From NCBI RefSeq assembly GCF_009914755.1, contig NC_060925.1: a stretch of DNA of 64,000 bases, one strand, 5' to 3'. The notes beneath the pieces are model-generated. The model had not been told where the DNA came from, did not search any database, and saw nothing but the letters and a program-made list of their open reading frames with translations. The stretch comes from the human T2T-CHM13v2.0 reference genome, Homo sapiens. Positions 1-64,000 of this stretch are shown piece by piece (the first letter of the stretch is position 1; every line of letters begins with the position of its first letter). The position numbers and the translations under genes are program-made.

Positions 1-86
1 GCAGCCTTGACCTCCAGGCTCAAGTGAACCTCCCGCCTCCATCTCCCGAGTAGCTGGGACCACAGACAGGAGCCACCACACCCGGC
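1..86 (-). mobile_element. Alu/FLAM fragment truncated by the window start
   Basis: Reverse-complement Alu motifs (gctcaagtga...cctcccgagtagctgggac...gagccaccacacccggc). Confidence 0.8.
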
Positions 87-255
87 TTCCACTTGGCCTT
101 TCTTTCTACAGCCTGGTTGTTAGTTCCTGGCCCCAAATGTGCCAGAGGCATTGGTGCTGGCCCATCTGCGGCCCTTGAGATGGCCCCAGGGTACAGTCTC
201 CCTGGCCACCCTCCCGGCCCTCCCCCGCCCCCTCACCTCCACCCTTGTGTTTCAG

Positions 256-496
256 AGCATCAGCAGGAGCTGGCACAGGACCCGGCTCCCCCTCGGCTGC
301 CCCTTTGGACCAGAACAAGAAAAGGAGCAGCAGCATAGCCTCCACCCTGGGGCTGAAAAAGCTCTTCTCAGCCCTGGGCCAGAGTTCCCGGCCCAAGCTG
401 GGCAAGTCCCGCAGCTACAGTGTGGAGCAGTTGCAGCCCGCCCCGCCTGGCCTGACGTCACAGTCCAGGGCCCCATCGTTACAATCCCTGCACCCG
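256..496 (+). CDS. KIAA1614: KIAA1614 internal coding exon ([41 protein letters not shown]...LQSLHP)
   Basis: Acceptor ttgtgtttcag| at 255, donor ccg|gtgagt at 497; open frame (ORF 245..559); phase 0 join to exon at 3625; peptide recognised from memory as KIAA1614. Confidence 0.88.
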
Positions 497-2230
497 GTGA
501 GTCCAGGGGCCCCAGCCCAGGGAGTGAAGCCAGTAGCGGTGCAACCACCATCAGAATGAAAAGTGAAAGGAGGGAGGAGGTGATGAGGATGCCTCCCAAG
601 GAGCCCACAGTAGGGAGACGGAAGCTGCTGGCATCCCCATGGTTGACCCATGAGACTTGGGTTCCCCTAGAACCAAGTCAGCAGCTCCTCACACTGCTGT
701 TCCCCGCCAGCCGCCCAGGCCTGGGGTCACTCTAGGCTACTCCCTCTTCCTCAGCTTTGCCACCTCAGCCAAGTCTCGGAGAGTTGACAGCCTGATGGTT
801 CTGGAAACTTCTCCATGGCCATAGTGACTCTGAGCCCAGGCACAGATCACTTCCCACGTGGATTCCCTCAGCAGTCCCTTGACTGGCCTCCCTGCCATGG
901 TCCTGCATGTGGCTTCCAGAGTGGTCCTTCTGATATGCAAATCCGACCACGCCACCCCCTCGCCGAACATCTGTCATTGGTCCCTTATCGCCTTCAAGAC
1001 AAAGTTCAGACCACTTGGCATGGCCAGAGAGTTTCTGGGATCTGTCTGCTTTCATCCCTCCTCATTCTTCTTTTAACACGCTTGACCCCGGTTGCAGCTG
1101 ACCCCCTTGCAGTTCTGTCGATCACACACAGTCTGACTTCGAACCTTCAGGGCTCTTTCTCCCACCTTCCCCACCTGCAAATGCCCACTCATCCATCTAC
1201 TGCAGGCACACGCCCCTCAGGGAGCCGCTCCCAATCCTGCCTCAGGCCGAACTGGGGCTCCACCCCCCTCCCCACCCCCCCAGCCCCGCTCCCATTTCTC
1301 CTATGCCTCCCTCCTTTGTGGAACTCATGTTTAGGCATCATGTTTAGTTGGGTTTTTGTCTCTCAGCCCTCACTGGAGTGTGAGTTATTTGAGGGAACAA
1401 CGCTTGATCTTTGTATTCCGGTACTTACTAGGGAAGCTAGTGCAGTACGCACAATACATACTGAGTGGTGAGTGGGTGGGACGCGCAGGGCAGCTCGCTC
1501 AGGCTCTCCCTCACGAAGCGCCCCACGCTCTGCAACCAGGAGCAGCACCCCTCGGACACCCCTTCTGTTCCAGGGAGTTCAGGTGGTCTGTTTCTCCTAA
1601 TTCCCTCCCCGCTCTCCTAGGCAGAGTGAAGCAGGTGAGAGCGGTTTGCGTCGCTGGCGCCTTTCATTTCCCAGGCTGCAGGCGAGAAGAGGATGCGGAC
1701 TGAATGAAGGTCCCATTGACTGTCTTCCACCAAAGACTGTCCAAGGCGTGTGGCCAGTGCTCAACAAATATTTGCTGGTTGAGTGAATGGAAGGCAGAGA
1801 AACCGCCGCAGATATTGAAGCTGGGGGGAATCGGCAGCGGTGACTTGTGCTCGGGAAGCTCACTGTTCTTATGAAGTTAGGTTTATCCAAAGCGTGTCTG
1901 AGCTGTGGCACCCAGATTTATTGTCATCAGGACTTCCATCTCTGTAAGCCCTCCAAGGCAAACACCACCCCCGTCGGTGTCATGGAGAGGTTCATAGGCA
2001 ATCTGAGCTGAATGGACAGAGATAGGAAGTCGACTGGGCAAGAAAGGGAGGCAGAGCAGGGAGGATGAGCAGCAGAGATACATTTTCAAGAACTGAAAAA
2101 AGACAGAAATTTTCAAGAAAATAAAAAAGAAGATAAAGGAAGAATCTGTCTCCCCTGCAGTATTTGTGACATTCCAATACTTGCTGTTGGTGTGTGGTGC
2201 TGCCAAGAGTGTGTTTGCTGGGAGGCTTAG

Positions 2231-2549
<319 letters not shown>

Positions 2550-2774
2550 TGTATATATGCCACATTTTCTTTATCCACTTGTTGGTTGATGGGCACTTAG
2601 CTTGGTTCCATATCTTTGCAATTGCAAATTGTGCTGTTATATACATGTGCACACCATGTACACAGCAGCACAATTTGCAATTGCAAATATATGGAACCAA
2701 ACTTTTCTTACAATGACTTCTTTCCTTTGGTAGATACCCAGTAGTGGGATTGTAGGATTGAATGGTAGTAGATC
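2550..2774 (-). mobile_element. L1 (L1PB-like) 3' fragment containing an internal inverted duplication
   Basis: cacattttctttatccac...gatgggcac...ggttccatatctttgcaattg...tagatacccagtagtgggattg is typical antisense L1 3' sequence. Confidence 0.8.
2602..2700. repeat. Near-perfect inverted repeat (35-bp arms, 1 mismatch)
   Basis: 2602-2636 ttggttccatatctttgcaattgcaaattgtgctg vs reverse complement of 2666-2700 ttggttccatatatttgcaattgcaaattgtgctg. Confidence 0.95.
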
Positions 2775-3082
2775 TTTTTTTTTTTTTTTTTTTTTTTTTT
2801 TTGAGACAGGGTCTCATTCTGTCACTCAGGTTGGAGTGCAATGGCATGATTTCAGCTCACTGCAACCTTCGCCTCCAGGTTCAAGTGAGTCTCCTGCTTC
2901 AGCCTCCTGAGTAGCTGGGATTACAGGCACCCGCCACCATGCCCGGCTAATTTTTGTAATTTTAGTAGAGACAGGGTTTCACCATGTTGGCCAGGCTGGT
3001 CTTGAACTCCTGACCTCAGGTGATCTGCCCGCCTCAGCCTCCTAAAGTGCTGGGATTACAGGCGTGAGCCACTGCACCCGGC
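2775..3082 (-). mobile_element. AluS element
   Basis: Long poly-T followed by a full reverse-complement Alu. Confidence 0.95.
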
Positions 3083-3624
3083 ACACACCATCTCTTTTTA
3101 ATGTGCACTGAAACCTTTTAACTTACCTGTGCTCAGCCCTGCCCCCATCATTTTGTGAACTCCTTGAATGATTTCTTGTCTTTTTATCCACGATGTTTGA
3201 AGGTGCAATATTCAATTTAAATTTTTGCACGAAAGCAATCATAAAAGACATACTAAAGAATCACAAAATATTTTGAATTTTAACTCTAAAGTGGTATTTA
3301 TTACTGTATAATAAACTTACTTTCATTTCTTCCTTAATGAGTACATTAGATTTCCTTAATCAATGAGGAAATTAGTATAGCACTAAAGTTGTTATTTCAG
3401 CTAAAAAGCAAAACAAAAACTCCCTTGACTCCTCAGATGGCCTATGTAGACCCATGATGTCCTTGAGTAAGTCATGGTGGTTCCTGTTGAATTCTTGGAA
3501 GCAATGATAAAAGCTTGTGCTGTCACTTTCTTACAGGGCCCTCAGGTTCATGGTGGGGCCAAGTCCTCTGTCAGCACCTCCCAGGTAGCTTTTCTCACCC
3601 GCAATATTGTCCCTTTCTCATCAG

Positions 3625-3752
3625 GTGTCACCCTCTCACCAGCGTCGGAAAGCTGCCTCTTTTCAGAACCTCCATTCTCTGCTGAGCAGCAAGGGGGACC
3701 GGTCCAGCCTCTACCTGGTAGCAGGGCCAGGGGACCACAGTGCAGCTGGCAG
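3625..3752 (+). CDS. KIAA1614: KIAA1614 coding exon ([43 protein letters not shown])
   Basis: Acceptor ccctttctcatcag| at 3624, donor cag|gtatga at 3753; 128 nt, phase 0 in and phase 2 out, consistent with both neighbours. Confidence 0.88.
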
Positions 3753-3977
3753 GTATGAGGGGCACACATGGTTTGGAGGATAAACTCAGAGAGTGACCAG
3801 CGGAGCCAAAAGCTTAACTCCTTCCTGCCTCAGCATCATGGCTCTGAGCAGGGTCCTTTGAAGGGAAAGCAACAGGACATGTGATGTGTGGAGACGAGGC
3901 TGCCACGGGAGTCTCAGCACCTCAGTGCCCTGCATGGACCCTCGGTGCATTGGGCTCTGAGAAGGCCTGGGGTTGCT

Positions 3978-5057
3978 GGAGGGGGTAGAGTTGGCCGGTT
4001 TGATTCCACTGTCCCTCTGCTGTGCAATGACATCTTGAAATCAGAAAGTTTAGAGAGTTTTCTTAGCCCAGCTAAAGATCTGAATAAACACATAGAGACA
4101 GAGGCCCCCAAAGAGGCCCGTGACCCATGACCTGCTTGGAAAATCCCACCCTGTCCGATGAGGCCCTGTAGGCTGGCTGCTCTTTCCTGGGGCGTGGATG
4201 TACTTCAGGTGTATGTTAGCTCCTGGAAATGTGACATAAAGTTATACCTTTTGTCAGATTCTTACAAAGGTCTCTGTACCCCCCAAAATTTGAAACCACT
4301 GCTTTGGGAGGGTGGGGTTTCTAGTTCCACAGCAGGCCTTGGGGGGCCTTGCACAGCGGCGGAAACCCACCAGTTTTGGCCCTAGCAGGCTCTTTTTGCT
4401 GGTTGAAGTCAGCAGAACCCCAGCCTCCAATGCCAGGCTCTTAAGTCTGTGAGGCATCGGTCATCTGTAAGCCAGGGAAGAGCTGTGCCCAGTGCCTGAT
4501 GCTTTTTGCCCTCACTGTGTCTCTGGTTCCCTCGCAGGCCGGCCAAGACTTCACCACGGCGTGCCCTCAGTGTGGAGGACGTGGGTGCTCCCAGCCTGGC
4601 TCGCACCGTGGGCCGCCTGGTGGAGGTGTTCCCAGACGGCACCAGCCAGCTGCAGCTGCAGCGCTCCCCAGGGGGCACTTTCGGCTTCTGCGTGGCCTCT
4701 GGGAATGGGCGCCCAGACTCAGGTATGCCCTCTCCTCTTCCTCAGCCCCATGGCTGGGGCGGCCTTAGCAAACAAGGCAGGGCCTTCTGGCTGTGGTCAG
4801 AGGCTTTTCTGGTCTTTGGCTGAGCCGTGCAGCTCTGGGAATTCAGAAAGCCTCTGACTACAGGACTAGGCTTCTCCCCTCAGGGGCTCTTTCTGAATTG
4901 TCCAGGGCTCTCTAGGAGTCTGCACCTGCAGAGCCTTTGCCCTAGGCAACTGCAGCTGAGAGTGCGTTGGTGGGGAGTGTGCGGGAGGGGGTAGAGTTGG
5001 CAGGTTTGACTCCACTGTCCCCCTGCTGTCTGATGACATCTTGAAATTAGAAGCTTA
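3978..5057 (+). repeat. Diverged ~75-bp direct repeat pair (3978-4053 and 4984-5057) flanking the 4538 exon
   Basis: GGAGGGGGTAGAGTTGGC(C/A)GGTTTGA(T/C)TCCACTGTCCC(T/C)CTGCTGT...ATGACATCTTGAAAT(C/T)AGAA in both copies. Confidence 0.9.
4538..4823 (+). CDS. KIAA1614: KIAA1614 exon; read-through form ends ...[36 protein letters not shown]; internal donor at 4722/4723
   Basis: Acceptor ggttccctcgcag| at 4537; ORF 4506..4823; internal tcag|gtatgc donor (phase 1). Confidence 0.88.
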
Positions 5058-5365
<308 letters not shown>

Positions 5366-6019
5366 TTAGAATTTTGAAGGCCATCTTTGCAGAGGAGAGC
5401 CAGAGGGAAACTGTCTGTGCCTGCTGGTTCTCAGCAGTCCCTTTGATGTGGCTGCGTTGAAACGGTTCCTTTCCTCCGGCTGTGGAGTATGTCTGGGCAC
5501 GTGGAGCATGCCTGTCTGTCTCTGCATCCCGTCCCTCCCTCAGGCCTGTGCCCGATGATTATGTTCAGATGAATCCTGGCTGCAGGCCTCTGACTGGGGT
5601 GTGCTCTGGGTCTCAATTCAACCCAGGCAATGGCAGGGAGAAGTCCTGGACATCATTCTGCACTCTGACCAGTTCTCAGTTCCACCCCATCCATGAGTCT
5701 TTCAGGGCAACGTGACTTGCAAAAGCCCACGCCCAAGGTCTGTGGTCCAGAATGCATCTCAAGGGCCCATAAAAGACATTCCCCAGAGGATCAGGGAAGG
5801 AAGACACGTATGTGAGGGTGGGGAAGGAGGGGAGGGGAAGGAAGGAGAGAGAAAGGGAGAGACAGATACAGAAAGACGAACACAGAAGCCTGCTGCGGCC
5901 GGGCTCTGCCGATGGGGGGTTGAGTCCTGTGCTTTGATCTCCTAGCTCAATGCTGTTTAGCCTGGAAAAAAGTCTGCCTGCTACCACATTTGCAGACCAC
6001 AGCATGAGTTCTCATGTCT

Positions 6020-6790
6020 GTTCCATCATTGTTTCAGCAAATATATACTAAGCACCTACTATGTGTTATAGATATGGGGGATACAGCAGTAAATGGAACA
6101 GACCAAATCCCTATCCTCATGAATATACTACCCAGTGAGCAGTTAGATTGTATCTATAAAATGTGTACTCTTGTTATGTATAATGTGCTACGTATGTCAG
6201 ATGGTGAAAAGAAAGTTCTGAGAAACATACAGATAAAGCAGGTGTGGCAGGTGCTGGTATAGACAGGAGTGTGGGGAGGCTTTTCTGAGAAGATGACACT
6301 TGAGCAGGGCCGTGGATGGGGCGAGGAAGGGGCCCCATGGGTGTCTGGGGAAGAGCATTCCGGCAGACTGAACAGCAAGTGCGGAGCCCTGGTGGAGGGG
6401 CGAGCCTGGCCTGTGAGAACTGTGAGGGTCAGGCTGGACACTGCAGAGCAGGCAACGGGTTGGGAGGAGCAGAGTTTGGAAAGATGGGGTTGTGCCACTG
6501 TAAGGGGCTTTGGCTTTCATGCCGAATGAGATGGGAGCCACTAGAGGGCTCGGAGCGAGCACTGAGACTCTCTAATGTCTATGAGAATAGACCCCAGTGG
6601 GACACGGGTGGAGCCAGGGAGCCCTGTGTTGAAGCTATTTCAGCAGTCCAGGACAGAGACAGTGGTGCCTGGACTGGGAACGGCTGTGGAGATGGGGAGA
6701 GGGGAGAGGGGAGAGGGGACAGGGGTTGGATTCTGGTTGATTTGACTATTTGCTGATGAGCTGGACATGTAAGAGGAAGAGAGGACAGGT
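6020..6790 (-). mobile_element. L2 fragment
   Basis: cattgtttcagcaaatatatactaagcacctactatgtg resembles the antisense L2 3' end; purine-rich body follows. Confidence 0.6.
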
Positions 6791-6949
6791 CTCTGCCTAC
6801 TCTGGACCTCAGGAGGATAAAAAGTCCTTCCTCACAGGCCTTCCCGTAGCCTCCTCTCCCGTTAGGGGAGCAGGACAGGCCCCCCGGACAGGTGGTGTGA
6901 AGGCAGAGGCAGACAACGCAGCATGTTTGTGCTCCGGCACCTCTGCTGG

Positions 6950-7080
6950 CTATGTGATCTAGAGCAGGCGACATCCCCACTGAGCCTCACTCAGTTCCCT
7001 AATCTGTGAAATGAGGATGACAAAACCTACCTAGAAGAGTCATAAGGAGCATTTGGTAAGGCACACAGGAAAGGGCCTAG
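6950..7080. mobile_element. MIR fragment
   Basis: tgagcctc...cagttccctaatctgtgaaatgaggatgac MIR core. Confidence 0.55.
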
Positions 7081-9580
7081 CATTTTTCTTCCCTCCCCTT
7101 CAGAAAGAGAAAGTCTGGAGAAGAGAACCCCAGACAGGGACCAGCGTGATCCGCATTCACCTGTCGATGTGAGTGCACACACAACAGGTCATTGTACTCT
7201 GCCGCCCACCCTCCCCCAGAGTCCCTTTTTGCTCCCTTGTAGGCAGTGGGAGCCCCTCCCTGTCACCCGTCAGGGAGCTCTGATGGGCAGGGGTCTCTAG
7301 TGACCCAGGGCCCCCGGCACCCTCGCCTGAGTTGGTGCCAGCTCCCCGTTGTGCCCAGGCACTCCCTGGTCCTGCTGCCGTCATGGGCGCTGGATGGCAC
7401 ACAGGGGTCCCCACGCACATGAAGCCTGGCGAGTGCTGGGGCCTCCGTGTCCCAGGCCATCCTCCAACAGCAGAGGGTCGCTTCTTCCAGGCTCCAAGGG
7501 GCTGTGAGGAGGGCTGGCTTGCGCCCCGCACTGAACCGGCAGGATGCTGGTATTAACTTGCTGGCTTTCACATCCGACTCTATATGAGCCTGTGAGAACA
7601 GCAGGCTTTGCCTTCTGCTTCTAATTGGATACAACATAGAGATCACACATCCTCAACAAAGGCCATTTCCAGCAGACAATAAATGCCTATGACAGCAGGC
7701 TGTCATATTTGTGTCACGAATTTCAGTTGCGAAACCTACCCGAGTCTCCCCAAAATGGCAGGCGTGACGTCAGTGTCTGGCCTAGCTCTGGCAGCATTCT
7801 TTCAGGGTTTATCATTAGTCCCCACCTGCAACTCCCACAGCACATCAGACACTTCTCTGGGTTTGCCCCAGGGGCCCCTTCTTACCTGCCCCCTCCCCGT
7901 GCCACCAACCCGTAGACAGGGAGGGCAAGCAGTGAAAGGTCCATCTAGAGGAGGTAAAAGACAGGGCTGAGGGAAAACGCCTTGTACAGTCAGGATGGCA
8001 GATGTACTCTGTCAGGGAAGACAGCCCCACAGAAAAGGCTCGGCTTGGCCAAGAAGCAACAAAAGGGATTCTACACCTCAGACCAGGGAGGGGGAATGTG
8101 TACAAAGATTGGATTTACTAAATTCAGAGCCACAGACTTTCAGGTACTTCGGTGAAGATCAGTGCTCTTTCAAACTCACACTTCAGAGGCAGGCTTTAAA
8201 ACGCCTGACTTCTGTCAGGGCCACAGGCTGGGCTGCCCAAAGCTCCTACGGGGCTGGGGGATCCGAGAGAGGACTTCCCACTAGTCCAAGATGTGGTGAC
8301 TAGTTTCAAGCCAGAGATTGAGGAGCAGACCTGATGCCCTTTCGGGCCCCTGCTAAGAACCTGATTCGAGGAAAAGGAAGTGAAGACAGTAACGCGTGGG
8401 CAGTGGCCTCATGTCTGAAATGCAGAGTGAGCCGAGCTGGGCTGGGAACAGCGAGGGTGCCAAAGGCTGCGCTGAGCAGCCTGAATTCCGCCAGTGCTGA
8501 TGCCCACACCAGGGGTGTGCCCCGCAGTCCCTCCAGCAAACTCAGCTTGTGTCTCAGCCCCTGTGTCCACCCAGCATGAAGCATGGGCATCAGGGGGTCC
8601 AGCCTGCCCTGGGAGAGCCAGCACCTCACTTACTCTCCCAGGTGGGAGCAGCTGGAGGGGAATTTGAAAGGTTTCCAGCCGCGGTTGAGGCCGGCGGGCG
8701 GGGGTTGGGGGCAGGGGGCCTCCTCAGCTGGACACTTCCCAGCCCAGCCAGCCCAAGCCCCACAGGGCCTGCCCCACTGACGGGGGGCTCCCTGAGAGCC
8801 GGAGCCTGGCAAAGAAGCAGAGAAGCTAGTTCCCGCAGGCTGGCTCTTGGCACCTTCTAGACCCAGGCAGGGCCTCTTTGGGGTGGGGAGGAGGGGGCAT
8901 GTGCAGAAGAGGAGAGGGAGCCACCGCAGCTTTGAAATATGTGGCTAGAATTTTTATTTTTCCTGGGGTTTTTTGCTCAGATGCTTCCCCATCCCAATTG
9001 AGGAGCCATATCTGAGTAAGACTGAGGCCAGTGTCAGTCTTTGGCAATAGAGTGCAGCAAACCAGGCTTGGATGTGGCTCAGCCACTTTTGCTCTTCCGA
9101 TGATACCTTCCCACCACCCCGGCCTTTACGCTGGGCCTGGGTGACCTGAGGCAGCAACTGGATCATAGTGCCAGGCACTGAGTAGGTATGGTTCCTAATT
9201 TTTAAAAACTATTTTCCTCCCAATTCTACAAGAAAAGCTCATCTCAGAAAAAGATCAGCTCACTCACTGTCAGGTATAAATAAATGACAACAGTTTAACG
9301 CGTTATTTGCACTAGGAGCATTTCCACTTTAAAAGCAGAGACAGTGGAATGGAGTTAGACCATGGAGGAGGCGCACTGTATCTATGTCTAAAGCCAGTTG
9401 TGGTTGTGAGATGGAATAATGAGGGGTGTGTGTATGTGTGCATGCGCACAGAGAAGTGCCTGGTATGAGCACCTCCTCCCTGTGCCACACAAACAGCACC
9501 TCATCAACATGGTCAGCATTCCAGAGATGCACTTCTTCGATTTGGGTGTCATTGTGAAATTCTCCTGTTTTCCTCTGCAG

Positions 9581-9774
9581 GGATCTACGTGCAGGAGATG
9601 GCTGACATGAGCATGGCCAAGCTGTACTCAGGGCTGCTGGGGGTGGGCGATGAGATCCTCGAGGTGAACGGGGCCAAGGTGGCAGGGCTGGGCTTGGCTC
9701 ACATTAAGGAGCTCCTGGCCCACTCAGAGAGCTTGTCAATCCGTGTCCTGAGGCAGAGACCTGTCCCACGGTGA
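9581..9774 (+). CDS. KIAA1614: Alternative terminal KIAA1614 exon encoding the C-terminal half of a PDZ domain (GIYVQEMADMSMAKLYSGLLGVGDEILEVNGAKVAGLGLAHIKELLAHSESLSIRVLRQRPVPR*)
   Basis: Strong acceptor ttctcctgttttcctctgcag| at 9580; phase 1 matches the 4722 donor; PDZ signature GD-x-I-L-E-V-N-G; stop TGA 9772-9774. Confidence 0.85.
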
Positions 9775-12226
9775 CCCAGAAGTGCCGCTGCCCTCACTGT
9801 CACGGCCTCGGAAGCCCTGAAGCACTCAGGGTGGTTGGCAGGAACGTGCTGCACAGAGCTGCTCTGTGGCGGAAACAGATCCTGGCAGCATCTAACCCCT
9901 TGGGCTGTGGCAGGGCTTCTGTGGTGGGCTGCCTTTGGGAGACGCAAGGAGCCTGTTTGCATATTTTGTTTAAGGCCATTTATCCAGAACTAGAAAAAGA
10001 AAAAAATGGGTCTCCTTCCATGTCTGAGGGGGTGTCAACATCTACTTGTACCTTTGTTGGCAGGGGGAGAAGGGAGATTCAGTGGATCCTTTGGTTGATG
10101 CCTGAGAGCCGGCCTCACCTCCTGGTCCCACGCCTGGTCAAAGGCTACAGCCTCCAACACTGTGGAACCAAAGAAAGCACATGTCCATATTGGCCTTGAC
10201 CCTTCCCTATTTCAGCCACGTTCCTCCCTACTCCATTCACTGCCCTTGCCCTTTATCCAGAAATGGGCAAAGTGTCCCGGAGTACTAGCCTTACAGCCAT
10301 TGACCATATATGCCAAACCAAAATCAGAACGTGTGGTCTGGCAGGAGTTTTATGCCCCTTCGGGGTGTGGGAATTCTGGGAGATGTTATCTGGTAGCCAG
10401 AATATTAAAAATTTCTAGGAAAATTTTTTTATACATAAAGTTGAAAACAACAACAACAACAACAAAGACCAATTTCAGGACGTGCTACTGTGGTAGCCAG
10501 GATCCAGCTAGTGGGACCGGCCAGACCAGCCCCATGCCACCCCGGCCGCTGCCTCTGCCCAGGTGGAGGCAAGAGTTGCTGCAACCTGACCTGTGGCAGC
10601 CTCCATCTTAGTTCTGTCCAGCTTGGAGACAGGGCTGCGGCAGGTGCCTGGCCATCACAGCTGCATGCTTTCTGCCCAGACCTCCTGGCGGTGCTGTCGG
10701 TGGGCAGGTGGGTGGGTGGGCAGCAGGGAAGCTGCAGAGCGCGGCTGGGCCATCTGCCTGGGCCTCAGTGCTGCCTGGAGGGCTGGGACTCTTTGGGAGT
10801 GGATGGCCATGTGTCAGTCTTAACTTACTAAAAAGCAAAGCTAAAGCTTCTCTCACTCTGAGTTGCTAAATTCTCGGCTGGACACTCACTTGACCCTCAC
10901 TAGCCATGGGCAGGACCAGGGAGTGGGGTGCTGGTGGTGGGCATGCCAGAGGAAAGGCTGGGGAGGCCACGGGTTAGGGTGACAGCCAGGGTAGATGCAG
11001 AAGCCTCCAGACCGTCCTTTGGCAAAAGAAAAGCCCTGGACAAGGTTTATGACCAGGAGAGAAGAAGCCAAGGGACTCTAGCTGGGCACAACTGAGGAGT
11101 GGAATAGGAAGTTCAGGGCTGTTTTAGAACTGGCCAGGGTGCCAGCTGTGGTTAAAAAAAAAAAAAATCCTGGAACCAAGAAACCCAACCCTCAGCAGAA
11201 TCGGGTTTAAAAGAGTGTCAGGGCAGCTTTCATTGGGCAAGAACACTGAAGCAGGCCTGTGGCCCAGGGACAAGGTCGTGGGGGTGGGGAGGCAGTCCTG
11301 TGCAGTGTTGGGAGTGTGTTCCCCCACCCAGGGCCTTTGCAGCAGGAGCCAGGTAGAACCCTGTCTTCATGATGCCCATGGGAGGAGAGGGAGGGGCTGA
11401 GCCCCATGGCTCACAGAATGGGGTAGGGGGGTGAAGGAGGAATTAGGGGGATCTGGCAGGTGAGCAGAGGGGCCAGAGGAACAAGTGCTTGGGGCTTCAG
11501 GCTGTGAAGAGGGCACTGGCACTCTTCAAAGTGTAGAAATGAGCCCACAGCAAGAAACTTCAAGTGTGGAGAAACCCTGGCTCCTCCTATACTGCAATTC
11601 TTGGCCTAAGGTCACAAAACTGGAGAAATTTCATGTTGAGAAAAGCTCCTGGGGGCCAAAGACAGCTCCACTTTTCTCTGAAAAGGACAACTTGCCTTCC
11701 CAGGTGGGAGGAGGTGGAAGGGGGTGGCTGGGGCTGGGAGGACGGGAAAAGGCCTCAGGCGTATCACCTCCCGGGCTGGTGACATACTTAGTCCTTAAAT
11801 AGTCCTGCCAGGTATGTCCTGCTCATTGTCTTCATTTTGCATAGATGGGGAACCAAGTTCAGCAGCAGTGACAGGGCATGCAATCCTGCCCCTCTGACTT
11901 GGGGCCCACTTTTCCCACTGCAGCTGCCTCCCCATGCCAGAAAAGGCTTGGTGCTAGGGGAGGGGCACGAGGCACGCGGGACACTGGAGGCTCCCAGGCC
12001 TCTGGACGGTGACCTAATTCCAAGGAGGCAAAGGCGCTGGCATCCCAGCTTCTCCCTGGGGCAGCCTGATGTGCAGGCCCTGCCTTGTGTGGAAATGGGA
12101 GGGGGCTTTGGCTCCTCCAGCCTCCTGTTTGACCTTCCCCAACTGCCTGCATCTGCCTGCCTGGGGAGCTGCTGACCTCGAAGGCCTAGGGCAGCCCTGC
12201 CTCACACACTGGAACATCAGAACCTT

Positions 12227-12529
<303 letters not shown>

Positions 12530-12949
12530 CATCAGAACCTTCTTACTGAGAGCTTATTAACCAGGAACCAGGCCTAGGCCAGGCAAGAGCCCCCGGACTT
12601 AAGAAAGACCCGCAGCCTCAAGGGGCCCCAGCCCAGGGGGAGGCACACACACATTACAGCGCCGGATGCAGGGTATGCTGCAAGAGGAGCTGCAGCCGGT
12701 GTAGCCTGTGGGTAGCCTGTGGACAGCCTGGGGCCGTGATTCGTGGTTGGCCGGGTAGTTGGCAAGGGCGCCAACCGGGCAGGTGAGCACAAGCAGGGCT
12801 TTGTAAAACGAGTAGGAAGCTACAGCAAGGGCCAAGTGGCTCAGGCACAGAAACGAAGCAGCCACATGCAAAGGTGTGGGTATTCCCGGTGTCTAACTTA
12901 TGTCCCTCCCGCAGTTCACAGAAGGCCCCTGACACTGGGACTACACGGA

Positions 12950-13900
12950 GCAGAAAGTGGCACCCCTTTGCCTCAGGCACCTCAGTCTCCTCGGGGCTTG
13001 GGGGCATTTTCAGAAGCCACCCGCAGAACCAGCGTCCCGGGCGGCGGCTGGTTTTCCCCTCTTTCCCGGGGGCCCCCCTCTGTCGCTGCGGGGTGCAGCG
13101 GCGGCGAGAGATATCCGCAGCTGGCACCCGGTGTCCCGGGAGGGAGAATCGGGGTCTGTCGCGGGCCCTGCGACCAGGAGGCGACTGTGCCCTCAGCAGC
13201 TGCCCCGCGCCCGCCCCGCCCTCAGGCCACTAGAGGCAACCTCGCAGCGACTCCGGTGCCCCCCCAAGTCTCCCTGGCAGGGCGGGCTGTCCCCACCGGC
13301 CAGGGCAGGCAGCGGGCGGCCGCTTGCTCTGCACCCGCAGGCTCCGCGCCAGCCGCGCCTTCCCGGCCACGCGGCCGCCCGCGGAGTGTTCCCGCCGCGC
13401 AGACAGGAGGCGTGGGGCCAGGCAGCACAGCCAACAGCCTCTGTCCGCGTCCTCCCGCGGGGCCTCGCGCGGGCGGGGGTGAGAGGGGAGCGGCCCGTTG
13501 CGCTGCCTGGGGGTCGCCAGGGCCTTCGTGCCAAGGCCGCTTCCGCGAGGCGGGGTGTGTCCAGCAGGGCACCGGCTGTTAGAGCCGCGGGGGCCTGCAG
13601 CCTGAGGGTGGAGGGAGGGCGGGCTCGCGGGAGTTTTGCAAACCCCGCCCCCAGCACACGCGCGCACGCGTACACGCACACACACTGCTGGGCTCACCCT
13701 GCCTTTGAGAAACGCACGGCTGGGGAGGCGGACGGGGCCTACTGGTGCACCGCACGGTCCCGGGCCTTGCTGAAAGGTGATGTGGAGGCGGCGCGCCGAG
13801 CCAGACTGGGAGGATGAGCTGGAGCTGGCCGGAGGGATGGGGAGGAAGTGGGGCGACCTATGGACCCTCATGTCCGTGGGGCGGGGGCGGGGTGTGCAGG
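12950..13900. promoter_or_regulatory. CpG island / promoter with multiple GC boxes
   Basis: Very high GC and dense CpG (gcgc, ccgc runs); GGGCGG boxes around 13209-13220, 13281, 13313, 13471, 13617 and 13878-13892. Confidence 0.88.
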
Positions 13901-16900
13901 AATGAGTACCTGGTGCATGAGTGTCCCCAGCTTTCAGGCGTGCTGGAAAAACCGCAGGCCGGCTCGAATTTTGGAAACCAGTGTTAACCAGGACTTCAAG
14001 GACCTGCCTTCGTTGGGCTGTCCCTCGCCTTGCCCTGCCAGCTACGCAAATGTTCCAGAGCTCTGTTGAGGTCATTAAATCACCCTGAATCCATACGGCA
14101 ACACTGCGAGAGAGAGACTATTATACCAGGCTAACGCACGAGGAGTCCGAGGCTCAAAGGTTAATTCACAGATAGATCCAAGGTCTGGGAGCCAATCAAA
14201 AGCGGAGGCAGGATTTGAACCTGGCCCTCTGTGACTTCCAGCCAGCATCCTTCCACCCTCCTGGGTCCCTCTGCAGCTCACCTCCCTTGGAGGCCCTCGA
14301 GCAGCTCTGGAGGCCCTGCTTGGCCTGCCCGCCACTGACCTTCACCAGGACGCAGGGGCTCTCATTTTGGTTTTTCTTCTGGGAAGTGGGGCTGGAGAAG
14401 AGCAGGCAGATCCCTTTCCAGGGCAGTGTTTCCAAACTGCAGGCACAATTCACTCATGGGTTATAAAAGCAATTTTGTGGGTTGAGACCAACATTAAATT
14501 AAAATAAAAATTAGAGTGCTTTATACAAGCCAAGGGTAGGTTAGGTTTTGAGAAATGCTTCTGCAAGTGTGTACCGAGTTGTAATTTAAAGTGGGTTATG
14601 GCTCTGTTCTGCGGGGAGGCAGAAGAAACCCTCAGGGCTATGGCCTGGCCCCTGGGGTAGTGGGGAAGAGGCCTCCATCCTAGATGCCCAGGTGTCCTGG
14701 GCAGCTGTTTGTTTCCACCTCTTTTCCGGGTGTGCCAAGAAGAGGCCTATGACCCAGGAGAGGAGGGCAATGATGCGACTGTGGACTTCTTAGTCTTCCA
14801 AACTGCCTCTGGGCACAGGATTCTTGTGTGGGTATTATTGGCAGGAGCTTTGTTTGTTGGCTCCTGGATCCCACTAGCCCCAACTTCACCCATCCATGCA
14901 CCCACCTACTCTCTCATGCTTTATGCATGTGCCTTGGCTGGAATGCCTTTTCCCTGTCCCCCCACAAACCCCGTGGCAGCCTTCAAAAATATTAGAGGTG
15001 TCTGTCTCTGGAAGCATTCCCGATACTGCATGCTGACTTCGGCTCCTCCCCTTAAATCCCATAGGATCTTGTACCAAGGGCTCTTTATTGTGACTCTTTA
15101 GGTAGAATTGCTTGTTTATCCTCCACTAAACTTACCTGGCAACAAGTGGACTTCCCTAGTTCATCTACCCAACCCATTTCCCACCCCAAGTCCCCAGACT
15201 AGTTCTGGAGCGACTCAAAAGGCCCTGCTGCACCTGCATGAACAGGCCTTCCCCTTTCTCCCTCCCTCCCCCACATATCCGCAGAGAAGTTTCCCTCTTT
15301 CCTACAAAGCCAGAGCACCTGCTTAGAAATGGCAAGAGCCTTCCTTGGCAAGAAGCTCTGCCCAGCGCTCTCTGGCTGTGGGTTGGCCAGGTCGGAGTGC
15401 TGGACCCTGAGGAAAGGGGCTGCGGGGACTGGCGCTGATATGTGCCCATGGAGCCAGGGCTTAACAGCTGCCCTGCCAGTCCTGGAGGGTATCCGGAGCT
15501 CTCCTGTGGCTGCCAGGCTGCCTGCCGGGCCTGCCTTTGTCTTGTCCTTCTGCAGTCTGGGCTCAGGCCCCTACTCACAGTGTGGAGCTGCCCTTAGGGT
15601 TCTGGCCCAGTGCCAGGCACTGGGGAGGGGCCTGTCCTGCCCTTAGGATACCCTCATCCCCAGGATGGATACAGCTTTGGTTGTGAAAAAAGGCCAGCGT
15701 GCAGGGCTACAATGGAAGCCCCAAGGCAGGAGGCCCCACTCTACCTAAGGAGCAGAAAGGCTCCCAGGAGAGCCAGCTCTAGGACCCCATGCCCCCCAAG
15801 ACCCCAAGCTCACCAGCCTCCATCCAGCTCTGGTGTTAACTCAGGAACAAGGGGTGCTGGCAGCCATGGGAGTGGCATTCAGAGGCCACAATTTTCATTC
15901 TCATCCTGAGCTCCCCAGACTAAGTCTCCAGGCTTTTCTGGGTTTATACAGTAAGGGGTTTGGCTCATTTACTTTTTGCTTATTTCCAGCCAAATACACA
16001 AAAGCTCCAAAACATTTATCAGCAAGGCGGACCTGTGTGAAACCCTGAGCCAGTAGATCTCTTGAACCCTACAGTGGACTTGAAATGCGGTCAAGTCCAA
16101 GGCAACTGATATCCATGCTTTATCCCAGGTACTTCTAGTTCAGTGCTTTAATCTGCCACTAACTGGCACCGCTTTTGTGACCCCTCTCCCCACTCCTCAG
16201 CCTTATGTTACCACTTCTCATGTTAGAGGGATGGCTTAGTGAGACATCTGCTTGCCACCACTGAAGTCAGGCCAGTGTGTTTTCTCTTCATGGAGGCCTT
16301 GTATGGTCCAGGCCAACCTGGGCTCCAATTCTGTCTCTACCACTTACTAGTTGTAGCCTTAGACAAATTTCTTTATTGCTGCATGCCCCAGTTTTCAGGT
16401 GTAAAATTGGTCTCAACAGTATTTCCCTCGTCGGGTTGAGAACTGAATGAAAATGTTTTGCTCCTCACGGCATCCCTACAGCCTTGGTCAAAGACCTACC
16501 CCACACATCAGATTTGCATCAAATATTGGCCAGAACTATTGGCTACTGTTTAGATAAAACTTTCAGGAAGTTTAGAGTTACTGACCTCATCGAAGGCCAG
16601 CCAATCTTACTGTGCCAGGAGAAAGCATCTGATGGTATGTGAGCAAGTGGGCTGGGAAGGGAGGTGGGGAGAAAACACCATCCAAAGAGGCTGGAATCGG
16701 AAGTGCGTGCCCACACTGGCTTCTGGAGCCCGTTGCCCCCTCTCTGAGGTGCATCTGTGGTGATGCTTGCTCAGGCTCAGCCTGCCCCTGCACAAACAGC
16801 TGCTGCTAACGCTCCGTGTAGCAGCACCTGGGCAGGTGGGCATACAGCTGACATCTGGAGGTGCCAAGGATCATTTACTGATTTGAAATTTGTCCTCTAG

Positions 16901-17773
16901 GACAGTGACCTATTATGGTGGCATGGACAGGCCTTCCCTTCCTGTGAGTTTCATTTTTGCCTCAGGTCTTGCCTTTTAACATTTTGGGACCTTTGCAATG
17001 ATGGCAAATGAGTTTTGCTGCACAGCAAAGCCGTGAGTAGAATCGAGTCACTGTCCACCTGTGGAACTGGACCCCTCAGCCTTGCAAACTGTGTCCCTCT
17101 GCCAAAGCGACACAGTCCATGTTTCTCCCTCGGGTAGGGGAGATGATCTACTTTTATTAGAGGATACATATAACCCTAACTCTCCAAGCACTCGTTTCTC
17201 TGGCGAGGCTGGTCAGTATGTTTATTTGCCATCACCTTTTCTCCGTAGCTATTACGTCTGGGAGAAATCAAGCTAAGGACTTAGCAAGCTCTGATATGGC
17301 ACATTCCGTGCTAGGCATGAGGGTCACAGTAAGCAGCTCTGCCTCTCACCACCTGTGTGACCTTTGGAAAATGACTTTTCTGTGTCCCAATTTCCTTACC
17401 TGCAGATTTGAGGTAATAGATGAGGAAACTTCTCATTTTTAGAATTCTATGTGTTAGTACAGACAAAGTACTTAGAACAGTGCCTGGCACATAGAAATTA
17501 ATATCAGTGAGGATGATGATGGCAAATGGAATGATCAAGATCTCTCTGCCCTTAAGGGCCTTACGTAGCCTCATCACCTCATCCCACATAGAATTTAGGG
17601 CAGGCTCTCTCAACTACCAATTTGCTTGGACAATAGTCTTGTTTGCCAGCACTTCAGTGAGCAGGGGAATGAAGGACTCAATTCCTTTCTGTTCTGGTCT
17701 GTCTGTTCTCCCAAGCTCATTGTCTCAGTTGAAACTCTGTGCTGTGTAATATTTTGCATACACAGTATGGTTA

Positions 17774-20060
17774 TGTATTGGTCCATTTTTATGCTGCCAA
17801 TAAAGATATACCTGAGACTGGGAAGAAAAGGAGCTTTAACTTGACTTATAGTTCCACATAGATGGGGAGGATCATGGTGGAGTGTGAAAGGCACTTCTTA
17901 CATGGCAGCAGCAAGAGAGAAATGAGGAGGAAGCAAAAGTGGAAACCCCTGATAAACCCATCAGATCTCGTGAGACTTTTTCACTATCACAAGAATAGCA
18001 CTGGAAAGACTGGCCTCCATGATTCATTTACCTCCCCCTGGGTCCCTCACAACACATAGGAATTCTGGGAGATATAATTCAAGTTAAGAGTTGAATGGGG
18101 ACACAGCCAAACCATATAATTCCACCCCTGTGCCTTCCAAATCTCATGTCCTCACATTTCAAAACCAATCATGCCTTCCCAACAGTCCCCCCAAAGTCTT
18201 AACTCATTTCAGCATTAATCCGAAAGTCCACAGTTCAAAGTCTCATCTGAGACAAGGAAAAGTCCCTTCCATCAATCGAGCCTGTAAAATCAAAACCAAG
18301 CTAGTTATTTCCTAGATACAATGGGGATACAGGTATTGGGTAAATACAGCCATTCCAAATGGAAGAAATTGGCCAAAACAAAGGGGCTACAAGGCCCCAT
18401 GCAAGTCTGAAATCTAGCGGTGCAGTCACACTTTAAAGCTCCAAAATAGTCTCCTTTGACTCCATGTCTCACATCCAATTCACACTGACAGCAAGAGGTG
18501 GGTTCTCATGGTCTTGGGCAGCTCTGCCCCTGTGGCTTTGCAGGGTACAGCCACCCGTGTCACTTTCACGGGCTGGCATTGAGTGTCTGTGACTTTTCCA
18601 GGTGCATGGTGCGAACTGTAAGTGGATCTACCATTCTGGGGTCTGGAGGATGGTGGCCCTCTTCTCACAACTCCACTAGGCAGTGCCCCAGTAGGGACTC
18701 TGTGTGGGGGATCCAACCCCACATTTCCCTTCTGCACTACTGTAGCAGATGTTCTCCATGAGGGCCCTGCCCCTGCAACAATCTTCTGCCTGGGCATCCA
18801 GGCGTTTCCATACATCTTCTGAAATCTAGGTGGAGGTTCCCAAACCTCAATTCTTGACTTCTGTGCACCTGCAGGCTCAACACCACATGGACGCTGCCAA
18901 GGCTTGGGGCTTCCACCCTCTGAAGCCACAGCCCAAGCTGTACATTGGCCCCTTTCAGTCATGGCTAGAGTGGCTGGGACACAGGGCCCCAAGTCCACAG
19001 GGCCCCAAGTCCCTAGGCTGCACACAGCACGGGGACCCCAGGCCTGGCCCACGAAACCACTTTTTCCTCCTGGGCCTCCGGGCCTGTGATGGGAGGGGCT
19101 GCTGTGAAGGTCTCTGACATGGCCTGGAGACACTTTCCCCACGGTCTTGGAGATTAACATTAGGCTCTTTGCTACTTAGGCAAATTTCTGCAGCCAGCTT
19201 GAATTTCTCCCCAGAAAATGGGGTTTTCTTTTCTACTGTATCATTAAGCTGCAAGTTTTCTGAACTTTTATGCTCTGTTTCCCTTTTTAAATGGAATGCT
19301 TTTAACAGAACCTAAGTCACACTTTGAATGCTTTGCGGCTTAGAAATTTCTTCTGCCAGATACCTGAAATCATCTCTCACAAGTTCAAAGCTCCACAAAT
19401 CTCTAGGACAAGGGCAAATGCAGCCAATCTCTTTGCTAGAACATAAGAAGAGTCACCTTTGCACCAGTTCCCAACAAGTTCTTCATCTCCATCTGAGACC
19501 ACCTCAGCCTGGACCTTATTGTCCATATCGCTATCAGGCTTTTGGTCAAAGCCATTCCACAAGTCTCTAGGAAGTTCCAAACTTTCCCACATTTTCCTGT
19601 TTTCTTGAGCCCTCTTAACTGTTCCAACCTCTGCCTGTTACCCAGTTCCAAAGTCGCTTCCACATTTTCGGGTTTCTTTTCAGCAATGCCCCACTCTACT
19701 GGTACCAATTTACTATATTAGTCCGTTTTTACACTGCTGACAAAGACATACCCAAGACTGGGAAGAAAAAGAGGTTTAGTTGGACTTACAGTTCCACATG
19801 GCTGGGGAGGATCATGGCGGAGGGTGAAAGGCACTTCTTACATGGCAGCAGCAAGAGAGAAATGAGGAGGAAGCAAAAGTGGAAATCTGATAAAACCCAT
19901 CAGATCTCATGAGATTTATTCACTACCACGAGAATAACATGGGAAAGACCAGCCCCCATGATTCAATTACCTCCCCCTGGGACCCTCCCACAACATGTGC
20001 AAATTCTAGGAGATACAATTCAAGTTGAGATTTGAATGTGGACACAGCCAAACCATATCA
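17774..20060 (-). mobile_element. Full-length THE1 (THE1C-like) MaLR: LTR 17774-18119, internal 18120-19713, LTR 19714-20060
   Basis: Two homologous ~345-bp LTRs ending ggacacagccaaaccatat(a/c)a; 5-bp TSD ggtta/ggcta. Confidence 0.92.
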
Positions 20061-20547
20061 GGCTACTCGGGGGTTTAAGAATTCATATAACTTGCTCTGC
20101 CAGAGAAAGCACAATTTATAATTCAGATCTTCCAGCAGTTACAAAGTTTTCCTACCCCAGGCAGATGCACACGTCTTTTATCAGAGGGGGTGAGAGGAGA
20201 AGAACGGAGCTGTGCTTAGGTATGAAAAGAACTAAAAACAAAACTAAGAAACAACCTAACAAACAAAAAAACACCCAGGCCAAGGCTCATGGCATCTGCA
20301 CTTCTCTAACGTTGAACAATATTCTTTATATAGTTGTAATGTCTCAAGAGTAACTGAGACTTCATGGTGTAAAAATATTACTTTTAAGGATGGCTAGTTT
20401 TTTGTTTTACACAGTATTTTGGGGGGATTAGGGTTCTAAGTTTATAGTGTCATCAGATTTTATTTCACATTATGATGACAATCAAAGCCATGGATAATGT
20501 TTCATTTTGTAGGGGTTGTTGTTTTACTGTAACCTAAAGTCCACGTA

Positions 20548-20692
20548 GCAGTGGTTCTCAAACTAGAACATGAAACAGAACCCCCGGGAGGGCGTGGTGA
20601 AACACACTGCTGGCCTTGCCTTGCATTTCCAGCAAGTTCTCCATGCAGAGATGCGACTGCTGGTCCCACACCACACCTGGAGACCCACCATA
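20548..20692. mobile_element. MER5-like hAT DNA transposon fragment
   Basis: cagtggttctcaaact...ctgctggtcccacaccacacctggagacccac termini. Confidence 0.55.
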
Positions 20693-22415
20693 CAGAGGAA
20701 ACAAAAATTTACCTGTTTCTGAGGAGTGTAAACCATGGCACTAGGGTTCTGGCCCTCCTCTCTTTATGTAGAGGAGTCAGGCACCATCTGGAAACCACCC
20801 AGGGATTTGTAATTCTAATTCTTGATCCCACTTCTTTGGTTTGTATCTTCTAGTTATTTAACATGAAAACACCATAAGGTTATTTATCCTTGAAAAAAAC
20901 ATAATGGTTTATTCCTGCTGACTTTTGTCACATATTACACATTCTGTCTTTGAATTACACTAATTTCTGATTACGAATGAGCCCATGAGAGGATAGTTCC
21001 AGCTAGAGAAACAGAACCCATAATCGGTTTCAGCTTGTTTTCTCTGGCCCTTTCCTAGATGGCTTCTAGGTCACCCCTCACCCCCAGCATTCTCTGAAGT
21101 CTGTTTGTTGAGAGCTGAGCCCAGCCTGTGTCAGTTAGGAAGTAATCACATGGAGTCTAAAAGCAATTCCAAAAACGTATTAGCAGGACACCTGGCTGTC
21201 CTCTCCTCGCCCCACACAGATGAGAGGGCAAAGATACTCTACTTTCCTAAAGATGAAGACATCTTTAACTGCAGGGTCACAGTTGTCTTTCAGTAGGACA
21301 ATCTCAGCTAAAATCTGCTTTCTGCAGAGCAGGAAAAAACCCTGAACTTGGTCCCACCCCAGGGCTGACAGAAAGCTTGGCTGGAGCGGAGTGCTGGGTT
21401 GCCACGAACGCCAGGGAACAGAGCCTTGGTCAGCAAAGAACAAACCCGGGTGGTCTTAGTCCAAACATACCCCTGAATAACCAAGTGGCCTCCAGGTTTG
21501 ACAGCTCATAACCTTTTAAAAAGTGGTAAAATACAATTTCGCACAAAGTCTGGCTGCAGTTGGCAAACCAGGTGCACTGCATGAAATGTTCATGTGAAAC
21601 CCAAGCAGTAGGGCAGGCAGCTGGAACAAGCGCTGTCTAAGCACAGTTAACGCCCACACAGCCCCAGGGAAGGGCAGCTCTGCACAAAGGGCATGTCTGA
21701 AGGAAAACAGCACCAACATGTTTGTTTATGGCAGAGAAAAACCAAGCTGCTTCTTTCTTCCTCTTCCCCTCAATCTGTATTAATAAAGAGACTTTAATAT
21801 AATAAAGAACTCCCAAATTTATCTAGATTGCAACAACCTGACCAAGGTGCCACTATAACTTTCAGAGCTTCAGTGTTTGCAAAAGGCAAAACACTTCAAG
21901 TCGCCAGCGGTGAGGAGGACGCATGACAAGTTAGCATCAGTCTGCCCCCAGGTAAGTACCTTAGGGTCGTCCCAGAGAAGGTGCAGTTCCTAATGGCCAA
22001 GTCCAAAATGCATTGCACCAAATGGCTACCATGTATGTTGGGGTGAGCTGTAATTGTTTTCATGGCTAATAAGGGTCTGAGCTAAATGATCCCAAGTCCC
22101 TCTGAGTCTGCCCTTAAAGATGATAACTACAGAAGTCAGCTGTTTTGGAGTTTCACCTCCACCCTGGGTTACCAAGCATGGGCTTCCGTCATGAGATTCA
22201 TAGCAATGCTGTTCAGGGCTGAGGGATCATTCTCCTCTACTCAAAACTCTCTTACTGTTCTGGATTCAACACCAGAGAGCACAGTTTCCCAGTGAGCCCT
22301 TAATTAATTGCCAAATAAACAGGTGAGAATGGCATCCTGTTTACATACAGCAGACCAATGTGAGCCCCACAAGAATAAGACCTCACTATTTTAAGTATAA
22401 GCATATTTTTTTTTA

Positions 22416-22806
<391 letters not shown>

Positions 22807-22835
22807 CTAGATCTAACCATTCCACAATTTATGGA

Positions 22836-23042
22836 CAGAAGTAGCCCCTTATCCTTGCTGTCACTTTCCACGGTTTCAGCTACTGGTTCCAAAAATTTAA
22901 ATGGAAAATTCCAGAAATACACAATTCATAAGTTTTAAATTGCTCACTGTTCTTGGTAGCATGAAGAAATCTCACATGGTCCCACTCAGAACATGAATCA
23001 TCCTTTGTCCAACATCTCCACACTATAGATGCTACCTGCCCA
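22836..23042. mobile_element. MER44/Tigger-type DNA transposon fragment
   Basis: cagaagtagccccttatcc...tttccacggtttcagctac...aatggaaaattccagaaat. Confidence 0.55.
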
Positions 23043-23299
23043 CTTAGGCCTGAATCCTAACAGGGATCTCGCTCTGACCGACCTGGTATATATGCGCATG
23101 TGCTTATGTGTGCGTGCTCACACGTGCACACAGAAGTGGAGTGGGGGGTCCTCATTTATCCACCCACAGACTTCTTTGGTAAAACAAGAGGGCTGGATTA
23201 TCAGGGTTTTCAAGACCTCAGAGTTCCCAAGGGCTCCCGTAGGGACAGCTCCCCCTGTGTCTTCTCCCTTCCCCCTACAACCAGAGCAGCACTCTCTAC

Positions 23300-23494
23300 C
23301 AGGGGTGTCCAATCTTCTGGCTTTCCTGGGCCACATTGGAAGAACTGTCATGGGCCACACATAAAATACACTAACAATAGCTGATGAGCTTAAAAAAAAA
23401 TCACAAAAAAAAAACCCTCATGTTTTAAGAACGTTTACAAATTTTGCGTTGGCCGCATTCGAAGACGTCCTGGGCCGTGGGTTGGACAAGCTTG
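23300..23494. mobile_element. MER30 DNA transposon
   Basis: caggggtgtccaatcttctggc ... gggttggacaagcttg termini. Confidence 0.75.
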
Positions 23495-23700
23495 CACTGT
23501 ACTTTGCTTATGAGTTGAGATTACCTATAAAATTCCATCCTGCATTTGCAAACCTGAACGAGAAAGGCTCCAAGTCGTTGGTCTGGAGCTCTAAAGTCCT
23601 GTCCAGGCCCTGGTTCCTGGGTTCTGTAAGAGGAAATGGCAGCTGGGGCCTGGAGGCCTGGGTACAGCTGAGCAGGGAGCACTCGTGTGGGGCTAAATGA

Positions 23701-24078
<378 letters not shown>

Positions 24079-24499
24079 TGACCTCCAATGAGCAATGCTG
24101 ACTTGCACCTGCTGTGGCTTTTGGCAAAACCTGGGAAATCTGGTTGGTGTAGTTCAGAGCGTCCCATCTGCCTGTGCATCTTCTGGACTGTCCCTCTCTC
24201 CCCCAGGAGCCCTTTATCCTCTGCCGCATCCCCCTTCCCCATATCCCCATCTCCTTTCCCATTCTAAATTTGCCCATTCTGTGTCTCACTTCTTGGTAGC
24301 CAGGCCTAGTGACCTGCTTGCTTATGCATAATGACATTAACTTTCCCAGGGATATTTCTAGCTCCTGCATCTCTCTCCCTCCTCCACTGCACTCAAATAG
24401 CCACAGTTTATCAATCAATCATTCCCATTACAGGATAACTCCCCAAGAAGGGAATTATCACACTCCTTTGGCATGCAGTAGGTACTTCACAAATACCTG

Positions 24500-24710
24500 T
24501 TGTCAGAGTGGTATAATGGACACTGGCGACTCAGGAAGGGGAAAGGTGGAAGGTGGGTGAGGTGAAAAAAACCACCTACTGAGTACAACATACACGATTT
24601 GGGTGACAGATACACCAAAAGCCCAGAGTTCACCACTACACGATTCATCCATGCAATCAAAAACTACTTGTATCCCTAAAGCTATATGAACCAAAAAAAA
24701 TTTAAAAAAC
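24500..24710 (+). mobile_element. L1 3' end fragment in the MR1-pseudogene intron
   Basis: cagagtggtataatggacactgg...tacaccaaaagcccagagttcaccactac...A-rich end. Confidence 0.7.
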
Positions 24711-24791
24711 AACCCTGCTGTCAGGTGGGCTTCCAAAGAGGGACCTCCTGGGGACTTAGCGATGCCACAGCAGGCCTGTGGGGTGACGTAG

Positions 24792-25161
<370 letters not shown>

Positions 25162-27624
25162 GTAAAGAGAGGAGGCCTTGTTCCTGCATTGCCTGAACAA
25201 TTGTTTCATAAATCCTCTAATCTAGGTTACATTCACCCTATCCTGAAGCCATCTCTTTAGTTGGCCTGTAGTGATCTCATGGCTAGAGCCCCCTGCGAAC
25301 TTTTGAGCCCTCTGGTTACTTCTGAGCGGCATCTTGACAAGATTTGGCGGTTCCCCTTGTCTTGACAGAGTGGAGTACCTCCAAGGGCACCTTGTTTTTG
25401 GGGATCCATTGAGGCAAATTCTTCCATTCCATCAATAAGCTGGGAAATTCTTTGGGAGGTGGAGCAATTCTTACAAATTGTTTAGTTAACAAAGGGCTCA
25501 CACACCACCAGTAGGAGTGAAAATCTGGATTTAACAGGACAAACAGAGGGTCTCTGCTTTACTAAAGGACTAATGACAAGATTCCTTCCAGCAAAGAGCT
25601 CTTCTTATACCTTAAAGATATGATTCAATTGGTCAACTTTCAGTTAATACAGAACTTTTCATGTATGATCTTATTATTCAAAATGAATTACCCCTGTATC
25701 ATGCTACGGGAAATACCCAGACACACGTGCCTTTCCTCACAGGAGTAGGAGGGATTTTCTCAGCTGTGGCCAACAGCAGGGGAGGTGTCTGGCCACAGTT
25801 ATGAATATGGAGCATCTGCTAAAAGTACAGGCTTTGGAGGCAGATGCCTGGAGTCTGAGCTTCGACTCTCCTGTTCACTAGCTGAAAAACTATCTCTTAA
25901 TGGTTGCAGGTAACAGAAACCTATGTAAACCGGCTCAAGCACAAAGTGGGATGCTATTTTAAAGGTGGGAATCAGGGCAGTGTGGGGACCCGAGAGATCA
26001 AAACCAAGATGTGAATGATTTTATCCAAGAGGTAGGGATGTGGCTGCCAGCACAAAGCTCATATCCTCCATCGCTTCACCACTCCGTAAGAATGGGTGTC
26101 TCTCTCCCAGCTCTGGTTACTAAAAGGAAAAGGAAGTCACAGGAGGACTCTGACGTGCGTTGGATCATGTGGCACCTCTGGGCCTAATCACCGTGACCAT
26201 CAGGATAAGCCTCTAAGACAAGCCATAGCTAACAGTCCTGGCAAGAACTAAATGGTACAACTCAATATGGTTTAAATGAATTCAACAGACAGCATCTGTA
26301 AGGGAATAATCAGAACTGAGGAAACCAGTACGGGATGGTGAAGTGTCCAGAGACGTGTGACAGAGGGAAGCTATTACCTCCACCAGAGCTGAAGGGTAAA
26401 AGAGAATATTGTTATCATAGTCCGGCAAGAGCTGCTACCCTGGCAGAGGATGCTCCTTGTGAGAGCTGTGACCGTGGCCCCTGGCGGGACTGCAGTGAGG
26501 TGGGTTGGGGAATGAAGCCCCAGCCTCTCTCTCCTCCAGCTCTCTGGTCTTTTTTGAGGATGCTCATCGCAGTGGCCAAGCCCAACCAGAGGCCGGGGGC
26601 TCTGGAAGTGCAATCTGATGCGTATAGCCTCCTGGGGCATGGAAGGGCAGAGAAGAGATTAGCTGGGGGCTGATGGGGAGAGCCTAACCAGCACACACAC
26701 TTTTTTAGGCTAGGGCTGGGCAGGAGGATTAAGACTGGTACCTCTCAACACAAGCACATGTTGGAATGGGGTAGGGTAACTTTCCAAAATATGTTGTGTG
26801 TTTGGCAGAAGGGGTTCCTGTTGTTAGAAAAAGTGAGGCTAACAGATGGTAGGCCAAAAAAGCAATAAACTAGAGTAAAATCAACAGGTATGATAATGCC
26901 TACCCCACAGAAATGGATAGGAAAAACGTGCATAAAAGCACTGTGTAAACTGTAGGGCTCTGTTCCCTTTTCATGAGGCCATCAGTCATACTGGATTAGG
27001 GGCCCACCTTACTACTGCAGGATGACCTCACCTTCCCAAATTAAATCAACAACCCTATTTCCAAAGAATGCCACATTCTGAGGTACTGGGGGTTACAACT
27101 TCAACATGAATTTTTTGGGGGAAACAATTCAACTCCTAACACACCCCTACCCAACCTCTGTAGGTTCCCTCAATCCACCAAAACTCCTTTGGCTCCAGTG
27201 GATTATCTAGCAGTTAGGAAACCAAGATCATTAAACAAATTCACTGCAACCACAGCGAGACTGACTACCTTAGCTTACCTCTGTGAGAGGAGTTAAGCCA
27301 AATGAATCTGTAGAATTTTGGCGGGTTTGGGGGTATTTGGGGGCAGGGGACAGATGTTCTTCCTTGAAATCACAATACTTAGTTCTCTTCCATTTATAAG
27401 ACTCACCCCTCCATCCCAACCCCTGCACCACAGGACAAGGAAGTGTTCTTGGCCTTCAACTTTCATCCATGATGGTGAAAGCACTTGCTCCTGATCTATT
27501 TGCCCACCAGCTTCTCCTCTGTAGCCTGAGGCTTCTGATGCCTGCCTGGCTGGTTCTCAGTAAGAACGTCAAGTTCAACCAGAGAGGAGATGCTGATGCC
27601 TTTCAGTAGTTAAATATGAATTCA

Positions 27625-27990
<366 letters not shown>

Positions 27991-29844
27991 CTAAGATTTC
28001 TGAAAACACTCAGACTATGGGGACCCCTGCTGAAGGAGAAGCCCCCAACTGTGGCTTCAGGGGAATGCACCAAGGCTCTCACTGAGGCCGCCTTCTCCAA
28101 CAAGCTCCCCTCCTGCTTCCCCATGGCTGGCATGGCTGAGGAAAAAGGACACTGAGCACAGCCTGTGCATGAGCGGCTTGCCATGCCGCAGGATAAAACC
28201 CATAATGCCACTCAGCGTGCCTTGGTTGTAAATCTAGTTTGATTACAACACTAATCTCTGGCCATTTGTTCTGTTTCTGATTTGTGAACCAACCGAAGAC
28301 ATGAGCAGGGCCTCAGCTAACCCACAAATAGCACATGTGTGCAAACTGGAAAAATGAACCCTTCTTCTGGGAGGACGCCAGCCCAGGCCAGGTCACCCGG
28401 CTTGGCCAGCAGAACACAGAGTGGATTTTGGTCCCGTTTGTTCCCCAGTGGGGTATCTATCCTTGTGCAGGGCACAAGCTTACATGGTGGCTCTGGTCAT
28501 TTCATTAGAAAATAGACAGAAATGGGCTGCACACCAGAATGAATGATTTGGAAGGGAGGGGTGATGGTATAAAAGAATAGGCCAATTCATTCAAAATGGT
28601 AGAAGCAGAATGCCAAATTCCATCCACTCTTACCAATGCCCTGAGCTGGGAAGCACAGGAAGCTGCTGCTTTTCCTCTCCCCTTTTTCCCCACTCCGTGT
28701 TGGCTGCACCAGCAGAGGCTTCTGTATTTGCCCTGGGTGAGAGTTGGGTGTGAAGGTCTGGGCCAGAAGGTTCTGAGTTGCTGCGCTGCTGGGTGGCAGC
28801 TGGAAGGCCAGGCTGGCTGAAGCCCTGGCGAGGTGACACTGGGTCTGAGGCAGGTGCAGTGGCAGCAGCCAGACCTCTGAGGACACAAATGGGCTAGAGA
28901 GTGGGAAGAATGGAGTGGGGGAAAGGGGGGACAGCCTATGAGAGGAGGCTGCGGGATGAAGTGGGAAGCCACAAAAAATGGAAAAGGAAGTGAAACCAAG
29001 GGAGAAATAAGAGTGCCACCCCCGAGGCCGTCCTGGCCTTTCTTCCTTTCTGAGGCATCAGCGCAGATTCTAAGGTTACCTGAACTGACTGAGAGCTCTA
29101 TTGTTTTCTGAGCAACACGACAGTGGTATAGAGAATTCCTGGAACACACTGGGAAGACACACGCTCTAGAAGGTGACAATTCTGGGGAAATCTGAAGGGC
29201 TGGAATAATAAAAAGTCAAACATTTGGCATCCCATCAGCTGCTGAAACAACCCTCTCACGTACTTTAAAATACCCAAGACACACACTCTGCATATTACTC
29301 ACGAAACAGCTACGAATGCACAGTCTGTGCATTACCAGTTCATGTCACACTGTGCCTCAGGAAGCCGCTGAGTGGCCTGGTCATGCATCTTATCAATCTT
29401 CTGGGAGAGGTTCTGCCTGACTGAATTGGCTTCCATAGTATTTGCACTTCACAGCTGAAATCCTTAAGAAAGGAGGTCAGCTTCTGGCTCCGTAACAAGT
29501 TGTTCTTGGCCACCCAACGGTTGCCCTTCCTAACTGGAGCCATGGTGCTTGGGTGGAGACAACAGGTGTAAAATGGGTCAAGTGAAACTGTGCTTGCTGC
29601 TCCGGCTGACAGCGAGCAGCTCTATGGCTACCCTAACATGCGACGGCCACCACCAAATTCAAACTCAGCTGCCACAGGCTGCCAAATGAGAAGTCGCCAT
29701 CTTAGTCCCTCAGTGTCCAATACAAGGACGCTCCACAGTCAGGCAGCCAGTCCACAGGTAGGACTACAGTGCCCAGAAGTCATGGCGATTTTGTTTTCAG
29801 ATTGACAGATAACACTATGTTTTCATCGTGCACGTTTTGAAGTA

Positions 29845-30065
29845 TACAGAAGTGCCCCCTGCCCCACCGCCTTTTTGCAGGGATACATTCCAAGACCCAC
29901 AGTGGATGCTTGAAACCACAGATTGTACTGACTAGATAAACTGTTTCTTCCCTTATATACATAGGAACTCCCTTGCTGAAATCTTTGTATAGGCACAGTG
30001 CTTTCCAGTGCAACCCATTTCTGAAACCTCAGAAAGTGAAACCGCAGATAAGGTGGGACTCCTGT
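29845..30065. mobile_element. Tigger/MER44-type DNA transposon fragment
   Basis: gggatacattccaagacccacagtggatgcttgaaacc ... aaagtgaaaccgcagataaggtgggactcctg. Confidence 0.5.
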
Positions 30066-31315
30066 GCAAGTGGGTGACATGACAGTGGACGAAGAAAATA
30101 AACATAAAAGTTGTCCTTTATCTAAGAAGGGAACGCAGTTCAGACAAGGAAGAGGAAGAGCAAAAGGTCAAGACACAATAACAGTTACCCAAGCTGTAGG
30201 GCAACAAGGGTTATCTACGGTGAAACCAACTGCAAGCCTGACACTCAAGTTTGACACGAGGATCTTCAAGACCCCCTTGGCCTGTGCACTCCAGCAGCCA
30301 GGGAGCAGATTTATGGTGTTAGTGAAGGACAGCCCTCTCTGACAGCAAAAAGATCTTCCTCACTTCCAGTGGGTGGTGGAACGAGCATACTACCAAGGGC
30401 CAGTGATTTGTGGAGGATTGATTTTGCACAACTGCATCTAGAGGCCTTGGGAAACCTCCAGCCCTCTAGCCATCTTGCCCAAAATCTGCGGACCCACAAA
30501 CGAGAAGCAGCCAGACTTTTCTGATGGGCCTCCAATGGGCACTTCTGGGGTCCTGAAAAGACTTCTTCCCATCAGGTGTATTGTTTCTTTGATGTGAAGT
30601 TCCAGAGCAGGGAGTAGTGTTCCTCTGGGGAATTTGGAAAAAGGGAGACACACTGTTCTCACATCAGTTTTAAAGCTTTGCTGTTCACGCCTCATAACCG
30701 AGGTGACCCCAGAAATTGCTTGCTGAGTCCATGCAATGGAAACTTCTCATCATTTTCCCAGCTGTATTCTCCTCCCTGCTCTTTGACCGACTGCTCTCTG
30801 CCTCCAGTAACTCAGCATCCTCTTTGGCCTGCCCCACCTACAACTGTTGTGGCATGGAAGGACCCCAGGTTCTCAGAAAAACTGCCACCTCACCCTCCTC
30901 AGAGAACCCTTAGGATCTGGCATTTCCACTCTGTGTACGCTGGAGGCCGGGAGGCTCAGGCTCAGAAAGGTGAGAGCTCTGGGCCATGAGAGTGCACATC
31001 TAGGAAGCGGGGGTAACTGTACGAATTAAGGCCGGATGGCAGAGCAGGACAGGTCACAGGGGTGCCCACAGCAGCAGAACAGGCCATCTCACCACCCACA
31101 CCCATCCCCCTCCTTCGGTGGGGGTTACTAAATGGGGCTTTGGGATCTCTCACCTTCTTTGCACACTAGTTCTTTTGAAGCTGGCCTGTGGAATGGTGTT
31201 TTATGTTTATCCTTGTTTACTGTAGACCAAAAATTGGTTTGGAGGCAGCTTCCAAGTCTTGTCCCTCTCTCTCACTGGTTAGTGGGAATTTGGATAAGGG
31301 AACTGTAGGGCTTAG

Positions 31316-31621
<306 letters not shown>

Positions 31622-31969
31622 CAGTCTAGGGTCTTATGTGACCAGCTGCAGAGTAAGTACCTCTAAGCTATCCATGGTCCCTGCCAGGTCTATAGACTCT
31701 ACAGAGAGCACCGCTCTCATGGGTTCATGTGTACCTGTCTGGTGGCCTTGTTCCGTGTGTTTAGCCTCTGCCCAAGGCATGGATGAGTTACATGCAGTTA
31801 GTGGTGAGATCCTCATGCTGAAGCCAGCCTCTGTGCCCCAAGAAGTCATGGGCTATGATCCAAGAATCTGGGAAGTAGAGGTCTTACCCTCAGGCTTGGG
31901 TGGCTCTTTGTTGCATTTTGTGTTATTCTGCTATATGATCATTCTAGTAATTCAGTCCTTTTCAAGTTG

Positions 31970-34900
31970 AATTCTTTTCAGGTTGTTTTATTTTCCTTTT
32001 CCGGAGACTTTTGTACATACTGTTGTCCTGAGTAACAGTATCTCTAAGCTGAGTTACTCTGATCGGAGCTACTGAAAGGTACCTGCTTTCAGCAAATTCT
32101 GGTTTGGTTTTATTTTTTAATCAAAAAAAAAAAAAGGAGAGAAAGAAAAGAAAGACCACCCCCTATTAGAAGCAAAGGCCCTGGGAGGAGTAAGGCCTGT
32201 CACTGGGGCAGGGGCACTGTCCTCAGGGGCGGACTTTGCTCAGGGATGGCGCACAGTGACTGCGGGGGCTTAAGTCCGGTAACCCTTTGGTTTTATTTCT
32301 TTTTATTCTTGATGGGCAAAAAGCCTCCTTTAAAAAACATTATTCTTAAGAAACCTGGGAGAGAAAAAAATGCCAGTGAGAGGAAGACAAAGAAAAATTA
32401 GAGGCAGTACATTCCATATTTCAGAACTTTAGCTTTCCAGACAGTCCAATTTTGTTTTGTTTACAAATTCATCTTGCAGTACAAGGTGAAGCCAAATGGT
32501 ACAAAGTCCACAGAATTGAAAAGCCATTCATATTTATCATTCAATTTTTTGATCTTCAAATGTTATGAATTCTCCAAAAAGGTAACAGGGAACAGATATC
32601 CCTTTGGTCTCACTTTATAGACAGGGAAATTACCAAAAGAAAAATCTTGGCTCTACCATCTCTACTTACAGAAGGTAAAACACTTAACAGAGACAGATTT
32701 CTGTTGGAGTTAGACTAGATTTCTTTTCACAGCCCTTAATCTCACGAGGTGAGAAGGAGTGGAAGTTGCCAAGTTGTTGGCTACCAGACCCATCAGTCTG
32801 TTTAACTCTGGCTAAAAGCAGAGAATAATGGGCAAGTTACCAAGTTTCCCCCTTCAGCTCTGGCGTGCATTCTGAAATTGTGGAAGATCCTCATGTAACA
32901 CACACGCTGCAACCTGCATTTGCCACACAGTCCAGGGCATATAGAGCATTGTGATTCTTCACAGTCCGCAGAGACAAGACCAAAAATGAGGACTAAAAAC
33001 TAAAGGTAGCTGAGTTTTTCAGATGGATTTTCACTCTGGCAAACTCAGTAGTTCACTCCCTCCCACCCCTCAAATCATTTAAGTAAAATGTTCTTCCAAT
33101 AAACATAAATTGAGCTCTTCCTCTGTTATCCATCACATTCTGCCAGTTCTTTAAAACTGGAATATGGTACTAGGTACAGAAGGCTAAAGGGGTAGGAAAG
33201 CCCCAAATACTATAAAGATGCACTTATAAGCAGTGTGGGGTTATCACCACTGTCTACTTACTCTCCCATTCTAGGACACAGGGTGAAGAGACCACCTGGG
33301 TTCCCTCTAAAGCCCTGAACATTAGGACCACTGAGGAGGAAATATTTGTCCTTAAAAATAAATGTAGGTTCCCTGGATTGTTCTCTTTGGCTGCCACATT
33401 TGGAGCCTGAGTGGAGGCCCTTCAAATTAACACTGGTTCTGTAGGGACTGCCCAGTCAGGGTGCAATGGGATCAGACACAGGATCAAATCAGCCAGGGGC
33501 AGAAGGGCATGGTGGCCCTACGGGTAGAATGCACTGTATTGTTAGTTAACTTTCTAAATTGTTCTCTATTTAGCTTCAGCCTGAGTCAGGTCTACAATGG
33601 CCACTATTTAGAAAATAATTTAAATCAGTGAGGTAAGCATGCCGATTTGAAATATATCCAAACATCATTAAGCCTCTGGGTCATAAAACTTGGTCCCTGA
33701 ACTAACAGGAGTATCTTACTCATTAATGACTAGGTTTGTTCCAAACGGCCCCTGCTGACACACATGATCCTTTTGTGTGGCACAATAAATCTGGTAATAG
33801 CAGAACAATAGCATGGCTTTTAAATAGGGTAATTTTATAATTCCTTAAGATGCTGGTTTGCTTCTTATAATGTGTTGTGTGGATTACAGTACTTAGACAA
33901 GGTTCACATTTACTTTAAAAGACTTCTATATTTTAATGCAAATCTAAGGATCATCCCCTTTCTTAGTTTATAGAAGATTCAAACTTTGTAAAACATAAAT
34001 AACCTAGTACTCTAAACATCTGAAGCCCTTTGTAATACTCACTGTTTTTTCCTAATTTGAAAATAACTTATTTATATATCAAACATTAGAGCGGAGTGTA
34101 AACATGGATGTCAATCACCCTTTTAGTTTCATAAATTTGCTTTTAGCTTTCATCAACAGGCATATTTTCTTAACCTACCATGATCTCAAATGAGATAAAA
34201 TATCCTTCTTCAAAAATTGTTAAGAATATTTATTAAAAAGTGCAATTCAAAAGTTAGCTGGGCAAGCACATCATTGCAAATCACAAAAAAGGGTGAAAAA
34301 ACCAAAACCCCCAAATAAAACCACATGAAATACAAACAAAACAAAACAAAAAGGTTTAAAAAAAAAGTGTGCTGAGGAATGCACCCAAAAAGACAAGGAA
34401 ATGAGAAGTCAAAGCTAGAACTCTATCCAGATGTTGCTGTTCTTTCCAAGTGCAAAAGAAGGTGGTGAGGAGAGACCAGCAGCCTCCACCACCGAGTTCT
34501 GGCTCTGGGTCCAAATACTACTTTAATATCAGATTATTCATCAGGGAAGTTATAAAAATATCCTATATACATGTGCACATTTGAGGCATTTTAAAAAGTC
34601 ATCAGAAGGTTAAAGTTTAGTGTCTCAGCAGTTTCAGCTACTTAAAAACTCAATTAAAGCATCTATCATTTAAATTTGGATTGGCTCAGTTATTTGACTG
34701 CAGATGATAAAATCAAGCTGTCATCTTAGGGAAAAAAAAGAACCAAGTTTACCTACACATCCTTGCCATTACCCACAGAGTAAGAGAAGTCTGGCCCAGA
34801 GCTAACCTTTTATGTCATTACGTTTCTTAATAAATGTAATAAATGTACTAACCACTCCCAACCCCAACCCCCAGTGTAGAGTGCCCTAAGAGTAAAAGAA

Positions 34901-35818
34901 CTGTAATGAGGACAATCTGGTATCCAAATTCATTCAAGTGTGTTACTGAGCTGTTTAGCAACAACATATGTAGCAATCACCCTCAAAACGCAAGCTGCAC
35001 CTCTGGGGAGGAAGCCCTGGTACAGCAACATCAAGTCGGCAAGGATCAGGAGCTGACCTGTGGCGACATCATTAACCCTTCCCTAAGCTATGCCAATGCA
35101 GAACCCTCTTGCTCTTTTTAATTGCTCCTGTCAGTTAAAGCCACAAGTTGTTAGCACCCCCAAACCCCAGGGTGTTTCATTATTTTCCATTAGTTATTCT
35201 TACCACAAAAAAAAATGACCTGGAAAAGCAATTTTATCTTAGCATTTATCCCTGAAAAATGAAACACTGCATTTTCTGTCACAAACTGTTTCTGAGCCTT
35301 CTGTCCTCAATAATCATCAGCTCTCAGGGGATAAGAAATGCTACAGCAATGGGAAACGAAACATACCCAGAAGCTCGTATTCCTGACAGGTTTCTTTAGA
35401 TGGGACAGCGGTGCACTGTCTGAGCACGGGGAAGGGTCTGAGCAGAAGAAAAGAGCTGCCAAAGATGCATGGAATGAGCAACAGCAAAACACCAGTGGAG
35501 TCTGTAAGTCCCTCCTCAGCAAACGAGGTCCCGGAAGGCAAGGCAGCAGCTAGTTCTCCTCCGAACTGGACAGGCGGCATGGGGCTTCTGTTGTCCAGCT
35601 GCAGCCAGGAGTGCAGACATCTATTTCCTCTTCCCACTGGCCCTTCCAGCGCTGGGATGGAGGAGCCATGTCAATTGTGGGGTCACACGGAGAAAAGTCA
35701 GTGCAGCAGTATGTTTCCAGGATAGGAATGTGAGTAGACGGCAATGTCACACGTGCTCAGCTTCTCCTCCTCCCCTCGGTTCATATGCAGGAGGAACTCG
35801 CACCCAGAGGCCCCGCCG
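31970..35818 (-). other. STX6: STX6 long 3'UTR
   Basis: Follows the STX6 stop; no obvious interspersed repeats; minus-strand AATAAA at 34229-34234, 32302-32307, 32292-32297, 32109-32114 and 31987-31992. Distal end is an estimate. Confidence 0.7.
31987..31992 (-). terminator. STX6: Distal polyadenylation signal (AATAAA) of STX6
   Basis: tttatt on plus strand; minus-strand TGTA element ~25 nt upstream. Confidence 0.6.
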
Positions 35819-35895
35819 TCACAGCACTAAGAAGAGGATGAGCACAACCAACAGGACTGCAAAGAGGATGGCTATGGCACACCATTGGCGCCGAT
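35819..35895 (-). CDS. STX6: STX6 last coding exon (exon 8), transmembrane anchor DRRQWCAIAILFAVLLVVLILFLVL*
   Basis: Acceptor cctgccttccag|; 77 nt; TGA at 35819-35821; tail-anchor hydrophobic helix. Confidence 0.96.
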
Positions 35896-37399
35896 CTGGA
35901 AGGCAGGACATGGGGATTAGCTCTCACAGGGACTCCACATTCCCCAAGATACAGTTATATGGAATTTATGGCACCCTTTGAAGCAGAAAAGGGGCAGAAC
36001 GTGCAAATGACGGGGCCATGATCTTACACCTGCCTAGGTGCCTGATGCTCTAATGCTGCTCTGTTCTTGGCCTGCACTTCGCATGCAGTCACAACTTTGC
36101 CAGTCCCCTGAAAATGTCTCGTAATAATTACATGCTTTGTGTCTCAAGTCTTTAATTAAAATCTGCGGATCTTAGCTTTCTGCTGGTAGTTAGCATATCC
36201 TCAAAAAAGGTGTTGGCAATGGTGTTACAGATCAAAGCCTGCCTGCTTTAATCTCCCATAAAAGTCAAGTCATTTAATTAAACAATAATCACATTCTTTT
36301 CTCAATGAGCACAACGGGAGGAGGGAAAGGAGATGAAAGCTACTGCTGGTCACTTCAGGAAATATACAGCTGAAAAAGCAAGCTCCAGTGAGACAGCATG
36401 ATTAATTTCACACCACACCTAGTCAAGTAAGATTACTTAACTAGTAACTGTGTTAAAGTACCTTGTACAGCTCCTCTGTAAATGAAAGTGGAATGTTTTT
36501 TCTGAAACTTTCTGCCCTACCAACAATTTGGAACAGCAGGCACAGGAAACAACTTGACTAGAGTCCATCCAAATGGCTGAGAGCAGGGAGGCCCTGTGAG
36601 ACAGAAGGGCCCAGACAGGCCCTGGGGGAGCCCTGCTGCAGCTCACAATCCTGTGGTCCCAACTCTACAACAGCTGCCCCGCAGGGCTGTTGTGAGAATT
36701 AAACAACACAACCCTGTCATACACACACTGTGCAATACCCAAACCTAGGGCACAGAGGATGCTGTCAACATCAGGATGCTTCCTTAATTTGGAGACATGT
36801 AGAAAAAATGAGCAGTCCTTCCACTGATGAGTTTTGGCATCTTCCACAAAGGGCCCGACTGATAACAGAATTCACTAGCGTATGAAAATGCAGTACAACC
36901 ACTAGGAATAAGAGTTCCATTTAAATAGAAATATAAAGACATATTGATTCACTAAAGTTTCTTTGAAAGCCCACTGATTTTAGCACACTATAGTTATTGA
37001 GAATCACGTTGCAAAAAGATCTCAATCTATGAAAATAAACTGCTAAACTCTCCACAAGGCAAAACATGTACTTAAAATTATTTTAAATATTATGGATATC
37101 AAAGTCTTAGAACTGGACAAGAGAACTGCCACCAAATTATAAGTAAAGCAAGTACCTTCTAAGTGGTGATCACCTTGGTCTACCTCAGACATACTAGAAA
37201 CTCATTTAGTTAACTCTGAGCAGGACAAAGACCCCAGGTCCATCACTCGTTGTTCTCAGGTAGGACTGTTCCAAAGGTCTAGGGAAGGCAGAGATGGCCT
37301 ACTGCAGGTCACACTTTGACCTGTTTAACTATTACTTCAATGGTCAAGAAAACTTTTATAACTGGCATTCTCTCATCTGATTAAAAATGTTAAATTTTT

Positions 37400-40625
<3,226 letters not shown>

Positions 40626-43035
40626 GCTTACAATAATTTAAAACCACTTTGCTAAAATGATTAGTTGCGATTCTTTCAGGACAAAAACGGAGAAAGTATT
40701 CCTTCTCCAACCCCGCCCTCAACCTCACACACTCCTATGTTTACCCCCTTCCCTCAGGCATCTCGCTATTCTCAGCACCAGATTTCCAACACTGAACCAG
40801 ATTTCCATTTTTTGGCTTTCCATCAGCCTCTACTCATGCCTCCTACCACCCTCCAATCACCTTCTCTTCCACAACTGTATTAAGTAGGAATTTTCACCAA
40901 GGAGAAGCATATACCACACAAGCCAGCACAACCCGAGGATGTTCTTTTAAAGCCGTTTTCCTCTGAAGTGGCTAAGCTGCCTCTATGAAGCATGAACTAG
41001 GTAACCCCAGGGAGCTGTTACCCCAGCAGACTTCTCAGCACTTCCCGCAGAGGCTTCATGCATAGAAGGAACGGGTACTAACCACAGGGGCTCTTGTGAC
41101 CTCAAGTGGAAAGTTTTAAGCAGCATTGCAAGCTCAGGACCTGCCTCAAAAAGTCAGAGGGGAACAAAAGAACTCCAATGGTAGTTTTTTCTCTCTCTCA
41201 AAATATTTTTCTCCCCTAAAGAGAAAAGATTAATGGAATGTTGGAAAGTAAGAGGGAAAAAAATCTCAGTATCTACTTAAAATAAAATACTTCTGTGGGT
41301 AGGAGAATACAATTAGTGTCTCTCTTGGGTCATTCAAAAAAGTAAATGTGGAGTCTTGGTTGGTTTCTCCCCATGAAGCAGACAGCCACGGGGAGCGGAG
41401 ATGGTCCGCCTGTGTGCCTGTAACTACTTAATCACACTTCGCTGTGCCTCCATAGGCTTCCTTTATGTACAGGTTTGATTACTAAAGCAGTGAACTTCTG
41501 CAAAAATTATGGAGGAGAGCAGAGACGAATACAAATTGCTTGTTTGTCAAATTGAAGCAGAAAGCACCAAGCAGGAAGAGGTCCTTAGGGAGTATTTCTT
41601 TGGGTAGCAAGCAAAGATTAAAATGAAAACACAAGCAACCTGTCAAAAGTGAAGCACCGTTCAGGATAAATGCTCTGTTTCCTGGCTCTTTTTCCTATAC
41701 AAATATAACCAAAGTTATTACATTGCTTCCCCAATTTTTCTTTTGGGAAAAAGTAGAATAAAGCATAAGCAAACTTCAGTGCTATTTATACACACTGGGT
41801 CGCTTCTCGCAATGCAAGTACTTTTCTAAATTATTCATACCCAGAATGCTGGGAAACAAAGACAGTGCATCTTTGTTCACTTGCTCTTCCCCAAACAGAA
41901 CTGGTGCTGAAGTAGCTACTTGACTTTGCAACTACTACATACATGAGTGAGAGGCCTGGAGTTTAAACTGGTTATACAATTCTTCATTAAAACACCTTTT
42001 TTTTGTTTATTGTTTTGTTTTTAAGTAGAGGGGAGAAGGCAGAAGAGAGAACAGAGGGAATCAGAAAAGACTTTGCAAACCTTTCTCTAAATGTGTGACA
42101 GATGAACTAAGCTGGTGCCTGCTTCCCATATATGCACAGTTTCAGGCAATGAAGAGCCCGCTAGAAACAAAGATACTTGTCCCTAAAGAGAAAGAAGAAA
42201 ATGACTCTAGATAGGAGCTTCTCTTTGTTTTGGATGTAATAGGTCCATTGCGCCTTGGGGCCATTACAATTTTTGTTGCCTTACAATTTCTTAAAAACAT
42301 TTACTAAGTACCAATAAATAAATGGTAAACGCAGTTAAGCACTTCTACTTTACTGGTATTTCATTTAATCCTCACAATTACCTGGAGAGGTAGGACTCAA
42401 CATATTTTTATGGATAAGAAACTGAGCCCCAGAGAACTGTTATGTAACCTATGAGTTAAACTTCTGAAAAGTAAACCTGCATATGTATTTAAATATTGCT
42501 TCAAAAAGCTAACCTATTAGACCTTATAACATGTACCTGACAGTAGGAAACCAACAGAAGAAAAGGTGTCAAGAAACAGGGCATGTTCTAACACAAGGGA
42601 GGTGCTCTACAGTCAGGGAACATTCAGATTACATCAAGGAGCATCTCAGTTTCTCCTTCCACCAAGCAACCCCCACCAGATAAAGAAGAGATACTGGATT
42701 TTTTAAAATTTAAAATATATTATTTCCCATGTAAAGAGTCACTGGAACATATCTTATACAGTAACTATTATGAAAATTGTTTATTCATCCTCATCCTGGT
42801 GCAAATTTGCTGAAATATTTCAGTATTGATTTAAACATAACAATTTAAAATAGATCCACACATGCCATCTTATTCTGAAGTAGTAGGTATTTTTCTATCA
42901 ATGAAAGAATGTTCAGGAGAAACAGTAACTGGCTTAACTGTTGTTTTACATAAGTTCCCTATTTTGGCAAGGAAATCTTAAAAAACCAGTAAAATAAAGA
43001 AGGATTTTGTAACTGCAAAGAAAGTTATTCTACTG

Positions 43036-43396
<361 letters not shown>

Positions 43397-43521
43397 TCAC
43401 AAAGCCTTAACTTTTCCCAAGTTAAAGCTACAAGGAGAAGATAAAGACTGCACATACAAGTCTTCCATTCTCTGATTCTAAGGCATCACAAAAAAAAAAA
43501 ATGTGCCATAAGAAAGGGATC

Positions 43522-43815
43522 AGCTAGGCACGGTGGCTCACGCCTATAATCTCAGCATTTTGGGAAGCTGACACGGGCGGATCACCTGAGGTCAGGAGTT
43601 CGAGACTAGCCTAGCCAACATGGTGAAACCATGTCTCTACTAAAAATACAAAAATTAGCTGGGTGTGGTGGCACGCACCTGTAATCCCAGCTACTCAGGA
43701 GGTCAAGGCATGAGAATCGCTTGAACCCAGGAGGCAGTGGAGGTTGCAGTTAGCTGAGATGGCACCACTGCACTCCAGCCTGGGTGAAAGAGTGAGACTC
43801 TGTCTCAAAAAAAAG
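43522..43815 (+). mobile_element. AluS element
   Basis: Full Alu; flanked by agaaagggatc. Confidence 0.92.
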
Positions 43816-43934
43816 AGAAAGGGATCTGTAAAAAATAAGAAAGGGATCTGGATGGGCATAACTATGAGACAACACCCCCAAGACAGAGTTCTAGAATTAA
43901 GTACAAATGCTTAAGCTTTAAACGCCATACATAC

Positions 43935-44029
43935 CACTGGTCATATGAGATACTTTTGCAAGTTTCTTCATCACGTTGTCCAGCCGGGACTGAGTGCTCT
44001 CCAATTCGTGAGAGAAATCTTCCAACATA
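43935..44029 (-). CDS. STX6: STX6 exon 7 ([31 protein letters not shown]; SNARE motif C-half)
   Basis: cttctctctag| acceptor, |gtatgt donor, 95 nt, phases match neighbours. Confidence 0.96.
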
Positions 44030-45768
44030 CTAGAGAGAAGCAGACACAGAAGGTCGCTGGTAAGCACAAAGCCTTGGCAGTGCACTTGCACTGGGTTAAA
44101 AGGACCAGGCCTCCATTTTAGCAAACAAAATAGGCAACACTGGGTTTCAGGACCTCACTCTGTTATCCAAAATCCTTGGGACAAGATAGGATTTTGATTT
44201 TGGAATTCTCGGGATTAAAAAAAGCCTAAATTACATATCCTTTGTATTAGTTGACACCACTAGGAGGACACCACCAGGAGGGTCTGGGGCAGTCCCCGTA
44301 ATCAGATACTTAATATTTCTGCAGAGAAAACTATGAGGAATCACAGTTGGAGTCAGTTCAGGTAAGGTTTTTCTGTAACATGAGCTTGCGGCAAATTTAA
44401 AGAAAAAAAAACAACGAGATTTCTTTAGAGCTTCCTAGATTTCAGAACTGCAAGACTATAGACCTGTCTATACAATAACACAAACTCAGTGGCAGTGCAA
44501 TGTGGTAGAAACAATGCTATCTGAGGCAGACAACCAGGCTTTGCCACTTGTTTACATTGCTACCTTCGACAACATACTCTATAACTCTTTGGGACTGTTT
44601 CCTCACCTGTAAAATAGGGCAATCCTATCAGCTCAACTTCCCTCACAGGGCTCTTGTGAGAACCAGGTAATAAACAAAAGCACTTTATGTCAATATGAGT
44701 TAAGGAATGTACTTTAATAAAATAACCTCCTATAAGGCACTACGTGCTTTATTATAAACCCAGAAGGCCTCAGGACTAACATCCCTGATGGGGTGTGTGA
44801 CAGTGTGTCTGTGCATGCACACGCGCATTTCCCCATCTGTCCTCACAGAGAAACCAGTATTTCCCACTAGGAAAACTGACTCCAGCAGGCTTACACTATT
44901 TGCTGTCCAATGTGCAGCTGGGAAAGAAAACCCCAAAATACTATTTCAGCAGTGCCTATTTCATAAGTCACTAAATATTCCAGACTTTTCAACTTTTGAT
45001 TAGTAAATGATTATTCTGAGGCTAGAATGTAATATGCCAATTAGTACTAACAGTCTTACTAAAAAGGCTGTATTAACTCTGACAGCATCAATGGCAGTTA
45101 GAAACTCCTGGTCTTGATCTGTGCCCACAATAGACACCTGACAGCCTTGCAGGATTCAGGGCAACCAACTCTTCATTAAATCAACTGTTACATATATGTT
45201 GACAACTAAAATAAGTCTTTGTCCCTTACCTAAATTTTCAAATTAAAAAATATTTAACTCATTTTAGATCCTGGCAGCATCTTGGCGCTGCAGCTGGCAG
45301 GCCTATCCAGGCAGGGCCAAACTCTAAAAAGCAAGAGCTACCTTTCTGCGCTAGGTATGACTTTTCATACTGAAGACAAAACAGGCACATCATCAGGCAC
45401 ATCATCCGACCTTCAGTCCATGGACACTCACCAACCAAGTTGCTAGCCCAAATCTATCTCAGTACCATCCAACAAAAATATGAGTCACATATGCCATTTT
45501 ACATTTTCTAGTAGCCATGTTTGTAAAAATTTCAAAAGAAACAGGTGAAATTAATTCTGTTGTATTTAGTTTAATATAGCCAATACTGTAATTTCAACAT
45601 GTAATATAAAAATTATTAATAAGCTATTTTATATTTTTCTATATGAAGTCTTCAAAATCCAGTAAGCATTTTACCTCTGGAGCACATCTCAATTCAGACT
45701 GGCCACATAACACTTACTCAACAGCCACATGTGGCTAGTAGCTATTATACTGGATGGCACAGGTCTAA

Positions 45769-45966
<198 letters not shown>

Positions 45967-47492
45967 GGTTTCATGCCCTTAAAAACAAACCCCTTTACTA
46001 TTGTTCTAGTGAGCTGTGGAGAGGGAGTGGAGGTAGGGGTGTGTCAATGCACCATCTTTAACTGGAAGTCCCTCTGACTCTATTACCCACTGCCCAGCCA
46101 GGCTGCCTCATCAACAGAGAAGCTCAGGCCATTGGTCCTTTCCCCTCCTCAAACTGAACTTTAGGGTCAGGACCCATTTTAGATAGACATGAAACAGATT
46201 CTGGCTACTCCAGCTTCCTACCTGGTCTCCCTACCTGACTCCACTGCAGCACATCATCTAAATCACACCTGATCACACCATCACTCCTCACCTCACCTCC
46301 ACTGGTCTCTCATCATGCTGAGAATAAGTAGTCGTACCTCCTTACCATGCTGACAAGGCCTTCCCTGGTTTGTTCTCTGCCTCCAGACACATGGAACCTC
46401 TCTGCTCCATGCACGTGTGCACCTCTCCATCTTCACAGGTGCATTTTCTTCCTCCTGGTCTACACACCCCACACCACCTGCCTCCACACCAACTCTCACC
46501 TCACCTGGCTAGCATCCACACATCCTTCAGATTTCAGTTAAACCCCTCTTCCTCAGGGACCTTGGGCTAAGTCAGGGCTCTCCAGGCAGCATGCACTGGC
46601 CCCATCACAGGGGCCCTCCCACTTCACTGCCATCACCTAATGACCCCTCGCCACTTACCCAATATCCGTTCTACCCTGCAAGCGGCAAACTCTTTGGCAG
46701 AGATGGGTTGTCTTGTCTGCTCTGTTCCCTTCTATATCCCTTGGCTTCCAGAAGGCCCGGTGTAGAACACGGGCCCACTAAGAATTCATAATCAATCAAT
46801 GTGTCATGATAAACGTAATATCGAGACAGGAAAGTTTCTGAAATATCCTGGTGGACTGTTTTTTCATTTTTCTCTTTCAAAAGATTTACAAAATGATGTG
46901 GCAGCATTTAAGAATGCAGTTTTTGCCATCGAACTTCTGGGTGCAAAAGGGATTGTTCATAAGGAAAAACAAACTGAGGTTATGTTTTGTTTTTATTTAT
47001 TTTTCTGAGAGGAAAGAGTTTTTGTTAACTGGCGTTAAATTTGTAAGTTTTTTAAAAAAAAAAAAACAAAGTTACAATAATTTAAGATTCAAAGCAAAAC
47101 GTATCTGTTCAATATAGCAGGAGAGTCATGGGATGATAAAGTCAGCTCATGTCCTATCCTCTCTGGAACAAAAATTCCCACAGGTTACAGAGGCTTCTCT
47201 GTTTCATATTCCCATTCATAACTATACTTCGAGTATCTGCTCAGAGAAATCTGTGTCTGTTTTTGGAGGTGTTTAAAAATAATAACAACTTCACCTAAAG
47301 CCTGTAGTAAAATTTACGAAGTAGAATTGCTTCTTTTGGGGAGGCTAATCTGTAAAACAGAATAAAAATGCAGCTATGAATAAAATAGCTTTTGATTTTA
47401 CCAGCCACGTAGCTGCCAGGCTTTTTAGGGGTGTCATAGGATGGCTCTGCCCCTCAATTTCACTGAAGCGAGAGGGGTGTCTCAATACTCAC

Positions 47493-47599
47493 ACTGCCTG
47501 TTCCTCCAGCTCCCCTCCGATGCGCTGGGACATGTTCTTCAGCACCCCGATGCTGCCAGAGACCAGCTCCAACTGCTCATCCTGCTGTTCCACGATCAA
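47493..47599 (-). CDS. STX6: STX6 exon 6 ([36 protein letters not shown]; Qc-SNARE motif N-half with zero-layer Q)
   Basis: tctggcaccag| acceptor, |gtgagt donor, 107 nt. Confidence 0.96.
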
Positions 47600-48463
47600 C
47601 TGGTGCCAGAGAAATGGGAAATAAGCAATTAAAATCCATCTTACCTGGTTCCAAGCCCAGCACTCTAGCAGCTGCTAGTTTCTTTGCCAACTTGGGACAA
47701 TTCACATTCAGAAGCAAAGCCCAGAAATCAAAGGACCAGACCGTTGCCTCTGAGAACACACTGCTCAAAAGGCTGGATTGTTAAGCTACTGATATCTCCT
47801 GCTGATCCAACTTGTGAACAGTCAGCGGGGCTTGAAACCACCAAGAGAGATTTACTCTGGTTGGCTGACGTCCAATAATGGAGCAGACAATGGTTGAAAG
47901 CACACGTGCAGATGACCATTGAGACATGGGGATGTTTGGGAGGAGGAAGCCCATTGCCAAGATCAAGGTCTCAATCCACAACAGACTGCCACAGCTTAAA
48001 TACAAGAGAGTCTGGCAAATCTCTGGATGTGGGGAAACTATGCAGTCTTTCCTCTCTCTTCAAGGACAAACGAAAGGATGCCCTGTGGCAATAAGTTACC
48101 TCAAGGACAACTACTGACTGACAAATATTTACTTTTAGTTGTGTTGCATTCTTCTCACTTTCTATAGAAAAAAAATTTCCTGGGTTTAATAGCAATTTAA
48201 GTAGACAACTGGTTAAGCAGACATACTAATGTAAAGAACAAAAGAACATATAAACTACATGTATACATAAAACACAATATTTAAGAATCAATAGTTTCAA
48301 TGGGTACATGCTCCTCAAATCCCCAGACACATTATCATTAGCTTGCTTTTATTAATACAGCTACATATCAAAGGCATCAACAGACATAATCAATTTCATT
48401 TTCCTTCTACCCCTTAACCTACACAAAAGCAGTCATCTTTACATATAACAAAACCAACCAATA

Positions 48464-49085
<622 letters not shown>

Positions 49086-49237
49086 TTACATATGCAATTA
49101 TTAAACACAATCAACACAGGACAAGCTCTGGCTTACCCTCCTTGTCACTAAGCCACAAGACCCCATGGCTGGCAAAGGAACTAAGGGGGTGTCTTGTTTC
49201 CCACTGGCCCGTCCTAAGTCTGGGGTCCTTGGGGTAC

Positions 49238-49363
49238 CTGCTGCTGTGCCTGCTGCTCCTCAATGAAATGAGAATTGGCTCTCTGGAGCTCTCGGTCCAG
49301 ACGCCCATATTTATCTGTTGTTCCAGTGCTCCAGTTCTGGCTGCCACTGTCTCCCAGCAGTGC
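49238..49363 (-). CDS. STX6: STX6 exon 5 ([42 protein letters not shown]; contains the YGRL sorting motif)
   Basis: ttctcacacag| acceptor, cag|gtaccc donor, 126 nt. Confidence 0.96.
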
Positions 49364-52300
49364 CTGTGTGAGAAGAACAACCAGAGGAGTCAGGAGAAAC
49401 AAACAATTACTATCTCTGAACAAGTGATGCATCAAGAGTGATATAAAGAGTTTTCACATTTCTTGTCTATTTTCCCCTGGGCAAGGCTTTTATGTAGTGG
49501 TGTAGGTTGGTGCCTGGGTGGTACTATTTAAGGAATTCCAGGAAGGGCCCTCTATGTCTTTAAGCTCTCCCAATAGGCCTCACAATGGGCTTTGTCCCCT
49601 TAAAGTGCAAATAAACGTCTGCTAAATCAACAAACACCCATCTATATACTGTGTTATAATTGAAAAGCATTCAATCTCTTGTAAAAGAGCTCTTCCTGGT
49701 ACCTGTGGAACTTCAGCAACCCATAGGTTCCAGTCAACCTGATTCCGAAGATCTAGAGTACTTTTTTAAAAAAAGTGTGACCCAGGGGAAGTTGTGGGTT
49801 TTTTTGGTGGGGGGAAAAGGGAGAGTTCCCTGGAATGACAAGAAGGTAAGCCATAGCCCTTCACACACAAAGGCACAAGAACCATCAATGTCTGTTAAGT
49901 TTAACCCATGAATAGAATCCAGGGTCCTTCAGGCTTTCCAGATGACAACTGGGGGTTACTTTACAGGCAGGTATGACCACAAGGAATGCCTGACCCTGGC
50001 AACCGAGGCAAGGGCTGCCCTAAAGTCAGAGTTCTCCACCAGGGCTCCCAGACACAAGGGTCGGGTTTCCCAAGTATGAATTCAAGGAAGTTTGCAGCCA
50101 TAAATGGGTATGTCTTCCTCACATGAAGAAGACAGGCAGGAATGTGAGAGTTCCATCTCAGCAGTTGGTTCTGACCAGATCCCCACAAGCCTTCCTGACT
50201 GGTCAAAGTAACTGCTCACACCAGCCCCGCAGGCAAGAGCCAGAAGACGCTAGCAACTAAGACTCTTTTTCCTTGTAGAGTTGCCAAATTTTCCTATCGG
50301 GTAATTTAAAAAAAATCTCAGGCACTATTAAAAGCCTGCCTGGTTACTTGGTTCTGTCTGAAAACCCTTCCAACAGCCCCATGACCTTCCTCCATACTGA
50401 CACTGACCTCTTCTCAGACTGCGAGGGGTGAACTCCATCAAATGGCCAGACTTCAGGGGCTAGGATCAGGGAAGCTCAGTTATTAGAAGCTTTTCTTACA
50501 AGAGCTTCCAGGGGCCCAGAGCTTCAGTCCAGCTGGATGGTGACTGTCTCTGGTGTAAAGCAGATCCAAGGCTTTTTGTGGGTGGCTCTGCCCTGACCTG
50601 GTCTTAGGGCTATCAAGACTGAAAAGATCCTGCTCATTATGATCCACACTCTAAGGACCTCTATGGAAGACATGAGGAAATAGTGACAATTTTTTTAGGG
50701 TCAGAAAAATGCTATAATGCATCACTGGCCTAAGGACAGAGAACTGGGACACCACCAGGGCCTTGTGTGCTCCTGAGGTCACAGGGCTATTTTTCCTACG
50801 TTTTCCATGGTGTACACTTAGGTAGAGCTAAGTATAGGGCAAATCATCCACGTTTTATTGTGAAATAGCTTAAAGTTCATCAGTCTGATCCCAAATGTTT
50901 GTGATAATAGGATAGAGATTGAGAGAGGGCCCAAGGACTGGAAGATGCACCTGTGTGTGGGTGCCAGAGCAGGGGTGCTGGTGAGGCAAGGAGCAGCACA
51001 GAGCCTGGCACCTGGCACAACGTGGCAAGGCCCATGCCTGCTGGAGTGCTTAGAGAGCCCTGATCCTGCTATTCCTTGAAAATTTGCAACTTGACATTTC
51101 ACTCATAGCCTAAAACAAAATTCCAAGCCATAACTAGATAGGCAATATATAAATACATACATGTATATATACTTTATATAAATATATATTTAAATTTATA
51201 TATTTATATATATTTATAAATATATAAATATAAATTTTATTTACATTAGCCCAACTATACTATCTAGAGAATAAAACATTCAAATTAAGAGTAACAGCAT
51301 AGGTGTTACTGACCTCACTGTCACAACTACTTCAGTTACTTCCACTTCCTATAAGCTCAAGTGCAAATAAGAAGAGAACTCCAAAACTAGCCAACTTGAG
51401 GGCATTCACTAGCTTCTTTCAAGAGAGGGAGCCAGATGGAATGGACCAGCTAGTGGCTTTTCCTAGCTATATTGCTCAAAAAGAAAGCAAAGGAGGCAAA
51501 TAAGATTAAAAAGCCAAAAACAAAACAATGACTTGAAAAATGGAATGCAAGAAAAGGAAACAGGAAAATTAAGTTAGGTGATATTTATAGAACCCTGCCC
51601 CTTCTTCAAGCTTCCATAATATTTGTTTTCAAAATTAAGTGTCTTGACAAATACCCACAGGTATGAAGTACTGATTGCTAGTTAGTATAAATAGTGAAAT
51701 TTCTCAAGAGCCTACTAAATGGACAATTCATAACTTTCTGGAATCTTAATAAAATGAGACTAAGGTAAGTCATTTAAAGCAAATAGTATCATTTTTCATG
51801 AAGTCTTTTTTACTTCTAAGGAAAATGGATATCCACAGAATTTAAAAAACTACTTCTGTCAAAAAAATTACCTAACAGTTTAGCAACAGGCAAAAACATT
51901 CTATCCCACCAAAAAAAGTCTAAATCAAATCTCAATCTAAATGAAAGTCCAAATTCTAGATGATCATTCTACATTTTTTAAAAGGACTGTATTTTAACAA
52001 TTAGAAAGGAGCTTCTATCAATATGCCAAAGTATGTAATTCTTTTAAAACTACTTAAAACAAAGAGAAACTTAATTTAACACACAAGTTTAAGGTTCCTC
52101 TAATGTCTTTACATCAAATGTCAATCCTTAGATGTCTAATGTGTTCCATGGGTAGGCAATGTAGTAACTGCTAGAGAGCTCAAAACAAACAAACAAACAA
52201 GAAACAAAAAACCATGACACACATCTCTCCTCACTGTCAAAGGGCCTGGAGCCCAGCAGAGAGAAAGACAGTAATTATAGCCCTTCAAAGAGCCTGGCAC

Positions 52301-52622
52301 ACAAAATGTGTTCAATAGGTACAGAATAAACACATTAAAAAAGTAAAAGTACTCTGTGATAAGTGCTATAGTAAGGGTAGGCAAAAGGTGCTATGGAGCC
52401 CAGAGGAGAAGACCAGAGGGTAAGAGGAGGGGAGGGAAATGTTGACAGGGTGCTGGGACAGGCTGCCTGGACTGTCACAAAACCTCCCATGGTCACACCA
52501 GGGCCTGCAAGCAGAAGTCTTCCTCTTGATTACATGATCCATGGATGGTCAGCATTTTTAAATTCCAAATATCTAACTGTATGCTTTCTGTCATTGATAA
52601 TTATATTCTGATGTTTTCTCAC

Positions 52623-52685
52623 CTGTCTATTTTTTCTTTCAGCTAATGCCTGCACAGATGAAGTTGACATCTGATCTTTCATGTC
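52623..52685 (-). CDS. STX6: STX6 exon 4 (DMKDQMSTSSVQALAERKNRQ)
   Basis: ttctcattag| acceptor, cag|gtgaga donor, 63 nt. Confidence 0.95.
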
Positions 52686-53789
52686 CTAATGAGAAAGAAG
52701 ATACGAAAACAAATGAAAAATATCCTTAAACAAAATCACAGTTAACATTTCATACATTAGCAAAACACACAATTTATTATTACTTTTTAAAAAGAAGACC
52801 GCATTTCTTGGCTTTATTTTCAGTCTCAAAAATAAAGAAAATAAAATAAAAAGAAAGATGGTCCCTTAAAAAGAAGTAACCTGGATACTAATTTGAATAG
52901 GAGGAAAGAGAAAGGAATTAACATTTACCAGGTACCTACCACAGGTCAGAAACAGTGCTAAACACATACACACATTATCACTGAATTTTCACAAGGACCC
53001 TGTGAAGCTGGTACTATTTCCATTTTAAGGTTGAGGAGACCTAGGTCCAAAAAGACGATGATACTTTCTCAAAGTCACATCACTAATAAAGAACATCCCT
53101 GGGGTACAAACACAAAAGCACGTGTTTCAAGGGCTTGCATCTTTTTTACAATATATGTAAAAAACCATGTGCTTTTAGTATAAAGTATATTTACCATTAA
53201 ACACCAAAGAATACTTCCAAATAGTGGTACAACAGGTCACTTATTTTATTTCTGAGTTGGATTCATGAAAGGTATAGACTATTCCTAACATCAGAGTGAA
53301 TTTCCAGAGTGGTGTCAAAAATAATTTTGTATGGAATGAAAAGTGAATAGATCCATTACTTTATCTGAAGCAAAACACTTTATTAAATATGAGTCATTCT
53401 GCTTATTTAGCTACAATCCAATCTACTATAGAATGATTTGAACTGAATACATGACTGCAACAACAGTTTTTAAAAGGTCGTCAAAATATAATTTATGCAA
53501 ACATCAAAGTGTAAGACTTTTAGAAACTTCTTTAAAGACCCATGACAAGTAAACAGATGAGACAGTGCCACCGCTTTTACAATCCCAGAACTGTGGTAAA
53601 TGTGAGTGAGAACCACCTGATTCAACTTTCAAACCACTCATCTATCCATTTAGCAAACACTCACTGATGTCTACTATGTGGCCAGGCATACAGCAGTGAA
53701 TGATACTAGCTAGGCCCCTGCCCACATGGAGTTCACATCATGATGACATGCCTGAGTCAGTCACGTGAGTGTTGTTAAAGATGCAGTTC

Positions 53790-54521
<732 letters not shown>

Positions 54522-54836
54522 TAAAAATATTTTTTAAATGTAGTTCCCTAGGCCCCTATGAGACCTACGAAGTCAGACTCTTGACGGCACATTTTTAACA
54601 AGCCCCCTCCCCATCCCCATTCCTTGTCTTACAATGGAAATCTAGAAGCCTTCAAGAGAAACTGATCACTATGCTAGTATCTCCTGGACTGCAGGATTCG
54701 TTTTCTGATTATCAATCAGAGTTTAAGATGACATTCTGACAGTCAATCCAACAGCCCGATTTATTTAATATTATTAAAAACTACGCAGAGCAACATTCAC
54801 TAGGGGGATAATACATGCCTTTAAAAATATACTCAG

Positions 54837-54972
54837 CTGGGCACTATGGCTTGCGCCTATAGTCCCAGCACTTTGGGAAGCCAAGGCAGTCGGAACGCTT
54901 GAGGCCAGGAGTTGCAGACCAGCCTGGGCAACATAGCAAAACCCCATCTCTACAAAATTAATAAAATAAAAA
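54837..54972 (+). mobile_element. Alu left monomer (FLAM)
   Basis: Single Alu arm with A-rich tail. Confidence 0.75.
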
Positions 54973-55806
54973 TATAGTCAGTGCATTTTATAATAGTGTT
55001 TTTTTAAAACAACACATTACTTGCATAATAAAAATATCAACATGCAAGTATGGGAAAGTGACATGTTAGCCTTTGAACATTACATGTACAACATACTTTT
55101 GCTGTTAGAAGTCAGTGCAGTGGGGGGTAGAGACATTGGCTAAAAAGGAGCACAGGCACCTTCTGGGGGTGCTGGTAACACCCTGCAATGCTTCTGGGTG
55201 CTGTTGACATGGCTGTGTTCAGTTTATAAATTTATTAAGCTATATGTTTAGGTTAATTACACTTTTCTGTACCGTTATATTTTAGTAAATATATGTATTT
55301 TTAATACTACTGGTCCCAAACAATGGCTGGATGGTAAACTAGAACAGCACTTTGAAAATAAATTTGTCATTCTGTACCATGAGTCTCAAAATATTCACTG
55401 CCTTGACCCAGTAATTCCACTAACAGGAATTTATTTTAAGGAGATAACATAAAATAGATACAAAAAAAGACATGCAGAGATGTGTACTGCAGTATTATTT
55501 ATAATAAGAAAAAAAGTAGAAATAAGCAGCAAGCCCAAATAAGGGAACAGCAACACAATCCACACAATGCAGTATTATATACTAGGCATTATGTACTAGG
55601 CATTGTGCTTATGAAGAGAGTTCAGTGAACAGACAATTCACAAAAACCCCACAAATGATCAAACATGAATAGATGCAATAACCCACTGGTAATCAAAGAA
55701 GTGTAGCTAAGAGACATTTTCTCCAATTAGACCAAGAAAGATGAAAAAGATTGATAATACTTAGTGAAGGTATATTCTGATACTCTATCAGAAATATGAC
55801 TGATAA

Positions 55807-56134
<328 letters not shown>

Positions 56135-57639
56135 TGAATATTTAAAATGTGTATTCTCATTGAATTTTTTACGAAACAATTATGTAAGTTATGCTCACAA
56201 AGATGGTCACTGAAGCATGGTTTGCAATTTCCACTAATAAACAATAACCAAAATATCTACTGGTAGGTCAATGATTAAATAAATCATAACAGAGCCACAT
56301 TAAAGGAGAGGGAAACAGCATGATCTTTCATGTCAAAGACCTAGGTTTAAGACTTAGTTATGCTTTTTAATAGCTGCACTAAGTTTCTATTTCTTCTGTA
56401 CATTTAGAATAATATCTTTTAGAATCATTGTAGGGATTAATAGAGGTAACACATGAAGCCTGATTAACAGTAGCCAACAATATAGTAAGCACTCAATAAA
56501 CATTATCAGCAAATAAACGTATGCAACTATTAAAAAGGATAGTCTGCTCCTGGGTAATACAGGACCCACTAGCTACTGAGCACTTAAAATGTGGTCAGTG
56601 CAACCGAGGAACTGAATTTTACTTTAATTAATTGATACTCAGTTATTAGAAAACTTTGAAGTATGTCTAGAAAAAATTGGGTTTGTGACTCTACTTTTTC
56701 AATTGTAAGTTCTGTAAACTCTAAATACAGATCAAGTATTTCCAATGAAAATTTCACATCTGAATTGAGATATGCTTGAGTGTAAAATACATGCCAGATT
56801 TATTACAAAAACAGTTTAAAAAATTTAAATCTCTCATTAATATCTCTTATATTGACTACATATTTAAATGATCATGTTTTGGATATATCAGGTTAAATAA
56901 AATATATTAAGCTCACCTATTTTTACTCTTTTAATGTGGCAACTAGAAAACTAAAAATGACCAAGAGGTTCCCATTTTATTACTACTGAACAGCACTTCT
57001 CTAGATTTATCTGTGTCATTGTAAGACTATGTCCACAATGTAATTTTTCATAGAAAAAAAGTTACAGATTATCATGCCACTGCTTTTTAAAAGTTTGCAT
57101 ATTTCAATGTCCATAAAATGGCTGTGAAAAATAAAATTGTTGACACTAATTATTTCTAGGGAGTGAAATTGGAGAACGAAGAGGCATTTTCTCTTCAAAG
57201 TTTTTTCATCAGGATTATTTGCATTTTATAAATACCAAGTACAGATTATTTTTAACCTAAGAAAATAAAATGCTATGATTGCATAACAGTATGATCACAA
57301 CTATGTAAAAATACAACTGCCCTGCATTGGGAGGAAAATTATGAAGAAAATGCAAAGTCTTGTGCTATGTATTATTCTGAGTTTAGATTCCTTTTCCTAC
57401 TTTTACTTCTTGAAAATTTTCTCTAATTTTCTTTGAGCTTGCATTATCATAATTAAATGTGTATTCTAAAGTTGCAGTTTTTAAAGTTTTATGCTTAATA
57501 AAAACCATGTGGGGTTATGTGTGTGCCTGCATGGGTGTTAGCCCTGATGAGGCAGATTCCTCCAATAGCCCTGTGGGTAGGCATCCTGTATGTGACCACC
57601 ACCACCGCGGGTAAGGATCTAAGGATCTATGGCTTTCAC

Positions 57640-58029
<390 letters not shown>

Positions 58030-59521
58030 TAAACTATGTTACTAAATAGTTTTAAACATTTTATAACAATCTATCATGCCAAAAACATAATTACTCATCT
58101 TCTTTCTAACACATGACGTTTAGAACCAGCAGTCAAGCAACAAGTCCCAATAAAATATGGTTCATCTGCCAAAGGAACAACAAATGTCCTGGTTATTTAT
58201 GCTTCTGTTCCCATTTCACACTGTCTTCCAAGCTGAATGAATGAGACATCATAAACCCCAGTGCTTCCCACTCATAATTCTTACATTTCAAGGTCATCTG
58301 TGCTCACACTGGATACTTCACCCTTTTTGATTAACCAAAGCCATTTCCATCTTGACTTACAATTGACTGTAAACAATTCTTACATTGGAGCAGGTTCGGT
58401 TTTTTCATGGAGAGGGTAATAGTTCTAACTTTTAAAGTCAGAGAATGTTAGTGAGGATTATTTCATAGATAAAACTGAGATCCAGGGAGGTTGAATGACT
58501 TACCATGGTTAAGATTTATTAAGGTCACAGCTTAGCCTAGAACTCAGGTTCCCTTACCCCTTATATTCACCATTATTCTGCCATATACTGCAAAACCTCT
58601 TGATCCTAAAGTAAAACCAAAGTCACTTCTAGGATATATTTCTAAAACACAAAAATTTCACATGTGGAATCTTTGATGTATAGGTGACTCCACAAGAGTA
58701 AAAATGATTACCTCAAAAATATGAAAGCTATTTACACAAAAATGTGAGTATTTTGGTTCTTCACTAAAAACTGCCAGCAAAACTGGATTTGTACAGACTT
58801 AAAAGATGCTTGGAAAAACATACACAAAACTCTAAACAAGGAAAGCTTACTAAAGGCATAACCAATGGACATTAATCAAGAAGAAACAGGCGATTTACTT
58901 CTTCAGGTTGAAGCAAATAAAGAAAAAAAAAAACCACAAAATGCATAGAGTATCACTGACTCCCCTGCCTACAAAAGAGAAAGCATAAGTAGAATACACT
59001 GTTTGAAAGATAAAGTCAATCAAAATTTTGAAGCAATATTAAATGAAAGCCCACTAGTAATAGTAACAGAAGAACTAACATAAATTTGTACAAATTCCTA
59101 ATTTGAACTTCATTTCATCTCATTTTCCAAATCTGCTAACCCTCTGCTCCCTCTCTATCGAGCTCTTCCATCCAGAACCCAGAAATCTCTACATACAAAC
59201 ACTGTTTAGCTAAATGTGGTAATGTGGAATTATACAAGGTATATTTTATTTTTAATCGAGTTAGCACCATTGCTATTTCCTCCTCTTCTATAGGACTTTC
59301 AACTAGAATTTATTACAATCAGATCAGCAAAAGCTCAGTTAGGTACTGTTAGCCTACCACTGGTAAATACTAACAGCTTCCCCCAAAGGGGTCATAAATT
59401 TAAACAAGAATGATTTAAAACCCTAAAATATTCAGGTGGATCACATAGTTGAGTATGGTTTAGATCTCAACTCTAAAAGGACAGTAAGATTTTGAAGTAC
59501 TGACTTGATTTGGAATACCTC

Positions 59522-59889
59522 TCATTACTCTGTTCTCACATTGCTATAAAGAACTGCCCGAGACTGGGTAATTTATAAGAGAAAGAGGTTTAATTGACTC
59601 ACAGTTCAGCATGGCTGGGGAAGCCTCAGGAAACTTACAATCATGGCAGAAGGAGAAGCAAGGCAACTTCTTCACAAGGCAGCAGGGAAGAGTGACAGAG
59701 CAAAGTGGGAAGAGCCCCTTATAAAACCATCAGCTATCATGAGACTCACTCACTATCATGAGAACAGCATGTGGGAAACTGCCCCCATGATTCAATTACC
59801 TCCACCTGGTCTCTCCTTTGACACATGGGGATTATGGGGATTACAATTCAAGATGAGATTTTGGGTGGGGAAACAGCTAAATCATATCA
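59522..59889 (-). mobile_element. Solo THE1 (THE1D-like) LTR in STX6 intron 3
   Basis: THE1 LTR motifs; 5-bp TSD acctc at 59517-59521 and 59890-59894. Confidence 0.88.
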
Positions 59890-61158
59890 ACCTCTTTCTA
59901 AGAATGTACTTTAAAAAGCTTTTCAGATATTAGAAAATGAACTTTGGATTCTTCTTTCCATTATACCAATGAACTTAATTTTTAATATACGAACCTCTAA
60001 ATTTCAATTTGCAAACTTCCTAAGTCTACCTTGCAGAAATAAATATAATGATTAAGGTTAAGGACATATGCTTCACTGCAAGGCCCCACTTAAATATTAA
60101 CGTCTATAGGAGTATCCTTCAAAAAACCTACTACTACAAAAAAAAAAAAAAAAAAGCTTATACAAAATAATTGGGGATTTACTTATCTTACAAAAAATAT
60201 GTCACCTAACAACAAGGCTTCCTCATCAGAACAGTATTTTGAACTGGCTAGAAATTAAGAATGTCCAATCCAAACACTCACTGTGGATGGGGCATCTGAG
60301 GTCCAGAAAGGTTTCTCCCTCATTAAAATGTGGGTTTATCTATAAACAATTTACGTATATGTATATAGAAAGGCAACTAATGAATAAAACAAGTAACAAG
60401 AATATATAAAGTTCAGTGATAATCTACCATTTGAAATAATTTCAAAAGGAAATCACATGATATAAAGACTTTGGCAAACACAAACTAAGGTTCCTGCCTA
60501 AGATGACTCTTAAAAAGCCGTATGTTAGCACTGGTATGATCCCAAGTCTTTTTATTCAAGGAAGCTGCTTTCTAGTACATATGTTAAAGACAGCTGGTTC
60601 TCTTACATCTAGTTATGCTAATCAAATGGCTTAGCCATATAGTTTCAAAATATGAAACATTTTAATGACACAAGATTGTACTTAATATTTTTTCTTAGAT
60701 TCTTTAATAATGGGTATTATTCTAAATAACTTAGAACTAAAGATTTGTTCACTTGGATCAATTTTTTACACTCTGATAGATGCTTGTTTGCTCTGGATAA
60801 CTCTGGAACGGCTGTCAAGTAGTTACATATGGAAATGTCAGTATCTTGGGTTGCAAGAGTTCCAGAAGCAATTCAGATGGCGGAAGAGGCCGCTATCCAA
60901 ACCCACTAAGAGTCACTCTTCAACAATGCGAAGTGATTACCAATCAATCAAAAAACCAAATGGTTTCTACAATAGCAATTGTTTTGTTCGTCAAGAAATA
61001 GAGTACACTAAGAAATAAAAAGTGAGAAAGATAACTAGCTTGAAGAAACTAGAGGTATGGACAAGGGTCTAATCATTCAGGATGACACCATTTGAATGTA
61101 CCCTGCCCAAAGCCAGCAGATTACTGTCTCATTTTTGCTCTCGGAAATAAGCCTGACA

Positions 61159-61410
61159 GGCTGGGCATGGTGGCTCACGCCAGTAATCCCAGTACTTTGA
61201 GAGGCTGAGGCAGGCAAACTACTTGAGTTCAGGAGTTCAAGACCAGCCTGAGCAACATGGTGAACCCTGTCTCTACAAAAAATTAGCCTGGTGTGGTGGT
61301 GCACGCCTGTAGTCCCAGCTATTTGGGAGGCAGAGGTTGTAGTCAGCCAAGATCATGCCACTACATTTCAGCCTGGTCAACACAGTGAGACCTTGTGTCA
61401 AAAAAAGAAA
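61159..61410 (+). mobile_element. AluJ-like element (internal deletion)
   Basis: ggctgggcatggtggctcacgcc... A-rich tail. Confidence 0.85.
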
Positions 61411-61447
61411 GATTAAAAACAGATTTCTTTTTCTTCAATCACGGAAA

Positions 61448-61714
61448 TTTTTTTTTTTTTTTAAGGTACAGTGACGTGATCATAGCTCTCAGCCTCAACC
61501 TGATCCTCCCACCTCAGCCTCCCATCTTGGTCTTCCATGTAGTTGAGACAACAGGTGTGCACCACCATGCCCAGCTAATTTTTATATTTTTTTTTTGTAG
61601 AGACAGGGTTTCATCATGTTGCCCGGACTGGTTTCAAACCCCTGGGCTCAAGTGATCCACCCACCTCCACCTCCCAAAGTGCTGAGATTACAGGCATGAG
61701 CCACCATGCGCAGC
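61448..61714 (-). mobile_element. AluJ-like element (partial)
   Basis: Poly-T plus reverse Alu ending gagccaccatgcgcagcc. Confidence 0.85.
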
Positions 61715-61867
61715 CAATCAGAGAAATTATATATGGGGAAGCTCACATTTAATTCATATTTAAAAAGTGGTTTCAGAGGTGACCTATTAGTTTACAATTA
61801 AGGGAAAGAGCTCTAAGAAGTCTGGCTATTTCTTATACAGATAACACAATAAGATCATATTCCTTAC

Positions 61868-61962
61868 CCTGACAACTTGCCGAGTACTTGTAATGAAGGC
61901 TTTTCTTATACTCAATTCAGTTGCATCAAGGTTAAATTTTCTAGGATTTGCTTCAACTATGC
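61868..61962 (-). CDS. STX6: STX6 exon 3 ((S)[31 protein letters not shown]; Habc domain)
   Basis: 95 nt; donor agg|gtaagg; non-canonical AC acceptor (gacctac|GC); phase 0 join to exon 4. Confidence 0.93.
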
Positions 61963-61985
61963 GTAGGTCAAAAAGTCAAGGTAAA
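61963..61985 (-). promoter_or_regulatory. STX6: U12-type (minor spliceosome) branch point and AC 3' splice site
   Basis: Minus strand tttACCTTGACtttttgacctAC|; branch A at 61976, 14 nt from the 3' splice site; no extended polypyrimidine tract. Confidence 0.85.
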
Positions 61986-63479
61986 ACAATTTCATCATCA
62001 AAGCCTGACAACATCCTGTTAACTCACTGAATCTCTCACATGCAAACAAATAAAATCTGGCTCAAACTTTCTGAAAACACAGTCAGCTGGACACCAATCA
62101 TTCTCAGACTTCCTCTGCCCACAGCCACAGGAGGGAGGATCCCTTTGCTCCAAGACAGAGATGATCTGTCTGGTTAGGAAGCATAGCCCCTGCTGATGAG
62201 CTTCACTGCAAACACTTAGGGCTATCTGACCACAGGTGAGCTGGGCTCTTCCTGTTTGCCAACACTTGTGTCTATCCTTTTTTGACTCCTGATCACCTTT
62301 ACTAAGACAGCTTTTGCAAGCCTTTTTCTCCTGCCATTCCAAACCACTTCCCATTATGCCAAGATGCTAACCCTACTTCTTAATCTAGAGAGATCGGGCC
62401 TTCTTCAGAGAAGCTGCCCTCATTCCCTTACCCTCTAGCCTGGTCCGACGCACCATGTCAGACACTTGCATAGCTCTCTATACTTCTCTTTCATAGTCTG
62501 CAGGTATCTATTTGTGTTATTACTTGATTACCATCTGTCCCCCATCCCTATCCACTCAAAGTTCTGTGAGGGCTGGTATAGTGTTTATTAATCTAATCTC
62601 TGTAACCAACAAAATGCCTGGCACATAGTATACTCAATAAACACTTGCTGGTTGAATGATGAGTATCTATTAAAACTTTTGTTTTTTTAATCTCACATTT
62701 TCTCTATCTCCCCTAACTTTTTTTCCTTCCCTCCTTTCTCAAGGGAAGAATTATCTCCCTGTAACTGTGCTTTTGATCCTGCCCCCTCACATATTTGCCA
62801 CTAATTTTAGAGAACATACTTGCCTTTTAATAATGTAAAAGGTACCAGGGTCATCATGAATAACAAAAATTATTTACTCCATGTATCAACTGCATACGAA
62901 CCTGTGCTAACTATAAGGTGATCCTGACAGAAGCTGGTTTCCTTATGTTTTATCTCACTTAGGGAAAAAACAAAACAGAACTCAGAACATGCAAGTGGCA
63001 TATCTTCCATCTAAAGTTTTGGTTAAGTGGGATTTCCAGTTGGCAAAAAAGGCTATATAATGAAGTTTTTACAGTTCTCCAGTGCATGAGTCAGATCAGT
63101 GGACTTACTTCACATCAATACCATGAATTAGCAGAGCAGATCTGCTTTTACTAAATGCAGTTTCATGGAACAAGACATCTCTTCAATGGACGGTAGCACT
63201 GTAACATCACTTCTTAAACATGAAGACAGTCTACAAAAAGATTTTTTGATCTCTAATTACCGAAGTGTAACACTGGCCTGTATGGACCTCTATATGATAA
63301 TGACTGCTAACACTATTACATAAGCTGTGTGCCAGGTGCCATTCTAAACTCTTTACCTGTATAATCCCAATAATCCTATGAGCTAGGTACTCTTGTTATC
63401 CTAACTTTCCACTAAAGAGGAAACGGAAGCACAGGAGGTTAAGTGATGAGCCCAAGTCACATGGTAACTGGTTGTGATA

Positions 63480-64000
63480 CTGTAATAAATGCAAATTCGG
63501 TCTCTGCCCCCTCATTTCTGGCACACAGCTCCTTGATCCCTTGGAATCTCCAGATGAGTATCTTTTGTATGTTAATGGGATAATTGATGGCTGGGGGTTT
63601 CTAGATAGCCTCAGGACGAGGGGCTGGTCCCCAGAGAAACCAACCATGTGATTAGACAGTTGAAGCTTTCAGCCCCCTGCTTAACCCCACCCCAGGGGAA
63701 AGGGGCTGAAGGCTGAGCTGATCACCAATGGCCAACTGATGTGATCAATCATGCCTGCGAAATGAATCCTCCACAAACACCAAAAGGACAGAGTTCAGGA
63801 AGCTTCCAGATAGGTGAACATGTGGAGGTTCCTGGAGGCACCTGAAGAGGGCCTGGAAGTGCTGCACCTTTTCTCCCATACCTTGCATGCATCTCTTCCA
63901 TCTGGTCATTCATCTGTATCCTTTGTAATATCCTTTACAACAAATGGATAAACCTAAGGAAACTGTTTCCCGGAGTTCTGTGAGCTGCTCTTGCAAATTA
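63480..64000. mobile_element. LTR element (MER21-like), truncated by the window end
   Basis: ggtctctgcccc...ttctggcacacagctcc...cccttggaatctcc, gggctggtccccagagaaaccaaccatgtgattag. Confidence 0.6.

What the first reader, a model, noticed from the sequence alone, without database searches (positions are those of the whole stretch)
4581..4628. Degenerate semi-CRIB immediately N-terminal to the PDZ, as in Par6
Seen: [16 protein letters not shown] directly precedes the PDZ. Knowledge: Par6 has a semi-CRIB (ISLPQDFRQVSSVIDV in PARD6A, from memory) at the same position; it binds CDC42-GTP and allosterically switches the PDZ. The two align ungapped, with P, R, V and terminal V identical and I/V, V/L, I/V, D/E conservative. 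The CRIB Ser and Phe are replaced by G and A. Inference: KIAA1614 carries the whole CRIB-PDZ cassette, either regulated by a different Rho GTPase or acting as a CDC42-insensitive competitor of Par6.
Basis: partly seen in the sequence, partly recalled or inferred. Interest (0 to 1): 0.72.

Follow-up and report, generated by a model that had tools for sequence, protein, structure and literature searches.

The report
Par6-like CRIB remnant before KIAA1614 PDZ
The uncharacterised human protein KIAA1614 ends in a module that looks inherited from the same ancestor as the Cdc42-binding CRIB-PDZ unit of the polarity protein Par6, but the human copy has lost half of the residues that mark a GTPase-binding motif.

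Summary
Window 4581-4628 (+) encodes [16 protein letters not shown], six residues before the Pfam start of a PDZ domain.

The PDZ is split over exons 4538-4722 and 9581-9774. The RefSeq-selected transcript retains the intron between them and truncates the PDZ.

The segment is as conserved as the PDZ in 53 vertebrate representatives. It belongs to a bilaterian family of about 1000-residue proteins. Invertebrate members carry a motif closer to the Par6 semi-CRIB; amphioxus has V-S-x-P-x-x-F-R-x-I.

A 30-sequence family profile hits Par6 CRIB-PDZ chains best in the PDB (E 5e-14). The amphioxus protein alone does the same.

Against this, the near-human sequence alone stops at the PDZ and does not rank Par6 first. 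An invertebrate-only profile also stops at the PDZ. No Pfam PBD hit was found.

Verdict: homology of the cassette is likely (about 0.75). GTPase binding by the human form is untested and doubtful, because the CRIB Ser and Phe are lost. No paper links KIAA1614 to Par6 or CRIB.

The parts
4581..4628 (+). 16-residue semi-CRIB-like segment [16 protein letters not shown]. The family core is hydrophobic-x-x-P-x-x-x-R-x-hydrophobic-G-[RK]-hydrophobic.
   Evidence: Translation. Conservation 0.63-0.74 in 53 vertebrate representatives. In 231 family members: P 221, R 220, G 227. Aligned to the Par6 semi-CRIB.
4554..4580 (+). Conserved basic-Ser motif PRRALSVED directly upstream. The conserved block starts here.
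   Evidence: Conservation jumps from 0.22 to 0.74 at this point. Coordinates. A kinase-site reading is inference only.
4629..4646 (+). Linker FPDGTS between the motif and the PDZ. D-G is nearly invariant in the family.
4647..4722 (+). First part of the PDZ (strand beta1, the TFGF carboxylate-binding loop, beta2-beta3), up to the splice donor.
   Evidence: Pfam PDZ on P0001 covers 1135-1210. Exon end and GT donor. This piece alone gives no Pfam hit.
9581..9774 (+). Second part of the PDZ and the stop codon (9772-9774). It is joined to 4722 only in the alternative transcript.
   Evidence: Pfam PDZ E 7e-6. Best PDB relatives are Par6 chains. Acceptor and stop.
4723..4823 (+). Read-through tail of the RefSeq-selected transcript (retained intron). 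It replaces the second half of the PDZ.
   Evidence: Tails in other species differ in frame and length.

Best explanation
The 16-mer is the degenerate vertebrate form of a Par6-type semi-CRIB. With the split PDZ it forms a CRIB-PDZ-like module at the C-terminus of KIAA1614, inherited from a bilaterian ancestor shared with, or derived from, the Par6 module.

Shown: conservation, family membership, and alignment to Par6 through the CRIB.

Inferred: as in Par6, the second half of the segment (R-x-V-G-R-L-V) pairs as a strand with PDZ strand beta1 and so sets the carboxylate-binding loop. The segment would then be a built-in regulator of PDZ ligand binding whose free edge can take a partner.

In vertebrates the CRIB Ser and Phe positions are lost while Pro, Arg and the hydrophobic positions are kept. 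Par6-like Cdc42 binding is therefore unlikely to survive unchanged in human. Invertebrate members are better candidates for it.

The complete module exists only in the spliced (alternative) human transcript.
For: (1) The segment is under constraint. Mean column identity in 53 vertebrate representatives is 0.11-0.35 upstream, and 0.74, 0.63 and 0.74 over [20 protein letters not shown] and [10 protein letters not shown]. That is as high as the PDZ.

(2) Family. An exhaustive profile search found 785 proteins at E<=1e-3. Named invertebrate members come from amphioxus, hemichordates, echinoderms, a brachiopod, an annelid, nemerteans and bivalves. hhalign of the amniote against the invertebrate alignment gives 99.8% probability and E 5.5e-28 over columns 1-113, with the 16-mer included. 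A second motif, [RK]-x-P-S-L-[QR]-S-L, sits about 165-195 residues from the C-terminus in 17 of 24 invertebrate and 40 of 53 vertebrate members. It has 0 hits in 55,666 other positions.

(3) The PDZ is Par6-like. Profile A2 (30 sequences) against the PDB gives Par6 chains 49.4-55.2 bits. The best single-PDZ chain outside Par6 gets 40.7 bits (1ihj_A). With profile A3 the top 8 of 14 hits are Par6. With amphioxus P0212, 7 of 7 hits at E<=1e-6 are Par6.

(4) The alignment passes the PDZ boundary. They score 4-5 bits (A2) or about 8 bits (P0212) above PDZ-only constructs of the same protein. None of the 52 non-Par6 chains shown starts before column 26.

(5) Invertebrate motifs are closer to the semi-CRIB. 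Phe stands at the CRIB Phe position in 11 of 26 invertebrate members, and amphioxus has V-S-x-P-x-x-F-R-x-I.

(6) A PSSM of the 16 columns gives PAR-6B +4.3 bits and fly Par-6 -2.1 bits (my hand sums). None of 179 control pre-PDZ flanks reaches -2.1; their maximum is -3.5.

(7) The conserved Pro aligns with PARD6B P136 (9ejk_C numbering). P136 is stated to be needed for Cdc42 binding (PMC5968619, Fig. 2 legend). V19/G20 align with V142/S143, which pair with C161 of beta1 in simulations of 1NF3 (preprint 10.1101/575233, passages read).
Against: The near-human protein P0001 searched alone ranks PDZD7 first (E 3.3e-4) and Par-6 fourth (E 1.2e-3). Its alignments to CRIB-containing chains start inside the PDZ.

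Teleost P0141 gives only partial PDZ alignments.

The invertebrate-only profile A3 starts its Par6 alignments at the PFGFYI loop, and CRIB-PDZ chains score no better than PDZ-only chains.

With the amniote profile A1, Par6 (29.6 bits) barely beats other PDZ domains (28.5 bits).

The exon peptide alone finds no Par6 chain and no Pfam family, PBD included. No PBD hit appeared in 19 full-length members.

The family-invariant Gly and the basic residue after it are Ser-Ser or Ser-Ala in Par6, which costs about 13 bits in the PSSM.

One of 179 control flanks matches the first ten columns as well as Par6 does.

No Par6 family alignment could be obtained, so no true profile-profile test against Par6 was run. 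No structure could be predicted.
Confidence: 0.7

Rival explanations
1. The human segment is a working GTPase-binding semi-CRIB, and a Rho-family GTPase (Cdc42 or another) binds it and switches the PDZ allosterically.
For: There is homology to the Par6 module. The Pro equivalent to P136 is kept in 221 of 231 members. Ser stands at the CRIB Ser position in 45 of 114 members of the mostly mammalian set. One paper's table lists KIAA1614 under GO:0017048, Rho GTPase binding (PMC11249618, passage read); this is probably an electronic annotation.
Against: Human has Gly and Ala at the CRIB Ser and Phe positions. Phe is absent in all 205 vertebrate-type members. A WASp CRIB was disabled with a triple substitution that includes the Phe, F240D with H242D and H245D (PMC6703713, methods passage). 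Tetrapods also changed the loop Pro (P to T) and the alphaB residues shared with Par6. There is no PBD match. There are no binding data.
Confidence: 0.2
2. Homologous relic put to another use. The strand is kept for PDZ folding or regulation, but the partner is not a GTPase. Candidates are phosphorylation of the adjacent PRRALSVED serine, or a protein such as the WD40 protein Morg1, which binds the Par6 semi-CRIB plus PDZ.
For: The most conserved positions are R17, G20 and [RK]21, not the CRIB signature residues. The basic-Ser motif directly upstream is as conserved as the PDZ. Morg1 needs both the semi-CRIB and the PDZ of Par6 (PMC3587828, passages read).
Against: No test of phosphorylation or of any partner was possible here. 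This reading overlaps with the best explanation rather than excluding it.
Confidence: 0.35
3. Chance or convergent likeness. The segment is a family-specific N-terminal PDZ extension with no common origin with the semi-CRIB.
For: Single-sequence searches with P0001 and P0141, and profile A3, stop at the PDZ. The CRIB region adds only 4-5 bits with profile A2. One control flank matches the ten-column core equally well.
Against: The PDZ itself is specifically Par6-like, with about a 10-bit gap to other PDZ domains. The motif sits at the same distance from the PDZ, two residues closer. It becomes more CRIB-like in slowly evolving invertebrate orthologues. None of 179 control flanks reaches the 16-column Par6 scores.
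Confidence: 0.12

Closest known systems
Par6 (PARD6A/B/G, fly Par-6) semi-CRIB-PDZ module; PDB 1NF3, 1RY4, 2LC6, 9EJK
   Same: A short motif immediately before a single PDZ, with shared hydrophobic-x-x-P-x-x-(F)-R-x-V and two hydrophobic residues. The PDZ is closest to the Par6 PDZ: invertebrate members share G-F-Y-I, G-I-F-[IV]-S-R-L and L-D-[QD]-V. The likeness even continues into P-x-x-x-R after the last strand.
   Different: KIAA1614 has no PB1 domain. It has a roughly 1000-residue, mostly unconserved N-terminal part, with DUF4685 in vertebrates. An invariant Gly and a basic residue stand where Par6 has Ser-Ser or Ser-Ala. The linker is two residues shorter, and the eight-residue beta2-beta3 insertion of Par6 is missing. 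Vertebrates lack the CRIB Ser and Phe. GTPase binding is unknown.
Canonical CRIB / PBD motifs of PAK, WASP and ACK (Pfam PF00786)
   Same: A hydrophobic residue and a Pro at the start of the motif. Phe is present in some invertebrate members.
   Different: There is no match to the PBD model. The two His residues of the full CRIB consensus (consensus recalled, not from a call) are absent, as they are in Par6.
Other PDZ domains
   Same: A PF00595 match for the spliced product.
   Different: Of the 52 non-Par6 PDZ chains shown, none aligns with the family profile upstream of column 26.

Membership tests
Par6 family | N-terminal PB1 domain that binds aPKC | tested here: not met
   Pfam on P0001 and P0097 and on 17 further members finds only DUF4685 and/or PDZ, with no PB1.
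Par6 family | Semi-CRIB (I-S-x-P-x-x-F-R-x-V...) immediately before the PDZ | tested here: inconclusive
   Position and register match. Human keeps hydrophobic, P, R and V but has G for S and A for F. Amphioxus has V-S-x-P-x-x-F-R-x-I. Searches with P0001 and A3 do not align this part.
Par6 family | PDZ most similar to Par6 PDZ domains | tested here: met
   This holds at family level, and for the human second PDZ exon (7 of the top 8 chains are Par6). It does not hold for full-length primate P0001 searched alone.
Par6 family | GTP-dependent binding of Cdc42/Rac to the CRIB-PDZ | not testable with these tools
CRIB / PBD (Pfam PF00786) | Match to the PBD profile | tested here: not met
   There was no PBD hit at E<=10 for the exon peptide, at E<=1 for P0001 and P0097, or at E<=10 for 17 members. 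HMMER filters drop most hits above about 0.1.
PDZ domain (Pfam PF00595) | Match above the gathering score | tested here: met
   P0001 residues 1135-1210 score 32.3 bits against a cut-off of 23.2. The human second exon piece scores 26.8 bits. The read-through product of the selected transcript gives no match.
KIAA1614 / DUF4685 family | DUF4685 plus a C-terminal PDZ | tested here: met
   P0001 matches DUF4685 with E 2.6e-48 and also has the PDZ. The same holds in P0097, P0141, P0149, P0184 and P0190. Invertebrate members lack a DUF4685 match.

The most novel reading that the evidence does not exclude
KIAA1614 and its bilaterian orthologues are a second family of CRIB-PDZ scaffolds beside Par6. 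A Rho-family GTPase (or another partner of the exposed strand) switches their C-terminal PDZ. The tetrapod form, with changed CRIB, loop and alphaB residues, has been retuned to a different GTPase or ligand, or acts as a GTPase-insensitive competitor for Par6-type PDZ ligands. Retention of the last intron would then switch the whole module off.
Probability: 0.2. Interest if true: 0.75.

Novelty: new variant of a known kind. Interest (0 to 1): 0.55.

Why it matters
As far as I recall (no call supports this), the semi-CRIB-PDZ unit is treated as a hallmark of Par6 and as a textbook case of GTPase-driven PDZ allostery. A second, ancient family with the same cassette on a different scaffold would give a natural comparison for how that allostery evolves and decays. 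It would also give a first concrete handle on an uncharacterised human gene.

It also explains why the likeness may have gone unnoticed. The reference human protein is the intron-retaining form without a complete PDZ.

The finding is not wholly new to databases. An amphioxus orthologue is auto-named PARD6A. A GO term for Rho GTPase binding is attached to KIAA1614 in one paper's table.

No paper in the searchable library holds KIAA1614 together with Par6 or with CRIB. In the 8 papers that hold KIAA1614 and PDZ, I read KIAA1614 passages in two and saw no discussion of the domain.

Tried and rejected
There is therefore no model and no fold search.

I stopped that step. Instead I scored the columns of the stored alignment A2 inside scripts.

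The last homologue search was meant to fetch Par6 proteins for a profile-profile test. It returned 7 family or PDZ proteins and no Par6, so hhalign against Par6 was not possible.

The ESM Atlas gave only generic PDZ clusters, best score 0.91.

The exon peptide alone against the PDB gave two chance hits to designed beta-trefoils.

Earlier findings of this scan were not open.

The Garrard 2003 and Whitney 2016 papers are not held. What I say about Cdc42 contacts therefore rests on secondary passages.

In the supplements of the podocyte Rho-GTPase BioID paper PMC12644026, KIAA1614 appears only in an RNA table, with base mean 77 against 4658 for PARD6B. One proteomics file was cut when stored. This says nothing either way.

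The search of KIAA1614 with PARD6A/B/G listed 15 of 214 papers, none with KIAA1614, and is uninformative.

Papers holding BC034090, the name one source gives a rodent (Phodopus) homologue, are omics lists by title and abstract.

Open frames on both strands around 4400-4900 showed nothing beyond GC-rich open frames.

Full report
**Observation**

Window 4581-4628 on the + strand translates to [16 protein letters not shown]. It lies in the reading frame of KIAA1614 exon 4538-4722, whose first full codon starts at 4539.

The domain that follows is a PDZ split by an intron.
- The exon ends at 4722 before a GT donor.
- The rest of the PDZ lies at 9581-9771, behind a good acceptor, and ends in a stop at 9772-9774.
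- The second piece alone matches Pfam PDZ (E 7e-6, profile positions 27-74 of 81). The first piece alone matches no family.
- In the nearly identical primate orthologue P0001 the PDZ match covers residues 1135-1210. That places its start at window 4647, six residues after the 16-mer.

The RefSeq-selected transcript of the hub's table does not splice here. It reads on to a stop at 4821-4823, and the product gives no PDZ match.

Among the first 120 homologues, a pattern classified 118.
- 88 have the spliced, complete PDZ.
- 30 continue otherwise, with tails that differ in frame and length.

The complete PDZ is therefore the conserved form.

**Is the likeness more than chance?**

- There are four identities (P, R, V, final V) and four conservative pairs.
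- Gly and Ala stand at the CRIB Ser and Phe positions.
- My hand-summed BLOSUM62 score against PAR-6B is 21, and 20 against fly Par-6.
- Only 37 of 199,749 control 16-mers from stored proteins reach 21.

**Conservation and family**

The exon peptide found 235 proteins at E<=0.01. The 120 listed are KIAA1614 homologues at 77-98% identity.

In 53 vertebrate representatives, mean column identity is 0.11-0.35 over most of the upstream region. There are a few short conserved motifs. Identity dips to 0.22 just before the block, then rises to 0.74, 0.63 and 0.74 over [20 protein letters not shown] and [10 protein letters not shown]. These values are as high as in the PDZ.

An exhaustive profile search with alignment A1 found 785 proteins at E<=1e-3. 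The single-domain hits have the module at their C-terminus, and most are about 700-1400 residues long.
- Vertebrate members have DUF4685 and PDZ.
- A more distant set has only PDZ by Pfam.
- That set comes from amphioxus, hemichordates, echinoderms, a brachiopod, an annelid, nemerteans and bivalves.

Two results tie the invertebrate set to KIAA1614.
- hhalign of the amniote alignment against the invertebrate alignment gives 99.8% probability and E 5.5e-28 over columns 1-113, including the 16-mer in register.
- A second motif, [RK]-x-P-S-L-[QR]-S-L, lies about 165-195 residues from the C-terminus in 17 of 24 invertebrate and 40 of 53 vertebrate members. It has no hit in 55,666 other positions. 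In human it is at window 467-490.

In 231 members with the pre-PDZ part covered, the conserved core is as follows:
- a hydrophobic residue at position 10;
- Pro at 13 in 221 members;
- Arg at 17 in 220;
- a hydrophobic residue at 19;
- Gly at 20 in 227;
- Arg or Lys at 21.

The CRIB Phe position (16) holds Phe in 11 of 26 invertebrate members and in 0 of 205 vertebrate-type members.

The CRIB Ser position (11) holds Ser in 7 of 26 invertebrate members, in 45 of the 114 mostly mammalian members and in 17 of 91 other vertebrate-type members.

**Relation to Par6: evidence for**

- The human second PDZ exon alone has Par6 chains as 7 of its 8 best PDB matches, best PARD6A at E 5.5e-5.
- The 30-sequence profile A2 gives Par6 chains 49.4-55.2 bits, best E 5e-14. 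The best single-PDZ chain outside Par6 gets 40.7 bits.
- With A2, all four chains that contain the CRIB align from column 7-9 to 115-117.
- With A2, CRIB-containing chains score 4-5 bits above PDZ-only constructs of the same protein.
- With A2, none of the 52 other chains shown starts before column 26.
- The amniote-only profile A1 also aligns from column 10, with posterior 7-9.
- Amphioxus P0212 searched alone finds only Par6 at E<=1e-6 (7 of 7). The CRIB-PDZ chains score 38.1-39.8 bits against 31.2-31.7 for PDZ-only chains. They align from V-S-x-P-x-x-F-R.
- In 9ejk_C numbering the alignment starts at residue 133. The conserved Pro therefore corresponds to P136. P136 is described as necessary for Cdc42 binding (PMC5968619, figure legend read).
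- A PSSM of the 16 columns, with my hand sums, gives PAR-6B +4.3 bits and fly Par-6 -2.1 bits. None of 179 control pre-PDZ flanks from 21 multi-PDZ proteins reaches -2.1.
- Among 202,144 control 16-mers, 9 reach +4.3. Five of those are unmasked true family modules.

**Relation to Par6: evidence against**

- The near-human protein searched alone ranks PDZD7 first and Par-6 fourth. It aligns only within the PDZ.
- A teleost member behaves likewise.
- The invertebrate-only profile A3 still ranks Par6 first, with the top 8 of 14 hits at E 5.8e-11 to 6.5e-10 and the next hit at 5.6e-7. However, it starts at the PFGFYI loop and gives no bonus to CRIB-containing chains. The alignment itself is sound there.
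- The reason is visible in the PSSM. The first ten columns fit Par6 well (+14.3 and +8.1 bits). The family-invariant Gly and the basic residue after it are Ser-Ser or Ser-Ala in Par6 and cost about 13 bits.
- One of 179 control flanks fits the first ten columns as well as Par6 does.
- No Pfam PBD match was seen anywhere.
- I could not obtain Par6 family sequences, so no profile-profile test against Par6 was run.

**What it most likely is**

The PDZ is specifically Par6-like. The pre-PDZ motif sits at the same place and in the same register, and it becomes more CRIB-like in invertebrate orthologues. The simplest reading is common descent of the whole cassette.

How it works is inferred, not shown.
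- In Par6 the semi-CRIB needs the PDZ to bind Cdc42, and binding changes PDZ ligand affinity (PMC3587828, PMC11774777, passages read).
- In simulations of 1NF3, V142/S143 of the CRIB pair with C161 of strand beta1, and Cdc42 N39 contacts S143 (preprint 10.1101/575233, passages read).
- These positions correspond to the family's hydrophobic-19/Gly-20 and to the residue before the conserved Arg/Lys of beta1.
- I therefore expect the second half of the 16-mer to be a strand on beta1 that tunes the carboxylate-binding loop.

Tetrapods have changed several Par6-like positions together:
- Phe to Ala or Val;
- the loop Pro to Thr;
- F-Y-I to F-C-V;
- the alphaB L-D-Q-V-T to L-A-H-I-K.

These sequences stay well conserved among mammals. 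This fits retuning or loss of the original partner rather than decay of the gene.

**Novelty**

- No paper in the library holds KIAA1614 with Par6 or with CRIB.
- Eight papers hold KIAA1614 and PDZ. The two whose KIAA1614 passages I read do not discuss the domain.
- Databases hint at the link. One amphioxus orthologue is auto-named PARD6A. One paper's table lists KIAA1614 under Rho GTPase binding. Only that paper and one other hold both terms.
- I rate the finding as a new variant of a known kind, of moderate interest.

Noticed in passing
window 4723-4823 and 4723-9580: The RefSeq-selected KIAA1614 transcript retains the last intron, so its protein ends after PDZ strand beta3 with a 33-residue tail. 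Tails of this kind in other species differ in frame and length. 88 of the 118 homologues that could be classified have the spliced, complete PDZ.
   Followed up: partly
window 404-433, 467-490, 3643-3672, 4554-4580: There are four similar basic-x-x-Ser-hydrophobic motifs ([37 protein letters not shown]) upstream of the module. They look like a series of basophilic kinase sites. The second is conserved from brachiopod to human at a fixed distance from the C-terminus.
   Followed up: partly
P0212 1109-1116 and other invertebrate orthologues (A2 columns 114-122): Invertebrate members end, right after the PDZ, in a conserved tail P-L-x-A-R-x-D-hydrophobic at the very C-terminus. HMMER aligns its P...R with the P-A-N-Q-R that follows the Par6 PDZ.
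   Followed up: no
A2 columns 42, 46, 96-100 (human window about 4677-4691 and 9671-9685): Fish and invertebrate members share P-F-G-F-(Y)-I and L-D-Q/D-V-T/Y with Par6. Tetrapods have T-F-G-F-C-V and L-A-H-I-K. The ligand pocket and the loop changed at the tetrapod stem.
   Followed up: partly
KIAA1614 residues 568-583 (outside the window): A KIAA1614 peptide is the top ligand of the USP8 rhodanese domain in phage display, with KD about 10 uM (PMC12057046, passages read).
   Followed up: no
P0263 (Branchiostoma lanceolatum) and PMC11249618: Automatic annotation already leans towards Par6. An amphioxus orthologue is named PARD6A, and a differential-expression table lists KIAA1614 under GO:0017048, Rho GTPase binding. 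I could not trace the source of either.
   Followed up: partly
P0246 residue 912 and P0256 residue 1549: Two multi-PDZ proteins of the control set hold ten-residue stretches that fit the first half of the family motif as well as Par6 does (15.1 and 15.3 bits). I did not look at them further.
   Followed up: no
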